Position numbers and translations under genes: made by a program
In this document: one piece after another, positions 1 to 64,000 of the stretch
How positions within the stretch are numbered: position 1 is the stretch's first letter
How the letters are laid out: each line of letters starts with the position of its first letter
Assembly (NCBI GenBank): GCA_029953675.1
Contig: JAMWBK010000001.1
Span: 930,001-994,000 of the forward strand
From: Rhodosorus marinus CCMP1338
Taxonomy: Eukaryota; Plantae; Rhodophyta
Length of the DNA: 64,000 nucleotides
Direction of reading: 5' to 3'
Notes under the pieces: generated by a model
The model's database searches: none
What the model saw: only the letters and a program-made list of their open reading frames with translations
Told to the model about the DNA's origin: nothing

Positions 1-816
1 TGAACACGTTAGAAAAAAAAACAAAAAAAAACCAGAAACCTTAGGGTTAACAGCATCCTCAATTTCACCATTGAGAACTTCAGTTACACTTATTGCACCC
101 AATCGCCCTTGTCCACTGTCAGCATCCTTGGCTTGCCTAATCCGCAAGAGATCCAGTTCATATTTTTCAAAATAAACCAACAATATCACGTGGCATGAAA
201 CAACTTGCTTAACACCATATATGACAGTACAACATCAATTTTATTGTCATTATCGATATAAATATATTTTATATTCCATAGATTGAGGTACAAAGGAAAT
301 TTAAGTGTCATATTGCTCGCAGAGCTCGCGTAGAAAATGAGGTGCTTGCTTCCTTTTTTCAAAGATGATTCTAGAACTATCATTACAATCAGCACATAGC
401 ACGTGTCTGAATAGATTAGATTAGCCAAAGAAAGGAGAACCTAAAATAAATCGACCAAGAAGAAATCAATATCGACGATGGATGAGCCAATGATTTATCG
501 TATTTTCGATTCAAATCCAATGAATTTATGTTATGTTGTGATATCCGTTTTTTGTTTTGTTTTTTGGGAGTATAGTCATCATTTTGGCGTCATACGTCCA
601 ATGTTACTTTTTCCGAGGCGTGATTCATGTTTTTTGAATTGTTTTTTAAGCGTGTGAGGGCAATGTTACTTTGGGCCAAAAAAAGGCACGTGGCGTCGTG
701 CCGTAGCATGGCATATGTCAATGGGACATGACGGATAACGAGAGCGCAGCTGCTCGTGGGAGAGCTTATATAAGGGTTTGAGGAAGGAAGTGAGATTTGG
801 GAAAGGTTGGGGCGCG

Positions 817-1416
817 ATGGGAAGAACGTTGAGCATAGAAAGTCGTTCTAGGAGTAGATTTGAAGTTTTGAGGAGCGTTTCAGTATCTGCTTTATTTTTT
901 TTGGTTGTGTGTGCGGGGTTGATGTCTTGGAGAGTGAAGAATTGGTTTGCGAAGGCACCGAATACGGTCAGAGATATGGGAAAGTTTGAGTTGGAGAGGA
1001 CGGAGGCGGAGTGGAAGAAGACCCTCACTGATGAACAGTACTATGTGCTGAGGCAGAAGGGGACGGAGAGAGCCGGAACTGGGAAACTTGACAAGTTCTA
1101 CCCTTCGGAGGGATATTTTAAATGCGCAGCGTGCGAGAACCCGATTTATTCAGCGCAGTCCAAGTTCGACTCCGGCTGTGGTTGGCCAGCATTTGACAAG
1201 CACTACGACGGGTCAATCAAGACCGTGATTGACAACAGCTGGGGAATGAGGAGAATCGAGATCATGTGCTCGAAATGCGGTGGCCACTTGGGTCACGTGT
1301 TCGAGGGTGAAAGGCTGACGAACACAAATGAACGTCATTGCGTGAACTCCATCTCCCTGAAGTACGACAAGGGGAGTGGAACTGACGATCTGAAGGAGAA
1401 GCCTCTCATGAAGTAA
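817..1416 (+). CDS. msrB: Peptide methionine-R-sulfoxide reductase MsrB (zinc type) with N-terminal hydrophobic segment; intronless
   Basis: Motifs LRQKGTERAGTG, CAAC...KFDSGCGWPAF, CSKCGGHLGHVF and RHCVNS. First in-frame ATG is at 817 (the track start at 778 is TTG). TATA-like TTATATAA at 766-773. Confidence 0.95.
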   Translation: MGRTLSIESRSRSRFEVLRSVSVSALFFLVVCAGLMSWRVKNWFAKAPNTVRDMGKFELERTEAEWKKTLTDEQYYVLRQKGTERAGTGKLDKFYPSEGYFKCAACENPIYSAQSKFDSGCGWPAFDKHYDGSIKTVIDNSWGMRRIEIMCSKCGGHLGHVFEGERLTNTNERHCVNSISLKYDKGSGTDDLKEKPLMK

Positions 1417-1573
1417 ACTCGACTAAAAGTGTTTTATTCGCATACCTAAAGTTCATCAACATGTCTAAATTAAACAAAGGAATACTTTTGGGAAATCACG
1501 ATTCACACCCTGAAGCGCAGGTGAATGGTCGAGAAACTCTTAGCAGTCCTTTTTGGGGCAGCGGACAGGTCCT

Positions 1574-2276
1574 TCAGTCCTCTGTAACAGAAGGCTTCGG
1601 CTGTCTTATCATCACAAACTGTTTGTACAACACTCCGCGAACGCTAAGTATTCTTTCCTTCAATATCTGAAATCCAAGTGACTCGAAGAATGGTCTCGCT
1701 GTAATACTCGCATGCACCGTCAGTGGTCGCATCGGAAATACCTTTTCCGCACACTCCAGAGCATGTTCGAACAGAATCCTACCAATCCCCTCCCTCTGGT
1801 GCTCATGGTGAACGTACATCATATCCAGATGACTACCTCCGACTACACTCATGAAACCTACTACCTGCAAAGGTTCACATTACGTTGAGAAATTCCCGAT
1901 TGCGCGCACACAAAAGCGAAGCAGCGCATTCTTGGCCTACCTTTTGGCCTCTCTCCGCAACCAACGCCAGCCACGACCTTGCCAACCGCCGATTCATCCG
2001 ATTCGTATCCAACCCAACTCGTGCCCATACTTCACACTGAAACTCCGAGTAGTCCTTACCGTTCACTTTCCTAACGGTGTTCATAAACAGCTTTGCAACA
2101 TTACCTTTATCGCTTTCCTTGTATCTACGGCATCTTACAGGTCTGCGATCTCCTGCCCCTCCTTGAAAGGAACTAAATAAAAAACAAATCGGTAAATCGG
2201 TTCCGTGATATGCCCGAGAATTACAAAGTTGTCCATCTCCTACTGATCCTCCCAACGAGCCGAACAAGAAGCTCAT
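1574..2276 (-). CDS. GNAT-family N-acetyltransferase, YafP/Acetyltransf_10-like; spliced
   Basis: Joining ORFs 1875-2285 and 1574-1870 across a GTAGGC...TTGCAG intron (1940-1865) gives AERGQK|VVGFMSVVGGSHLDMMYVHHEHQREGIGRILFEHAL...LTVHASITARPFFESLGF, with the acetyl-CoA motif QxxGxG. A further 5' intron is possible, so the start is uncertain. Confidence 0.8.
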
Positions 2277-2593
2277 GGTCTTCAAATGAAAACAGTAATC
2301 GCGCTTCTATTTCGAAATTCTAGTTCCTACCCCTGGGCAGCTGAATATTCCAAGCTTCTACTGACCGGCCTTAGGCTGCCCCCTTGCAATTCCTATCCGT
2401 TGGCAAGCTTGACAACATCTGTATATCAAGCCTGACCTCCAACTACTCATGCGGCTTGGACTAGGAGCTAGAGTTGAGCATCCAAGAGAGCTAGGTGCTA
2501 AACGAATGCATATTGGAGGAGCGCCTGCTACTCTTCCAGCAAGCGTAGGTCTCCTCTCGCGGGCGAGCTCGAGTCTCTGTGTCACCTTCCGAT

Positions 2594-5500
2594 CTATCTT
2601 AACAGTAGCAGAATCTCCAGCTGCAAAGTCCCTTCCCGCGATCGGACGAGGACTTTCACTTCTGACAAGAACTTGATCTGAAGACTGATAGGCTCCTCGA
2701 GTTGGGTAGCCGGTTTTCCGGTCTCGTCTGCGCAGAGCGTCTGGGCGACATCTGCATGGTTGAAGAATCGCGTCGCAAAGTCAGTGGTAGTACGATACTT
2801 GGTCTAAAGAGGGACCCGAACGGGCAGAAAAATAATGTTTCTGATCCTGATTGAACGTGTTCGTCGCTCACCAGCACTATTAGCTGTACCTGCCCGCTTC
2901 CTTCTCCTTCTTCCTTTTCTGGACCTGACGTGGGACCGAGAGACTAGGATTAGTTTCAACATGAATTGGTAAGAAACTTCTGACATTCCTCGCGCACTTC
3001 TGATCAGTAGGAATTTGCTCGGGTTCCTGGAGGTTAAGAGAGAGCCGCACAGTTTTCTGTTTCGGATCTACTTCAGAGGTGCAACCCTGCTCTCTCATCC
3101 TATCAAAAAAGAACTGCCTGTCTGTAGCCAGTGCCGACACATGGACGATTATACATTCGGACGTCACGTCAACAACAACACCATTAAATACCTGAAAGGT
3201 GAAAGCGGGGGAGGGACAAAACTCCCGCCGATTAGGTCTCAAGCTTCCGCGTCAGACTCGAAGCTGCGTGGACGCTCGCTTACTGTCCATTTGGGCCCAA
3301 GATACAAGCAAAGGTACATGAAATCTTCTTCGTCCTCGGCTTGGCCTGCGGCTGTCTTCTTTTCGTTGCAGTTCTTCAATATCTCCTCAATCGAATCTGA
3401 CGATTGTCCCAGAACCGCTGCTCGGACGCCCTCATCACTTTGCAAACTCTCCGTAGGCCCATCACAAACCTCATGGCCAAGTCTTTCAATGGAAAGCTGC
3501 AAGAGTCTGTGAACAAGCACATCAGGGTAGCGACGAATGGGACTGGTGAAATGCGTGTATCTGGTCGAGGTCACAAGAAGGGGAACAGCGAGTGAGCTGA
3601 TCGAATGCAGACCGATCTTTACACCGTTCAAAGCACTGCCTATGTGTCAGTACCTGGGAACCGCAAGGCCGTAGTGATGCCAAGAATCCTCTGGCACTGC
3701 CCCAGTGCAGAAATATTGAGCCTCGAGCATTGGCTTGGTGAAAAGCATGTCCAGTGCTCTGACTTGCTCCTCGGAGCCGATAGTCCCTAGTCGTTCCATA
3801 GATTGCTGGAGTTCTTTGGACGTACTGTATGTGGTGATCCAAAGACGCTCAGATCAGCAACAAGTAGTGACGAGACACGGAGACGGAATATCCTCACCCA
3901 TAGTTGACCTTCTGCTGAAGGCATTGCTCGCAGAGCTTTGCTACCTTCTCGAGCGCCGTGGCACTTGGCGCCGGATGCCTTCGCAGGGTTGCAAAATCAG
4001 GAAAGGTGTCGCTGATGAAGTTCGCCACGCTTGAGTTCGCTAGCAGCATGAATTCTTCCACCAAATGATTCGCAGGGGTTCCACCGAGGACTTGTTCCAT
4101 GCCCGTAGGGTTTCCCTCCGAGTCGAGAATAAACTTCATCTCCGAACGGTGGAAAGTTATGGACCCGTTGTCAAACCGACGCTTTCGTAGGTTTTGAGCA
4201 ATGCCGTGCAGTTGTTGCACGTCGTAAACAACTTCATCAAACTTGAAACCGTTCCCAACATCCAATTCCAGCCCTTCTGGGAGCTCCTGCGGAAATCAAG
4301 CCATTTTTCGATAAGTGTCCCGGCGAGGCAGTGCAAGCGAGACAAACTGGATCACCCGGATCATACCCCAGGCTCTGTGTCGATCATTTCTTGTGCTTGT
4401 TCGTAGCTCAGCTTCGTGCACGAGCGGATGACAGATTTGCCAAACCATGTCTTTCTGACGTTCCCTTTTCTGTCCATTCGCCATCGGACTGAGAAGCTCA
4501 GTCGATCGACTTGCGGGTTTAAACTGCAGAGATCCTCACATAGAGCCCTGGCGCAATGAGATTGTGTAGGTGGTAAGCAGATGAGACTCGACCTCGAGCG
4601 AGTCGTCCGAACGTAAAGCTCGTCAGGTGTTTTAGAACGCGTTTTAGAGCATTTCCTGACGCTTCCATACCTCGGAAGCATTGGAATAACTCGTCTAATC
4701 AAGTAGACCGACGTGGCGCGGTTCCTCGCTTCAAGGTCAACTGCACTATCCGGTTTCACAAAGTGCGAAACGTCCGCGATATGAACTGAAACCTCGAAAA
4801 GATCATCGTCCACTTTGGTGATCGACAACGCATCGTCCAAGTCCCTGGACAGCCATCCCCGTACGTTTCAGATAGAATGTAACCTTTCTTGTGCGGCGTG
4901 AATGGCAACGATACCTCGCCGTCTTTGGATCAATACTAAACACTCGGGTTGCTCGAAAATCATGTCGGCCCTCAAGCTCCTCCTGCACAACATCTGCAAC
5001 TTTAGGCAACGGAGCGGACTTCACGAAGTCCGGGATTTCGTCCTGCACATTATTCGATTGAAGAACAATTCTCCGGCATGTTTCCAAATCCCTCATGTCA
5101 CCTACATATTCACAGTTAACAGTTGGAAGATACATAGTGCGGGGCCACTTAATCACTGTCACCGAGAAAACCTTTCCTTCCAAGCCTTCCTCGACGACTT
5201 TTCTTAATTTCTTCGGGCAATTATCCATGAATATCACAGCGAGCTCGAAGTTTGAGCGCAACCGCCTAAACAGCAGCATCTTCCGTTCTTTCAACAACAA
5301 CAAAAGGGAACAGACCCGCGATTAATCCCATCTTGTTCGATTCCTGTGGGGTATCGTGCATGTTACACAATGGCTAGCGTTTACCTGGAGCCGTTTTCTT
5401 CGATTTCAGCTCGAGGGTCCCGAATATGGCACTCCGATTACTTGCTCCTGAAAGGATGGCCACGACACAACCAGTATCTCTCTTCCGCGCTCTGGATGTC

Positions 5501-6980
5501 AACGGAGCCGAGCTGTCCACATTCTCGATATCGTCGATCAGCTCGTCTTGCGGTGCTTCTTCGCTTACTTTGAGTTGGTCCGAATCAGCAGAAAGTCCTT
5601 CCAACCTCACAGCAACTTCGTCCCCGTGAAGCGCTCGATTGCGGTTACGCCATCCACCTAGGGTCATGTTAGCGTCAGAGGACGGGCATACAGCGAAAGC
5701 ACTTCAGAAATCCAAACCTACAGATCAATATGTCCTCCTCCTTCCCCGGAAGGCTAACAAACGCCAGCCGTTGGCTCTTGGGATACTCTCTGAACTTTCC
5801 TACCAAAACCGTACCCTCCGCAACCCTTGCCTGAACTTCCTCAGGGCTCATATGTTCCTCGAAGGTGGCCTTGTCCTGTTAAATGGGGTTCCTCAATTAG
5901 CATTTGCACTTCATTTGCGCACAATACCATTCTCACTCCAATGAAGCAGACCTTCGTTTTACATGCGACGACTGCTGGCTTTCCCGCTGCTGGCTCTACC
6001 TCAGCAGCTCGCGGGGAGTTTTCAGGTAGTTCAAACTGAGGAGTCCACATTCCCGTTCTGTTGAATTCCTCCCAGTTCTCAGATTTTCCCTGGATTGGTA
6101 CATTCAAGTTTCGCGATCCCCAATCGGTGCTCACATTAGGACCGCTGCACATGGATTGCATAGGATACTGTTCATTGGAGGACTCAAGTGCATTGGAGGA
6201 CTCTGCACTTGACGAATCACTCCCGAGGCTCTGAACGTCCTCTTCGACTCTGGAAATATCGAACGGGTCGGTTTCGGTTTTCGCCTTAGAATGATTTCGG
6301 CTGGATGTCGACTCCTCTCTGGATACTACCGAGGCACTGAAATTCGATGTACGGTCATTTTCATCTGCAATTTCTTTAGGATTGGGTTCAGAGTCGTGGG
6401 GTTTCGCTCCTGACTGTTGGGAACCCTTCAACGACTCGACGAAGCGTTTCCAGTCTTTGTCCAAGCTGCGAATAACTCCTTTCAGCATTTGAACGTTCTG
6501 ATGCTGGAAAATCTCGTGCGGTAGCTTTTCGAGCTCGCCGTTGAGGTCCTTGAGCTCATCAAAAATCTGAACCACTCGAACTTCGATGGGGTTGGGCAGC
6601 TCAGCATCATCCACGGTATTGTCTGACGGGACAGCTTCCGCTGTACCCGTGCTCTCTTTCGCTCCTTCATTGGGTTCCGAGCTGAATCTCACAATTACTC
6701 CCGACTTAGACCTGAAACTGGGCTTGGAGGCGATGGTAAGGCCTTTGACGGTCCTCCTCTTTGGCGACTCCTTTGGTTTCGCGTTTCCACGATCTTTTCT
6801 CCGTCTACCCGCCTTTTTCGCACGCTTCTCCATATCCTTAGCAGCCTTGACAGTCTTGCTCGCTTTTGCGGAAGCGCCGGTCAGCTGCGCTTGGTTCACC
6901 TTCCCAGGCTCACCTGAACTCTCCTCACGCGGTTCTGGTTTCCCCTTCTTCTTGCCTCTCTTCCACCTTGAGCCAGCCAT
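2594..6980 (-). CDS. DIS3L2: DIS3-like exonuclease 2 (RNB/RNase II family); multi-exon, with long low-complexity N-terminus
   Basis: Spliced motifs [30 protein letters not shown]|DLDDALS (catalytic Asp residues intact), [17 protein letters not shown]...PMLPR|[21 protein letters not shown] and [20 protein letters not shown]. No PIN domain seen. Last exon read manually as ...[28 protein letters not shown] (TAG at 2596-2594). The 3' exon structure is approximate. Confidence 0.88.
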
Positions 6981-8660
6981 GTTTCCAGTTATATATCCTC
7001 CTCGTCGAGATTCTCAGGTTCTTAAGTCTCTTCGTTTATGTTCTCTTCAGTTTCCATCCTCCTCAATCCACCTCGTACGGAACACGACTAGATAGCTTCT
7101 CATCAGAGCGGGGGAAAGCTGCTATTGCATCGGCGACTGTTCCACTGGACTGGAATCAGAACATACGTGTAGACAACCAGATTCTGAGTGAATGTATTGA
7201 AAGCTTGAAGGCTGGCGGCTAAGGTTCTGTTTCATCGAACATATGTTCTGTTTCATCGGGAACTATTTCAGCCTCTGGAAGACTGCTTCATCTCAAGTTG
7301 TGAATTCGTCTCACCGAACGCTGGTCGTTGGGTAAGGAATTCTTTATATAGAGAACCATGATTTCAGAGTATTGAAAACTTGAGGCACGGCTATAGCATC
7401 CGCTGCATCGAAGAGTATTAGGGGCAGAGCTAAAGTCAAAGTCCATGTGAACCAATGCGGCTCTCCTTCGTCGCAACGGGCGCTGGTTGGGAGTCGACGA
7501 AGTCTCTGTGAAGAGAACTAGACTGTGACTTCTGAACATTGAAAGCTTGAATCAAGGCTATAGGTTCTGGCGCAGTGAACTCTGGATGTGGGTTGAGGAG
7601 GGTTTCGCAGTGGCTCTTAGAAAGGCAGGTGGTCCTCTTCTTGAGGTCCGGTTAACAAAGTTTGTCAGAACTAGCCCGTGTTTTTGAATGAATTGTGCAC
7701 GTTTCCCTTTTCTACGAAAGATTTTGAATGATCCAGACGCTGGGGCCCGGGGAACTGTTGCTTTGTTCTGGCGTTGTTGAAGTACTGCCGTTTGCTATGG
7801 GAAAATGCAGTAAAAAAACACGCTCCGTCAGAGAAGACCGCAGTTGCTATGCGGGCTCAAGGAGCTTCGATTCATTGTGTATGCGCAGAGATGGAAAATT
7901 ACTTAGTACATTCCGGCTTGTGAGCTCAAGCGAAATTGGACCAGAAGCACCGCCCTTTGACTGCCAAAGCTCTCCTTCAGAACGCCGCATCCAATCAGGA
8001 CGGATTGGCAGACGCCGCACACACAGAATGAAACAGAGCTCAGCCTCACTGACTCTTCCAACGCAGCAATAGGTCAGGAAACCGTCACGCGGCAGTTCTG
8101 CTGCTACTCTAGAAGACGATATCTCCGTCACCATCCAACTCACATCGATTTCATTAATCTGTCCCAATTTAAAGTAGCCATCTCATCACTCAAATACATA
8201 TCATCATCTAAAACTTCAAAAATATATTATTTGTTCTCCGGAAATTTCTACAGAATGAGAAGAGTGGACCCAAAATTCAGTCTACATGCCAAAGCTAGAA
8301 AACTAATAGTGAATATTGTATTATTTTAATCGATAGTATGATGAGAAAAAACATAAAGGTGCAGATAAATTAGAACAGCTCATTTAGGGGCTTCAGGGTT
8401 GTTTAGGGCTCTCATGTGGATGGAAACTTCTTGAGCAAGATGGCTTGGAGGGGATGAGGAGCAGCTTTGGGTATGAATTGATTACTGAAGACTAGAGTTT
8501 CGCACGTTTTGCTGTAATTTAATCCTGAGCATGAACTATGAACAAATATTGAAGGGAAAGGAGAATTTCCTGTTTTGGAGGTCAGCTGTGAGATGTCTTC
8601 TTTGAGGCCGGGTGTTCTGTTGTTGTCTGGATTTGATTTGGTTCGAATTGGAGTTTCTTG

Positions 8661-10210
8661 ATGATGCCTGGAAGCGCCAAAAAGGAGAAAAACGGCGTTC
8701 TGCACCATTTAAGGAAACGAGAACTAGGAGCTGTGGCGAATGAGCTGGACTTCGTGGAAAGCTGTGGAAAGAGATTCGTGCCGATAACGGCTATAATTGA
8801 TCGGGAGTGCAAGATCTTGAGATGCTATTTATTGGGTTTTACAGCGTCAGCGACACATCTTGTGTCCTACATTCGAGAGTACTGCTCTGGATCTGAGGAA
8901 GAAGTAGGAGGTTTTGAGCACAGGTTTATTCTCAAAGCCCAGTTCTGGAACTTTAACGGACCCGATGCTCCGCTCACGCTCTTCAAGGAGACGATTCTCT
9001 TCGACGGACTCAGCTTCGATTGCGACATCCTGAGAGAGGATTTTGGAGAGCTTTCCTACATCGAAAATGAGAGGTCCGGGCTTTGTCTCTTCCACTATGA
9101 GTACGGAGCGAGCTCTTTGGGTTTCAGGGAAACATGTTTCTGCGCGATGACTGTTCCATATAGAATCAGAGGCTCACAACCAAATTCTACTATGATTTTT
9201 GATGTAAGATAGAACCTTTTTTATCGCATTCACTTCGGGGAGTTGCTGTCCAAGTGTTCATTTTATCCGTATAGTCGCCACGCCTGACTCAGACACTCGT
9301 CACTATGCAGGTTTGCGAAGCGAGCGCCCGGCTGAATCTCAATGAGTCCATATTCGAAGATGATAGAGGCTTGACGCTCATCGTAAACACCGGAGCAGCT
9401 TTGAAGATTGTGAACCTGGAGCTGAGAGAAGAATTCGATCAGAGCCGACCAATAGAAACTACTGCGGATGATTCTCTGGACTCGCCATTTCCGTGGTGGA
9501 CGGTTGTACAACCCAGCTCGGAAACCAGGACGACAAGTACGATGTTCACTCCATGATACTTGTTCCTCCACACGCGTTGAGTGTTGAAGCTCAGATTATT
9601 TGCACCCTGAAATGCAGGTACAAGTCCGCATATCGCTACCCAGTACAGCTTTGATATGGAAGTATATATGATGGAGGCATTTCAATCTTCTTTCAAGGGC
9701 CGGATCAACTCGTACGACACCAAAGTGGTTGCGTATCAAGAGAATACAATCAGCATTCTATTCCACGACCTCCAAGAGAGCTCCTCCCGGAGTAAATACT
9801 GCGCGACTGCGAAGGTAAACGCGTCTACTGGGGAGGCAACGGTTGTGAACGGAATGCGTTCTTACGTAGTGCCGGAGCCGGGTATGGTACCAAATATGGC
9901 CAGTGGAGACGAAGGAGTTTCTCCCAGGTTGGTTACAAAGTACTCTCACACATCCGTTTGCCTAATAAGCATTCGTGCTTTTCAAAGGGAATGGAACTGC
10001 CGTTCGCATCTAAGCACCTGCAATATGTCTTTGATCCCGCTCAGGATAAACCTGAATTCTGCAGAAGCTGTACACTACGGAGGCAGACCTAACAACAGGG
10101 CAGGCATCTATCATCTGGATGATAGAGCAGTGAGGGAAGGGAAATCTTTGTCGAGGCTGGACCATCCATTGTCAACGTATGTCATAGTCGGCTATCACGG
10201 TGAAAATTAG
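8661..10210 (+). CDS. DCAF15-like CUL4-DDB1 substrate receptor; 3-4 exons
   Basis: ORFs 8658-9212, 9305-9556 and 9656-10210 join in frame via introns at about 9204-9310 and 9537-9617. Colinear motifs resemble human DCAF15 from N- to C-terminus (see findings). Confidence 0.65.
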
Positions 10211-10684
10211 AGGATCTTCGATAGTGCGTAATCGAGTTCATGTGTATACTCGAGCACAGTACATAACTTGTTCAACGTATTGGACAGCAACCAGTATATA
10301 AAGCTATCAACGAGAAAAGTTCTACTATGGGACAGGGGGAAATGGCACAGAAGATATCCTATTATCTTCTCTTTGGACGAAACGAAGAGAGACTCTCCAA
10401 ACTTCTTACGTCAATAGGACGATACCGTGGTTATGCTGTGTCTATACGACGCACTTTCTTCAGCCTCCAAGAAACCAGAACCCCAGTTCTTGTACAAATC
10501 TGTACTGTGATACTAAGATGTACTGTTGGCTGAGGTTGGTAAGGCTGGTAGCTGTGGATGGTGAAGACGATGACTGGATGAAGGCAAAGGGGCCTTTTAT
10601 CTGTCTACTGCTTTAGTTCGCTCTTGTTATATTTTCTTTTCTGTCGGTGACACAAGAAGAAGACATTTTTTGAGGGCGGAAGAA

Positions 10685-11857
10685 ATGATGGATACGCCGA
10701 CTGATACTATTGAGTCCGTGTCAATTCATCCGTTAGTTCTGGTGAATCTGTCTGATGGCCACACTCGGCTGATTGCAGCTGGGGAAAAGTCTGGTTCTTC
10801 ATCGAAGAGCAGAGCTGGAGTTCGAGCGACGGGAGTTCTCCTCGGGAAGCACGTTCGAAATGTTCTGGAGGTAAATCATAGTTTCGAGTTGAAAGAGAAC
10901 CCGGATGGTAGCTTCGATCGAAACTTTGGAGAAACCAGATTGGGACAGTTTGAGGAGATATTTCCCTCGCTGGAGGTTGTTGGTTGGTATGCTTGCGACG
11001 ATCAATTGAGACAGAGCGATTCACAGAGACATACAGAAATCGTAGAAATGTTCTGCGAGAAACCAGTTTTCCTTCTCTTGGACGCCACAAAAGCGCTGAA
11101 GAATGAGCAATCAAGCACCGGGTATTTCGAGACCATACCGATAACCGTGAACGTAGCAACGAACGTGGATGACTCTGAAAAACTTTCCTTCAAGCAAATC
11201 CCTTACAACTTTCTTTCAACGGACTCTGAAAGAATCGCCGTGGATCACGTTGTGGAACACGCCACATCTTCCGACGAGAACAGTTCAGATATTCGTGAGT
11301 CAAAACCTCGCTACCTACCTCTCTGTCCAGGCTGCTGAATGTCAGATCTTGAAAGGCTAAGGACGAGCATCAGATCGGCTCACAATCGTGTGTTTCAATT
11401 GTGATCGTCTTCCCTCAGTATTACAGCATCTGAAGGCACTCCGACGATCAATAACTATGCTCAAAACGAGGGTGGACGTAATATCATCCTATCTCGAAGC
11501 ATCTCAAAAGGGTGAAATCCCATGGGATGCACGTCTCATGAGAGCAGCCGCGGAGGTACTCGCTGAAGAGAGCATTCCCAGACATGTCCTCAACTCCCAG
11601 TGTTGCTAATACAGAGTGTCCTACAGGTATGCAGGGAACTTCCTAGCATGCAACTCGCCGACTATACCAGAGCTCTAAGTGAAGAAGGAGAAAACGTGAA
11701 GATCGTTTCCTATATGACCGGGGTCACAAAGTCAGTTTGCCATCTTGATGACCTCGTGAAGAAGTTCAAGGCTGCGTACGACGGATCAATGCATGCACCT
11801 AGAAAGGGCACGTTCAGGGGCCCTGCTTTTGCATCAGGATCGCTACGGTTTGTATGA
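10685..11857 (+). CDS. CSN6: COP9 signalosome subunit 6 (non-catalytic MPN domain); 3 exons
   Basis: SIHPLVLVNLSDGHTR, GVLLGKH, EVNHSFEL, FPSLEVVGWY and SERIAVDHV, plus C-terminal helices LRRSITMLKTRVDVISSYL and VCRELP. No JAMM metal motif. Confidence 0.88.
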
Positions 11858-12181
11858 GGAATGAACTCTTTCGGAGGGAGCCTGCGGATCAGAGTATTCA
11901 GATCTCGAAATCAATGGAATCGTCCAGACGGGAACGGAAGGATCGGAAACAAGGGCCCGAAAGAAACCGCAGAAAATCTTTGCAGCAATCGGCTCAATAA
12001 TTCTAGCCGAGAGAAAATCCTCAGTAGCGACCAGCTTGTGTATTACACTGTATAGAAATCTGAGTCCATGCCATAGTTAAAGCGTGTTAGGAATAAGGAT
12101 GACCAAACATAATTGAAAGAGAAAACCAAGTCAAAGATGACTCTGCCCAGAAAAGAATTGATTCTCTTGGCCTGTTTGTAG

Positions 12182-13260
12182 TTATGCTCGCTTCTTGCGG
12201 CGCTTTTGATAGCTTTGTTGACGGATTTTCCGACCGTTCCGGCGTCCGTCAGGGGGACCAGCAGGTGGAACTTCACTTTCCTGCTTTTTTTCTTCGCCGA
12301 AGTCGACGACGCTCTCCCCATTCTTCTTTTCACCCTCGGCATGCTTCTCCGGGACCTGGAGCTTGGCAACAAATAGGTAGGCTGGTTTATCATCGGGGAG
12401 CCTTTCGAAGACACATATCTCCTCGATGAAATTTGGGGTATGCTCAGAATAGAGGAAGTTACCCGTCGAGTCTGTTACTGTGATCCTCCGTTTGTATCTG
12501 AACTTCAATGTCACCTGAAGACAATGATCATGAATCCATCCATTAGAATCCTCACTAAAAGACGCTCCCGGGTTGAATGCACTCCCACCTGGAACGCTAT
12601 TCCATCCTTCGTACGTGTCATCCTATTCTGCACGATCCTATGCCGAGATTGTTCCACCGCCTCCCATTTCACCCTGAGCTTTGATGGTACCTCGCTGAGC
12701 GCTGCGACCATCTGCTGATGGGTCTGTTTCGTCACGAGCCTAGAAAGGCTTTCATGATCTTTCAACGAGTAACCCTTGCTAATCTTCATATAACTTTTGA
12801 ATAGTTCATCAGGGCTCGCTGGGTCAATAGTCCATGCCCTCAGCAAGCTCCATCGGGTCTTAAAATATCCGTTGAACCTTTCCCACCATGCTCTGCGAAT
12901 CCCTGAGCAGTCGTGGGAAAAGCATTGCAGCCATGCTGAAGTAAGCCTAAATGAAGTTTCGCACATAACAGCGGGCACTACTAGCGCGAATTTATCTTAC
13001 CAACAGGATAGGGATCAACAATTTTAAGTTCCTTCGCAGTTGGAGCGGTTGCTCTACAGTCGCGCAAACAGGAGAAGAAAAAAACGATTCAGTACGGCGT
13101 CTAGCCGCAAGATCGAAATTCTACTCCAGCACCGGGCGAAAAGCACAGTTGGATAGACTTAGACTTACAGTCCGCGAAAACTAACGGATCGCTCCAGTTC
13201 CCGGGGAACAACCGTGCTGAAGCGTTGCACCACTCGACGACTTCCGATCAAACCCGCCAT
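12182..13260 (-). CDS. Tim44-like domain protein, mitochondrial ribosomal protein mL45/Mba1 family; spliced
   Basis: FKSYMKISKGY...VKWEAVE...FQ|...TLKFRYKRRITVTDSTGNFLY...FIEEICVFER resembles the mL45/Tim44 fold. Putative first exon MAGLIGSRRVVQRFSTVVSPG (ATG at 13260) looks like a mitochondrial presequence. Confidence 0.72.
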
Positions 13261-13599
13261 CGTTCGAGGGATGTTATTGGCTATGACTCCGTTTCATTAA
13301 GAAAACCCTTAGATTATCCAGGAAAAGTCAGTACGAGAACTTTATCCAGTCTCCATAGTCCAGATGAAATGCGACAAAGCAGGCCCTACCAACACGCCCC
13401 ACCCCGAACCCCCACTGCTCCGAAAACAATTCTCAGATCAAAGAACTGCACCGAGCCGCAATGGGACAGCTTGTCCTGGAAACGAATGGACAAGCTGTCC
13501 TGAAGCAGACAGCTTGTCTCATTTTTGGTTCCCGCCAAGAACGCAGGTTAGTGCTTTTTATTGGTCAATACAATATTGAAAAAAGAATAAATATTATGA

Positions 13600-13607
13600 G
13601 CGGGAAA
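13600..13607 (-). promoter_or_regulatory. Candidate E2F site (TTTCCCGC) in the AT-rich promoter of DNA polymerase epsilon
   Basis: GCGGGAAA on the + strand, about 410 bp upstream of the POLE ATG. It matches the E2F consensus exactly, but an 8-mer can occur by chance. Confidence 0.4.
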
Positions 13608-14013
13608 TGATATGCTCAATATATTTCTACAAATAGAATATTCTCAAAGTCGAAACAGATGTAAAAACGTCCGGTGCTTATGGCATTAATCTGATTTTCT
13701 TCAATTTTGATGTACTTCCGGGGTCTTCTTTTGGGGGTATTTTCTGGGGCCAAGAGATCGGGGGGAAAACGAGGCCATTGTTTTCTTGAGATTTTTTGTT
13801 CGGTCGGTTGGGCGTTGGAAGGTGATAGTGGCTGATGTTACATGTGTTTTTCTTTTTTCGAAAGGATTTTGTTGTCCAAATGGAGTTGTTGGGGATAAGG
13901 ACTTGCACTGAGATGAAGTACTTGACAATGGACTGTTGCGGACCGGGTTGGAGGGAGGAGGGGAGGAGAATTGAGGGGTTTTCGGTTGTGTTTGAAGGTG
14001 GCTAGGCGAGAAA

Positions 14014-17000
14014 ATGGGTTTCAGCGGAAGAGGAAACGGATTCCGCGGCGGTTGGAGGGGGGTACGACGTGGAGGAGGTCGAGGACGAGGACGAGGACGA
14101 GGATATGGCTTCAAATCAAGCAGGAGGTTGGCACAGCCGAGCTGGGGCTCTGACGAGCCAGCGCAGACTGCAAACGCTGACCCGGAAATCTCGACAACCG
14201 AGAGAAAGACGCTTGACAGGAGAAAAGACATGGGTGAGCGAGATGGAATGCAGGTTCTTGGAAACTCCTCTCTTTCTACGCTTTTCTGAATGTATGTGTT
14301 TTCGCTTGGAAAGATTTCCGAGATTCAAATAGCGGAGTTGAAGCGCTGTCCACCGGATCGAAACCGCGTTTGGGATGGTTGTATAATATGGCGTCGGTGA
14401 CGGTTCTGGATTCCATCTCCGAAAAACTTGTTCAGGTAGCTACTAGCAAACCCGAAACCAGAATTCTGCAAGCATCGCTAAGTCTTGATTATTGTAAATA
14501 GGGAGCGGATTTGTTCTTTATTGGTTCGGATGGAGTAGACTTCAGAGCTACTGCAGTGATGCGACCCTACCTCTACCTCTCCGCGCTTGAGGACAAAGTG
14601 GGGGATCTGGAGACTTCTCTTCTCAAGCTGTACCCTGAACTGGTGCGGGAAGCTGAAGCGAATTTTTCCTTTGGATTCTGAGTACGAACTGATGAAATGC
14701 TTGACAACTGACTACCTTTCTGTGATAGATCGCTTGCTGTACAGTGACATACCTGGAAGACCTTGATGCTCCAAACCACTTATCAATGAGGGTTAGCAAC
14801 CTGGACCATCCGCAGCTGACCCTACTTCTGGCTTATTAGTTTTCGATCGTTTCTTGAATTCTGCAGGAAGGAAGATCCTACTTGAAAGTGGAGAGTTGGA
14901 CTATGAAAGAAACCAACGACCTCAGGCAAATGTTGTTACCTTTCCAACGTAAAAATCAAGCGAACAAGAAGAAACTCGGCGTTGCAGACGCTGCTGAGCT
15001 TGAGTATAGAGCTGGTCTAGATCTTCTGGATGATATTAGGGAATACGACGTGTCCCCATTGAACCGGATTGCAATTGACATGAATCTAAGGGCAGGTCAC
15101 TGGTACAGAGTTGATCCGGATGGAATGTCAGGTGTGTTCGTGCACCTTCGCACGAGCTGCTTGCCACGACCGTGTTTTAACCAAAACTGTCGGTTACAAA
15201 CTTCAAACCAGGAGCGAGCACGGATGTCACCGACAGTGAGGGCCAACAAGAGAAGAAGGCCGAGTACAGATCTGTGCATCTGGAACGAGTGGAAGAAATC
15301 CTGGAAAGAGCTACACCAACAGTGCTCGCGTACGATATTGAGTGTACTAAGCAGCCTCTTCGTTTTCCTGATGCTGACGAAGGGGATATGGTACAGTCCT
15401 CATTCAGCCAAGCGCGTTTCTCGGGTTGTTCGAGCTGACCACTGTCCTGTAATTGCAGGTGATGATGATTTCGTGGATGATTGACGGGCACGGCTTCCTT
15501 GGTGTCAACCGCGAGGTTGTTTCCGCTGATATAGTGGCTTTCTCGTATACGCCAAAGCCCGAGGTATGTTGCTTGTCAACAAGACATTGACGTGGTTTTC
15601 CAGGTCTCTAATTTCGATTTGACTCGCATTTGGTGAATCTAATAATTGCAGTTTCCCGGCGACTTCGTTATTTTCAACGAACCCGATGAGAAGGCCCTTC
15701 TCGAGCGCTTCTTTGAACAATACAGAGCAAACCGACCGAGAGTGGTCGTTACGTACAACGGCGATAACTTTGACTTTCCGTTCATTGAAAAAAGGGCCGA
15801 AGCTAACGGCCTTGACATGTACAACGAGATTGGTTTTAAGCAAACTTCTCAAATGCAGAGCGTAGAGTATCGATCGAGGACTGCCGTTCATCTTGACTGC
15901 CTCTATTGGGTGAACAGAGACTCCTACCTCCCGCAGGGCTCAAGAGGCCTAAAAGCTGTTACGAAAGCGTTGTTAGGATATGATCCATTAGAACTTGACC
16001 CCGAGGAAATGACTCCAGCTGCGAAATCTAGACCACATCTACTGGCTTCGTACTCTGTATCTGATGCTGTGTGCACGTACTACTTGTACATGAAATATGT
16101 ACACCCGTTCGTATTCTCGCTCTGCACGATTCTGCCCCTGAATCCGGACGACGTGCTACGCAAAGGCTCCGGAACCCTCTGCGAGCTTCTGCTAATGAGT
16201 GAAGCAAAGAAAAAGTTGATCGTTGCGCCGAACAAGCACGAAGACTATTCCGTTAAACACACACCAGATGGGCATATGCTCGAAAACGAGACCTACATTG
16301 GAGGACACGTTGAAGCGCTTCAGTCCGGCATTTTTCGTAGTGATATCCCGAGTAAGATTCTTACAGTATCGGTAGGCAAAAGACGGGCTACTGATGTGCT
16401 GTTTTTTTTTCACCACTCCAACCCTACAGTGAAATTCCGCATTGACACAACGGCAATTGAAGAACTTGAAAAGAAGATTGATTCGGTTTTGAAATTTGCA
16501 GTCGAAGCTGAGGCAAAGAAAACCCTCGAAGAGATTATAAACTATGAGGAACTAAAGGTAGGCTATATGCAAGCTGACTTCGGATTGTTCTGCACTCTGA
16601 CAAAACTGGCGCTTGTTTCTTTGTTTGCGTAGGAGAACATCTTAAATCAGCTCGCGGAACTTAAGAAGAATACATGCTTGACGGAGAATCCTCTTATTTA
16701 TCATCTTGATGTAGGGGCAATGTATCCTAACATTATATTGACTAACCGGCTTCAACCGCACGCTATTGTTGATAGCACAACATGTGCAGCATGCGACTTC
16801 AACGGTGACTCAGATTGTCAGAGGTACATGAAGTGGACGTGGCGCGGGGAACACTACACAGCCTCGCGTGGGGAGGTTGAGATGCTGAAACGATCTGGGC
16901 CAGGTCCTGTGGTGGAAGACATTTCAGACCCTTCGTTCATGAAAAGGTTGAAAGACTACTCAAGGAAGAATTATCGGAGAATTACTGACACTCGAATTCA

Positions 17001-20000
17001 GGAGCGTGTTGCAACTGTCTGCCAACGAGAGAACTCGTTTTACGTGGACACAGTCCGTGCGTTTCGAGACAGAAGGTACGACCTTAAGCAGATGTTAAAG
17101 CGATGGAAGAAAAAGGTGCGAGAAGCAAGGGAGAGAGGTGATGAAGCTCAGATTTTGGAGGCCGAGAGTATGATTGTGCTTTATGACAGTTTGCAGCTCG
17201 CACACAAGTGCATCCTCAATTCCTTCTATGGGTACGTGATGCGGCGAGGTGCAAGGTGGTATTCAATGGAAATGGCAGGCGTTGTAACACAGACGGGATC
17301 CCACATTATTCGAGGCGCTCGGCAGTTCATTGAACGCATTGGTGTGCCACTCGAACTGGATACTGATGGAATCTGGTGCACGCTGCCGAAGTCGTTCCCC
17401 GAGAACTTCGTCTTCAAAACGAAGGAAGGGCAAACGCATCAAATGAGCTTCATCTGCTCAGTATTCAACCAGGAGGTCCACCAGAACTTCAGCAACCACC
17501 AATACCAATATCTAAACAACAAGCAGGCGCCGTCTTCCTACGAGGTATCAACGGAATGCTCGATTTTCTTCGAAGTCGATGGGCCTTACAAGGCGATGAT
17601 CCTTCCAGCATCAAAGGAGGAGAATAAACAGCTAAAAAAGCGATATGCAGTTTTCAACGATGCCGGAAAACTCGTCGAGCTAAAAGGCTTTGAAATAAAG
17701 AGAAGGGGGGAGCTGAAACTTGTTAAGGTCTTCCAAGGCGACGTTTTCAATAAGTTCTTGGACGGCAGTTCCTTGGAGGAGTGCTACGATGCGGTGGCCT
17801 CAGTTGCTAATAGATACTTGGATGTCCTGGAGGAGGAAGGGAATATGTACGACGACGAATCCCTGATCGCTCTGCTCATGGAGCAAAACAATATGAGCAG
17901 GAGTTTGGCAGAGTACATAACGGACGGACAAAAGAGCTTAGCAATTACAACCGCAAAGAGATTGGCGGAACTGCTTGGCGAGCAGGTGGTTAGGGACAAG
18001 CTGACTTGCAAGTACATAGTCTGCAAGAAACCCGAGGGTGTTCAGGTGAGAAAAAACTTTTGAAAGATTCTCAGAGCCGCGTTTGGTTTTATGGCCCTAA
18101 GCGTCTGTCCTTTTCTTCTATTATTTGTTCAGGTTACCGAGAGGGCCATACCAATTCAAGTTTTCGGCACTGATGCAAAGATTAGAAAAGAGTTCCTCCG
18201 TCGCTGGACAAAGGAAACGGAGGATTCCGCTTTAGAACTGCGAGCTCTGATTGACTGGGAGTACTATGCGGGTCGGCTTGTCTCCTCGATACAGAAAATT
18301 ATTTGCATCCCCGCCGCTCTGCAAGAGGTAATACTCGCAAACTTGCAGGAGTCATTGCGAATACCTCCCACATGGGCTAGTTCTGAGATTCGAGACTTCC
18401 TGCAACGTTTTTTTTCCGTCAGCTGTCTAATCCAGTTCCGAGAATAGACCTTCCGGACTGGCTCGCGAAGAAGGTCGCTGAGATGAGAGATCCACGGAAG
18501 CAGAAATCCATTTCCTCCTTTCTCGTGCAGAAATCGACATTCGACGAATTTGATGATGTCAAGCATCTACCGAACAAGAGTAGCCGAGCATGTCCCGACA
18601 TGGAGGACATTACGAATCGTGCTAAGTCCACTGACAAGATAGCCAAGGCGAGACTGAAAACTGAAATTTCTGCTTCGCGTGGACACGGCCTGGCCGGTAA
18701 GTGAAAGGATTTCGTGCTTGCCATGCTTGCACCGCGAGGAGCTGGCTGTCCAATTTTTAACCACAGTGCTCAAATCCGCAGATGAGAATGAGCAGCCAGA
18801 TCTGAAGGATGGCTACGTATCATGGCTTAGAAGAATGAGACGAAAATGGAAACTGAGTAGGAAAAAGAAGGAGTTGGAAAAGCTGAAGAAAAAACGCTCA
18901 ACAATCGAGAGCGATGATGATGACGACGTCTCTGGGGGCAAGAATATGCTGAGTCGACGGCGAAGAGCTAGGGGTATTGGAAACTATTTCGAAGAACACA
19001 ATACGCGGCCAAGAGTGAGCTTGCTGAAGAACACGTGGGAGGTATTTTCGCTCGTGAAAACGAAGGGTAGAGGCAGGTATCAACTCTGGATACGCCCACT
19101 CTCATCACGTAAGGAAAGCAGGAAGCGTTGTAAGATCTTATCAAGACTTACAAAGGTCTGACTGTGCTAAACTTTTAGGCTTCGATGACGGCCCATCCGA
19201 GTTTTATGCAATCCCGTTGAGAGTCCCTCGCTCCGTGTACGTGAACTCACGACTGCCAAAGGATGAGCACCTTGGAAAGGAAGTAAAAGGTTATGTCCTT
19301 CCTAGAGGTCAGCACAGGTAAGCGTCTTAAAAGGAAGTCTATTAAAGCCAGGGTTTCTCAAGGTTGACTGTGCTCAAATATGTCAACTTCGCGCCTTGCG
19401 CAGCTTGCACCTGTACAGGGTTGGGGTAGATGAAGCTCATGAAGGTATGAGTACTGGCGGTCAGGTATCGAGCGAAGGCACGGACATTGAAGGAGTATAT
19501 GAAACAAAAACTCCCGAGGATTTCAACGCGCTTCTTCGGGTTGGCTGCCTGTGCAAGCCTAAAAACTTGCCTCAAGGGGGGAGGAGTGCCCTTCTCAGCA
19601 GGGGACTATGTATTGACGACCTGGAACCCGTCGACGTTCGAAGTCGCTCCCAGTACTTGGCACAAGGAGAGGACAAGGTTACTGCCTTCCTCTATGTGGC
19701 GGACTCTATGGACGGCTCTCAACGTTTGCTTTTTGGACTCCTTACGCCGTTGATAGAACAGGGCCTTGTAGTGAGTGTGTCACAGTCTCACAAGTCCCCC
19801 CCTTTGGATGCCGCAAGGATTTGGAAATCCATTGGGTCTGAGAAGGACGCCAACTTTTCCAATGAGTTTCAGTTCACTGTAGCAAACGAGCGGTCAGTGA
19901 AAGCGGCTGGAAAACTGGTTCATCAGCGACTTGAAGATTTGCTGATGGATGGTCGCTTCGCGAGGAGGACCATTCTCTGCGTGCAGAGCTCAATTGGATA

Positions 20001-22531
20001 CTGGTGCGCAACTCTTTTGCCGAAGCGTTCGTACCGATTGAAGAGTAACATTTGCTCACCTGATTGATTCTGCAGGGATTTGCTGGAAGATATTCCAAAC
20101 TTGCGACGATTTCCATCCGTACAGGTTCATTTTAATCGTCGGCATCGAGAATTTCAACCAGTGCAATGGTTACAGACTGCATTCCGGAACTGCCTGCTCT
20201 CATACGCAGACTTGGACCCGGAACTTTCGAAGCAGAAGTCCATAGCAAGATTTGCCGACATCCCGTTGGGGAACGTTAGTACCGTTGATCCGTACATCCA
20301 GGTATCGTGGAGCATCCCCGCAGTCGATCCATGTAGAACGTGAGAATTAAGTGTTCCGAAATTCTCTGCTAACCGAAGGCGCTAGACACACACTTTGCAA
20401 GACACCTACGCCGAAAGAACCATGTACTATGGTCCTCCGAAGGCGCAAAACCGGACATCGCAGGCTACGAAGACGAAGACAGTCCGCTTCGAGAGGAAGA
20501 TAGGCTGAACCCAGAATATATCATGGTACGCATGAACCTGAAGATCTACTTGGAATGTGGGGTTCGCGCGTCAACCTGAGAGTCTTCACTTTCCGTAGCC
20601 TGGCGCATACAGAACGATTTGCGTCGAGACGGAGCTTACGGATCTTGCGCTCGGTTCCGTTCTTGCAAGTGCGCAATTGAATGAAGCCGATGGAACCGAA
20701 GCGATCAGTGAACCAGTTCCAATCAAACACGATTCAGTTGAGGAAGAAGAGATTTCAGCCTCAGGCGCGATTGACGACGTCTCGAAGTCACTGCCGTCGT
20801 TCAGGATTCTGCGAGATATGCTCGCGAGCATGGAAAAGCTCGCTGAATCCGATAAGGTATAAACTTCTGCAGAAGCGTTGGCTACATATGTTCATGACAA
20901 CTCAAGTTTCCTGACCTTGATTCTAGGAGAGTGATGAGAAAGAAGTCGCTATTTCTGTAATGGAACACTTCTATCGCTGGCTGAGGTCTGAAGATGCGCT
21001 GATGTACGATCCGTCACTGCACTTTATTGTGCACAGTATGATGAAAAAGGTCTTTCGGATTCTATTGACCGAGTTAAAGAATCTCGGAGCCCAAGTGGCA
21101 TACGCGTCGGTTTCCAAGTACGTGCAGAAGCAAACACAAGCGAAGCCTCTGCCGTTTGGTTCTCGACTTTACTGAAGATACTTGTCCTTTTGCCCAGAAT
21201 CGTCTTGGTTACTCCGAAGAACGAGGCATTTGATGGGCTGCGCTACGCTGCGTTTATCGAGTCAACGCTAAGGGAAAAGGCTATATTTAGCAGGATCCGT
21301 TTCGCACCACTAATCGGGGTTTATCAGAGCCTCTTATTCGCGGATCCGTTCAATTATTCAGGGGTTCCTGCACTCGAGGAAAGCTCCATTCTAGAGGGAA
21401 AGGTACGCCCAAGACGTGAAGGTTCCCTCTGCCCCGGCATGTTCCGCTTGTCTCCGGTCCTGAACTATGTTTGCCCGTCTAGGTCAAGGTTTTCAACAGT
21501 ACAACTCGCGTCTATGGCGCGAGGGATCTTCCTCCTTCACGTATGAGCTGGGAAGTCGTTGACTACTTGCCGACGCCGGTTGCGTCTCTCTGGATGCAAA
21601 CAGTGGACGCCTTCATCAGGCACCCGCTCCAGGAGTTTCAAGTTGCTAACGAAGAGAACCGATGCAAAGAGAAGGAAGACGGGAGCAAACAGATTTCGGA
21701 GGTATTACATGTCGCAGGTCTTGTTAGCCAAGTGGAGGAGGTTTCTGAATTCACATCACTATTGCTTCAGGTCCGGAATTTCCTCAGATCGGTTACTCCG
21801 GAGATCTTCGAGAGTATCCAGCAGATTCAAGAGCAGACTCCGAGTCTTGAAATTCCTACCTCCGCAATATTGAAACGCAAACTCCAACCTCCAGTGTTGG
21901 AGTATGTGATCGCCTTGATGCGGACCTTCAGTCTCGACGACAGCGTTCGGGACGAAGTTTCGAATCTGAGGAGGTCTGCTCTCTTGCTTCTGAACGTACC
22001 CGAGTTCAGCACCAGCGCGAAGTACTCGAACCCGAAAGCTACGTTCCGACTTCCGGATGTCATCTGTGCCAACTGCAAGTTGGTTGTGGACCTTGAGGTG
22101 ACTAAAGACGCGGTAAGAGCGGACACAGAGATGACGTCTTAAATCCACTCCACGGATACTCGCAATGAGCCTAATAATTGTTATGCATAATATAACAGGA
22201 AACTTCCAGCATGCTGCATCCGTGGGCATGTACATATTGCGAATACCCATATGACAAACACGAAATTGAGCTCGCGCTCGTTAAGGAGACCCAGGCCTCC
22301 GTGAAGTCGTACGTTGTGCAGGATCTTCAGTGCGTCAAGTGCAAGATGATCAAGCAGGACAACCTCCAAGAGCACTGCGCTTGCTCTGGGAGTTACCGCG
22401 CAACGTTCCTGAAAGGAGATCTCGACTTGAGGCTTAAGACTTTGAGGGAGATTTCTTCGAGGTATGAACTACCTCTGTTACACCACGTAACGAGCAAGCT
22501 CAGCGGGAGGTCGAACTCGAAATCAACATAG
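14014..22531 (+). CDS. POLE: DNA polymerase epsilon catalytic subunit A; many exons
   Basis: N-terminal GWLYNM and EDLDAPNHL; Exo[18 protein letters not shown]; [11 protein letters not shown]; YSVSDAV; Pol motifs [34 protein letters not shown] and ELDTDGIW; Fe-S CAACDFN...C; C-terminal CANC...CTYC and CVKC...CAC zinc motifs; stop at 22531. Confidence 0.97.
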
Positions 22532-23024
22532 GATTTTGATGTATTAACAATAATATATGCAGTCACACTGCTAAGCGAGTTTTCTCCGCTTTTATTAAAG
22601 AAACGATGGATTCATCCACTAGGCTCGATATTCGAAGAGTCGTCTCATGGACCCGCCTCAAATATGGCGAGCTTCGATCGGACAGACTAAGTACGCAGTC
22701 AAGCGATGAAAGATCGAATGTGATATGGGCAGGTCGAATTGCTTCCATAACCCTGCAAATGGCTGAAACCAAGAACGAAAGCGCACATCTTGGAAACCAC
22801 CTTTGCGGTTTACACGTTCTACGACCCTGATCGAGAGCTTGCATAGCATGACCAAGTTTACACACCATTTAGTGAAGTTGTTACACGAAAGGCATGTTAA
22901 ATGAGACACATGTCAGCAGATTGGCGCTCGACATAATCTGATAACGACTTGTCAGACCAGACTGGTTCTCAGCGTTCGGGCTGTGAAGAGATTTGGGATC
23001 AGCTTGCGAAATGCTGCAGATTAC

Positions 23025-23684
23025 ATGGAGAGTGACGACTTGAAGATTGTGGAGGAGAATCTTGTACTGTCCACATATCCACATGCACGAGTTGACTGTC
23101 CGGTTGACCCGATCGTGGAGGCAACTTTGGCTTCCATTGGGTGTGATCTGTGCTACTGTTACGTGTGTGATGTGCAGTCATCCTTGTGCCCAGTTTGGGC
23201 TTATCACCATAGCAGCAGCGGAGCCAAGGCGGTGTGGAGGGCTGTGAAGTCGACTAGAAGATTCAGCCACACTGCGGTGACGATTGCAAGAAACGACAGC
23301 GTGCAATCCTTGGTTGAAAACTTTGTTGAGGTCGTCTTGCATTCGTCCATGCTGCTGCCGGGAACCCCTGCATTCCGGTCGATCATATCTGTTGACGACC
23401 ATATGCCAAGTCCGACTGATGAACAACTTATCAAAAACTGCGTACCAAGGCAACCCCCTGATGGTGAAAGGCATGAGGGTGCGGTAAGGAAACAGGTTGA
23501 TTTTGAACTGCTCGTGAGAGATCTTGACTCGAAGTTGCACCTTGTAGACGAAACGAACCACGGTAATGAGGAAGAAACCGCTTCGCCATTTGAGACCGGC
23601 GTTGTGGACGACGTGAGTTCGATTCCCGTCAAGCGAGAAGAAACCATCGATTGCAAAGCCGAGAAGCACGAACCAGCCACCTGA
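23025..23684 (+). CDS. Uncharacterised protein with a Cys/His-rich motif (resembles the plant RPM1-interacting-protein-13-like domain)
   Basis: YPHARVDC...CDLCYCYVCD...CPVWAYH resembles the (D/T)(Y/F)PHxRxxC...CxxCxCYVCD...CxxW motif. Exons further up- or downstream (e.g. 23990-24165) are possible. Confidence 0.55.
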   Translation: MESDDLKIVEENLVLSTYPHARVDCPVDPIVEATLASIGCDLCYCYVCDVQSSLCPVWAYHHSSSGAKAVWRAVKSTRRFSHTAVTIARNDSVQSLVENFVEVVLHSSMLLPGTPAFRSIISVDDHMPSPTDEQLIKNCVPRQPPDGERHEGAVRKQVDFELLVRDLDSKLHLVDETNHGNEEETASPFETGVVDDVSSIPVKREETIDCKAEKHEPAT

Positions 23685-24490
23685 GCGAGAGTCTTCAGAA
23701 AGAAGTATTCTACTGGCTACTGATCGGCCAGCACCAAAAATTTAGTAGTCCGTGACTGAGAGATACGAATTTGACTGCGGAGCCGCTTCATGACCACAAC
23801 TGAGCTCCAGACTCAGAGGACGGCATCTGTGCTCCACTGTGATGAAGACAACCAACCGGAAGCGGATGATCAAATGCAGACGATTCAAGTCTTTAGAAAG
23901 ATGATGATATGTCTGTCCTGAGCAATACGGTGTCGCTACCCCTAGAATGGAAATGAGCAAGCAACTGTGAACTACGACCATTAATGTAGATACTTCAGGA
24001 GCTCAAGAGCTGCTGAGGATCATCGATAGGGTACGCGCGCATCCAGATCCGAGGGATAGTTGTCACACACAGGCTGTTGAGCCTGGGCTTCTCCTTCAAG
24101 TGGAGGTGACCCGAGTCACTTCAAAACAGGATATAGTACGCAGTGATCTGTACGAACAATACTAACAACACGGGCCAAAGCAGAGTACCATATGTATTTT
24201 TCAATTTTAGAACATAAACCAACAGATATTGTACACCTGTCATGCTTTTCAATCATGTCCAATTATAAACCATGCCGGAAATATGCAAGCCAATCATAGT
24301 GCCTCCCTCTAAGTAATAACATCATTAATGATTATTCATCCAACCAATATCAATAGTCTCTATATATATATTATAAACTTAAAAATATTTCAAGATGTCG
24401 CGCCGTTGCCCAAATAAAATTGAATAAAAATACAAAACGAAGTGTTTCAGTTTATTACAAAATAGTAGATTATTTCCCCAGATATCCGGA

Positions 24491-24505
24491 TTTCCGGAAA
24501 CTTCG
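24491..24505. promoter_or_regulatory. Three-unit heat-shock element upstream of Cpn10
   Basis: tTTCcgGAAacTTCg is a perfect nTTCnnGAAnnTTCn, about 500 bp upstream of the Cpn10 ATG. TATAAAT at 24811-24817. Confidence 0.6.
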
Positions 24506-25000
24506 ATTTGAGTGGACTTTTTTTTAATCCGTCAAAAATTGTATTGTTTTTCATCATCGCGGCCATTCGATCGGTTTGGTGGCCGATCGATCTATTCAAT
24601 TTTTTTAAAGAAAACATTTTAGAGACGCGAATGGGAATTGTCTGTTCCCGGCGTTTCACGTCTATCCCTGTAGGTATCCATGTTTTTTGGAAATAAAACT
24701 GAAATGTATGGATTGTTTAAGAGTTAAGAGTTTTCTGTCAATGGCGTGGTGACGGGTCTGACGCTGAGTGAGGTTTACATCGTGACGGGCGACTTGGGTG
24801 GGATTTTGGGTATAAATAGTGTCGGATTGAGGTTTTTCGGGGAGAGGTGGAGGAGGTGGGAGTTGAGGTAGCAGGGCTTTGGTTTGTGTTATAGAGCGTC
24901 TGTTTTGGTCTTTGTTTTTAGGTGGTTTTAGTTATTAGGAAGGAAGATCTGAAGGTTCTGAATTGGATTTTGGAGGATCTTGAATAGATATTGGTTTGCA

Positions 25001-25294
25001 ATGGCGTCGAAGAGGATTATTCCGTTGTTGAATCGGGTTCTAGTGAAGAGGGTGGAGATGGATAAAAAGACTGCTGGAGGCCTTCTTCTGCCTGGAGCCA
25101 AGGATTCGAGGGAGGCTGTGGTGCTCGCTGTTGGTCCGGGAGCGGTGAATGTTGACGGGAAGAAGGTTGATATGAGTCTGAAAGAGGGTGACAAAGTGCT
25201 TCTACCCGATTTCGGAGGTACAGAGATCACCGATAGCGAGAAGACGAAACTGCTGTTGTTCAGAGAAGATGACATCTTGGCGAAGTTAGAGTAA
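25001..25294 (+). CDS. HSP10: 10 kDa chaperonin (Hsp10/Cpn10, GroES family, mitochondrial type); intronless
   Basis: MASKRIIPLLNRVLVKR...KTAGGLLLP...VLAVGPG...LKEGDKVLLPDFGGTEI...LFREDDILAKLE; 97 aa, no transit extension. Confidence 0.95.
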   Translation: MASKRIIPLLNRVLVKRVEMDKKTAGGLLLPGAKDSREAVVLAVGPGAVNVDGKKVDMSLKEGDKVLLPDFGGTEITDSEKTKLLLFREDDILAKLE

Positions 25295-25542
25295 GAGTGG
25301 TTTTACGGCAGTGCGCAAATAAATCCCGCCCTTTTTGTTTCCTTTCACCGTTACTGCCGTGGTTCATCCTTTCCGCGATCAAAGGGTCTTGTAATAAGGA
25401 GCTGCTAATGCTACAATATACTCTATCCAGGACGACAAGCTCTGCAGGAGAGAACCTAATCGCAGGATCGGCAATGGACTCAGACCTCCGATCCCGCAAC
25501 CTGAGCCGTCGAGCCGTCCGCTTCCGTTCCCCTTACCAATCC

Positions 25543-27172
25543 TTAAGCTGGATCCTTGGCTTTTAGCACGTGGTATTTAAGAATTCTACAATCTACGTTC
25601 CCTAGGCGTACGGGTCGTTTCGAGTCAGCACGCATCCTCAGCTCCTTCGTAGCCTGCCGCAAGCAAGGGCGTCCGCGAGAGCAATGGGGTGAGAAAAACG
25701 GAGTCCTTGATAAGCGAAAATCGATGGCTGCTCCAGTGAACTAGTCTCCAATGGAATGCGCACCTCTCCATTACCGCAAATTAAATAGGCGTCACCCCCA
25801 CGGGCATTCTGCTTCAGAAACAACCCAAGCTTCTTCCACGCTTCCCCATCCTCATCCGCTAGTCGAAGACCCCATGGAGGATTGCTGAGAACGACTGATA
25901 TGCCATCCGCAACGCGGAGATCCTCAACGTCACCTTCAGAAATAGAGATCACTTCACCTGAGAATGAAAGCGAACACAACAATCGAAACAGTCGGATAAG
26001 GCGTTGCTTCTAGAGGCACCCGATCGTACGCTCCAATATGAACCGACGTACTCAGTCCAGCCCGATCTACATTCTCTCGAGCAAGCTCGACAGCTGCTGG
26101 ATGAATATCGTTCCCAAGGAAGGAATTCTCTTCCAAGACTCTGGAAGGCTCAATCTCGGCTTCCCGTGCTTGCTCCAGTACAACTTCCCACGCAGCGGAG
26201 TCGTAGTCCATCCACCTATTGTTACACGTGGTATGAGGATAAGTTCGACATGGCGCAGAGGTGTGGGGACTGGGCGCAGTCAGGAAAAATCGATTCATCA
26301 TACTCTTCGAAAGGATAGCTCGTACGGAAAAGCCCCGGAGCTATTCTCAGTTTGAGCAGTGCGGCCTCGATCAGCAGAGTCGCCGAACCACACATTGGAT
26401 CCACGATCATTCCACTGGAGCCAGACTTGGCAAGTCCAGCACAAACTGCCGTGGCGGCCGCAGCAGTTTCATTCAAGGACGACGCATGTATGGTTGGTGG
26501 TCGATAACCGCGTTTGTGAAGCGATTCACCTCCCAGATCTCGGTAAATCGTCAGCTCCCCGTCGTGAAAGCTGACGAAGATCGCCACGTCAGCCTCCTTC
26601 GGAGAGCTTGGGGGAAGCGGCCTCGCGTTCGTGTGATCAACTAGAGCGTCACATATGGCATCCTTAACACGAGTTCTGATAGCTCGATCTCCACCGGATG
26701 AACTCCTAACCTATTCAAGAAAATTGCTAGCTCAATTGGTTTGGTCGAGAAAATGTTAGGGGTTTGCGGGCTAGACAAGAGGACAACCTACTGAAACAGT
26801 GAACGTTTGGTGCTTCCCGAGATAAGCTTTCCAATCTACCGAGTTCTTCACCGCACGGTAAACGTCGAATGGATCCGCCTCTGCGTAACCAATCTCTTCC
26901 AGCACTCGCATGGCCGTTCGAAGGCACATGGCCGCTCGATATCCGGTCTCCTGATCACCCTCGAAACCCACACCAGAGGCGGCAACTGTTGTCACATTTT
27001 CTGTGACCATAGTCTTCACCTCGGCTCCCAAAATATCTCCAATTCCTCGCGAACATGTCGCGAAGTACCTTCGCTTTCGTTCCTGAGGCTTACTACCCGA
27101 AGCTACCACCACTTTCCTCCATCTCTTCTTCAAACCCGAGGTAAACAGACACGTTTGAAAGCCACATTCCAT
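25543..27172 (-). CDS. THUMP-domain rRNA guanine-N2 methyltransferase, RlmL-like; probably plastid-targeted; spliced
   Basis: YFATCSRG, YRDLGGESLHKRGYR, DPMCGSATLLIEAA, GNDIHPAAVELARENV, SNPPWGLRL, and last exon ...LGNVDCRILKYHVLK* (TAA at 25545-25543). The N-terminus MECGF... is transit-peptide-like. Confidence 0.85.
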
Positions 27173-27699
27173 CTTCTTAGCACGCAGTAATTTTTGTCAA
27201 CATTCGTTAACGAAGAGACATCAGTTCTTTCCTCCAACAGTATTGCATAACCACATCCATCCGACTAGGACAACAAACGATCTGAACCCTTCAAGCAAAC
27301 ACTATGATAGAGCTGATGGAGATGTAGATGTGGTAACGAGTCTCACCACACGCTCGAGCAGTACTATGCCAATGTTTCGGTCGCGACCGAAAACATGAAA
27401 GATCTCGACGTGAAGATCATCCCCGCCCGCTGACGCGAGCATCTCGAGTTGGTAGCGGACATACCTATCGAGGCCCAGACAGGAAGGAAGAAGGGAACAG
27501 AGTCCCTTGGTGACGGTGTGGTACAGAGCATATTTTATTCAGGCCTGAACAAGCCAGAGGGGAAGAGAATGGAGTCCCTTAATCAGACAAAAGAGAGGCT
27601 GCTTCCCCCAAGCTGAGCTGATCCATCTTCGTCAACTTCCCGACGGAGAATTGACGATTTGCTGGTTCGCAAGGTGGTTTGGCGATGTTACTTTCGACA

Positions 27700-28201
27700 G
27701 GACTTCCGCTCTCAGGAGCTGCATTTCATGTAAAGGAAACGTGCCCGGCTTCTCCTCGTCGGTTGTTGTCTTGTCCAAGAAGAAGGCAGTGACGACCAAG
27801 AGCCAACAAGAATGGGGCGGCTTCTTCTCGTCGGTTGTTGTCTTGTCTAAGAAGAAGGCAGTGACTACCAAGAGCCAACAAGAAGGGGGGGTTGTCCCCG
27901 TCCCTGTCCCCAGCATGGACGGATAGAACTGGAACATGTCAAAGGACCATCACAGACCCCAACGACCAGAAAATTTGGCAGAGCTCAAACCCAATTCAAA
28001 AATAATTGGAAGATAATGAGGCGATGCTAGTCTTTGCATAGGATGGACTTCCGCTCTCAAGAGCCGCGTTTCATGCGAAGGAACGGTGCCCGGCTTCTCC
28101 TCGTCGGTTCTTGTCTTGTCTAAGAAGATGGCAGTGACGACAATGAGCAACGCGAAGATTGCCCCTGTCCCCGTCCCCAGCTTGTGCGGACAGAACTGGA
28201 A
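27700..28201. repeat. Nested direct repeats: two tandem 72-bp units inside a ~160-230 bp segment that is duplicated again at 28045-28201
   Basis: GGCTTCT(C/T)CTCGTCGGTTGTTGTCTTGTC(C/T)AAGAAGAAGGCAGTGAC units start at 27747 and 27819. GGACTTCCGCTCTCA...AGAACTGGAA occurs at 27700-27931 and 28045-28201. Confidence 0.9.
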
Positions 28202-28307
28202 GGAGCTGTTAGTTTCGGAGGAGGGCAGTGAAGAAGACCAACCAAACCGATGCCGTGCTCAACCTTGACGGACGCGAATTTCTCTTGCTAGATTGTTCCA
28301 CGGTTCC

Positions 28308-28532
28308 CGCGACTAGGCATTGTCATCCCGGTTTGTTCAATTCATCATCGAGTGCTTTGGGCTTAGTTGATAGTGTCGATTCTCGTTGGGCTTCGTGCTC
28401 ATTTTGGTATCGTCCCTGGGCGTCTCGATAGCCTCCTCACGGAACCGGCTTTTGACTCTCTTGCGTTCAAATTCTGCTTTGTTGTTGGGCGCCCGCGTCA
28501 TCAGCGGCTTGCTTTCTCCCTGCTCAGGGTAG
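28308..28532 (-). repeat. Degenerate dispersed repeat, homologous to 52829-53381 (+)
   Basis: Shared blocks CTACCCTGAG..., CCGCTGATGACGCG..CCAACAACAAAGC, TT(T/C)GAACGC.AGAGAGTCAA...TTCCGTGAGGAGGCT and AGCAC.CGATGAT...GACAATGC..AGTCG. Confidence 0.75.
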
Positions 28533-29276
28533 TTAGGCCACGTAAAAAACGGATGATGACGAACAATATGTACTTAAGCTTTTAAGTACTCGATCGCCAG
28601 CGTCAACTCTTGAAACGAAATCAGATTCATATTTGTTTTAGGATGATGGCTCATAATGGGAATGATAACTGCGAGGAATTCAGATCTTCACCAGATGTGA
28701 ATATTCTATTTCTGGAATTATTTACAACGTCGTCTTGTGAATTGGGAAAATGACTTCTTATTCGCAATTTTCTTGTCAAGCCAGTTGGTGGCAGCGACTC
28801 TGACTTGAGGTTGAACCTTCTCCTCGTCGCTCCCAGCCGATATCACAGGCTCTCTTTTGAACTGTATCCACCGGCATCAAGCTACCCAAATCGTTTTGTA
28901 GGGCCGAACGATATGAACTCGGCTGAGGATAAGAACGAGCCGAAAAGGCACAAGGGTTCGTTGAAAACTTGTCCATCTACGAGACTACCATAGCGTGATA
29001 TCTCAAGCCTTTTACCTTGACACCCTTAAACTCTTACGCTATCTCTGCCGATCGCCTGATGAGGATGGACTCAACTCTCGACCGAAGGATGCTTTTTCTG
29101 TTTTAGCCGACTGCGGCCGCGGTGAAAGGGTGGATTGGGATGAGGGAGAGGCCAGTTCTGCTTAACGGATCTCAACAGAGACAGTTAAGGCATCGTCAGA
29201 ATAATTTCAAGGTTGACGAGAGAGTAGTACTATAACACCTTTAGTTTTATAGTGAACTAGAGAGCTGGTTGTGAAG

Positions 29277-30049
29277 ATGCGGAAGCCGTCGGCGAAGATC
29301 TCCCCGTCAATTCTTTCTGCCGACTTTGCAGATCTCGGTAAAGATGCTGTGCGGATGTGGGATTACGGAGCCGAATGGTTGCATGTGGATTGTATGGATG
29401 GGCATTTTGTACCCAACCTGACGATCGGTCCGCCTGTAGTGGCATCATTGAGGAAGAGGACAAAGGCGTTTTTGGATTGCCACATGATGGTAAGCGACCC
29501 GGCCTTTTGGGTCGAGGAGTATGGAAAGATCGGTGTGGATGGATTCTGTTTCCATCTCGAGTCAGTGGCGCAAGTTCCACCTTCACAAGAGGATTTTGGA
29601 AAGGTATACAGCAGAGCAGTTTCCTCTCCAATTTCATTACGACTGATCCTTGGTCGTCCTCTCTTCGATAAAACCAGTTGAAGAGTCTTTGTGAAATGAT
29701 TAAGGACAACGGCATGCGAGCGGGGGTCGCCATAAAGCCCGGGACGCCAGCGGAGTCCGTTGAACCACTTGTTGATTTCGGGATGGTGGAAATGGTTCTT
29801 TGTATGACCGTCGAACCAGGATTTGGAGGTCAAAGTTTCAAGCCCGAGGTCATGCCGAAGGTGAAATACTTGCGCGAAAAGTACCCTGAACTTGATATTC
29901 AAGTGGACGGGGGCATTGGGCCGAAAACCATTGATATTGCTGCGGAGGCAGGAGCAAACGTTATCGTCGCCGGTAGTGCCGTGTTCCTCGCCGAAGATCC
30001 AAAGCTCGTCGTCACGCAACTCCGGAAATCTGTCGAGTCCTATGCATAG
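29277..30049 (+). CDS. RPE: Ribulose-phosphate 3-epimerase (cytosolic type); 2 exons, intron 29604-29677
   Basis: KISPSILSADF, HVDCMDGHFVPNLTIG, DCHMMV, CFHLE, MTVEPGFGGQSF, DIQVDGGIG, AGANVIVAGSAVF; no transit peptide. Confidence 0.96.
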
Positions 30050-31137
30050 TTGATACACAGCCAGAGGGCCAAATTGTCGCGCTGAAATACATTGAAGTAC
30101 AGAAATCTTTGGAAATCCGGTCAAAGCGTAGCTTGCATTATTTCGCGAACGTTTGAATTTAGCACGCGAGGACAAAACGTCCCCCTGATTGGAGAAAGTT
30201 TCCAGGCCTCTTTAAACGGAATCCAGAGAATCGGAAATGACAGGAGCCCATCGGCCCATATTTTTCAGGTGGCCTGTGCCAAACGGGAACGTAGCTCGTC
30301 CAGGGGGCTTGTGAATCCTGCCGAAGGGGTTGAAGCACTGTACAGTTTCAAGCAAATTTTTGTGAGCATAATCCTCTAGGTGGTTAGTGGACACTGGTAT
30401 GTGGATGCTCCTGCTTTGTTTCACCCAAGGATGCCCAGTTTTATTACTCATGTCCGCTGCTGAATGTACTATCAATTGTCCTTCGACACGATGCCTCACC
30501 CGCACCTCATCGAACAACCTTTCTCACCTAGAAGCGCTTCAGGAGAGAACCACTCCACGGACTGCCGACAAATGCACCCAGCCATCCGGCCAGTTACAAG
30601 GAGACTCCTTCCTGGGTCGGAAAATACAGACAGCAACTACGTGACTATCGCATCTCAGCAGCTACTCGTAAGCATAACAACACGGACCGCACTCTCAGTA
30701 CACTACTGACACAACGAAATGAAACATATATTGAAGATTCCCATTCACAATTTAGTATTTTATATTTAGATAAAATAATGGCCGTAGTTTTAACCTTTTA
30801 TGTGAATGTGAATATGAAGGAATCAATCATTCACAATCTTTCATCTCGGTTAGATTGAGATGGATATGAATCAGCTGGGTGAGCTGGTGAGACTGGTGGC
30901 CTAGTCGAGTGGGTTAGTTGGAAGGTGAAAGAGATTTCGTGTTTTTTTTGGTGTTGGAACAATAGACTTTAGGTTTCGGGTTATTGTTTTATAAGCAGAG
31001 ATGAGGATGAGGGTTTGTCCTTGACCTGCTTTGCAGTTTCCAAAAGGGAGTAGGGTGGTCTGTTTTGTTTTGCTTGTTTTGGCGGGGCGAGTGGGTGGGT
31101 GGGGCCTTTTGCTGCTTTCTATATTCTGCCCTAATAG

Positions 31138-33587
31138 ATGGATGCTTTTATCAGGAATGTGAGACTTTTTGGACATGGTAGGAGGCTCTGTAGCTCGCTG
31201 AGCAAGCGATTAGCGGACGGGAAAAGCGTTGTTGGAGTGTATGGAGGTGATCACGCTGTTTACCATGCGCTTGCTGAGGCCAAGACGGGTAGAACCTTAG
31301 CTAGTCTGAAGGGAAGTGCGGGGACTGGTGGTATCAAGGAATGGAAAGTCCCTGCACTTGTGAAACACATCAGAAAGAAGGCTGTTCAGACTAGATGGAA
31401 CGATATCGTGTCTCTTGACCCGCACGGGCTTAGCTCTCCACGTCCGACTATTGCGGCTACTATGGCGCGCATGGAAATCCCGGAACTCAGAGACTCGCTC
31501 ATTCCCGATGGGAGAGTCGTGAATGCAGACCAGAGCGTCAATTGCATCAAGGTCGCAATTGAGCCCGTTTGGGATATTCCGAAACTCGCGAAGCGCCTAC
31601 AGGTTGACGAAGCTGTGATGAGGTCACATTTGGCGGAATGGACGCTAATCGACCGCTTGGACGATCCGGAGTACGATATATTCCTCCCAAGCATCGGCGG
31701 GACGACTGTGTACCTATTTGGAGATCTGCAAGCGATTGTGGATTCAAAGGGCAAAATCGCAGCTCGACCGCACGACGAGTGTAACGGGTCTGACGTGTTT
31801 GGAACGGATATTTGCACCTGTCGTCCATACCTTGTCTACGCCATCCAAGGAGCAATCGAAAGAGCCCAAAAGGGAGGCTGTGGTATCATCGCGTACTTCA
31901 GGAAGGAAGGAAGAGCCTTCGGAGAGGTTACAAAGTTCAGGGTGTACAACCTTCGTCGGTATCAAGAAGGTGGTGACCGTCCAGACATGTACTTCAAGAT
32001 GACGGAGAAGATTGCCGGTTTAGTAGATGCGAGGGCTCAGGAACTGATGCCAGACGTGTTCCACTGGCTCGGAGTCAAGCAGATCGATGAACTCCTGTCT
32101 ATGAGCAAGGACAAGCATGAAGCAATAGTTGGAGCAGGTATCAACGTAGTAGACCGCGTCTCGCTGCCCGAGGAAATGGTCCCCAAGGGAGCATATGTTG
32201 AGATCTCCGCGAAGATCTCCTCTGGGTACAACAACTTTCAACCGCGGCAGACGGAGGAAGATAAGAACCGACGGGAGCTTTTCACTTTGGAATGTGTCCG
32301 CGAGCGGTGTAACAAGATCTTGTCTCTGGGCTTGGACAGGGAGCTGAAGCACTTCCATGTCGACATGAAGCGCCTTGAGCCTACAGTGTCCAGGGTTGTG
32401 CATACTATGAAGCGCAAATATCCTGATTTTGATATTCCTACACACTCTAGGTGGCGGCAATTTGAAGCCGGCGATGTTGACAGGATCTCGGAGCTCAACC
32501 AGAGATGGACGCGCTATAATGTGGACTCCCTCGAGCGAACCAGGCGCCTGGTGGACCTCACTGCTATTTCCGTTCTCCTGGATGCTGGAGCCGGAAAGGA
32601 CTGGCACTACACCGATCATCATGGCGGGGAAGAGGTGTTCAAACGCTCAGAAGGGTTGGCGATCGCATCACTAGACATGTTTCAAGCTTGCAACTTCAGC
32701 TCCGATGCTGGGTCTCCTCAGGTAGACGCGGCGGCGTTACGTAAGCTAAGCGAGGACGACCTGGCGCTTGCATTCCAAATTCGTCCAGACAACCCTCTCA
32801 TTGGGCTTTCGGGGAGGTACGAGATGCTACAGAGGCTTGCCAAAGCAATGGAAGCAAATCCCCAGATCTTTGACAACGGGGAAGGAGTTTTTAGACCGGG
32901 TAATCTTGTGGACTACGTGCTCCGTGAGGCCCACGGTCAGAGCAGTAGTGTCTCGATCCGCGTGTTGTGGCAAGCCATCATGGACGGTCTTCAAGACGTT
33001 TTCCCGGATTCTTCGGGGCTCCACATCGGAGACGCGTACAGGCACTACGCGCTCCACAAGAAAGACAGTGCTCCTTTCCACGACGTTGTTCCCTTCCATA
33101 AGCTTGCACAGTGGCTGTCCTACTCGCTCGCGGAGCCATTTGACCAGCTGGGCATTCGATTCGTCGACTCATGGCTATTGACCGGTAAGCGTTTGACACT
33201 AAAAGCCACAGCGCCTGTGCGTTCTGTGGACACTTATCTCACAGATCGTCTATTGTTCCATATCCTCGATTAGGCCTCGCTGAATACCGCAATGGCGGGC
33301 TCCTCGTGGACATGGGAATGCTCAAGCCGAAACGACCCGAGGAGGTTTTTGGAAAGAAGCTGAAAGTCACAGATGAGCGGGTTGTTGAGTGGCGTGCACT
33401 AACCATCAGCCTGCTTGATAAACTCGCTGTGGCTATCTGGGACCGCCTGGGAGAATCTGAGCAGACGATGCCCATGGGTAGGATCCTGGAAGGAGGCACA
33501 TGGCGTGCAGGAAGAGAAATTGCTGCCGAGAAGAGACCAGGAGGACTTCCACCGATCGAGATTGACAGCACTGGTGACGTCTTTTGA
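31138..33587 (+). CDS. Fusion of URC1/Urg1 (GTP cyclohydrolase II-like) and URC4/Urg3 (DUF1688) uracil-catabolism proteins; 786 aa; intron 33185-33273
   Basis: N-half: IVSLDPHG, RPTIA, AIEPVW, FLPSIGGTTVYLFGD, RPHDECNGSDVFGTDICTCRPYL, YFRKEGRAFGEVTKFRVYN, KISSGY. C-half: PTHSRWRQFEAG, ISVLLDAGAG, RSEGLAIAS, FHKLAQWLSYS, LTG|LAEYRNGGLLVD, VEWRALT, ILEGGTWRAGR, IDSTGDVF*. The junction is one open exon. Confidence 0.9.
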
Positions 33588-33795
33588 TAACCTAAGGGAA
33601 GAAATACCTACCTCAAACCTGCTAGGGAGCGTCCGATTGGTGTGTAAAGTAGACCCCTGTGTTCTTTCAAATCGGCTCCGTCTTCCCAATTTTGTTGTGG
33701 TTTAGTCGCTGCTATTCGCGCCGATAATAGATAACCATTTCCTGACCGCAGACAAATTAAAATTTTTGTCCAATACGAGCGATAGGATACAGAGA

Positions 33796-36157
33796 TTATG
33801 TATGCTTGCCCGCTTTGCGAGGCCCACGTCTTTTTCTGGCAATTCCTTTGCGATGTCTGTATCTGTCCCTACTGGTCTCATGGCCGCGATTCTTTCTGCC
33901 CACATTGTCGAGTGGATCTCGATCGTCCGAGCGCTTGCTGTTTGATCGAGATTTTCTTCTCACGGGCTTGAATTTGGAGAGCAATTTTGAGATACAAGAA
34001 AAAAAATTCAGCAACGCAAAGCAACTTGCGACAGCGTCGTCCTCATTCTGAGCAGCTTCTTACCGCTCGTGACTGCGCCTTCTCGCGGAGCGCCGCTGGC
34101 AGTAGGTAGGCTGGGAGGTCGCCCAGATGCGGTTGCACTTGCGGTGTGAGTGCCTTGTCGTGTTTCAAAGCCTGCTCAAACAAGAAACCGGTTCAGTAAA
34201 GGTTCTTGCTCAGGGCCAGGGAAGGCTTGGTTCCTCAACTGTACGTGGCTTACCTCAAAATCCTTTGGGTTGCTCTCGAAAAAGTCCTGCAACTTTTCCG
34301 ACGCTAGCATTTCGCGCTTCACGTCTTTTAGTCTTGCATCCAGAACATGTGCTCTCGTGATACTTCGTAGCGAGTCTTCCACTCGATATCGAAGCGACTC
34401 CACTTGGTCCATTCTCATCACGAGCTTCTCTAGCCGGAGGCCTTGTTGCGCACAAATCTTTTCAAGCGATTCCTGTTCTTTGCCCTCGATGGGTAGGGAC
34501 AGGACCGTGCCAGTGCGCCCGGCCCTGGCTGTCCTACCAGCTCGATGCATGTATGAATTCGAATGGAACGGTAGACCAAAATTAAGCACCGTTGAAACCT
34601 CGTGAAAGTCTATCCCTCGAGACAAACCAAACTCATTCTCTCTACCACCGGAATCTCGTTTCGGCTTCCTTTTGTTCGGCTTATCCTCAGATCTCGATAC
34701 AATCAAATCCTCATCACAAGCGACGAGGACATCGAAAACTCCAGCGTTGAACTGTTCAACGCAATGAATCCTCGAGTTTAACGGTAATTCACCGTTCAAA
34801 GTTGCCGACCTTGTCGTTGCAAAGGAACAAGAAGCCTGTTGTTAGATCCGGACACATTATCGGGTACAAGCGAAGCTAGCTTTCTTACCGAATTGAGAAC
34901 TTGTCCAGGAAGAGTTTTAGACGGAAAGCCGTGTCAATTTCATTCACGAAAATGAGAGTTTTCCCCGTTAGAACTTGCAACCTCAGCAGCGCGTAGGTCA
35001 CCAAGTACTTGTCTTGAGTCGTTGTAAGCGTCGTAATGTTGTGGGTAACTAGACCAGAGGACTTTCCAACATCGTCCATAGTAATCTGCAATTAAGAACC
35101 ATCGTACTTGAGCATCTTAAAACAGGACTGACTGCCTAATAATAGGCCGTTATTCATTACCTTTATCACCATCGGCTTACGAAGCACGAGTTTCTTCAGC
35201 TCATCGAGATCTTCTCCAAGAGAGGCGCTCACTAGCATTGACTGTGAAGAAGGGGGTATTGACGCAATTGAGCGCCTTGTGTCTTCGTCATATCTTTCAC
35301 GCAGAAAAATTGAAAGAATCTAGCAATGAGTGCACGTAAACACGTTCTATGTTGTTTTGGTCCGTAGCTTCTCAAAGGTCGTTGAGCTCTTAGGTTTCAA
35401 ACTTACCCATAGCTGAGAACGAGGTCGGCCTCATCAACTACCACAAACTGGACTTGGTCAAATTGTGCAGCGCTGTTGTCCAAACGTTCTGCAAGAGCAG
35501 ATGGAGTAGCAACCAGTAGATCCGCATTCGGGACTGAGCCATCGCCAGACTTTCGAACGAGCGTTCGGACGCTCAGTTGTGGGGCATACTTGACAAGCTT
35601 TCGGGATACACCGGCAACCTGGTAGCATAGCTCTCGCGTGGGAACTAGAATAACCGCTCGGACGATTCCATCTGAAGTTCAGAGGTGAAAGTGGGTCAGG
35701 CGCTGTAAACGGAATAAAACCAGCGCTTACGAAACAGCTTACCGCCAAAAGCATCTCTTGAGACGAGCGAGTTCAGAATGGGAAGCAAAAACGCTGCTGT
35801 TTTCCCGGAACCCGTCGGTGCTGCAGCAAGCACATCCCTGCCCATCAAAGCCGCGGGAATCATAGAAGCTTGCACTGGGGTGGGTTTCTCAAACCCCACA
35901 GATTTGCAAGCTCTCAAAATTCTTGCGTCCAATCCCATTTCCTCAAAGGAACCCACTGGTTCAGCGACCGCCGGCTGTTCATGTTGAGTTTGTTCCTCTT
36001 CCGCTGCCTCCTCATTTTCGGAGGGGGTTTTAGATTTTCTCTTCTTCTTCATTACCTTCAAACTCTTCTTTGAGTTCTTCTTCAATTTATCCTTTTCCCC
36101 CATTCTTCTCACCTGCTCACCTACCTCCCTCGAACCCCCTTCTCCATTTCGGCCCAT
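33796..36157 (-). CDS. DDX56: DEAD-box RNA helicase DDX56/DBP9; multi-exon
   Basis: [23 protein letters not shown], manually read [12 protein letters not shown] (35460-35405), [43 protein letters not shown]|ALKHDK, and a basic C-terminus with DPL. Confidence 0.92.
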
Positions 36158-36811
36158 CGAATCGCCAAATTCTGAGCGTTCGCCGAGCGAAAGCCTCGGT
36201 CACTTCCTCCAATGTAAGCAAAAGTTGTTGGATATAATGATTGGTAAAGAGTCCTTTCATTTCTCGATTTTATTGGAGAAAAACTTACCGGAGATTCCTT
36301 TACGTCGTTTTATTTGCGTAAACTCCAACTATAATAGAAAATTAATCGAATCCTTTTCTTTCTTTTTTTAAAAAATAGATGATTTTCTTATACAGTTTTT
36401 AAACTTTTTAGCCTACAATCTCGTTATTGGATATAAGGCAAGTGACTGCAAGTTTCGATTGCATGTTAGCTTCTTTATGTCAATAATTATTGGTTAAAGC
36501 AACTAAATATTTCTAATAAAATAGAGTATATGAAACGATAGTTCGTCCAATTATCTTCATCGATGATTCTAAATGTTTTGAGCCTTTTCGGGTTTGTTTG
36601 GTGTTGATGTTAGATCGTTGGGAACGTCTGGGCGAGCGTTGTTATATAACTCGATGCTGCGTGTTGTTTCCAGCTTTGGTTGATAATATGAAAGGCTCTT
36701 TTCATGTGGGACTCCGGAATGGGAGATAGCTCGCCTGATATCACTGTTCGTGACTGAATCCGGGATTGAACAAGAAGTACGTACCGAATTTGTTTGCCGT
36801 CATCAACTTAA

Positions 36812-38059
36812 ATGATCACGAGGAGGTACCGACTCGTTTCCGTTTCTCAGCGGTTGATTTGGGCTTCCCAGCGGTTTTTAAAGTGTTCTGCAGCGAGGGA
36901 ACGTAACCGTTTCTCACCTCATGAGGACTATTCTGTCTTGCAGGTTCCCAGAGGGAACGAGTGGGGTTTACGTGTTCCTAGAGTTGCGGAAGATAGTACG
37001 ATTTCGGAATTACGGGAGTTCGCAGGAGCGCAGTCTGACAAGGGCTTGGAGCGAGCCTATGACCTATCAAACATAGCAATTCTCGATGGAATCGATGGTT
37101 CTCCAGTAGGATCAGCCAGCCTCGCGAGGGCTGCGATGTTCATGACCGCCTTTGGGGAATTGGGCAAGGTCCGGTACCTGATATCTGAGCTGCAGAGAGC
37201 TGACAAAGCTGAACTGCTGAATGGTGAATTCTTCAAGGCCATATTGAATGGTGTTTCAAAGATTTCCCTTCCATCCGACATATTCGAGTTCTTCTGCACA
37301 GACATCTGCACGGTTTATTCAAAAGTGCCAGAGGCGTTGTACTGTACGATGATAACGATTCTCATTGCGCATGATGCAATTCAGGAGCTCAGAGTCGTGC
37401 TGTCTGAGTTTGAGGAAGCTCACCCTTCCCCTAGTGAGGTAGGCCACCAGCACATGATGCAAGCATACCTCCACCTCAAGCAGGGCGCGGCGGCGTGGCG
37501 GATTTTCGAAGCTCTGAAAGCGCGCGGCCTACCCCTGCATGTTGACGTCCTCAAGGTCGCAATGCACGTGGCAGCTATGGAACATGACCTAGCAAAGGCT
37601 GAGGAGGTCTACAGTGTGTATAATCACGTGCTGAGCCTCGGGAAGTCCGCCGTTGAAGCTTATATTATGCTTCTCATCAAGAACAACCAGCTCGAACACG
37701 CACTGCTCGTCTACAACAACGAGAAGCGCAGGAAACACGTCAGCGACGAAGCACTGCATCAGCTCTTCGCAGCCCTTGTTGAAGCGGATCGAGAGGACCT
37801 GGCTATGCAGATGTTGTCCCGAGAGCAACTGGAGGATGACACCAAACTCGTATTCGTACAGACCGTCATACTGGGATGTGTGCGGAAGAAGAAATTGCGT
37901 GAGGCTCTTCGACTGATGAGCTTTGCGGACCAGTTTACGAACACTCACCTGTGGAATTCCGTTGTTGATACACTGCGGTCGAGTGGAGATTTAAAGACCT
38001 CCGACAAACTAGAGGACGCCCTTGGCAAATTCCAGACAGGGCTGTGGGACAAAGGCTAA
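36812..38059 (+). CDS. Pentatricopeptide-repeat-like helical-repeat protein, probably mitochondrial; intronless
   Basis: 415-aa ORF with an Arg/Ser-rich N-terminus and degenerate ~35-aa repeats (e.g. PSEVGHQHMMQAYLHLKQGAAAWRIFEALKARGLP, AVEAYIMLLIKNNQLEHALLVY). Confidence 0.65.
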   Translation: MITRRYRLVSVSQRLIWASQRFLKCSAARERNRFSPHEDYSVLQVPRGNEWGLRVPRVAEDSTISELREFAGAQSDKGLERAYDLSNIAILDGIDGSPVGSASLARAAMFMTAFGELGKVRYLISELQRADKAELLNGEFFKAILNGVSKISLPSDIFEFFCTDICTVYSKVPEALYCTMITILIAHDAIQELRVVLSEFEEAHPSPSEVGHQHMMQAYLHLKQGAAAWRIFEALKARGLPLHVDVLKVAMHVAAMEHDLAKAEEVYSVYNHVLSLGKSAVEAYIMLLIKNNQLEHALLVYNNEKRRKHVSDEALHQLFAALVEADREDLAMQMLSREQLEDDTKLVFVQTVILGCVRKKKLREALRLMSFADQFTNTHLWNSVVDTLRSSGDLKTSDKLEDALGKFQTGLWDKG

Positions 38060-38070
38060 GCTGGGTTGAA

Positions 38071-40496
38071 TTATTGCGCCGCTAGTACAGCATTCCTCAC
38101 TTCCTGGACTGCTTCAGCAAGAGCATCGTCATCCTGCGTGGTCGACGCAGCGTCCGCGTGCTTAAGACTCTCAACGACAAGGTCGTGCAGTCTGAACAGG
38201 CTTTCGGCTGATCTACCCCTGGCACTCTGCCGTAGCTCCTGAACAAGAAACGGAACTGCCCTTGCCGGAATTTTGAGTACTGCACCTCCTTTGCTTCTCG
38301 CGAAGACGAGAACCTGATAGAATTCGATACCATTTCAGTGTCAGAACGCGTTACTCGATCGACGAGGTTTGATGATCGGCAGAATTTTGGAACCGTCGAA
38401 ATTTCTGGCGAGAGGCGCTCACCGATGACAAAAGTAGAACATTGAGCGGCTCATGTTCTGGAAGAAGTCTCTCTTCGACCTCTGATCTCAGCGTTTGAGA
38501 AAGAGCTTTCTCTTTCTTTTTGTCAAGGAGTGTTCTGGGCGGGAGGCAGAGCTCGGCGCCGTGGTCATCGTATGCCTGCAAAAACTCATGCGTTGTCGAC
38601 GCCTTCACGAAGGCGCGGACGTGCTTTTGCGCCTTTGGAGGAAAATTCCCAATTGGTGGGACTTCGCTTTCCCCAGAAAAGTACTGAAGCGAAATTTTCC
38701 TTGCATCCGAGCAGTAGGTTTCCATCAGATGCTCATCTAGCATCGTGCGGAGACCCTCATCCGAGATAGCCTCCATGGCCTTCAAATGAACTTCAATTTT
38801 CGGCAAAACGGCAGCCAGCTCCCTTTCAAACAGTTTTGCCTTCTCCGCTTTTTCTTTTGCTAGTTTTTCGCGGGCCTGAGCCTCTGCTGCTGAATAGATT
38901 GAACCCAATTCGGAGTAGAGCACGGCAATCAGAGCCTCTACAAACGCGCTGTCCTCCGCACTTTCGCCAAGATGATCCTTTTCTAGCATGATCATCAAGT
39001 CGACTTTTGCGTTCAGTATCTCCACAGCCTCCTCTTCGGTGGGAGTCCGCACGGAGCTCGTCGCCAAGCCTCGAGAAGTTTTCGAGTCCTCGTTCTTGTT
39101 CTTCTTTCTCTTTGATTTCGTCTTCTTAGTTGCAATTTCCACAAGCTCCTGCTGCGGTATGTCTGCCTGCGGCACTGCCGTCACCACTTCAAGAGCCTTG
39201 GTCTCCGAGTCCCGAACGAAGACCTCCCAGCACCTTTCCTTGAGCTCCGGGCTCACAATGAATCGATCCTGGGCAACCACCGCCTCGTCGCCTTGGAGGG
39301 CTGCCTGCAACACCAGGGCACAATCCTCAGGGTCGATTGTCGCCGGAAGAAGAGGAACTGAATCTAGCCAAGTCTTTGAGCTCAAAGCAGCGCCAATGGC
39401 ATCCCGCAACTGGTCTACTTGTCCCTTCGAGATAACCATTTTGGTGAGGAGAAGGTCGTTCGGCATTTTCGACGCGACATACTTCTTCGGATCTACTACG
39501 GAGAATTGTCGTAAGCGATCGAGCTCCACGTACTGATTTGTCCTGAAGAAGTTATCAATCGCCTCGTCTCTTGTTTTTTCAAACGTGCTTGGGGTAAACG
39601 CCGCGCGTTCCCCACGACCACGGAGGCTTCCGTTCACGCTCCCTGCGGCTATCAACTCTTCCAATGCATCATTAACAATCTTGGTCCGGATGCCAAGTAC
39701 TTTTGCCACATCGCCGACGGAGATTGGAGTTGCCGCACCTCTTAACATGCCGCAAACTCGCGCCTGAGCAGTCCAGAACACGGATATCTCTCATCAGACG
39801 CAAATTCGTGGTGGAAATCCAGGATTCCAGTGTAGGTTTCTCACCTTCGACCTGGCAATATGCGACTCAGTATAGAGGCTTCCTCCTTCGAGATATCCCT
39901 TGATATAAATACCGACCCTCTTCTCAAGCATGGACCGAACAGTATCAATCGGGAGGTTGTACTTTGTCGCAATATCCGCGAGGGAGAGGATCCCATCGCC
40001 AGTTTCAGAGAGAACATCCGCGATCTCTTCCGTGCATAAGTCAAAGTAGTCGTCTGTAATGACATCCCCTTGAATCCTCTGAATCAAAACAGATGGGACG
40101 AGGCGAGGCGGACAAATAAGTCTTCATTGGATAATGCGCGAGAGAGTCCGGCTAATAACTTGGGACAATGAAAATCCTCACTCTTGCAGAATCTGCCCTC
40201 TCCTCAAAATAACCTTTCAGCTCAACCTCGACGTGATGGAGATCGACACCAATCAAGGCGGCGGCTTCGACGATATTAAGTCGACCTCCATGTTTCATGA
40301 CCTCGTCGCCTATTTCAGTTCGGACTCGCTCTCTCGTGAGATACTCCCTGCCAGATACAGTGAACACGACGTCGACTCTGCCCGCCTCCAGCAGCTTGGA
40401 AACCAGCTCAACGCAATTGGTCTCCGACATCCTCGTGGTCGTTCCCTCGAGCTGTACCGCCGCCAGCTGTCTCTGAAGTTCAAGAATCTCGTCCAT
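38071..40496 (-). CDS. UFL1: E3 UFM1-protein ligase 1; multi-exon
   Basis: MDEILELQRQLAAVQ, RMSETNCVELVSKL, FTVSGREYLT, GGRLNIVE, and winged-helix repeats (LSLADIATKYNLP, YVELDRL). Last exon read manually, ending ...VRNAVLAAQ* at 38073-38071. Confidence 0.9.
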
Positions 40497-41689
40497 GCCT
40501 TCGACGAAAGAAAGTAACCACTTTACGAGCTAGTCCTACTCCACACACTATTCACCGCAACTCGATCTCTCCCAACGAACTGACGGCGCCATGATCGATA
40601 CAAATCCTGCCGACGGTCTTCCCCACACGAGAGGAGGTCTTAGCAAAACTTGGAAAGCAGAAATAAGCTCGGAAATCAATCACATCGATGGAGTTGAATC
40701 TGCGTACCCACAAGAGTTCGGAATCTTTTCCAGGCGCTTAAGACAACGACTCTTTTAATATCTTCCTACCCTCTGCGAGCAATCCGAACTATTGCACAAG
40801 ATCTTCATCGTCCTAAAAGGTTAAATGGTGGGAGATTTGGTTTTTACAGCTGTCCGCTTTAGAGCTCGTACTTCCTCAACAAAATGGGATTCAGGATTTC
40901 GGCTCTCAATGGAACTCTCAATGGGGTTAGCAGACTGAACTTAGCTTCTTAAGAAGTACATCATACCTCGCGTACCGCATGTAAAATGTTAATCATCCAA
41001 AATCGACCTTGAAACAAAATGTTAGTGGACCATGTCATGGTTAAAAAAGTCCACGAGGACATGGAGTACTTGTAAAACTGCGGGATGAAGGCGTCGAGCG
41101 CTTTGGCTGCATTTGGATGATAGTTTAGGTTCTCGTTGGCTTTGTGCTCTCTTTCGTCAGCGACCCAGGGCGTTTTTGATGGCCTCTTCACGGAGCTGTT
41201 TTTGAGTCTCTGGCGTTCAAACACTACTTTATAGCTGGACGCGCGTCATCACGCGTTTTGTTTTCTCTCTGCTTAGGGTAAGGCTCTGAACAAACGGATG
41301 AGCACGAAGCTTCCTGGTGACCGGTCTGTAGCTGATATCGCGAGAGACTCTAGGCCAGTGCACTCCATAGAAACGATAGTCTGAACGGATTCTTCTAGTC
41401 CGAAAGTTTTTCTTTTCGCCGTGGCGGCGAACGTGGTGCTGAGCTTAGCTCTAGATCGTTGGACGAGGCCGTAACTGTTTTTATTCCATTCATTTGGGTT
41501 GGGCGGTGTCCAACTGCGCTTCGCGCATTTGAGGGTTGTTCTGAGTCCTATCTCAGGGCAGTAGTATCCAGGAAAATAAAGAAATTGACCCTCTGGATGT
41601 TATCACCAACTTGCTTATGCACTGATGCTCCGAAGCATCTTTGTGAGCTTCGTGAACTGCTTGGTTGTAAGGTGCGATAACTCTTTTTC

Positions 41690-41871
41690 TGGGGAACAGG
41701 TCTTGACTTCTCTGTGGCCTTAATCCTGAACAGACAGCTAGGTGAAGAGTGAGAAATCGGCTGGAAGAAGAAATCTTCCATGGGGAACAGGTCTTGACCT
41801 CTCTGTGGCCTTAATCCTGAACAGACAGCTAGGTGAAGAGTGAGAAATCGGCTGGAAGAAGAAATCTTCCA
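41690..41871. repeat. Two-copy 91-bp tandem duplication with one mismatch
   Basis: TGGGGAACAGGTCTTGAC(T/C)TCTCTGTGGCC...GAAGAAATCTTCCA at 41690-41780 and 41781-41871. Confidence 0.95.
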
Positions 41872-41934
41872 TCAAGATGCGTTGTTTGTTCGCCTGAAAG
41901 GAATATCCTCGACAACGCATGAGACGCTTCGAGA

Positions 41935-43638
41935 ATGCTGTTTAACCAGACGAAGAAGTGGTTGGTTGAAGAGCTGAGCGCCGACGCACAACTTGACGTC
42001 AGCGTTGAAGCTGTTAATGCGAGAAGAGACCTCAAGTATTCGCTTGGTGAACTTGAGGATGACGGGAAATCCGTAAACGTGGAGGCTTACGGCCTGCTCA
42101 ACCAAGGGCGCGGAGCTCAAGAACTGGCGTTGCTCTCTGAGGTGGATCCGTTTGGTGTCCTTCGCGCTCTCCTGAACAGGTATGAGTCTCAAGGGTCCGT
42201 GAATGCGCTGCTTGAGCTCGGTAACCTTATCCTTTACGGAGATTGCACCCGGGAGTTCCTTAAGAACGCTTTGCGGAACGAACTTCCGGAAGGAAAGCGG
42301 GACGCTCTTCAGCTCTTCGCTGAGCTCCTTGTGAGAGATCAGAAGTAGGATGCTGGAATACACCCTCTCACCAGCGCATGTGATCGCTTCCTGACGTTGT
42401 TTATATTGTACGAAGCTTAGGCCGCTCGCGAACTCCTCCATGCCTCGAAGGGTTTTCAGCTTGAGCGAAGTGATGGAGATTCTACTCGACGTGGAGCGGA
42501 TCTCGGTGATTTGGTTGAACACGTTGAGCTCTGCTTTCCTAGCTCAACCAGATAACCTACTGGTTGAAAAGCACCTTGTGACGGACGTCTGTGATCGACT
42601 AACGACCGTAGTGGACCGACGGGAAGAGCAGGGGCGGCTTTTGATAGCTGCCGCAATAGAAGTACTTCAATCTATGCAAAAGAGAATGGGGTTCGAGTCG
42701 AGGTCTTTGGTGTTCTCGCTTTTAGGACCAACTTCCAGGATCTATCTCTGCAGCACAGGAGACAATCGGCTTTCTACATACTCCAGAGCAGGCCGTTCTT
42801 CAGAACTAGTTTACCTCATGGAGATGCTCTGGGCCTTCGCTGCAGGGCGGGGATGCAAGTGGCTTAAGGACGACTGGCCAACTGGTGGTGCCTTCCAATC
42901 CAGTGGCGAGCGCTCCTTCAGGGGTCGCACAAAGTTTCAACTCCGAAGTTGGATGGTTGCTTTGGCGCTCTTTCTTACCAGGTGTACAGCGGAGGAACAC
43001 GCCAGGGTCTCTGTGGAGGTCTTACAGCATACTTTTCAAAGCGAAAATTCGGCGATTGCTGTTCAACTTAGAGTTTTTTGCGCGCTCCTAGAGAGGCCAG
43101 GTATGAGGACGCCTCGTCCGGGTCGTTCCCTAGTAGACCAGCTTTCTTCGTTAACGTTTTAATGATCCTCCTATCACAGACTTGAGCGGTGTTGTCTCCC
43201 CAGACGTTGCAAGGGTTGCGAGGTATATTTGTTCAGATATAAGCAACCTTGTTGCCAAGCTTGAGAAAAGGTGAGCGCTGCAACTGCTTCGTCTTTGTCG
43301 GAGCCTGTACAAACGCCTTTTCTTTTCTGAGCATAATTTCATCACCGGATTTGCTCATCAGACTTGACGGAGACCAGACTGGTGGAAGCGCTGATCTCCC
43401 TCAGGTACCCGCTGAAGTCTTGAGAAGTTTATATATATTCCCGCTGAAATCGCTCTCTGAAATTGGGAAGCAACTCGAAAGGGGGAAGGCAACCTGCATG
43501 GACTTGTTCATAACTGTGATCCTTCGCTTAAGTTCATTGATAGGGTCTATGCGCGCGAGGGAGATTCTCGAAAAGGCATTCGACGAAGGTTCTATCCCGA
43601 GAGACCTGTATTTATCGCTATCTCAGCTTGTAAAATGA
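41935..43638 (+). CDS. Uncharacterised Leu-rich helical protein; about 4 exons
   Basis: ORFs 41935-42348, 42440-43162 and 43249-43638 join through plausible GT-AG introns (e.g. 42345-42420). Composition is protein-like, but I recognise no family. The start is uncertain. Confidence 0.55.
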
Positions 43639-43731
43639 TCCAGGATTCTAGCCGTTACCGGTTGGCGGTCGGGTTACCGAGTGGCCGAGTCTTCGCGTAC
43701 GAACTAGTGTGGTTTAAACCGTTCGATTAGC

Positions 43732-45660
43732 TTACAGCACCACCTACCTGCGGACATTCGTATGGATTGTGTCCAAATCGCTTGCACTTGAAGCACATAT
43801 CGCAGTCCTTCGCCTGGTGGCCCGCTTTCCCGCACTTGTAGCAACCGTTTGGTTCGGCATCCGCGGGTCTGTAAGGGCAGTCCCTCGTCCAGTGACCAGA
43901 CTCATTGCATCGGAAGCACCGGTCGTTACCACTTTGACCTCCTCGGGGTCTCCCGTACGAATCGCCATAACCTTGTCGCTCGTAGCCGCCGCCGCCGCCT
44001 CCTCCTCCATAGTACGGACGCTCCCCATAGCCTCGGTCGCCACCGTAGCCACGATCACCACCGCCATAACCCCGGTCCCCATAGCCACGATCGCCTCCAT
44101 AGCTCCGCTCGCCACCATAGCCCCTGTCGCTGAAGCCCCTATCTCCGTAGCCCCGGTCCCCATAGCCTCGATCGGCGTAGCCCCCGTAGCCACCTCCTGT
44201 TGAAGAGGAAGATATGGCCCCGCGTTAGGTTTATAATGGTAAACGGAGAGTAATTCAAAACTCTTTTACTATGCTAAGCCGGTCGGCACCATGCTTGCCC
44301 TACCTTGATAGCCGCCTCCGCCATAGCCTCTATTTCCATAATCTCCGTACCCGTCGTCATAGCCTAGGAGCGAAGAGGGATACACATCAGTACCAATGCT
44401 CGCTAGACAACAGAATGTTAAAGCGTTGCGACCGAAAAAACCAGGAACGCCGGGTGCGAGCTCATTCAAATCGAGTGCGGTAATCCGCTACGGGCAAGGA
44501 ACCCGTTGAGGAATGTGTGGGGGGGCTATCTCCGAGGAAAGCATGCCACGTGCAAGAACGGGCAAGTTTCTACGAATCAGAGTGAAGGAAGTATTACCTC
44601 CACCTTGGTAACCTCCACCTCCACCGTAAGCACCACCACCGCCACCGCCACTGCCACCGCCACCATAGCCACCACCGCCGTAGCTGCCCCCGCCATATCC
44701 GCCACTTCCTCCTAAGTTCCGCCCATACCCGGCGCCTTGTCCGGAGTATCCCGCTCGGGGCCCGCCATAATTGGGACACTCCCTGTACAACATAGGAAAC
44801 AAAGCCGCGGCCTTGTCAATACGATCGTCGCAGCAATGCGCATTCTCAGTGCAACTCCGTGGAACAATCTCACCTGCCGCGGTGGCCCGGACGACGGCAT
44901 TTGAAGCAAACTCCGGATGGAAGGTTGTTTGGACAGTCTTGGGTGCAGTGTCCTTTGCCGTTGCAGGACCCGCAGTCCTCCAAAGTCGAGTCATCTTTTG
45001 CATTGTATTCAGAAATGCACATAACCGCAATGTGGCCTTCGCCTGTTGACAACCCCATTAAAGTGTGAAAATGGTAGGATGTGTCCCGTTCAACAAAGAC
45101 CCGCGCCAAATGTGGAAGACCTCGACTAAGCTCGCTCTAGGAGCGGAACGCGTACCTCCGCATCTGAAACAGGACTGGCGCTGTCGTTTGTCCGGCTGCT
45201 GGGCGTACCCTCCAGGTGGATATTCCCGGCCAGCGTATTCTTGCTCTGGTTCTCTCCTACGCTTATGGACATCTCCGGCTTCATTTTCACGTCGTGCATA
45301 AGCTGCTGGTGCGCTACCGCTCTCGACCACTTCGTCTTCATGATCAGCTGGCTTCTGAATGTCACCGCCTCCTACTTCATCCTCGTGATCCGCATCCCTG
45401 TGACCGTCGCCACCTCCTTCCCAGTCCTGGCCGATCTGAACGGGTTTCTCCTCCTTTTCCTCCTCCGGTGGTTGATCCTGTGTCTCAGCCTCGGCTGGTT
45501 CCTCCTCCGGCTGGGTCGTGATGTTCACTGTGTTTTCCTCCGGGTCGCGCGGGTCATCATGTGGCTCTGGAACTCCCGGATCCTCAGGAGGATCTTCTGC
45601 TTTTACTGGAGCTTTTTTCTCTTCTGTCTTTGATACCTTTGTACTCTTCCTCCTCGGCAT
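43732..45660 (-). CDS. CCHC zinc-knuckle protein (CNBP/GIS2-like knuckles) with a central Gly/Tyr/Arg/Asp low-complexity domain; multi-exon
   Basis: Six C-x2-C-x4-H-x4-C knuckles: CFRCGG|EGHIAVMC, CGSCNGKGHCTQDC, CFKCRRPGHRGR|EC, CFRCNESGHWTRDC, CYKCGKAGHQAKDC and CFKCKRFGHNPYEC. The last three lie in a frame the ORF track misses. An alternative spliced end at 43674 is possible. Confidence 0.85.
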
Positions 45661-47334
45661 GGTGCCACCTAAGTCAACACGAAAGATCAGGGAAAATTGC
45701 AGAACTCCTCAACTCCGCTCACCAGCTCACTCACTCCCTTTTCACTCGCCCAAGGACGCCCTAGACTCTCCTCTTCACTCCCACGAAACACAGTCCCTCC
45801 CAAAAAAAGTCCCGCTCACTCTCTAGTTCTTTAAACTCCCTTACACACATGAAGCCAAACCAAAGTTCAGATTAGAGAAGAAAGGCTCAATAACAAAAGG
45901 TCAAAAGAAGCAATTGTACTAAGGCTCTTTTACTTCAAAACAAAAATTTCTTAGAAGAAGTGATTAGTTTTTGCATGGACGCCCATCCAACCCCTTACGT
46001 TGTATGAACAACAAACACGAAATAGAAAACAAACTGCCGACACACGAATCTCTCTAGTGAGTAAGTCTTACGTTAACAATCAGCATCGTCCCAAGAAGCA
46101 AGAAAGGCTCTCACTCTCGCTAGGATGAATAGCAACCACTGCGCCAAGGATTCGTTCAATTTCAGTCCCGTCTATGTGACAATCCTGTTCAAGCTTACTT
46201 CCCACTTTGCGCTTTGCTCTTCCTCCCGGTGCGCACTGTCATAGAGCAAGTTGGGTTGGTGGTCCGGTGATACCCTCCTCCGCGGTGCACTGTTGAATTC
46301 CAGGGCTTAACAGCTTTCGACCAGGACTGGAATTCAGAAACAGCGAGACTTTCTGAGAAGCCGCTGTGGATGAGCTGGGGATGAGCTGGGATGAGCTTCA
46401 GTAGCTGCCCTCTGTCGAAAGTACATCCACTCGTCTGGTATTTGGGTATTTTGTTTTTACGCACAAGCAAGGTCCATGAGGAAGGTTCCTGCAGGACGAA
46501 AAAGACTTCTTGGAAGGCAACCAGCGAAATTGTTTCTCGTGACCTCCGCACTCTCACGGACATTCTCTCTATCCTCCCGCCGCGCTCGCGTTGAATAGTT
46601 CACGTAGGGTTTAATATCTCCTTCAAATTGCTTAGGGGGGGTAGTTCGTGGTCGTGGAACACTTCGACAATCTTTTCTGTAATAAAATTAGTGGGAACTA
46701 AAGAATTTTTTGGATGATCATAAGGGGTTTCAAAAGTCCGGTGGAAGGTTAAAGGCGAAGAGAAATCACTCGCCCGATGCCGTCTCAGTCCTGCCATAAC
46801 CCGAGGGTGAGTCGAATGGAACCAAAGAGTCCTGTTCAAGGGAAAGAGGCTCAACCGGACACATCCTACTGGAGTCACCGAAACTTGGACTAGAGGTCCG
46901 CTCGTATCGAGCCAGGGCTTTTGTCTGAAGCATTGTATAGTTCCGGACTACGCGAATCCAATAAGACTCACAGACTTCCGCTCTGGACCCGCGCTTCGTA
47001 AGGGGAGAGTTTCTAAATCACGACAATGCGAAGACAATGCGATGCCCCAGCACAATCTTGGACTACCCGGCATTAATACCGGGTTGTATCGCTGCTGGAG
47101 TAGAATCGAGCCTTGACTCGCCTGTTGGCCATACCCGGACAGGGCAATTTAGAAGCATCCAAAAACTTGCATTGGACCTAGCGATGTCGGCGTTATTTGG
47201 ATGACATATTTGAAGCATAACCACGCTCCTCTTCATTATCCTGGTCTATTTCAGGAACTGTAAAACGCCATCTCCAACAGAAGCTAGAGCGATTTGTCAT
47301 GTACAAGTCCATCGATGCCTAGGTTTCGCTCCTG

Positions 47335-47928
47335 TTAAAGGCCAAACAAGCCCCAATCTAGGATCTTGAAGCTGGAAAGGATCCCCTCGAACAGTCTTCT
47401 ACGCTCGGACGCTTGATTCGGATCGTTCTGAACCGAGGCCCCGTCCCGAGCGGCGGAGCTTTCAGAATGGATGAACAGGGGGTAGTTAACGGTTATCAGG
47501 AGGTCAGTAGTGACAGAGCTGAGTCGCAAGCACGCAATAGACATCTCAACTGTGTTCGCCTTGACTGTCTCGTCTCGAAACTTTGGGGCAACGATCGTCC
47601 CAACGGCTTTGGTGGGGCTGACCTTGCTCATATCCAGGTTCATCGCCTCTTGCTGGGTGACTCCCGCTGCATCTTGAAGTTCACTGTTTTGAGCTTCCAT
47701 TTCCGACACAAGATTCTCAAAATGCCACGCGGCTGCTCGCTCTGCCCCGCAAAGTCCCATCTGCATACATTCGATGATAACAGACCTATCTGTGCCCGCA
47801 TCTGCGAAAACCTCCTGATAGTCTGGAACCAGCCGAACATCGCTCATATCCTCAAACTCTTGAGGCAAGTTCACCTCCATAGCACCTCCGTAGAGTTTCC
47901 GAACGGTCCAGTTTCTATCTTGCACCAT
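47335..47928 (-). CDS. MOG1: Ran guanine nucleotide release factor Mog1
   Basis: RKLYGGAM...LP..F.DMSDVRLVPDYQEVF, SVIIE, AAWHF, LRL...TDLLITVN and SFKILDWGLF; likely ATG at 47928. Confidence 0.9.
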   Translation of the reverse strand: MVQDRNWTVRKLYGGAMEVNLPQEFEDMSDVRLVPDYQEVFADAGTDRSVIIECMQMGLCGAERAAAWHFENLVSEMEAQNSELQDAAGVTQQEAMNLDMSKVSPTKAVGTIVAPKFRDETVKANTVEMSIACLRLSSVTTDLLITVNYPLFIHSESSAARDGASVQNDPNQASERRRLFEGILSSFKILDWGLFGL

Positions 47929-49060
47929 GTTTGTTTCCTGCTGAAAAGAAATCACCGAGTACTCCAGAGAGAGGAAATCTACACAGAATTCAAGAGCTTG
48001 CTCGTCACGGTGTCTACAGCTTAGACCCATGAGAACATGCTCGAGCTCCCTTTTTGAAGGCAACACTAGTGAGCACAGCACAAGCCGAGCAGGAAGAATC
48101 CACAATCTGGCCCTCATTATCATTTCCAAAATGATCAATATGCTGACGTCGGAGCAGTCTTTCGTTTGCGAAGAACGTGCTTGTGGCTGTTTACCGAAGA
48201 CCTGGCGCTCTTTCCAAGAGCGTGGTATGAAACACTTAAAGTTCCACGGTGAGCAGGATGCACTGGAATCACCCTAGGCTCGATCTTCTCCTATGCTCGA
48301 AACCGAGCCCAAGCCTTGCTGCCAAAACTGATTCATGGCCATGTTTGACAGTCTGTCCTAATGCAATGGATGGACCATGGCATTGACATGCTCAGTGGAT
48401 ATGATACATGCACTCGGCTTCTATCACCATCGCTCCATAATCTGAAACTCTGCCACGGACACGCAAAAAAACAACTTGGAAAAGACCGATTTGATGAATA
48501 GGGAAAACTCCGATCGTTTGGCCCTTCCCCCGAGGCCCGGTTGCGATGAGAGGCCTGGTGCTGACATGTTACCAGAGAACATGGTCCATCGAACGGGGAT
48601 GTATGGCCATCATCATTATTCCACGATCTAAACGACTCGTGAAGAGCGACTTGCTAAAACGGCGATGCAAAAAACCACACCAACCAATCTCTACCCAGTA
48701 CTTATCTCCTCATCATCATCAATTTCGATCATCGGACCCATCCTGGGGTTTTGAGGCCATGAAGGCCGGAGATCGATCGCGGGGGGAAACCGACCGATGC
48801 AGAGATTACCTAAATCGGAGGCAACAGTTTCCGAGTAGCATTGTGGTGGACGTGGTGGGGGGCACCGTGACGGCAGTGGAGATAAATATTTTGGTGGCGA
48901 GGACGGAGATTTAGTTTTTCTGTTTGTCATTAAATGTTTTGATCTCTTGGGAAGGAGGTTGCTTTTTAAGTTATTTGGGTGAGACTTTGTGGATTCATTT
49001 CTATTAGGGAATCGATCGAAAGAAATTAAAAATTCTTTTGCTGTTGTTTATGATCAAGTG

Positions 49061-49867
49061 ATGGGTTTCGTGAGTGGGTTTTCGGTTCAGAGGAGTCAGG
49101 CGGGAGGGTTTCTGGGTAGTCCAGTTGCACGTGCCGGAAAGAGAACGGCTGTAGTGAGGAGGAGCGGCGTGAGTACGATCAGGGCTTTGGTGTTTACCCA
49201 TAAGGATGTGAGCGAGGAATGTAGTAATATGGTTGTTTCTGGAGAGGACTGCCGTGGTCATCTTTTGTCGATCAGCAGGGTTATTGACGAGTTGGGAATC
49301 ACAGTCGAGAAGGGATTCATTAGTACCTCAAATGACAAAGTGAACAACAGTTTCACGGTTTCCAAGGAAGGAAGAAAGCTTTCTCCAGAAGAGATTAGCG
49401 AGGTGAGATTGGCGATCAATTTTGCGTGCAACAGGGTGGAACCTGCTCTAATGCACGATTTTCTCACCTCGTAGCTCAGGGAAAGGGTGGAACTGATCAT
49501 ATCTTCAGAGCCGCCACCATCTGACCTGGAAACAAAGCGCGACGTTCCCGATCACAGCCGAACTCCCAACGTAAACCATGACTACAACTCAGGAGCGTAC
49601 GTCCTCGTGGACAATCAGCGGTCACAGGAGTTTACGTCCGTTACCATCAGTGGTCCTAACAGAGCTGAAATTTTCTCCAAGCTTCTCGAGGTTATATCTA
49701 GCTACGGCTGTAACATTATCTTTGGATTATTGTCGACATTCGATTACGACACGACGAGAAGACACGACGTCCTACATGTTGTGGCGTCGGATAGTCGACC
49801 AGTTGACGAACCGACCCGCATCGCGCTTTCCAATACTCTCACCAACGTGTTGAGAGATCTTACTTAA
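49061..49867 (+). CDS. Plastid-targeted protein with two ACT-like domains (ACR-type); intron 49403-49474
   Basis: MGFVSG... transit peptide; VSGEDCRGHLLSISRVIDELGITVEKGFIST and VTISGPNRAEIFSKLLEVISSYGCNII are ACT-like; splicing gives LSPEEISE|LRERVELII. Confidence 0.72.
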
Positions 49868-51720
49868 GGAGCAGGCAAAAGGCCAAAAGGATTAAAGCAT
49901 CGTTTCTCTGGCCTCGAAAACGGGCAGGAGTTTTTGGTACAAGCGCACGAGATAACGATCGCAAACGAGGGAAAGGGTATCCGGTTTTCTCCGCTTCATT
50001 CAAGTTTCGAAATCAATTCATGTTTACTGTACCTTGGGTTGTAAATCCCTTTAAGGAACATCAAACCTTGCCGGTGTCTGAATGCTAAAGAGCGTTTTGA
50101 ATCCGATCAGGAATATTCCGAGAGGCGGAGCGCCTACGGAGTAGCGCCTCACGAGACCCCCGAACTGTGATCTCCGGCAGCCTCATATGGTTCCCCTTTC
50201 ACACGCCTCCTACATCATCATCAACACATGGGCGGCACCCTCTTGCCAAGGCTACGTCTAGTTTAACACCGTAAACCGCTTCATAACCCTCACCATCGCT
50301 CTTCCAAGCAGGGCTACCCACAAACTCAACCCCCGATTCAAATTCTCGCTGTTGGAGGGTCCGATAGGTCTTTAAGATATCAAATACGTCCCAACAATTC
50401 ACCTTGTCTGATGCAGTCCTTTTCAACTTCGTGCTCTTCTGACTATTCACCGGAGACCATCTGTTCTCATGACTACTTAGAACTCGACAGTCGCTGCTAG
50501 CGACCATGCTCGCTACCATTGGGCATGTGTTCAGGACTGGTTTCCGGTTGAACAACGTGCACTGAGTGAGGCACCCGAATCAGTCTGAAAGCGGTTTCGC
50601 TTCTCCCTTTCCTTCGATCAGAATGGTTGTGGGGATTAGTAGAAGAAGGGCGTCTTGAGCCTTGCTCCGGTCGACGGGGCTCCCTACCCACTTTCATTGT
50701 CTCGTTATGCTGGTGTTGACGTGCAGGGAAGTTCTGGTAACCGGAAGCTTGACATTTTGAAAAAATTCACAATGCTATTAGCTGGAATCAAGGCCAGATC
50801 TTTTGTTGAGTCAGTGCACCGCAGTTGCGTTTTTTTGACAGAAGATGCTGGTCCTCTTGGACGTGGAACGATTTCTCGAAAAGCAAACTCGTAAATCCTT
50901 TTTTCCTCCACAATCGGAAGTGTGGTGAGTGAGATAAGCACCCAAACTCCGAGCACAAAATACTTGTACCTGGTGGAGACGGTGGTCTGGCACACTACGA
51001 GAGGACTCTTGGAATACTCGCTGCAATGACAGGATCAGCGCTAAGCGCAAGGCGGCAGACGAAATCGAGCGCAATGAAGCCGACAACTCAATTACAAGAG
51101 ACACTCGAGTCGATCTAAAAGGGAGTTCGGACCCCAACGACAACACGTGGGGCTCCAAACACAGACTTCCGAGAACTAATCGGACTGGAGTCTCTGATCG
51201 ATTCTCCCGAACGAACGAAAGTGGAAGCTAAAATAGCTGACGCCTGTCGAAATCCGAGATGTGGACCATGGCTCCTCATCTCCGCATGCGGCCTAGTTTG
51301 AACGTTCGTTGAAGCGTTATCGTGAAGGAGGGCTTAGATTTCTCTAGTTTGTTTACGATTCACGCTTGCAGAAGGAGCATCATGCGTCCTCGCTACGATT
51401 ACTTCAGTGTTTTCAAACACGAGCAAATATTTGGCGTCGTCTATTTAGAACCCCTTCGTTTATAGTGCGTTATTTTACCTCCTGGATTATAGCGCGTCCA
51501 CTTCGCAATGGACGTCAACGCTCCAATATTGTTACAAATTGTCTATGTGCTCTGCAGTACCTGAGGGGGGTCACGCATGGCTTTACCGGAGGTGATTCAG
51601 CTGCAGGAGAGCAGAGCCCGTCGACTTAGTCTTTGAGCAACAGCCCAAGAAACTGCGTCTGCTTACGTTTGTACGATTCTGAGACAGCATCCTCGAGCTC
51701 TGAAGACTGGAAAGCGTGAC

Positions 51721-52317
51721 CTAGAACCCGTCCATGCCGAAGGGATAGTAGGATATCACCTGACCAAGCTCGTATGACACCCAAAACGCTAACCCAATCG
51801 GTACGCCAACAAGAAGAGTAAACAATGCATACGTTAGGATGGTGAAGTCATCGTTCTCGCCCTTGACAAATTCGTATCCAGTGAGCAGTTGCAGTTCTCT
51901 CAACGAGTCCTTCAATTCCCGCATGTCCTCTTCAGAGTCCTTCCTCATTTCCTTCAAGTCGCGCATCTGGGACTTTAACTTCGCCCTACGCGATTCGTAC
52001 CAATACCATCGGTTGAGTCTGTCAAGGGGGTCATCCGAGGCCGCGCCAACCAAAAAATCAAACATCTGGCCCTCCTCCAAATCAACGACCTTCTCTTCCC
52101 CATCCGGACCCTTCATCCGGAGTTTGGCATCGCCATCCGATGCATTCCACTCTATTTGAACCTTGTCTTCTCGCTCGCCATTCTCACCCTCAGCATCCTT
52201 AGACTCCTTCATACAAACCCATCCTACCCCCCGACGTCTCCTTGTCAACAACCGTTGACCACGTCCCTCAACACCCAACCTACACCCCCCACTCCCCACA
52301 AAAGCAAGACCCATCAT
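51721..52317 (-). CDS. Uncharacterised plastid-targeted membrane protein (coiled coil plus C-terminal transmembrane helix); intronless
   Basis: MMGLAFVGSGG...RRRR transit-like N-terminus, heptad segment KLKSQMRDLKEMRKDSEEDMRELKDSLRELQ, and hydrophobic ILTYALFTLLVGVPIGLAFWVSY. Confidence 0.7.
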   Translation of the reverse strand: MMGLAFVGSGGCRLGVEGRGQRLLTRRRRGVGWVCMKESKDAEGENGEREDKVQIEWNASDGDAKLRMKGPDGEEKVVDLEEGQMFDFLVGAASDDPLDRLNRWYWYESRRAKLKSQMRDLKEMRKDSEEDMRELKDSLRELQLLTGYEFVKGENDDFTILTYALFTLLVGVPIGLAFWVSYELGQVISYYPFGMDGF

Positions 52318-52828
52318 TTTCCTCCTCAAATCCTATCCAAATCCATTCGGTAGAGCCCCTCCGACATCAACTACTCTCTCCCAGAAACCACTGCCATCCA
52401 ATCTAATCCAAAAAAAAAATTCGTACCCTCCAGAAACCAACATAGCGCCACCAGGCACTCTTCCAACTCTTCTCCCCCCAACCCCCCGGCACGCTCCCAA
52501 ACCTCCAAAACACTCCCCACAGTTCCACAATTCCACCTCCTTCAAAAAGCGGAGCGTTCATCAGCAATCGCACTCAATCAAAGAGCTCCTCGAGATTTTC
52601 CCCTTTCGATTGAGAATATCCGTCCAAGTTCGTCTTTAACCATTTTGGAGAGTTGGGGATGATATGTCTAGACTTGTGACCAAGTGGGTCGAGGTTTTTT
52701 TCGCTGTTTACCCCTCTAAACCTCCCTGTTTTCGCGGGTTTAATCACTTCTGCGTCGCAAAGAGCGAAAAACACGACCCACTTGGGACAACTCTAATATT
52801 ACAACAATCAATTTATCCAGAGTCTATC

Positions 52829-53381
52829 CTACCCTGAGGAGCGAAAAAATTAGACCGCTGATGACGCGCGTCCAACAACAAAGCTTCATCGATTTGGTCG
52901 GAGGTTGAGGTTCCCGAATGAGACACTCTAGGAAGCGCGTGGAGGGGGCACCTCCAAAACTAGGGCAGCATTTACAGCGCCCGAAAGTCAAACTCAAAGC
53001 ACGTACGGTCCGGAGGGAAAGAGCATCAGGGCGGTCGCGGTGACCCCCCCGCAACCAAGCACTCTCCGGCACTATCTCAGAATCTGAAAACCTTCACTCA
53101 AGTGGGACAGACGGATAAGCAAGCCCGAACTGCAAAGCCTTCAGCTTGGGTAAGCGCCTCCGTGTGTACGCTGACTCCTTATGCCTCCGCAAAGTATTCG
53201 TAGCGCCAACAAAGCAAGGTTCGAACGCCAGAGAGTCAAGGGACAGTTCCGTGAGGAGGCTGTGAAGACGGCCGGCGCCACTGCGAAAAAACACGACATA
53301 GTCAGCAAGAAGCACCACTGTCTAAAAGATTAGAGCACACGATGATCAGCGGTGCAAAACCGATGAGACAATGCAGAGTCG
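52829..53381 (+). repeat. Degenerate dispersed repeat homologous to 28308-28532 (-), with 322 bp of extra internal sequence
   Basis: Same conserved blocks as the 28 kb copy, interrupted between two copies of CAACAAAGC (52876-52884 and 53207-53215). Confidence 0.7.
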
Positions 53382-54628
53382 TGAAAGGTTGGATGAGTCA
53401 TCGACTCACCAGCTATGACTGCCGGCAGCACCAGGACGTCGGTCAATATTATTCGAGGTTGGGGACCCCAATTTTATGTGGTAACCCTCCTCAGAATTTT
53501 GCACCTTGAAAACGCACAAAGATGCCCCCCGCTCTAAAAATTTCATGAATCGCTAGATTATCGAATAGGTTCAAATTTGTGACTATCAACCTCTTGAGCT
53601 ATAACGCATTCGCACGATGACCCAAATTAGTCTTGCTCGGTATTAATTTAATCCATTCGTCATTGAAACATCGTCATGGAGGGGATTGGCGGGGGAATCC
53701 CTTGACGAAGGATTTATAAAGCGGGTGGGCATTGAGTTGCGGATCTAGCCCGGATACCCACGGGCACGTACGTGTACTTAACGATCCCTTGTCCCGCTCG
53801 TTATAGATGTCTTTAGATTCTTGGATAGCGCTGGGGATGCTTTGCTTGCAGGAGTGTTACCGCGACCCCCCCCGATGGCCTTTCCCGACTGATACTTCTT
53901 TCATTTAAACTCTTTGGCGGTGTAGCTTGGTTTTGGAGGGGCGCTCTGTACGCCCTTCCTAGAGTATATCATTCGGGGACCGTAACCTACGATTTTACCT
54001 ATCAGAACCATCATGTCGAAATTGGTGCTGACCCCACCGGAAAAAGAGGTCGCAACCAAAACAGATCGTTCTCTTCGTCAATGGGAGATTAGTTCCGTGG
54101 AGATCCTGATTTAGGGTCGCATTTTTAGGGTTAGGATATTTCATGTGCAAGAAGGAAGTTGTGGATCCTAACGAGTGCATGGGGTTCCTCTGGTACTCTG
54201 GTAGTGCGCGTCTGGTAGTGCGCGTTCGTGTGGGGTAGTCGCCGGGACAGTTCGGGACAGTTGAGCGTTCGCGTGGGATTGTCGCGGGACAGTTGAACGT
54301 CTTATCAGATTCGGAGGAAAGGGATGATACGAGTTGAGTAGGAGGAGATGAACTGAATCCGACGATCGCGAGTTCGGGTTGATTCCAGGGACGTGATTTC
54401 TCAGAATTGACAGTTTCAGGGCGTACGAGCTTTGAAAAGAAGGATTGGATGCTTGCATCGTAACCCGCGGACTTGCTGAGTTGCCGGTATATGCGCATGA
54501 ATGGACCTGGTAAATGCTCTATTTTGAACTGGGATCCTGAAGCTTGCGCACTGTTTTGATCACGGAGCGTTCGGCTCCGCTGCTTCGTTTTTATGTTGGG
54601 CCGTGGGGATAAATCTTAGCTTTGCAAC

Positions 54629-57600
54629 ATGGGTGATCACACCGAAGCTCTCTGTGGAAATGAGGGTTCCACCTGCATCATCGGAACCCCGCGTGACTGC
54701 ATTGGGGAGGAATGCGGGGACTTCGTTCCAGCGCTTGTATTTCCGTTTCTTGCGCTTGGGATCGGGTTGATCGTTCATCCCATATCGATGAAGTTCCGAG
54801 TCCCGTATACTTCGATGCTCATGGTTATCGGTACTATCCTTGGAGTGCTTGGTTGCTCTGTGGAGATGGCACTCCTTACTGAGTCCCTTAAGATTTGGGC
54901 GCACATTAGTCCTCCGACACTGTTCTTTTACATATTTTTGGCCCCTCTCGTGTTTGAAACAGCCTTCAACACGGACGCGTACCTGTTCAGCAAGCTGTTC
55001 TTCCACATTGTATACCTGGCTTTTATAGTTGTGGTTGCTCAGGTGTTCCTGGTGGCCGTCTGGCAGCTGTATGTGATCCAAAGCCCAGAATGGACGCTAT
55101 TCACTGCGCTTGTTTTCGGCTCGATGCTTTCCGCGACGGACCCAATCAGCGTTACCGCAACGCTCAAACAGCTCGGAGTCAATGAAAACCTTAACACTCT
55201 GATTGAAGGGGAGTCTCTCCTCAACGATGGCAGTGCCGTTGTTTTCTACGAAGCTTTCCTCGACGCTGCCCTGGAAGGGAGTTCAAGCGCGGGCAGGTAA
55301 ACAAATCGCGCGTATTATCTTCCAAATCCTTTCATGCTGGGCGATACCACTCGCTCAACTTTGCCGTAAAACTTTGCTCGGCCTTTCTACTAGCGTCATC
55401 GTAAGACTTCTTCGACTGTCCCTCGGCGGGGTGGCTATGGGAATGGCGTTTGCTCTAGTTGCAATCTGCTTCCTGGCTGTGGTGTACGAGATGTTTGAGG
55501 TCGAAGTGAGCATGACTATCGTCGTCGCTTTCCTAGGGTTTTGGACCGCTCAGTCACCTGCGCTGCTTTCTGGCGTTATTTGCAACGTGACTGCCGGAGT
55601 CATGCTGAGCGCCTTTGGAAAGCGTCTTGTGTCGCCTTTAGTACGAGACCCGCTTCAAAAAATTTGGGAGTTGCTGTCATGGCTTGCCAATACAATTGTG
55701 TTCGTGTATGCGGGACTCTTGGTGGTAGCATATATTTGGTCTTGTGCTGGAGATCCATTGCAGTGGTTTGACTACGTGCACATTCTGACGTGGTATGCAT
55801 ACTTGAACTTGCTTCGGTTCGTTCTCGTGTTCTTGTCCCATCCGATCATCCGCCTCGGCAACAAATGGTACGGTTTCAAACAAGCTGCAGTTGTTTCCTA
55901 CAGCGGACTTCGGGGCGCCGTCACGCTGATCCTAGCACTGGAGGTGGGTGGCACCGCCGAGTTGCCGAGTAGCGTCCGATCCCGAGTGGTGGTTTGGTCT
56001 GCGTCTATCGTTGCCCTCACCCTGTTCGTAAACGGCTCGACGATTAGCACATTGTTGCATTTGCTTCGTCTTGACCTACCCGATCCGGTGAAAGAGGTAA
56101 TGCAAATCGGAACACATGCAACGCTTACACCTGCGTCCATTGTCTCTGACTCTTGGTCAAACGGTTTTGTGTTTTAAACGCATCACCTTTGAATTCGCTT
56201 TCCGTTTCAGGACTTTCTGTGGCGCGCACGAGCAGCGATGTTGGAAAGCACTTATGAGATTCTCGATCGTGAGGCAATCGAGGAGTACACAAAGTACTGT
56301 TCATGGTCGACAGTTGCTAGGATGGTACGCATGTATGAAATCGACTGTGGTTTGATCCATACTGAGGGCGCCACAATTGCCTTTGGACCCGTAAAAAACA
56401 AGCGGACCGGCTCACATGAGGAGCTTTTCCTTATTTAAATTGCGATAAGGTTGTGCCCGAAGGCTGGGTCCAAGACGTTGGAAAGCTGAGGAGGGCTCTT
56501 CTAGCAACGCACAGCAAGGGTCGGAGCTCGCGGATGTCGTTTTACAGGCCGTCGGCGTCAGCGATGAGCCGTCGCTCGATAGAGGATGTTCATGGAGCAC
56601 CCCTTGTTGGCGTGCCTGAGGCCGTGATAGGATATGTTGCTCAGGAGATTACGCCTAATCGAGGCATTCCAAGGGGTGAAGCGGCTCGAGCGCCAGGCGA
56701 CAAGGCAGATGACATTGAGACTAGCCAAATAGCCGCCGAGGAGAAGGAAAACAAGTTGGCAGGGGAACTCGAGGAGGAGTTTGCAAAGATCAGAGTAAAT
56801 CAACAACTGGGAGGGGCTCTGGACGTTGAAATCCGTAGGCGGTTCCTTATGTCGCTGTTAGAAGCTAGCCGAGAACGGAATGCGACTTCCACGTTTGACT
56901 TTTTGCTGCTGACAGTGCTCACCGAGGACATCAAGTACGCGCTGGACGCGAACGATATGGGAGAAGTTTACAACCTGTTTGAGTTTGTCGCTGACAATCC
57001 ACGAAAGCTACCCGTGCCGCACTGGATGGACTCGGTTGTAGCTTTTTTTCAGAGATTCCTAGACCGGATGTTGCTCAGGTTGTTTTCCAAGTCCAGGTAC
57101 GACAGACGAATAGTACTTGCAACGATGGTAGTGGAGGCGGTCAAGCACGCATTGGACGAACAGTTCTTAGAAAACTCGGAGCTCGTCCACAAGGAAGCCA
57201 GTACACTCTATGCATTGACCAGCGGGTACTTGACCAACCTCGAATCGGCTGAACCGGAAGCATTCACCAGAATTCAGACGAAGACTATTATCCAAAAAAT
57301 CTTCACCCTTCAGCTCGAGAGCCTTCGGCAGCTCCGTACTGATGGTAAGATTGACATGGAGGAGTACGAGGTAATCAAGGAGGAACTTATACAACTGCAG
57401 CGACAGTGGTACATGCGCATATCAAAATCTATACCATCCGTAAAATGGGCGAAAGAGCAGGACGTCGAACTGCTGAGAATGCTTCCCAGCTTCTACCATT
57501 TGGAGTCAGAAGTCTTCGAAACGTCGGTTCTCGAAAAAGGAAGATTTGTTGGGCTCAAAAACGGTGCTATTGTCCCATCTGAAGATGCCGTTCTGTTCGT

Positions 57601-58486
57601 TTTGCGGGGTGGTGTTGAAATCCGTAGGAGCAGGTCGAGTATTATCGGTGAGATGGGGGCAACCGTTGGTCTCGACACTCTAGTGGATTTGCGGGAGGGC
57701 GTCTCATCCGTTCCCGTGCATGTTTGCATTTCCCGTTACGGTGTCATTTTACCCTTGGACTTCTTTGCCCATTCACAATGCGAAACGTCGCAGCACTATT
57801 GCTGCCAGATTATTGGAGAAGCAACTGTGTTCATCCTCCCCAGAGATGTGATGCGTGAACTTGCTGAACAATACCTTCCGCTCAAGGAGGAACTCGCGAG
57901 GCACATGGTCCGCCTTGTTTCATATGCAATTGCTTCTGCGACCGGCCCATGGAACGATAGTGTCGGTGACGGCGAGAATGAGACTCCCCTCGAAGCGGGA
58001 AAAGCTTTATTGCAAAGCCTTCCGTATTCGACTTTCGTGACGCTGGAAGGGGATCAGGCGTCAACTCTATTGAGAGGACCTGCTTTTTTGATTCGCGGAA
58101 GAGTATCGGTGCTGAGGAAGAGCGTGCCTGGCTATCTGTTGGACAAGCAAAAGCATCAACATGTAGAGGAGTACGACGCACCGGCAATCCTTCCGAACGG
58201 GTGGGTGACCGTTGAGAAACTGGCGTCTCAATCGGCGGAAGGACCTGATAGAGTTGAAATCGTCGTGGAAGCTTCCATATCACGAGACGAAATTGCCGCG
58301 AACCGGATAAAACGCTGGAACGAATCCCCGTTTCTCGTGGATGCGAATGGTCGATTTGGATTTCATAGACACGTTGAAACGCTGGAGGTAATGGGCCAGA
58401 GTGAAGGTGGGCCCTCGCTCGATCATGGATCTGATGCTGGAGATCTCCCATCCGCTAGTGTTGAGGAACGACCCAGTGATCAGTGA
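54629..58486 (+). CDS. SOS1/NHX7-like (CPA1) Na+/H+ antiporter, copy 1; about 4 exons; long cytosolic tail with a CNBD-like region
   Basis: RVPYTSML, IFLAPLVFETAF, LSATDPISVTATLKQLG, LIEGESLLNDGSAVV, VYAGL, YSGLRGAVTLILAL, LFVNGSTI, and C-terminal LRMLPSFYHL...LFVLRGGVEI. Confidence 0.92.
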
Positions 58487-59229
58487 ACGCGTAATCGAGC
58501 TCGTGGGAGTGCCAAAGCAGTGTTGGAGAACGGTTCACAATGCATACGCCAGAACGATACTTTGAGACTATCGTGCGCCAGCGACGCCTCTGCGAGAGAG
58601 CGATATGGACACAGAGTTCGACACTTCGAGACAGATAGCATCTAGCGCCCCGATTTTCGCTGATCCACAAAAAAAGCCTCTGCGGAGTAAAAACTAAGGT
58701 CAGCCCCTTTTTGGTAAAGATTACCGTTTGTCAGCATATATATTCTAGTGAATAATTGCCGAAAATAGCTGCACTCCATCGGATCAATCAATCCCCTAGG
58801 AACAAGTAGCCAAAGCGACAACAAAGCCCTACTGCCCCCAAACAAATTACGACGCTAGCTATATTGTCTCGTCCCGTCTCGTCTCGTCTCGTTCATCATG
58901 CGCTTATTCAGAGCCGAACTGTTTGCAATGAAAAATCGCCTTGTCTTGACTCGTCTTTCGCTGAAAATCGTGTTCAACATGCGCTAATTTAGCAGACCAT
59001 CTTTGGCATAGAATCAGTAGGATCAACCCGCGCATCTTTGTTCCTGGAGACCTTTTCGAGTGGTTACAGCCCGCTCAAGGTCACTCCCTTGGACAGGTGA
59101 GAAACAGAGAAGGGATGTGCATATACGTTCACAAGGAACTTTTTGATCACTTCGCCACCGCGCACACCTCTTGCCTCCAAAAAAACTGGATATTGTATTT
59201 TGGAAGAAATAATGTGCACCATTCAGCTT

Positions 59230-59950
59230 TTTACATCAGGGGGGTCTAACTGTTGCTTGAATGAAGCCTTTTCGCCCTGTTCTGTGCAACATTGCGCGAT
59301 TGTTAGCTGGCGAACGGGTCACACCTCGGCCTGCTAGTATGTAAACTAATTATTAATGCGTTTATAAGCTGGATAATTAAGGAATCCAGCTACCACCGCC
59401 AACCACCACAAGACCGTGAGCAGTTCGATCCTATCCGCTTCCCAAAATCCCCCCACCCAACCACGAAGGAGACTTTCGAGCACTTAACATCATTATTCCG
59501 TGAATGACTTTTCTACTCCCAATCCGCCTCTGGATCAAACATGTGAACTAAAAGAGGTTGCAAAACTCGATGCTTACTGGTTGACTTCTTTGGAACAACC
59601 AATGGCGTATCATTCAACTGTTCAGGCCGAGCGTTGTCACATGATGTTCTGTTCAACATCGGGGGGATTGTTTAACGGTTTGCTTGGGTAACCTCTGTCT
59701 GGCAGCATGTAAACTAATAATTAATCTGTTTATTTCCTCAATACCTCAGTTTTTCAGCTACCACCTCCAACCACCACAACACCCTCAATCATATCCCCTT
59801 CCCACAACCCGCCCCCCCCCCCAAAACCATGAAGCTTTGCAAGCAAAGAACGACCGTATTCCTCGACTGACTTTTCTCCTGCCATCATCCAACTCTGCAT
59901 CGCATCGCACATGTGAAAATTAATACCGTTGACAATACTCGATGTGTACT
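59230..59950. repeat. Degenerate tandem duplication, period about 370 bp, between the antiporter paralogues
   Basis: ATGTAAACTAAT at 59339/59707, CAGCTACCACC.CCAACCACCACAA at 59387/59755, CTCGATG at 59566/59938. Confidence 0.8.
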
Positions 59951-60522
59951 ACTAGTGAACTTTCGACCATCTTCCGAGTTTTCTTGATTGAAGTCAATCC
60001 AATAAAGTACACTTCAGCAAAAAATGAATCTCATCCTGATAAACAAATATATATTTCCATTTCAAGATCGGTTGAGTTTTTTTCCTAAATAATTTATACA
60101 TTTAGTTCGATTGTCATCTAATAGATCGTTTTTACATACGGTTTTAACGATTTTGAGAGATGGGGGTGAGGATTCTGGAAGGGGGGTAGGGCAGGAGGTG
60201 CCATGCGCTTTTCCCAGAAGCTTATTGGCGCAGCAGGGAAAGAAGGGTTGCGAGAGAAATTGGTGGTTGCTTGAAATTATCTGCTGAGAAGGGTGGGGTG
60301 GGGGGGGGGGGCGGGGGACTTTGTGTACTTTTGGGGCCGCATGGGGCGGTGTGGTGGATGGGGGGAGAGGTGAGGAGAGCGTATACGAGACGCGCTTATA
60401 TTGTTCGTTGCGCCGTCTCTGTGTCTGTTCCCGGAAGCTACCGGGAAGGATGACCCTTGAGTGAGGTTTGAGTTTCTGAAAAGAAGCTGCTCTAAAGGAC
60501 AAGGTTCTCGAGGGCTTTTGAT

Positions 60523-63500
60523 ATGGATTTCCTATCGTCTGTTGTGAGAAGCGAGGAAGCTGACGTTGGTACGAGTGTTGAGAGTCTCTGTGGTAACGAG
60601 GACGTACAATGTATTATTGGTGCTCCACGAGATTGTGTAGGGGAGGAGTGCGGGAGCATGGTTCCTGGCCTCGTGTTCCCTTTCCTCGCAATTTCCGTCG
60701 GGCTCATTCTCCATCCGTTATCACACAGGTTCCGAGTTCCGTATACGTCAATGCTAATGTTTGTCGGTGTAATACTCGGCTGCCTGGGTTGTTCTGTTCA
60801 GATGGGGCTTCTGACTGAATCCCTGCAACTGTGGGCGCACATAAGCCCACCAACGTTGTTCTTCTACATATTTTTGGCACCGTTGGTATTTGAGGCTGCA
60901 TTTAATACCGATGCGCATCTGTTTGGGAAGTTTATCGGAAAAATTATCTTCCTAGCGTTCGGAGTCGTCGTGGCCCAAATCTTCCTGATTGCAGTATTTC
61001 AGCTGTATGTCATTCAAAGTCCAGATTGGACACTGTACTCGGCCCTTGTCTTTGGCGCAATGTTGTCTGCAACGGACCCCATAAGTGTAACTGCGACACT
61101 CAAGGAGCTTGGAGTGAGCGAGAACCTGAATACTCTTATCGAGGGAGAATCCCTTTTAAACGATGGCAGTGCGGTCGTGTTTTACGAAGCATTTCTCGAA
61201 GGGGCAATAGAAGGAGGGCTCTCTGGGGGAGAGTAAGCGTACAACTTGCGAAAATGTCCAAAAATGACCCCTTTTCGAAACCAATCTGAAAAATAGACCC
61301 TTTAGACCATCAATTTCCAGCCATCCACAGCCGCCATTTCAGGGGCCAGCGCTGCGCTGATACTGCTTGAAAGTATCCGCTGCTTGTTCGTGGGCACCTT
61401 CTAACTTTGTGCCCCTGTGGTTTTTGTTTGGTACGCGACAGGGTCATAGTGCAGCTCTTACGGCTCTCCCTTGGTGGGATGGCCATGGGCCTAGCATTTG
61501 CGCTCGTGGCGATTGTTTTCCTTGCAATGGTCTACGAAATGTTCGAAGTGGAAGTAAGCATGACCCTCGTCGTGGCGTTCCTGGGATTTTGGACCGCGCA
61601 ATCTCCGTCAATTCTTTCCGGCGTTATTTGCAACGTAACAGCCGGCATTATGCTCAGTGCGTACGGGAAAGGACTAGTGTCACCTACCGTTCGAGATCCT
61701 CTGCAAAAAATATGGCATCTGCTTTCCTGGATCGCCAACACTATTGTCTTCGTGTATGCTGGGTTACTGGTTGTAGCCTACATCTGGTCTTGTGCGGGGG
61801 ATCCGTTGGAGTGGTACGACTACGTCCATATCCTGACGTGGTATGCGTTTATAAACGTGCTTCGATTTGGTCTGATCTTCCTGTCCCACCCAATCATGAG
61901 CTACGGGAGTAAGTGGTACAAATGGAAGCAAGCCGCGGTGCTTTCGTACAGCGGACTTCGAGGAGCTGTTACTCTTATTCTTGCCCTGGAAGTCGGTGAT
62001 ACCTCGGAGCTGCCTTCGAGTGTTCGATCTCGAGTGGTTGTGTGGTCGTCGGCACTTGTTGCGATGACTCTGTTCGTTAATGGAATGACGATCAAGAGTG
62101 TTCTGCACTTGCTCAAGCTTGATCGTGCAGATCCCGTCAAGGAGGTAGGTAAACCCACACTCGTTTGTTGAGTCCCGTTCCCGTTGGATTCCCGTACTCA
62201 GTACGCCCACTGTTCTCGATGATTCTGGGTGCCACATGCTAGGAGTTCTTATGGAGGGCGCGGGCGACAATGTTGGAAAAGACGTTTGAAATTCTGGACG
62301 TCGTTGCCATCGATGGAAACTCAAAGACGTGCTCTTGGTCTACAGTTGCGTCCGCGGTAAGTCTCCAAATCAAGATCTGCGGCGACCCCTTGTGGTCCAT
62401 CAAGGAACTTTGAAGGGTTGCACCGGATTGTGTGTACCGATAGAAATGGGAACTCAGCGCATGATCGGTGCAGTGGGCGAGCACCTGCTGGCATGGGTCT
62501 TGCCAAAGAATATTTGGACCAAAAACGAGCTTACTTTCATTTGGCCTTGAACGAATCAGGTTGCACCCAAATCGTGGATCACGGATATCGGAAGAGTCCA
62601 GCGGGCGTTGGAAAGCTCTATGGACGTGGGTCGAGCCTCGACCCTGTCGTCCTACAGACCATCACCTGAAAACCACATGGGAGGTGCTCGTCGGTCTATT
62701 TCGAGGTCAGTTACCGGTCGCAGCAGTATAGCCCTTTCTCGTCCATCCGCGGAGGCAGCGCGTCTCTCCAGGACGAGCTTCGTCGCTTCCAACTCTGACG
62801 CCTCGTCAGTGGGGCGTATTTCCGGAGCATATGTAAGAGGGCCCAGCGATATGGAAGTTCTCGCAGCCAGGCGTGGTTCTGCCGTGGGTCTGGTGGGCTT
62901 CACGGCGGAATCAAAGGCTCGATTGGTCCATGAACTCGAAGAGGAGGTCGGACATCTACAAATTAACCAAGAGATAGGAGAGGCGATTGACGTTGAAGTT
63001 CGGAGAAGGGTGCTCACCTCTCTCTTGTCTGTACTTCGCGAGACCTACGCGACATCAGTCTCCAATTACGTGTTCGTATCCGCGCTGACGGAGGACATAA
63101 AGGATGCCCTGGACGCAAACGACGAAGGAGAGGTGTACGAACTGTTCCAGTTTCTCCTCGACAACCCCACGAAACTGCCCATACCCGACTGGATGGACAA
63201 GAGCTTAAAATGGTTCCACGACAGGTTCGACAAGCTCATGGTAAGATTATTTTCGAAGTCGCGGTATCAGTCGCGAATTGTTCTTGCGACTATGATTTCG
63301 AGTGCTCTTCGGCATGTACTGTGTGAAACGTATCTCCAGCAGTCGGATATCGTCCTTGAGGAGATGAAATCGCTGTACGAAATAACTAGCAGCTATCTCG
63401 CTCAACTTGAGGCAGCCATACCGGACGAATTCGCTCGAGTACAGACCAAGTCGGTAATCGAGCTCGTTTTTCAGAGACAGGCTGCATGCCTGGAAGCGTT

Positions 63501-64000
63501 CCGTAGAGAGGGCTCGATTGACATGGAGGAATTCGAGGAAATACATGAAGAGCTCCTGGAATTGCAGCGGAAATACTTCCTGCATACCTCCAAAATCGTC
63601 CGGAATGTGCAAGAGAAGGAGGAAAAGGACAAGTACCTGCTCAAGAGGCTGCCAATTTTCAATGCTTTGGATACGGAGATATTTAACACCTCCGTGTTGG
63701 AGAAAGGGAGATTCGCACATTTGGGGAAAGGTGAACAGGTTCCTGTAAGTGGGGATGCTGTCGTGTTTGTCTTACGCGGAGCTGTGCGAATTGAGAAATC
63801 AGCGACCTGTGCTATTGGTGATATGGGTCACTCTGTTAGTCTGCCATCAGTGATTGATGTCAAGACGAATGTGGACAGCCTCCCGCTCCATATGTGCTTT
63901 CAGAAATATAGTGTTGTCTTGCCCGTGGACTTCTTTGCGGAGTCTTCTCACAAGCTACCCGCGCTTTCGACTTGCCACATTATTGGGGGAGCGTCTGTGT
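60523..64000 (+). CDS. SOS1/NHX7-like Na+/H+ antiporter, copy 2; 3'-partial (runs off the window)
   Basis: Same motifs and same three intron positions as copy 1. The exon from about 62560 (VAPKSWITDIGRVQRAL...) aligns to copy 1 (VVPEGWVQDVGKLRRAL...), and the segments I translated show no stop. Confidence 0.9.

Follow-up and report, generated by a model that had tools for sequence, protein, structure and literature searches.

The plus-strand interval 8661-10210 of the window (the whole 64,000-nucleotide stretch of Rhodosorus marinus CCMP1338 DNA that was analyzed) is nuclear DNA that holds one transcribed gene of four exons, NDN08_005280, and the product of 413 or 414 amino acids is very probably a homologue of animal DCAF15 along most or all of the sequence. 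DCAF15 is the substrate-recognition subunit of a CUL4-DDB1 ubiquitin ligase, and it is important in drug discovery as the protein through which indisulam and E7820 work. What DCAF15 does naturally, and on which substrates, is poorly understood, and to our knowledge it has been characterized almost only in animals. The algal protein is a very divergent, compact relative of DCAF15 in an unexpected lineage. The initial annotation, made from the letters alone, had proposed a DCAF15-like protein, and we reach the same reading from Pfam, a profile search of PDB sequences, hhalign, and Foldseek, all of which point to DCAF15.

Three open reading frames on the plus strand (8658-9212, 9305-9556, and 9656-10210) had been proposed to splice into a single protein of 453 amino acids. 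The joining is correct (two GT..AG introns of compatible phase), but the length is not: the product has 413 or 414 amino acids because a third intron, inside the last ORF, had been overlooked. As this intron is in frame and free of stop codons, it reads through as an ORF, and the 453-residue product is the form that retains it. With intron 3 removed, the translation is exactly identical to GenBank KAJ8908575.1 (P0001, 413 amino acids). Exon 1 has tandem ATGs at 8661 and 8664, and GenBank starts at 8664; the start position of exon 1 is shared with the transcripts P0002 and P0067. The features of the gene are collected in Table 1.

Table 1. Exons, introns, and protein regions of the DCAF15-like gene, in window coordinates.
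Feature	Position	Strand	Description
Exon 1	8661..9203	+	Residues 1-180 of P0001; helix-loop-helix and most of the N-terminal domain
Predicted DDB1-docking helix-loop-helix	8688..8774	+	Residues ~9-37 (KNGVLHHLRKRELGAVANELDFVESCGKR); aligns with human DCAF15 33-60
N-terminal domain core, best conserved	8775..9017	+	Residues 38-118, FVPITAIIDRE..LLGFTASATHLVSY..FWNFNGP..LF
Intron 1	9204..9310	+	107 nt, GTAAGA..CAG, phase 0; missing from P0001, P0002, and P0067
Exon 2	9311..9536	+	Residues 181-256; end of N-terminal domain, then short linker
Intron 2	9537..9617	+	81 nt, GTACGA..CAG, phase 1
Exon 3	9618..9927	+	Residues 256-359; start of C-terminal domain
Intron 3	9928..10044	+	117 nt, GTTGGT..CAG, in frame, stop-free; inside the third ORF
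Exon 4	10045..10210	+	Residues 360-413 and TAG stop at 10208-10210

Both the structure of the gene and its expression are established. P0002, an MMETSP transcript product from another strain, is fully spliced, encodes 414 amino acids with 85% identity to the window protein, and has the same junctions, so the three ORFs are not left unjoined in cDNA, an outcome that the initial annotation had considered. Splicing has cDNA-level support both from the junctions of P0002 and from isoforms of a further strain that retain introns: intron 2 is kept in P0003 and P0069, and intron 3, which is missing from P0002, is kept in P0005 and P0067. PMC10250338 is probably the paper that goes with this R. marinus genome. 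In GenBank, the gene lies on a 3.8-Mb contig and its product (KAJ8908575.1) is labeled "hypothetical protein", literally the label that had been predicted for it; in UniProt, the same protein (A0AAV8V242) is named "Beta-galactosidase".

The N-terminal two thirds of the protein are homologous to DCAF15, and for this part chance similarity is excluded. In Pfam, the sole plausible match of the window protein is DCAF15_WD40 (PF14939; 18.6 bits, E = 0.0017, residues 36-118). Thus the profile comparison that had been suggested for this protein does single out DCAF15, but the window protein falls below the gathering cut-off of the family (23.9 bits), and the Rhodosorus proteins score 18.6-21.4 bits. 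The cut-off is passed by the relatives P0004 (36.2 bits), P0007 (34.9 bits), and P0066 (36.3 bits). (A Pfam match to Pox_TAP, with E = 0.06-0.1, was dismissed as noise, and the middle segments of the protein in isolation had no Pfam match.)

When a profile of the algal proteins was compared with 177,635 PDB sequences, human DCAF15 provided the top four matches (E = 1.1e-3 to 1.8e-3), with algal residues 4-117 paired with human residues 29-134, and the best match to any other protein had E = 1.2. (A PDB trypsin-inhibitor match, with E = 1.3, was dismissed as noise.) The profile of algal residues 1-125 scored 26.7 bits against the human N-terminal domain; none of 3000 shuffles reached this score, and the best of them reached 11.3 bits. 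In a segment test with hhalign, the N-terminal block had P = 1.3e-8. The initial annotation had paired VLHHLRKRELG, ITAIID...LLGFTASATHLVSY, and FWNFN with human DCAF15, and these pairings are the ones that the 26.7-bit score and the hhalign test uphold. All of the human strings in its pairings are genuine, and each was recovered from the DCAF15 chains in the PDB.

For the comparisons beyond the N-terminal domain, the sequences of the human N-terminal (28-261) and C-terminal (about 409-600) domains were read from PDB alignments, and the PDB queries for the human sequence were exon translations of a fish DCAF15 locus (L001). This locus was used because a homologue query with human DCAF15 29-134 yielded exon-sized vertebrate fragments only and no full-length DCAF15. 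With relaxed settings, hhalign aligned the algal proteins with human and fish DCAF15 over 357 colinear columns (query 4-379, probability 88.7%, E = 2.5e-6). With default settings and a richer algal alignment, it aligned query residues 5-278 with template residues 2-296 (probability 82.6%, E = 9.6e-6), and the path starts in the helix-loop-helix, crosses the N-terminal domain and the linker without a break, and enters the first helix of the C-terminal domain. Of 335 aligned positions, 69 are identical in human DCAF15 (about 21%). Segment pairs that were deliberately mismatched had P = 0.26-0.7. Alignments with the -glob option of hhalign were discarded, as end-to-end alignments were meaningless.

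The N-terminal domain is a beta-sheet domain of about residues 38-218. Near its end, a block across the junction of exons 1 and 2 (about residues 174-212) had P = 0.0016 in hhalign, and its score was reached by 0 of 200 shuffles. This bears out the proposed pairing of LIVNTGAAL with human VLLNTSYSL: the segment IFDV..LIVNTGAAL against YQVVYPFP..VLLNTSYSL had P = 0.0016-0.0055, and 0 or 1 of 200 column shuffles did as well. In exon 2, LTLIVNTGAALKIV at the end of the N-terminal domain corresponds to human VVLLNTSYSLVAC, and in the linker ADDSLDSPFPWWTVV corresponds to human LEDDKISLPFVVTDL. P0004 alone, compared with the PDB, had a second colinear stretch here (..LLLNTGASL with ..VLLNTSYSL), which by itself is not significant.

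The one serious rival is that the homology ends with the N-terminal half, so that residues 1 to about 220 are DCAF15-like while the C-terminal half is a beta-rich domain that is unrelated or arose independently. We consider this unlikely. The C-terminal domain (about residues 256-413) has one supported block, at its beginning, and this block is at the position that is colinear with human DCAF15. Here the exon 3 helix QYSFDMEVYMMEAFQ (9623-9685) corresponds to human QLTLDFEYVINEVIR, and the segment of the first C-terminal helix, QYSFDMEVYMMEAF against QLTLDFEYVINEVI, had P = 0.04 in hhalign over a 21-column block, and 3 of 200 shuffles scored at least as high. (The pairing of FDMEVYMMEAF with LDFEYVINEVI, proposed earlier, thus stands, but with weak support.) An HMM comparison with the fish C-terminal domain gave E = 0.0095, and the default hhalign path extends into this region. 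On the other side, the C-terminal region alone reaches only P of about 0.04, and an HMM of the algal C-terminal region against the human C-terminal domain had p of about 0.06. The C-terminal part has no Pfam match, and a profile of the tail only (residues 378-413) had no match to the human and fish C-terminal domains. The proposed pairing of VNASTG with WDLNTG, although it lies inside the aligned neighborhood, is ambiguous, and that of the C-terminal tail (REGKSLSRL..YVIV with HKGCSLKVL..TWIV) fails by itself to gain statistical support. The exon 4 tail (..GKSLSRLDHPLSTYVIVGYHGEN) is conserved within the algal family, and its alignment to the human C-terminus comes solely from the full-length Foldseek alignment described below. 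We infer that the last ~130 residues are homologous to DCAF15 mainly from a low-confidence structural model, to which the sequence adds weak support. (When the algal profile was run on the fish locus translated in six frames, the ORFs of three true DCAF15 exons came 1st, 5th, and 9th among 899, but their E values of 0.2-7 are too weak to use.)

The architecture of human DCAF15 also argues against homology of the N-terminal half only. The ordered part of the human protein is roughly residues 32-271, 386-397, and 417-600 (10.1101/737510), with residues 272-385 disordered (10.1101/737510, 10.1101/738534), and its N-terminal (30-264) and C-terminal (383-600) domains interweave in five beta-sheets (10.1101/737510, 10.1101/738534). 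The two domains thus have beta-sheets in common (10.1101/738534), which makes it structurally unlikely that the N-terminal one would occur without the other. The algal protein, with 413 amino acids instead of 600, lacks the human disordered N-terminus (1-31) and most of the 272-385 linker. As the algal linker is only about 40 residues, in place of a disordered region of ~115 residues, the 413 algal residues correspond to the ordered core of human DCAF15. The algal protein also has an extra GYHGEN tail.

Structure prediction gave low-confidence models, but for both of them the best Foldseek match is human DCAF15. AlphaFold2 models from alignments of 3 and 5 sequences had mean pLDDT of 31.5 and 38.9. 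(Vertebrate fragments were left out of the input, as their intron-derived ends scatter across the alignment.) Among 350,542 PDB chains, the three best matches of the 5-sequence model were chains of human DCAF15 (6pai_C, 6ue5_A, and 6ud7_A; E = 1.3e-8 to 1.4e-7, TM-scores of 0.35-0.39), and the 399-404 aligned columns cover nearly all of both proteins. DCAF15 was also first for the 3-sequence model (E = 1.4e-3). Across both low-confidence models, the TM-scores to DCAF15 were 0.19-0.39. The Foldseek score has an amino-acid term, so it measures in part the same similarity as the sequence tests; because of this and the poor quality of the models, we consider the result to be supportive, not decisive. 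The predicted secondary structure (two helices, 11-17 and 27-33, followed by many consecutive beta-strands and, at 269-278, another helix) fits the published topology of DCAF15 (10.1101/737510, 10.1101/738534).

A second possibility is that the similarity is due to chance and that the protein is a lineage-specific beta-rich protein of unrelated function, such as the beta-galactosidase of its UniProt name. The low identity and the sub-threshold Pfam score could be read in this way, but we consider it very unlikely: no shuffle reaches the N-terminal score, the relatives score 11-12 bits above the Pfam cut-off, DCAF15 is the top match in four independent kinds of search, and no glycosidase family in Pfam matches.

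DET1 is known from plants. That it is found there, that it was the fourth Foldseek match of the 5-sequence model (9ltz_R, E = 3.6e-3, TM-score of 0.26), and that it is a mostly beta-sheet partner of DDB1 (DDB1-DDA1-DET1, PDB 9LTZ) which docks to DDB1 by a helix-loop-helix and contacts DDA1 (PMC11864197) would fit a third possibility, namely that the protein is not DCAF15 but an orthologue of DET1 or a DDB1-DDA1 adaptor resembling it. Of the alternatives, this is the least probable. With a limit of E = 10, Pfam's Det1 matches no member of the algal family, and the PDB sequence searches yield no chain of DET1. The Foldseek E value is also 5 orders of magnitude worse than that for DCAF15, which ranks first, contrary to the outcome that the initial annotation had named as refuting.

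The closest known system is therefore human or vertebrate DCAF15 (PDB 6Q0R, 6PAI, 6SJ7, 6UD7, 6UE5, and 8ROX; PF14939). The two share an N-terminal helix-loop-helix with the same hydrophobic pattern; the core blocks (I/V)xD, LGF(S/T)....(L/V)SY, (F/W)W(N/E)FN, and LF; a block at the end of the N-terminal domain, (Y/F)(Q/D)V...LxxNT...L; and the opening of the C-terminal domain, with an LPF/PFP block and the helix (L/F)D(F/M)E(Y/V). All of these blocks are in the same order in both. Canonical WD40 DCAFs (DWD/WDxR), for example DDB2 and CSA, have the same presumed job: they are substrate receptors with an N-terminal helical motif for binding DDB1. No WD40 family in Pfam matched the algal protein at E up to 10, and DCAF15 itself has no canonical propeller (10.1101/738534).

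In human DCAF15, the helix-loop-helix that docks to DDB1 comprises residues 35-59 and occupies the BPA-BPC cleft (10.1101/737510). Both the HMM and the hhalign alignments pair algal V12/L13/L16/F30/V31/C34 with human V36/L37/L40/L53/F54/L57, and the two N-terminal helices of the low-confidence AlphaFold prediction (11-17 and 27-33) fall in this region. A basic pair in the algal protein, K36-R37, is at the position of human R60. The human arginine ladder R52/R55 is replaced by D29/E32, a point that counts against the DCAF15 reading. At the level of sequence, then, a helix-loop-helix of the DDB1-docking type is present, and docking is predicted.

If the algal protein works as human DCAF15 does, its helix-loop-helix would lodge in DDB1 between propellers BPA and BPC. 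The interwoven beta-sheets of its two domains would then serve as a clamp, offering a substrate for ubiquitination by CUL4-RBX1. By analogy with the human protein, we infer that the algal protein binds DDB1 and acts as the substrate receptor of a CRL4 ligase; it appears to keep the structured parts of DCAF15, namely the helix-loop-helix, the N-terminal domain, and the C-terminal domain.

In contrast, the aryl-sulfonamide pocket is not conserved: human T230/Q232/A234/F235 correspond to algal R187/N189/N191/E192. So, neither indisulam-type recruitment of RBM39 nor any aryl-sulfonamide glue activity is expected. The poor conservation agrees with the published statement that this pocket is weakly conserved among the DCAF15 sequences compared in 10.1101/738534.

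The algal family is small: among 1.84 billion representative proteins, searched exhaustively with the profile, there were 5 matches, of which 3 are real relatives beyond the window protein: P0004, P0007, and a Rhodosorus fragment. (Another match, P0006, is repeat junk.) P0004 is a full-length protein of 435 amino acids, known from an MMETSP transcript and JGI 3300016877, with E = 7e-59 to the Rhodosorus profile and 35% identity; P0007 matches the same profile with E = 3e-13, and P0066, from a Logan assembly, belongs to P0007's 90% cluster but is longer. P0004 agrees with the Rhodosorus protein in the order of the blocks and also shares its conserved C-terminal tail, LSRLxHPLSxYVIxGYHG. Both P0004 and P0007/P0066 are nearer to the animal consensus than the Rhodosorus protein is (for example, P0004 has YQVYDPVPGALPNF where human DCAF15 has YQVVYPFPTFQPAF). 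These three proteins bridge the distance from the Rhodosorus protein to the animal family. Word-indexed homologue searches with the protein and the algal profile returned Rhodosorus sequences and P0004 only, and a scan of metagenome contigs with the algal profile gave 415 pattern matches, none of them confirmed.

The initial annotation had suggested that the protein extends the apparent range of the DCAF15 family. The extension is real but modest, because P0004, a related protist protein, already passes Pfam automatically: it bears a precomputed, automatic PF14939 assignment, so a presence outside of animals was already detectable. In the literature that we searched, we found no paper that links DCAF15 with algae. 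As the DCAF15 family was known before and its protist relative is already in Pfam, the gain is incremental.

A compact homologue in a red alga nevertheless suggests great age for both the fold and the motif that docks to DDB1. We go further only tentatively, at somewhat less than an even chance, in proposing that DCAF15 is an ancient CRL4 receptor that predates the split between the animal and red-algal lineages, and that red algae keep a minimal, linker-less form of it. If so, the minimal form may have been kept to serve a conserved endogenous substrate, and the surfaces that are common to the alga and human would point to the natural degron site. More generally, so distant a sequence helps to map the surfaces of DCAF15 that are truly conserved, which are candidates for the natural substrate site. 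The drug pocket, as the algal homologue also confirms, is not ancestral. Finally, two database records are in need of correction, namely the "hypothetical protein" of GenBank and the "Beta-galactosidase" of UniProt.

The colinearity between human DCAF15 and the NDN08_005280 protein (P0001, KAJ8908575.1) extends to one block beyond those named in the initial annotation. In this block, ADDSLDSPFPWWTVV pairs with human LEDDKISLPFVVTDL (approximately residues 408-422), which lies directly ahead of the core of the DCAF15 C-terminal domain. At the same position, a full-length protist relative from MMETSP (P0004) has NPLPWWTT.

When the low-confidence AlphaFold model of the protein (window 8664-10210) was compared to PDB chains with Foldseek, the best match other than DCAF15 was DET1 (9ltz_R, E = 3.6e-3), which outranked ordinary WD40 propellers. 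Like DCAF15, DET1 is a DDB1 partner that contacts DDA1. The model comparison hints that the two folds may be related.

The exact protein is named "Beta-galactosidase" in UniProt (A0AAV8V242) and "hypothetical protein" in GenBank. The UniProt name looks like a mis-annotation, because Pfam gives no match to a glycosidase family for this sequence.

MMETSP transcriptomes contain isoforms that retain intron 2 or intron 3. In CCMP1338, intron 3 is 117 nt long, which is divisible by three, and it has no in-frame stops, so a transcript that kept it would encode a protein longer by 39 residues, with no truncation. The intron retained in transcripts of another strain contains a stop (transcript products P0067 and P0005).

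Roughly 460 nt downstream of the NDN08_005280 stop codon lies the next gene, which encodes COP9 signalosome subunit 6 (top PDB match, human CSN6, 6r7f_F, E = 7e-17). A regulator of cullin-RING ligases and a putative CRL4 receptor are therefore same-strand neighbours. The adjacency is probably a coincidence. The three other genes listed from the window are ordinary housekeeping neighbours.

The fish-like DCAF15 gene (locus L001), which adjoins a KH-domain (FUBP-like) gene, is complete and lies on a metagenome contig, so this assembly contains host DNA.

Features discussed, with coordinates in the window unless stated
Feature	Coordinates	Strand	Details
Methionine sulfoxide reductase B	778-1416	+	SelR domain
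RNB-domain exoribonuclease, intron-split	4361-5303	-	RNB domain
Extra block ADDSLDSPFPWWTVV	9401-9445	+	P0001 residues 232-246; colinear alignment with human DCAF15
NDN08_005280 intron 3	9928-10044	+	
COP9 signalosome subunit 6	10670-11609	+	JAB and MitMem_reg domains (Pfam); PDB match
DNA polymerase epsilon catalytic subunit	15646-18063	+	
Complete fish-like DCAF15 gene	~8270-14650 (locus coordinates, L001)		ENA ERZ26222911 contig; metagenome assembly

Follow-up and report, generated by a model that had tools for sequence, protein, structure and literature searches.

Does a single gene of the red alga Rhodosorus marinus encode two enzymes of uracil catabolism that are known elsewhere as separate proteins? 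The question is raised by a locus in the 64-kb window, that is, the whole stretch of DNA analysed here, in which all coordinates are given. The URC pathway has been described as a fungal and bacterial trait whose middle steps are uncharacterised (PMC7530994). According to the genetics of Lachancea kluyveri, URC1 together with URC6 yields ribosylurea and 3-hydroxypropionate, and URC4 turns ribosylurea into urea (PMC7530994).

One spliced gene spans both halves

An initial annotation, made from the sequence only, had described one spliced ORF of 786 aa that holds a URC1-like and a URC4-like module joined within the same exon. We confirmed this gene model: the coding sequence (31138..33184 + 33274..33587 on the plus strand; 2361 nt) yields a product of 786 aa that is 100% identical to the NCBI protein NDN08_005287 of R. 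marinus, a 'hypothetical protein' (entry P0001 in our set). The features are as follows.

31138..33184, plus strand: exon 1, codons 1-682 and base 1 of codon 683
31138..31221, plus strand: N-terminal 28 residues, Arg/Ser/Leu-rich, without domain-model match
31219..32259, plus strand: URC1/UrcA-type UTP-cyclohydrolase half, residues 28-374 (by Pfam, NCBIfam, PDB sequence match and Foldseek)
31765..31821, plus strand: zinc motif R210-P-H-D-E-C215 ... C226-T-C228, C-x10-C-x-C, residues 210-228
32230..32277, plus strand: inter-domain linker, about residues 365-380, NNFQPRQTEEDKNRRE (by variable alignment columns)
32278..33584, interrupted by the intron, plus strand: DUF1688/URC4 half, residues 381-786 (by Pfam and fold search)
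33185..33273, plus strand: intron of 89 nt, GT..AG, phase 1
33274..33587, plus strand: exon 2, remainder of codon 683 to F786, with TGA at 33585-33587
33100-33102 (K655), 33282-33287 (E686-Y687), 33582-33584 (F786), and W759, plus strand: inferred candidate active-site residues

A TAA TAG sits immediately 5' of the ATG at 31138. Exon 1 covers the entire URC1-like half and the linker and continues through roughly three quarters of DUF1688, and the junction lies, as initially described, within this exon and in one reading frame. Exon 2 encodes the C-terminal quarter of DUF1688 with E686-Y687, W759 and the terminal F786. The invariant LAEYRN motif begins directly 3' of the intron, and all 24 aligned homologues, transcriptome ORFs among them, are uninterrupted across this site (...LTG/LAEYRNGG...). 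Retention of the intron would lead to a stop at TAG 33271-33273 and to the loss of E686-Y687 and the C-terminus. One transcriptome ORF that is 78% identical is collinear where the two domains meet and also at the intron site, and relatives carry a fused mRNA.

The N-terminal 28 residues are predicted with pLDDT <50. Similar R/S/A-rich N-termini occur in the closest clade (P0002-P0009) in the alignment of fused homologues, and this segment is possibly an organelle-targeting presequence.

The N-terminal half resembles UTP cyclohydrolase

The N-terminal half has the domain order expected for the URC1/UrcA type, with GTP_CH_N (PF12471; residues 20-166, 2e-17) followed by the GTP-cyclohydrolase-II core (GTP_cyclohydro2, PF00925; residues 198-341, 6e-14). 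Both domains had been called complete; both are indeed present, but the GTP_CH_N match spans profile positions 35-191 of 193, and positions 1-34 are absent here as in all fused homologues. Similarly, the NCBIfam equivalog for the URC1 type (NF005536/PRK07198) matches over model positions 49-407 of 419 with 366.8 bits, which is under the 403-bit cut-off because the N-terminal ~48 model positions are missing.

The assignment to URC1 held in the comparison with solved structures. By sequence, the bacterial UTP cyclohydrolase (7EJ3/7EEV) is matched at 1e-86, with 44-48% identity over residues 29-364, compared to 8e-12 for RibA (2BZ0). The Foldseek search gives the same ranking (1e-23 with 44% identity for UTP cyclohydrolase, 1e-5 for RibA). 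UrcA hydrolyses UTP in two steps (PMC9499338), which is also supported by the PDB titles of the matched bacterial structures. The RPHDEC...CTC motif had been described as zinc-binding, in agreement with our alignments: R210, H212, D213, C215, C226 and C228 do not vary among the 24 aligned fused homologues, and the RibA alignment (query 204-349 on 43-177) places the motif in the zinc-ligand region of RibA. The algal protein shares the GTP_CH_N domain, the GTP-cyclohydrolase-II core and the C-x10-C-x-C motif with Urc1p of L. kluyveri, Urg1 of S. pombe and UrcA (7EEV, 7EJ3). It differs from them in its presequence-like N-terminal extension and in the covalently attached URC4; in addition, the first ~50 residues of bacterial UrcA have no counterpart in the fused proteins.

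The C-terminal half is a complete DUF1688 domain

For the C-terminal half, the description of a complete DUF1688 module that ends in IDSTGDVF was accurate. PF07958 matches residues 381-786 over profile positions 2-420 of 420 (1.6e-138; 462.5 bits with a gathering threshold of 25), and the protein has IDSTGDVF as its C-terminus. The match to Urc4p of L. kluyveri, Urg3 of S. pombe and DUF1688 is full-length. DUF1688 is here part of a larger protein, whereas elsewhere (in Trichoderma, a chytrid, Heterosigma and bacteria) it stands alone as a protein of ~400-450 aa.

The fusion is widespread in protists

The fusion had been presented as if it were rare. Our domain-architecture search, which the initial annotation had proposed, instead found the same fusion across protists and giant-virus contigs: all of the at least 120 database clusters listed share the URC1-URC4 architecture, so that it is largely a common one. 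The same domain trio is already present in the precomputed Pfam annotations of fused database entries. The carriers belong to Rhizaria, one ciliate, one centrohelid and Ancoracysta, along with transcriptome ORFs and giant-virus contigs; the sources include Plasmodiophora, Paulinella (two species), Mataza, Lapot, Cercozoa sp., Euplotes, Pterocystis and Ancoracysta. The algal gene is thus no one-off but an ordinary case within a fusion family that has received little discussion. The fusion is not mentioned in the openly searchable literature, a search outside of which Andersen et al. 2008 and Zhang et al. 2021 lie.

Among 275 proteins, none has DUF1688 first. Two candidates for this order with URC1 in the C-terminal half (P0129 and P0174) were rejected, as they are a URC1-URC1 tandem and a UPRTase-URC1 fusion.

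In bacteria, the two genes are neighbours

The separation of URC1 and URC4 outside the alga had been stated for fungi and bacteria. In L. kluyveri and S. pombe, the two are separate genes according to the literature. In bacteria, they are separate but abutting: URC1 is followed by DUF1688 on one strand, usually directly, as separate ORFs in 78 of 80 loci, in a ranking of loci that favours same-frame URC1/DUF1688 pairs. The URC1 stop codon is often found directly before the ATG of DUF1688, and upp and udk often lie downstream. At the level of ORFs, none of the 80 bacterial loci is fused. Apparent bacterial fusions, in which query residues 29-786 were matched within ~2.3 kb, were rejected as tblastn had crossed a single in-frame stop codon. 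The bacterial urcA-DUF1688-upp-udk clusters encode both activities of the algal fusion, and in identical order. URC4 and URC1 are linked physically in the alga and by gene adjacency in bacteria, where they form two polypeptides. Furthermore, the eukaryotic gene stands apart from other pathway genes, as none was detected among the 10 large window ORFs scanned with Pfam.

To analyse the origin of the fusion, we inferred a neighbour-joining tree for each half, as had also been proposed, from metagenomic representatives, and evaluated these trees by an unrooted best-split analysis with bootstraps. The fused proteins cluster as one clade in both trees, with moderate support (bootstraps of 36/40 for the URC1 half and 28/40 for the URC4 half). 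This suggests that the fusion arose mainly once. Three fused proteins (P0130, P0132 and P0133) branch outside the main URC4 clade, and more than one fusion event is thus possible. The fused gene may have originated from an ancestral neighbour pair, URC1 then URC4, that bacteria would still keep down to the one stop codon in between. It is now distributed over many lineages of protists and is also present in some giant viruses.

A probable bifunctional enzyme for uracil catabolism

What does the fused protein do? We estimate a probability of roughly 70% that it is a bifunctional enzyme that combines both pathway-specific steps of URC uracil catabolism on one polypeptide, based on the sequence matches and predicted structures of its halves. 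By homology, the N-terminal half is a zinc-dependent cyclohydrolase of the UrcA/Urc1 type, which would act first. Working on a uridine nucleotide, it would hydrolytically open and trim the uracil ring; the solved bacterial enzyme uses UTP as its substrate. The carbons of the ring would end up in 3-hydroxypropionate, and a ribosyl-urea compound would remain. The DUF1688/URC4 half would then release urea from this compound for nitrogen assimilation. The fusion would guarantee 1:1 co-expression and the proximity of consecutive activities. A true substrate tunnel between the halves is not indicated, and direct channelling of the intermediate, as put forward in the initial annotation, would be pure conjecture.

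The surroundings of the gene bear on an alternative that we consider unlikely, namely that the substrate is another pyrimidine nucleotide, such as a uridine nucleotide that carries a modification or damage, and that the enzyme serves housekeeping or detoxification instead of nitrogen scavenging. Among the 10 large ORFs of the window, Pfam detected Pol epsilon, a DEAD-box helicase, a PPR protein and a UFM1 ligase, and no URC gene cluster, UPRT (URC6), urease or urea amidolyase, or URC8 homologue. This absence from the neighbourhood would fit such a different role, as would the possible organelle location that the presequence hints at and the lifestyle of the carriers, which include predatory and parasitic protists and giant viruses with no obvious need for uracil nitrogen. 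However, the similarity to enzymes known from uracil and UTP genetics and biochemistry is strong and at the level of orthology, and through upp and udk in the bacterial operons, uracil and uridine enter the pathway.

Less probable still is that the halves work as separate proteins, after proteolysis of the linker or by internal initiation, or that the gene model wrongly merges two genes. The linker could accommodate a cleavage: it is short (12-15 residues in the homologues, between AKISxGY and L..VRERC), variable in sequence, and predicted to be disordered at residues 362-371 (pLDDT <50). However, exon 1 by itself is a 711-aa ORF without a stop or plausible intergenic sequence, the NCBI gene model is identical to ours, and more than 130 homologues, complete transcriptome ORFs included, stay in one frame and have their junction in the same place. 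The predicted structure of the fused protein has a pTM of 0.56, at which the domain-to-domain geometry is not reliable.

Finally, it is hardly credible that the protein is a GTP cyclohydrolase II of the riboflavin pathway with an unrelated C-terminal domain: homologues are named 'GTP cyclohydrolase II' in JGI and UniRef and the Pfam GTP_cyclohydro2 and RibA models do match, but the similarity to 7EJ3/7EEV lies far above that to RibA, the RibA models score far under their cut-offs, the GTP_CH_N domain is a characteristic feature of URC1-type proteins, and the bacterial relatives share operons with DUF1688, upp and udk.

For the window alone, the probable bifunctional enzyme is a modest result, as an annotation as a hypothetical protein already exists for the gene and databases contain many proteins of this architecture. 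Judged by the whole fusion family, URC1 and URC4 would form a functional unit, and the pair is widespread in protists and also present in one red alga and in some giant viruses.

DUF1688 is distantly related to the queuosine glycosylase Qng1

How could the URC4 half release urea? The DUF1688 half is modelled at a pLDDT of ~90, and in a Foldseek search this model matched structures of Qng1 (7U07, 7U5A, 7UK3 and 7UGK), which have a helix-hairpin-helix glycosylase fold (E 1e-8, probability 1.0, target TM 0.70-0.80). Pfam Q_salvage (PF10343) weakly matches 14 of 26 DUF1688 family members (best 4e-6), with scores of 16-18 bits that are under the gathering threshold of 25, making DUF1688 a distant relative and not a member of that family. 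A PDB sequence search with the DUF1688 half and a 26-member DUF1688 profile gave no meaningful match; the link to Qng1 emerged from the fold search and the weak Pfam matches.

Catalysis by Qng1 involves K199, D231-Y232, W302 and the C-terminal Y323, whose free carboxylate is essential (PMC9881137). In DUF1688, K655, E686-Y687, W759 and the terminal F786 are invariant and collinear with these residues, with offsets of 455-463, where the putative equivalences are derived from the spacing and the fold match. The DUF1688 half and the queuosine-5'-monophosphate N-glycosylase Qng1 (DUF2419; 7U07, 7UK3, 7UGK) share the same overall fold; the Lys, the acidic-Tyr pair and the Trp are putative counterparts by their collinear position, as is the aromatic residue conserved at the C-terminus. 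They differ in several respects: the identity is only 15-17%, the catalytic Asp of Qng1 is replaced by Glu (the putative nucleophile E686), the position of the base-recognition Asp298 is not conserved in DUF1688, and the presumed leaving group is urea instead of queuine.

These likenesses suggest that URC4 is an N-glycosidase that releases urea and requires a free C-terminus. In the second step, it would cut the ribose-urea bond of a substrate that is most likely a 5'-phosphate. If the residues are mapped onto Qng1 by collinearity, E686 would supply the carboxylate at C1' and the ribose would be positioned by K655 and Y687, with the active site closed off by the free carboxylate of the C-terminus past F786. 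The latter requirement would explain why DUF1688 comes last in every fusion seen. Taken further, DUF1688/URC4 might form an unrecognised branch of Qng1-type N-glycosylases that converts ribosylurea 5'-phosphate into urea and ribose 5-phosphate with its free C-terminal carboxylate in the active site, and the fusion would be a UTP-to-urea route in protists, a red alga and giant viruses. We give this tentative proposal somewhat less than even odds.

What is new here is the predicted Qng1-like fold of the DUF1688 half and its residue spacing; no paper on a relationship between DUF1688 and Qng1 was found in the searchable literature. A specific mechanism that can be tested, that of a Qng1-like N-glycosidase, is thereby proposed for URC4; if true, it would fill in the uncharacterised URC chemistry, and the range of the pathway would reach far past fungi and bacteria. 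For better annotation, the fused proteins should be named 'UTP cyclohydrolase / ribosylurea glycosidase' instead of 'GTP cyclohydrolase II', and they are a handy single-polypeptide target for the biochemistry of URC4. The stand-alone bacterial DUF1688 proteins have the same invariant residues as the fused half, and ...G.VF forms the C-terminus of every fused protein and bacterial URC4 examined.

The fused gene and its protein

The URC1–URC4 fusion of Rhodosorus marinus is genuine and makes functional sense. It is confirmed by the ORF, by Pfam and by the NCBI protein 'hypothetical protein NDN08_005287 [Rhodosorus marinus]' (P0001), which is identical to the window product at 786/786 residues. 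This identity marks the window as nuclear DNA of a red alga. The spliced 786-aa gene model of the initial annotation, with both halves joined inside one exon, is thus the same as the public one. The gene starts with an ATG at 31138 (+), with TAA TAG immediately 5'; in the ORF analysis of the window, this ATG opens a 711-aa ORF extending to 33273 (+). The spliced CDS has 2361 nt and encodes 786 aa with the C-terminus IDSTGDVF.

Features of the fused gene and protein
33185..33273 (+), sole intron, 89 nt, GT..AG
33274..33587 (+), second coding segment, in frame with the first ORF after splicing
32230..32277 (+), inter-domain junction inside exon 1, about residues 365-380
Residues 20-166, GTP_CH_N (Pfam)
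Residues 198-341, GTP_cyclohydro2 (Pfam)
Residues 381-786, DUF1688 (Pfam, 1.6e-138, end-to-end match)

The DUF1688 module is complete, as had been proposed; GTP_CH_N, also described as complete, lacks the first 34 profile positions. Relative to bacterial UrcA, all fused proteins are missing the initial ~50 residues, and at 367 bits the match to the NCBIfam URC1-type equivalog is under its cut-off of 403 bits. We recovered the URC1-type identity of the N-terminal half: residues 29-364 match the 'UTP cyclohydrolase' structures 7EEV/7EJ3 at 1e-86 in a sequence search compared to only 8e-12 for E. coli RibA, and Foldseek with an AlphaFold2 model (mean pLDDT 81.8) concurs. With a pTM of 0.56, no inter-domain geometry is obtainable from this model. 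The previously noted zinc-binding motif RPHDEC...CTC is present as a C-x10-C-x-C site; an alignment of 24 homologues shows no change at its Arg, His, Asp and three Cys.

In the region 33185-33287, the intron precedes by two codons the invariant LAEYRN motif, which includes the putative catalytic E686-Y687, so a retained intron would leave the URC1 half intact and the URC4 half dead. The N-terminus (residues 1-28, window 31138-31221, MDAFIRNVRLFGHGRRLCSSLSKRLADG) is rich in Arg, Ser and Ala, as it is in the closest clade (P0002–P0009); the remaining fused clades are Lys-rich there. The N-termini of this clade and of the window protein look like mitochondrial or plastid presequences.

The following genes were identified around the fused gene.

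15646-18063 (+), DNA polymerase epsilon catalytic subunit, spread over several ORFs and thus containing introns
34176-34799 (-), DEAD-box helicase, convergent, 3' of the fused gene
36812-38059 (+), PPR-repeat protein
38351-39781 (-), E3 UFM1 ligase fragment

None of these identified neighbours is a pyrimidine- or urea-metabolism gene.

Distribution in protists and giant viruses

In a search of 5.8 billion proteins, both halves were present in 120/120 clusters among the matches listed, with 45-78% identity to the window protein and lengths of 660-850 aa. The fusion is very common and represents the standard architecture of a large protein family from protists and giant viruses. The initial interpretation is partly supported: it stands for the fusion and for both identities, and the implied rarity of the fusion does not stand. 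The fusion is already in public databases, without comment, and we found no paper in the searchable literature that mentions it.

Named sources of the fusion
Rhizaria: Plasmodiophora brassicae, Paulinella chromatophora, P. micropora, Mataza sp., Lapot gusevi, Cercozoa sp. M6MM
Ciliate: Euplotes focardii
Centrohelid: Pterocystis sp.
Further source: Ancoracysta twista

For many of these sources the sequence is a full ORF from a transcriptome assembly, so one mRNA covers both halves there. The closest relative among the matches listed (P0002, MMETSP, 78% identity) is an unbroken 792-aa ORF on a 4.9-kb transcriptome contig, and the homologue alignment is collinear across the domain junction and the intron site. 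A convergent DEAD-box helicase gene also lies 3' of the fused gene on the P0002 contig (L081:2716-4020 (-)), which is conserved micro-synteny and implies overlapping 3' ends in that transcript assembly.

Fusions on viral and metagenomic contigs
L083:2565-4826 (+) and L082:3178-5442 (+), intron-less ORFs of ~750 aa on two IMG/VR giant-virus MAG contigs
L085:6001-8148 (+), on the 363-kb 'seawater metagenome' contig GCA_902498965.1, which carries MutS and Erv1/Alr genes

Giant viruses may thus carry a uracil-to-urea module. The first of these contigs also codes for an EsV-1-7 repeat protein, DUF2589 proteins and a GT2 glycosyltransferase; mis-binning of the short giant-virus contigs is possible.

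Separate genes in bacteria and the origin of the fusion

S. pombe keeps urg1 and urg3 as distinct genes within a cluster (PMC2174524, PMC3869809); the initial annotation had stated that they are separate, and its claim of separate bacterial homologues also held. Of 530 relatives recovered from 185,579 species genomes, the best 80 loci (cyanobacteria, Bdellovibrionota, SAR324, Myxococcota, Hyphomicrobiales and Sessilibacter) were checked at the ORF level, and none is fused. Both ORFs were found in 78 of the 80 loci, with URC1 upstream and on the same strand as DUF1688 in all but one, and a single half in the other two. Often the gap is one stop codon followed by an ATG. At many loci (e.g. L004:7104-7110, L011:7110-7116, L015:7140-7150) the two genes also share a frame, so that one point mutation would make the fusion; the surplus of such pairs among the top matches is an artefact of tblastn ranking. 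Bacterial 'full-length' tblastn matches were rejected as fusions, as the alignment read through an in-frame stop codon. The short linker, which is variable in sequence and predicted to be disordered, and the common junction position are consistent with a fusion that arose simply when neighbouring genes lost the intervening stop codon.

In two bacterial loci examined, upp (UPRTase) and a uridine-kinase gene lie downstream of the pair. The Microcoleus loci (L037:4883-5965 (+); others in L033–L063) encode a 360-aa adenylate/guanylate-cyclase-domain protein between URC1 and DUF1688, with UPRTase ~1.3 kb downstream. Stand-alone DUF1688 proteins occur in Trichoderma, a chytrid and the alga Heterosigma.

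An all-against-all search of 1.84 billion representatives gave 690 proteins at <=1e-30, and the top 150 are mostly stand-alone URC4 or URC1. Other architectures were observed as well, none with DUF1688 first among those examined.

P0174, 816 aa, UPRTase–URC1 (URC6–URC1) fusion
P0129, 810 aa, URC1–URC1 tandem
P0130, L084:5001-8096, 1031-aa URC1–DUF1688 fusion on a bacterial-looking 228-kb contig

P0174 is a second Rosetta-stone link. Next to the P0130 gene lies one whose 846-aa product carries a GTP_cyclohydro2 domain. In neighbour-joining trees, one clade holds 66/69 fused sequences for the URC4 half (bootstrap 28/40) and all of them for the URC1 half (36/40); 'solo' members within the fused clade are only fragments that start or stop inside the other half. 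The main URC4 clade does not include P0130, P0132 and P0133, so further fusion events are possible.

A proposed Qng1-like mechanism for URC4

The main interest of the fusion lies in the broader distribution of the URC pathway and in a testable mechanism for URC4. UrcA hydrolyses UTP in two steps (PMC9499338). The steps by which URC1 and URC6 turn uracil into ribosylurea and 3-hydroxypropionate are described as uncharacterised, and URC4 makes urea from ribosylurea (PMC7530994). The DUF1688 half, modelled by AlphaFold2 at a pLDDT of ~90, resembles the queuosine-5'-monophosphate N-glycosylase Qng1 (DUF2419; Foldseek E ~1e-8, probability 1.0, TM 0.70-0.80). Independently of the fold match, weak matches to Pfam Q_salvage were found in 14/26 DUF1688 proteins (best 4e-6), and no other Pfam family is shared by any two of the 26.

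In Qng1, K199 sets the orientation of the ribose, Y232 stacks against it, W302 contacts its ring oxygen and D231 acts at C1'; a free carboxylate at the C-terminus, following the invariant Y323, is essential, and C-terminal tags inactivate the enzyme (PMC9881137, which mentions neither DUF1688 nor URC4). The invariant K655, E686-Y687, W759 and terminal F786 of DUF1688 lie at near-constant offsets of 455-463 from these Qng1 residues, and all DUF1688-family proteins examined end in ...G.VF. From this likeness we infer that URC4 is an N-glycosidase: the URC1 half would form a ribosyl-urea product, probably as the 5'-phosphate, from which the URC4 half would then cleave off urea. If URC4 likewise needs a free C-terminus, the domain order of the fusion would be fixed.
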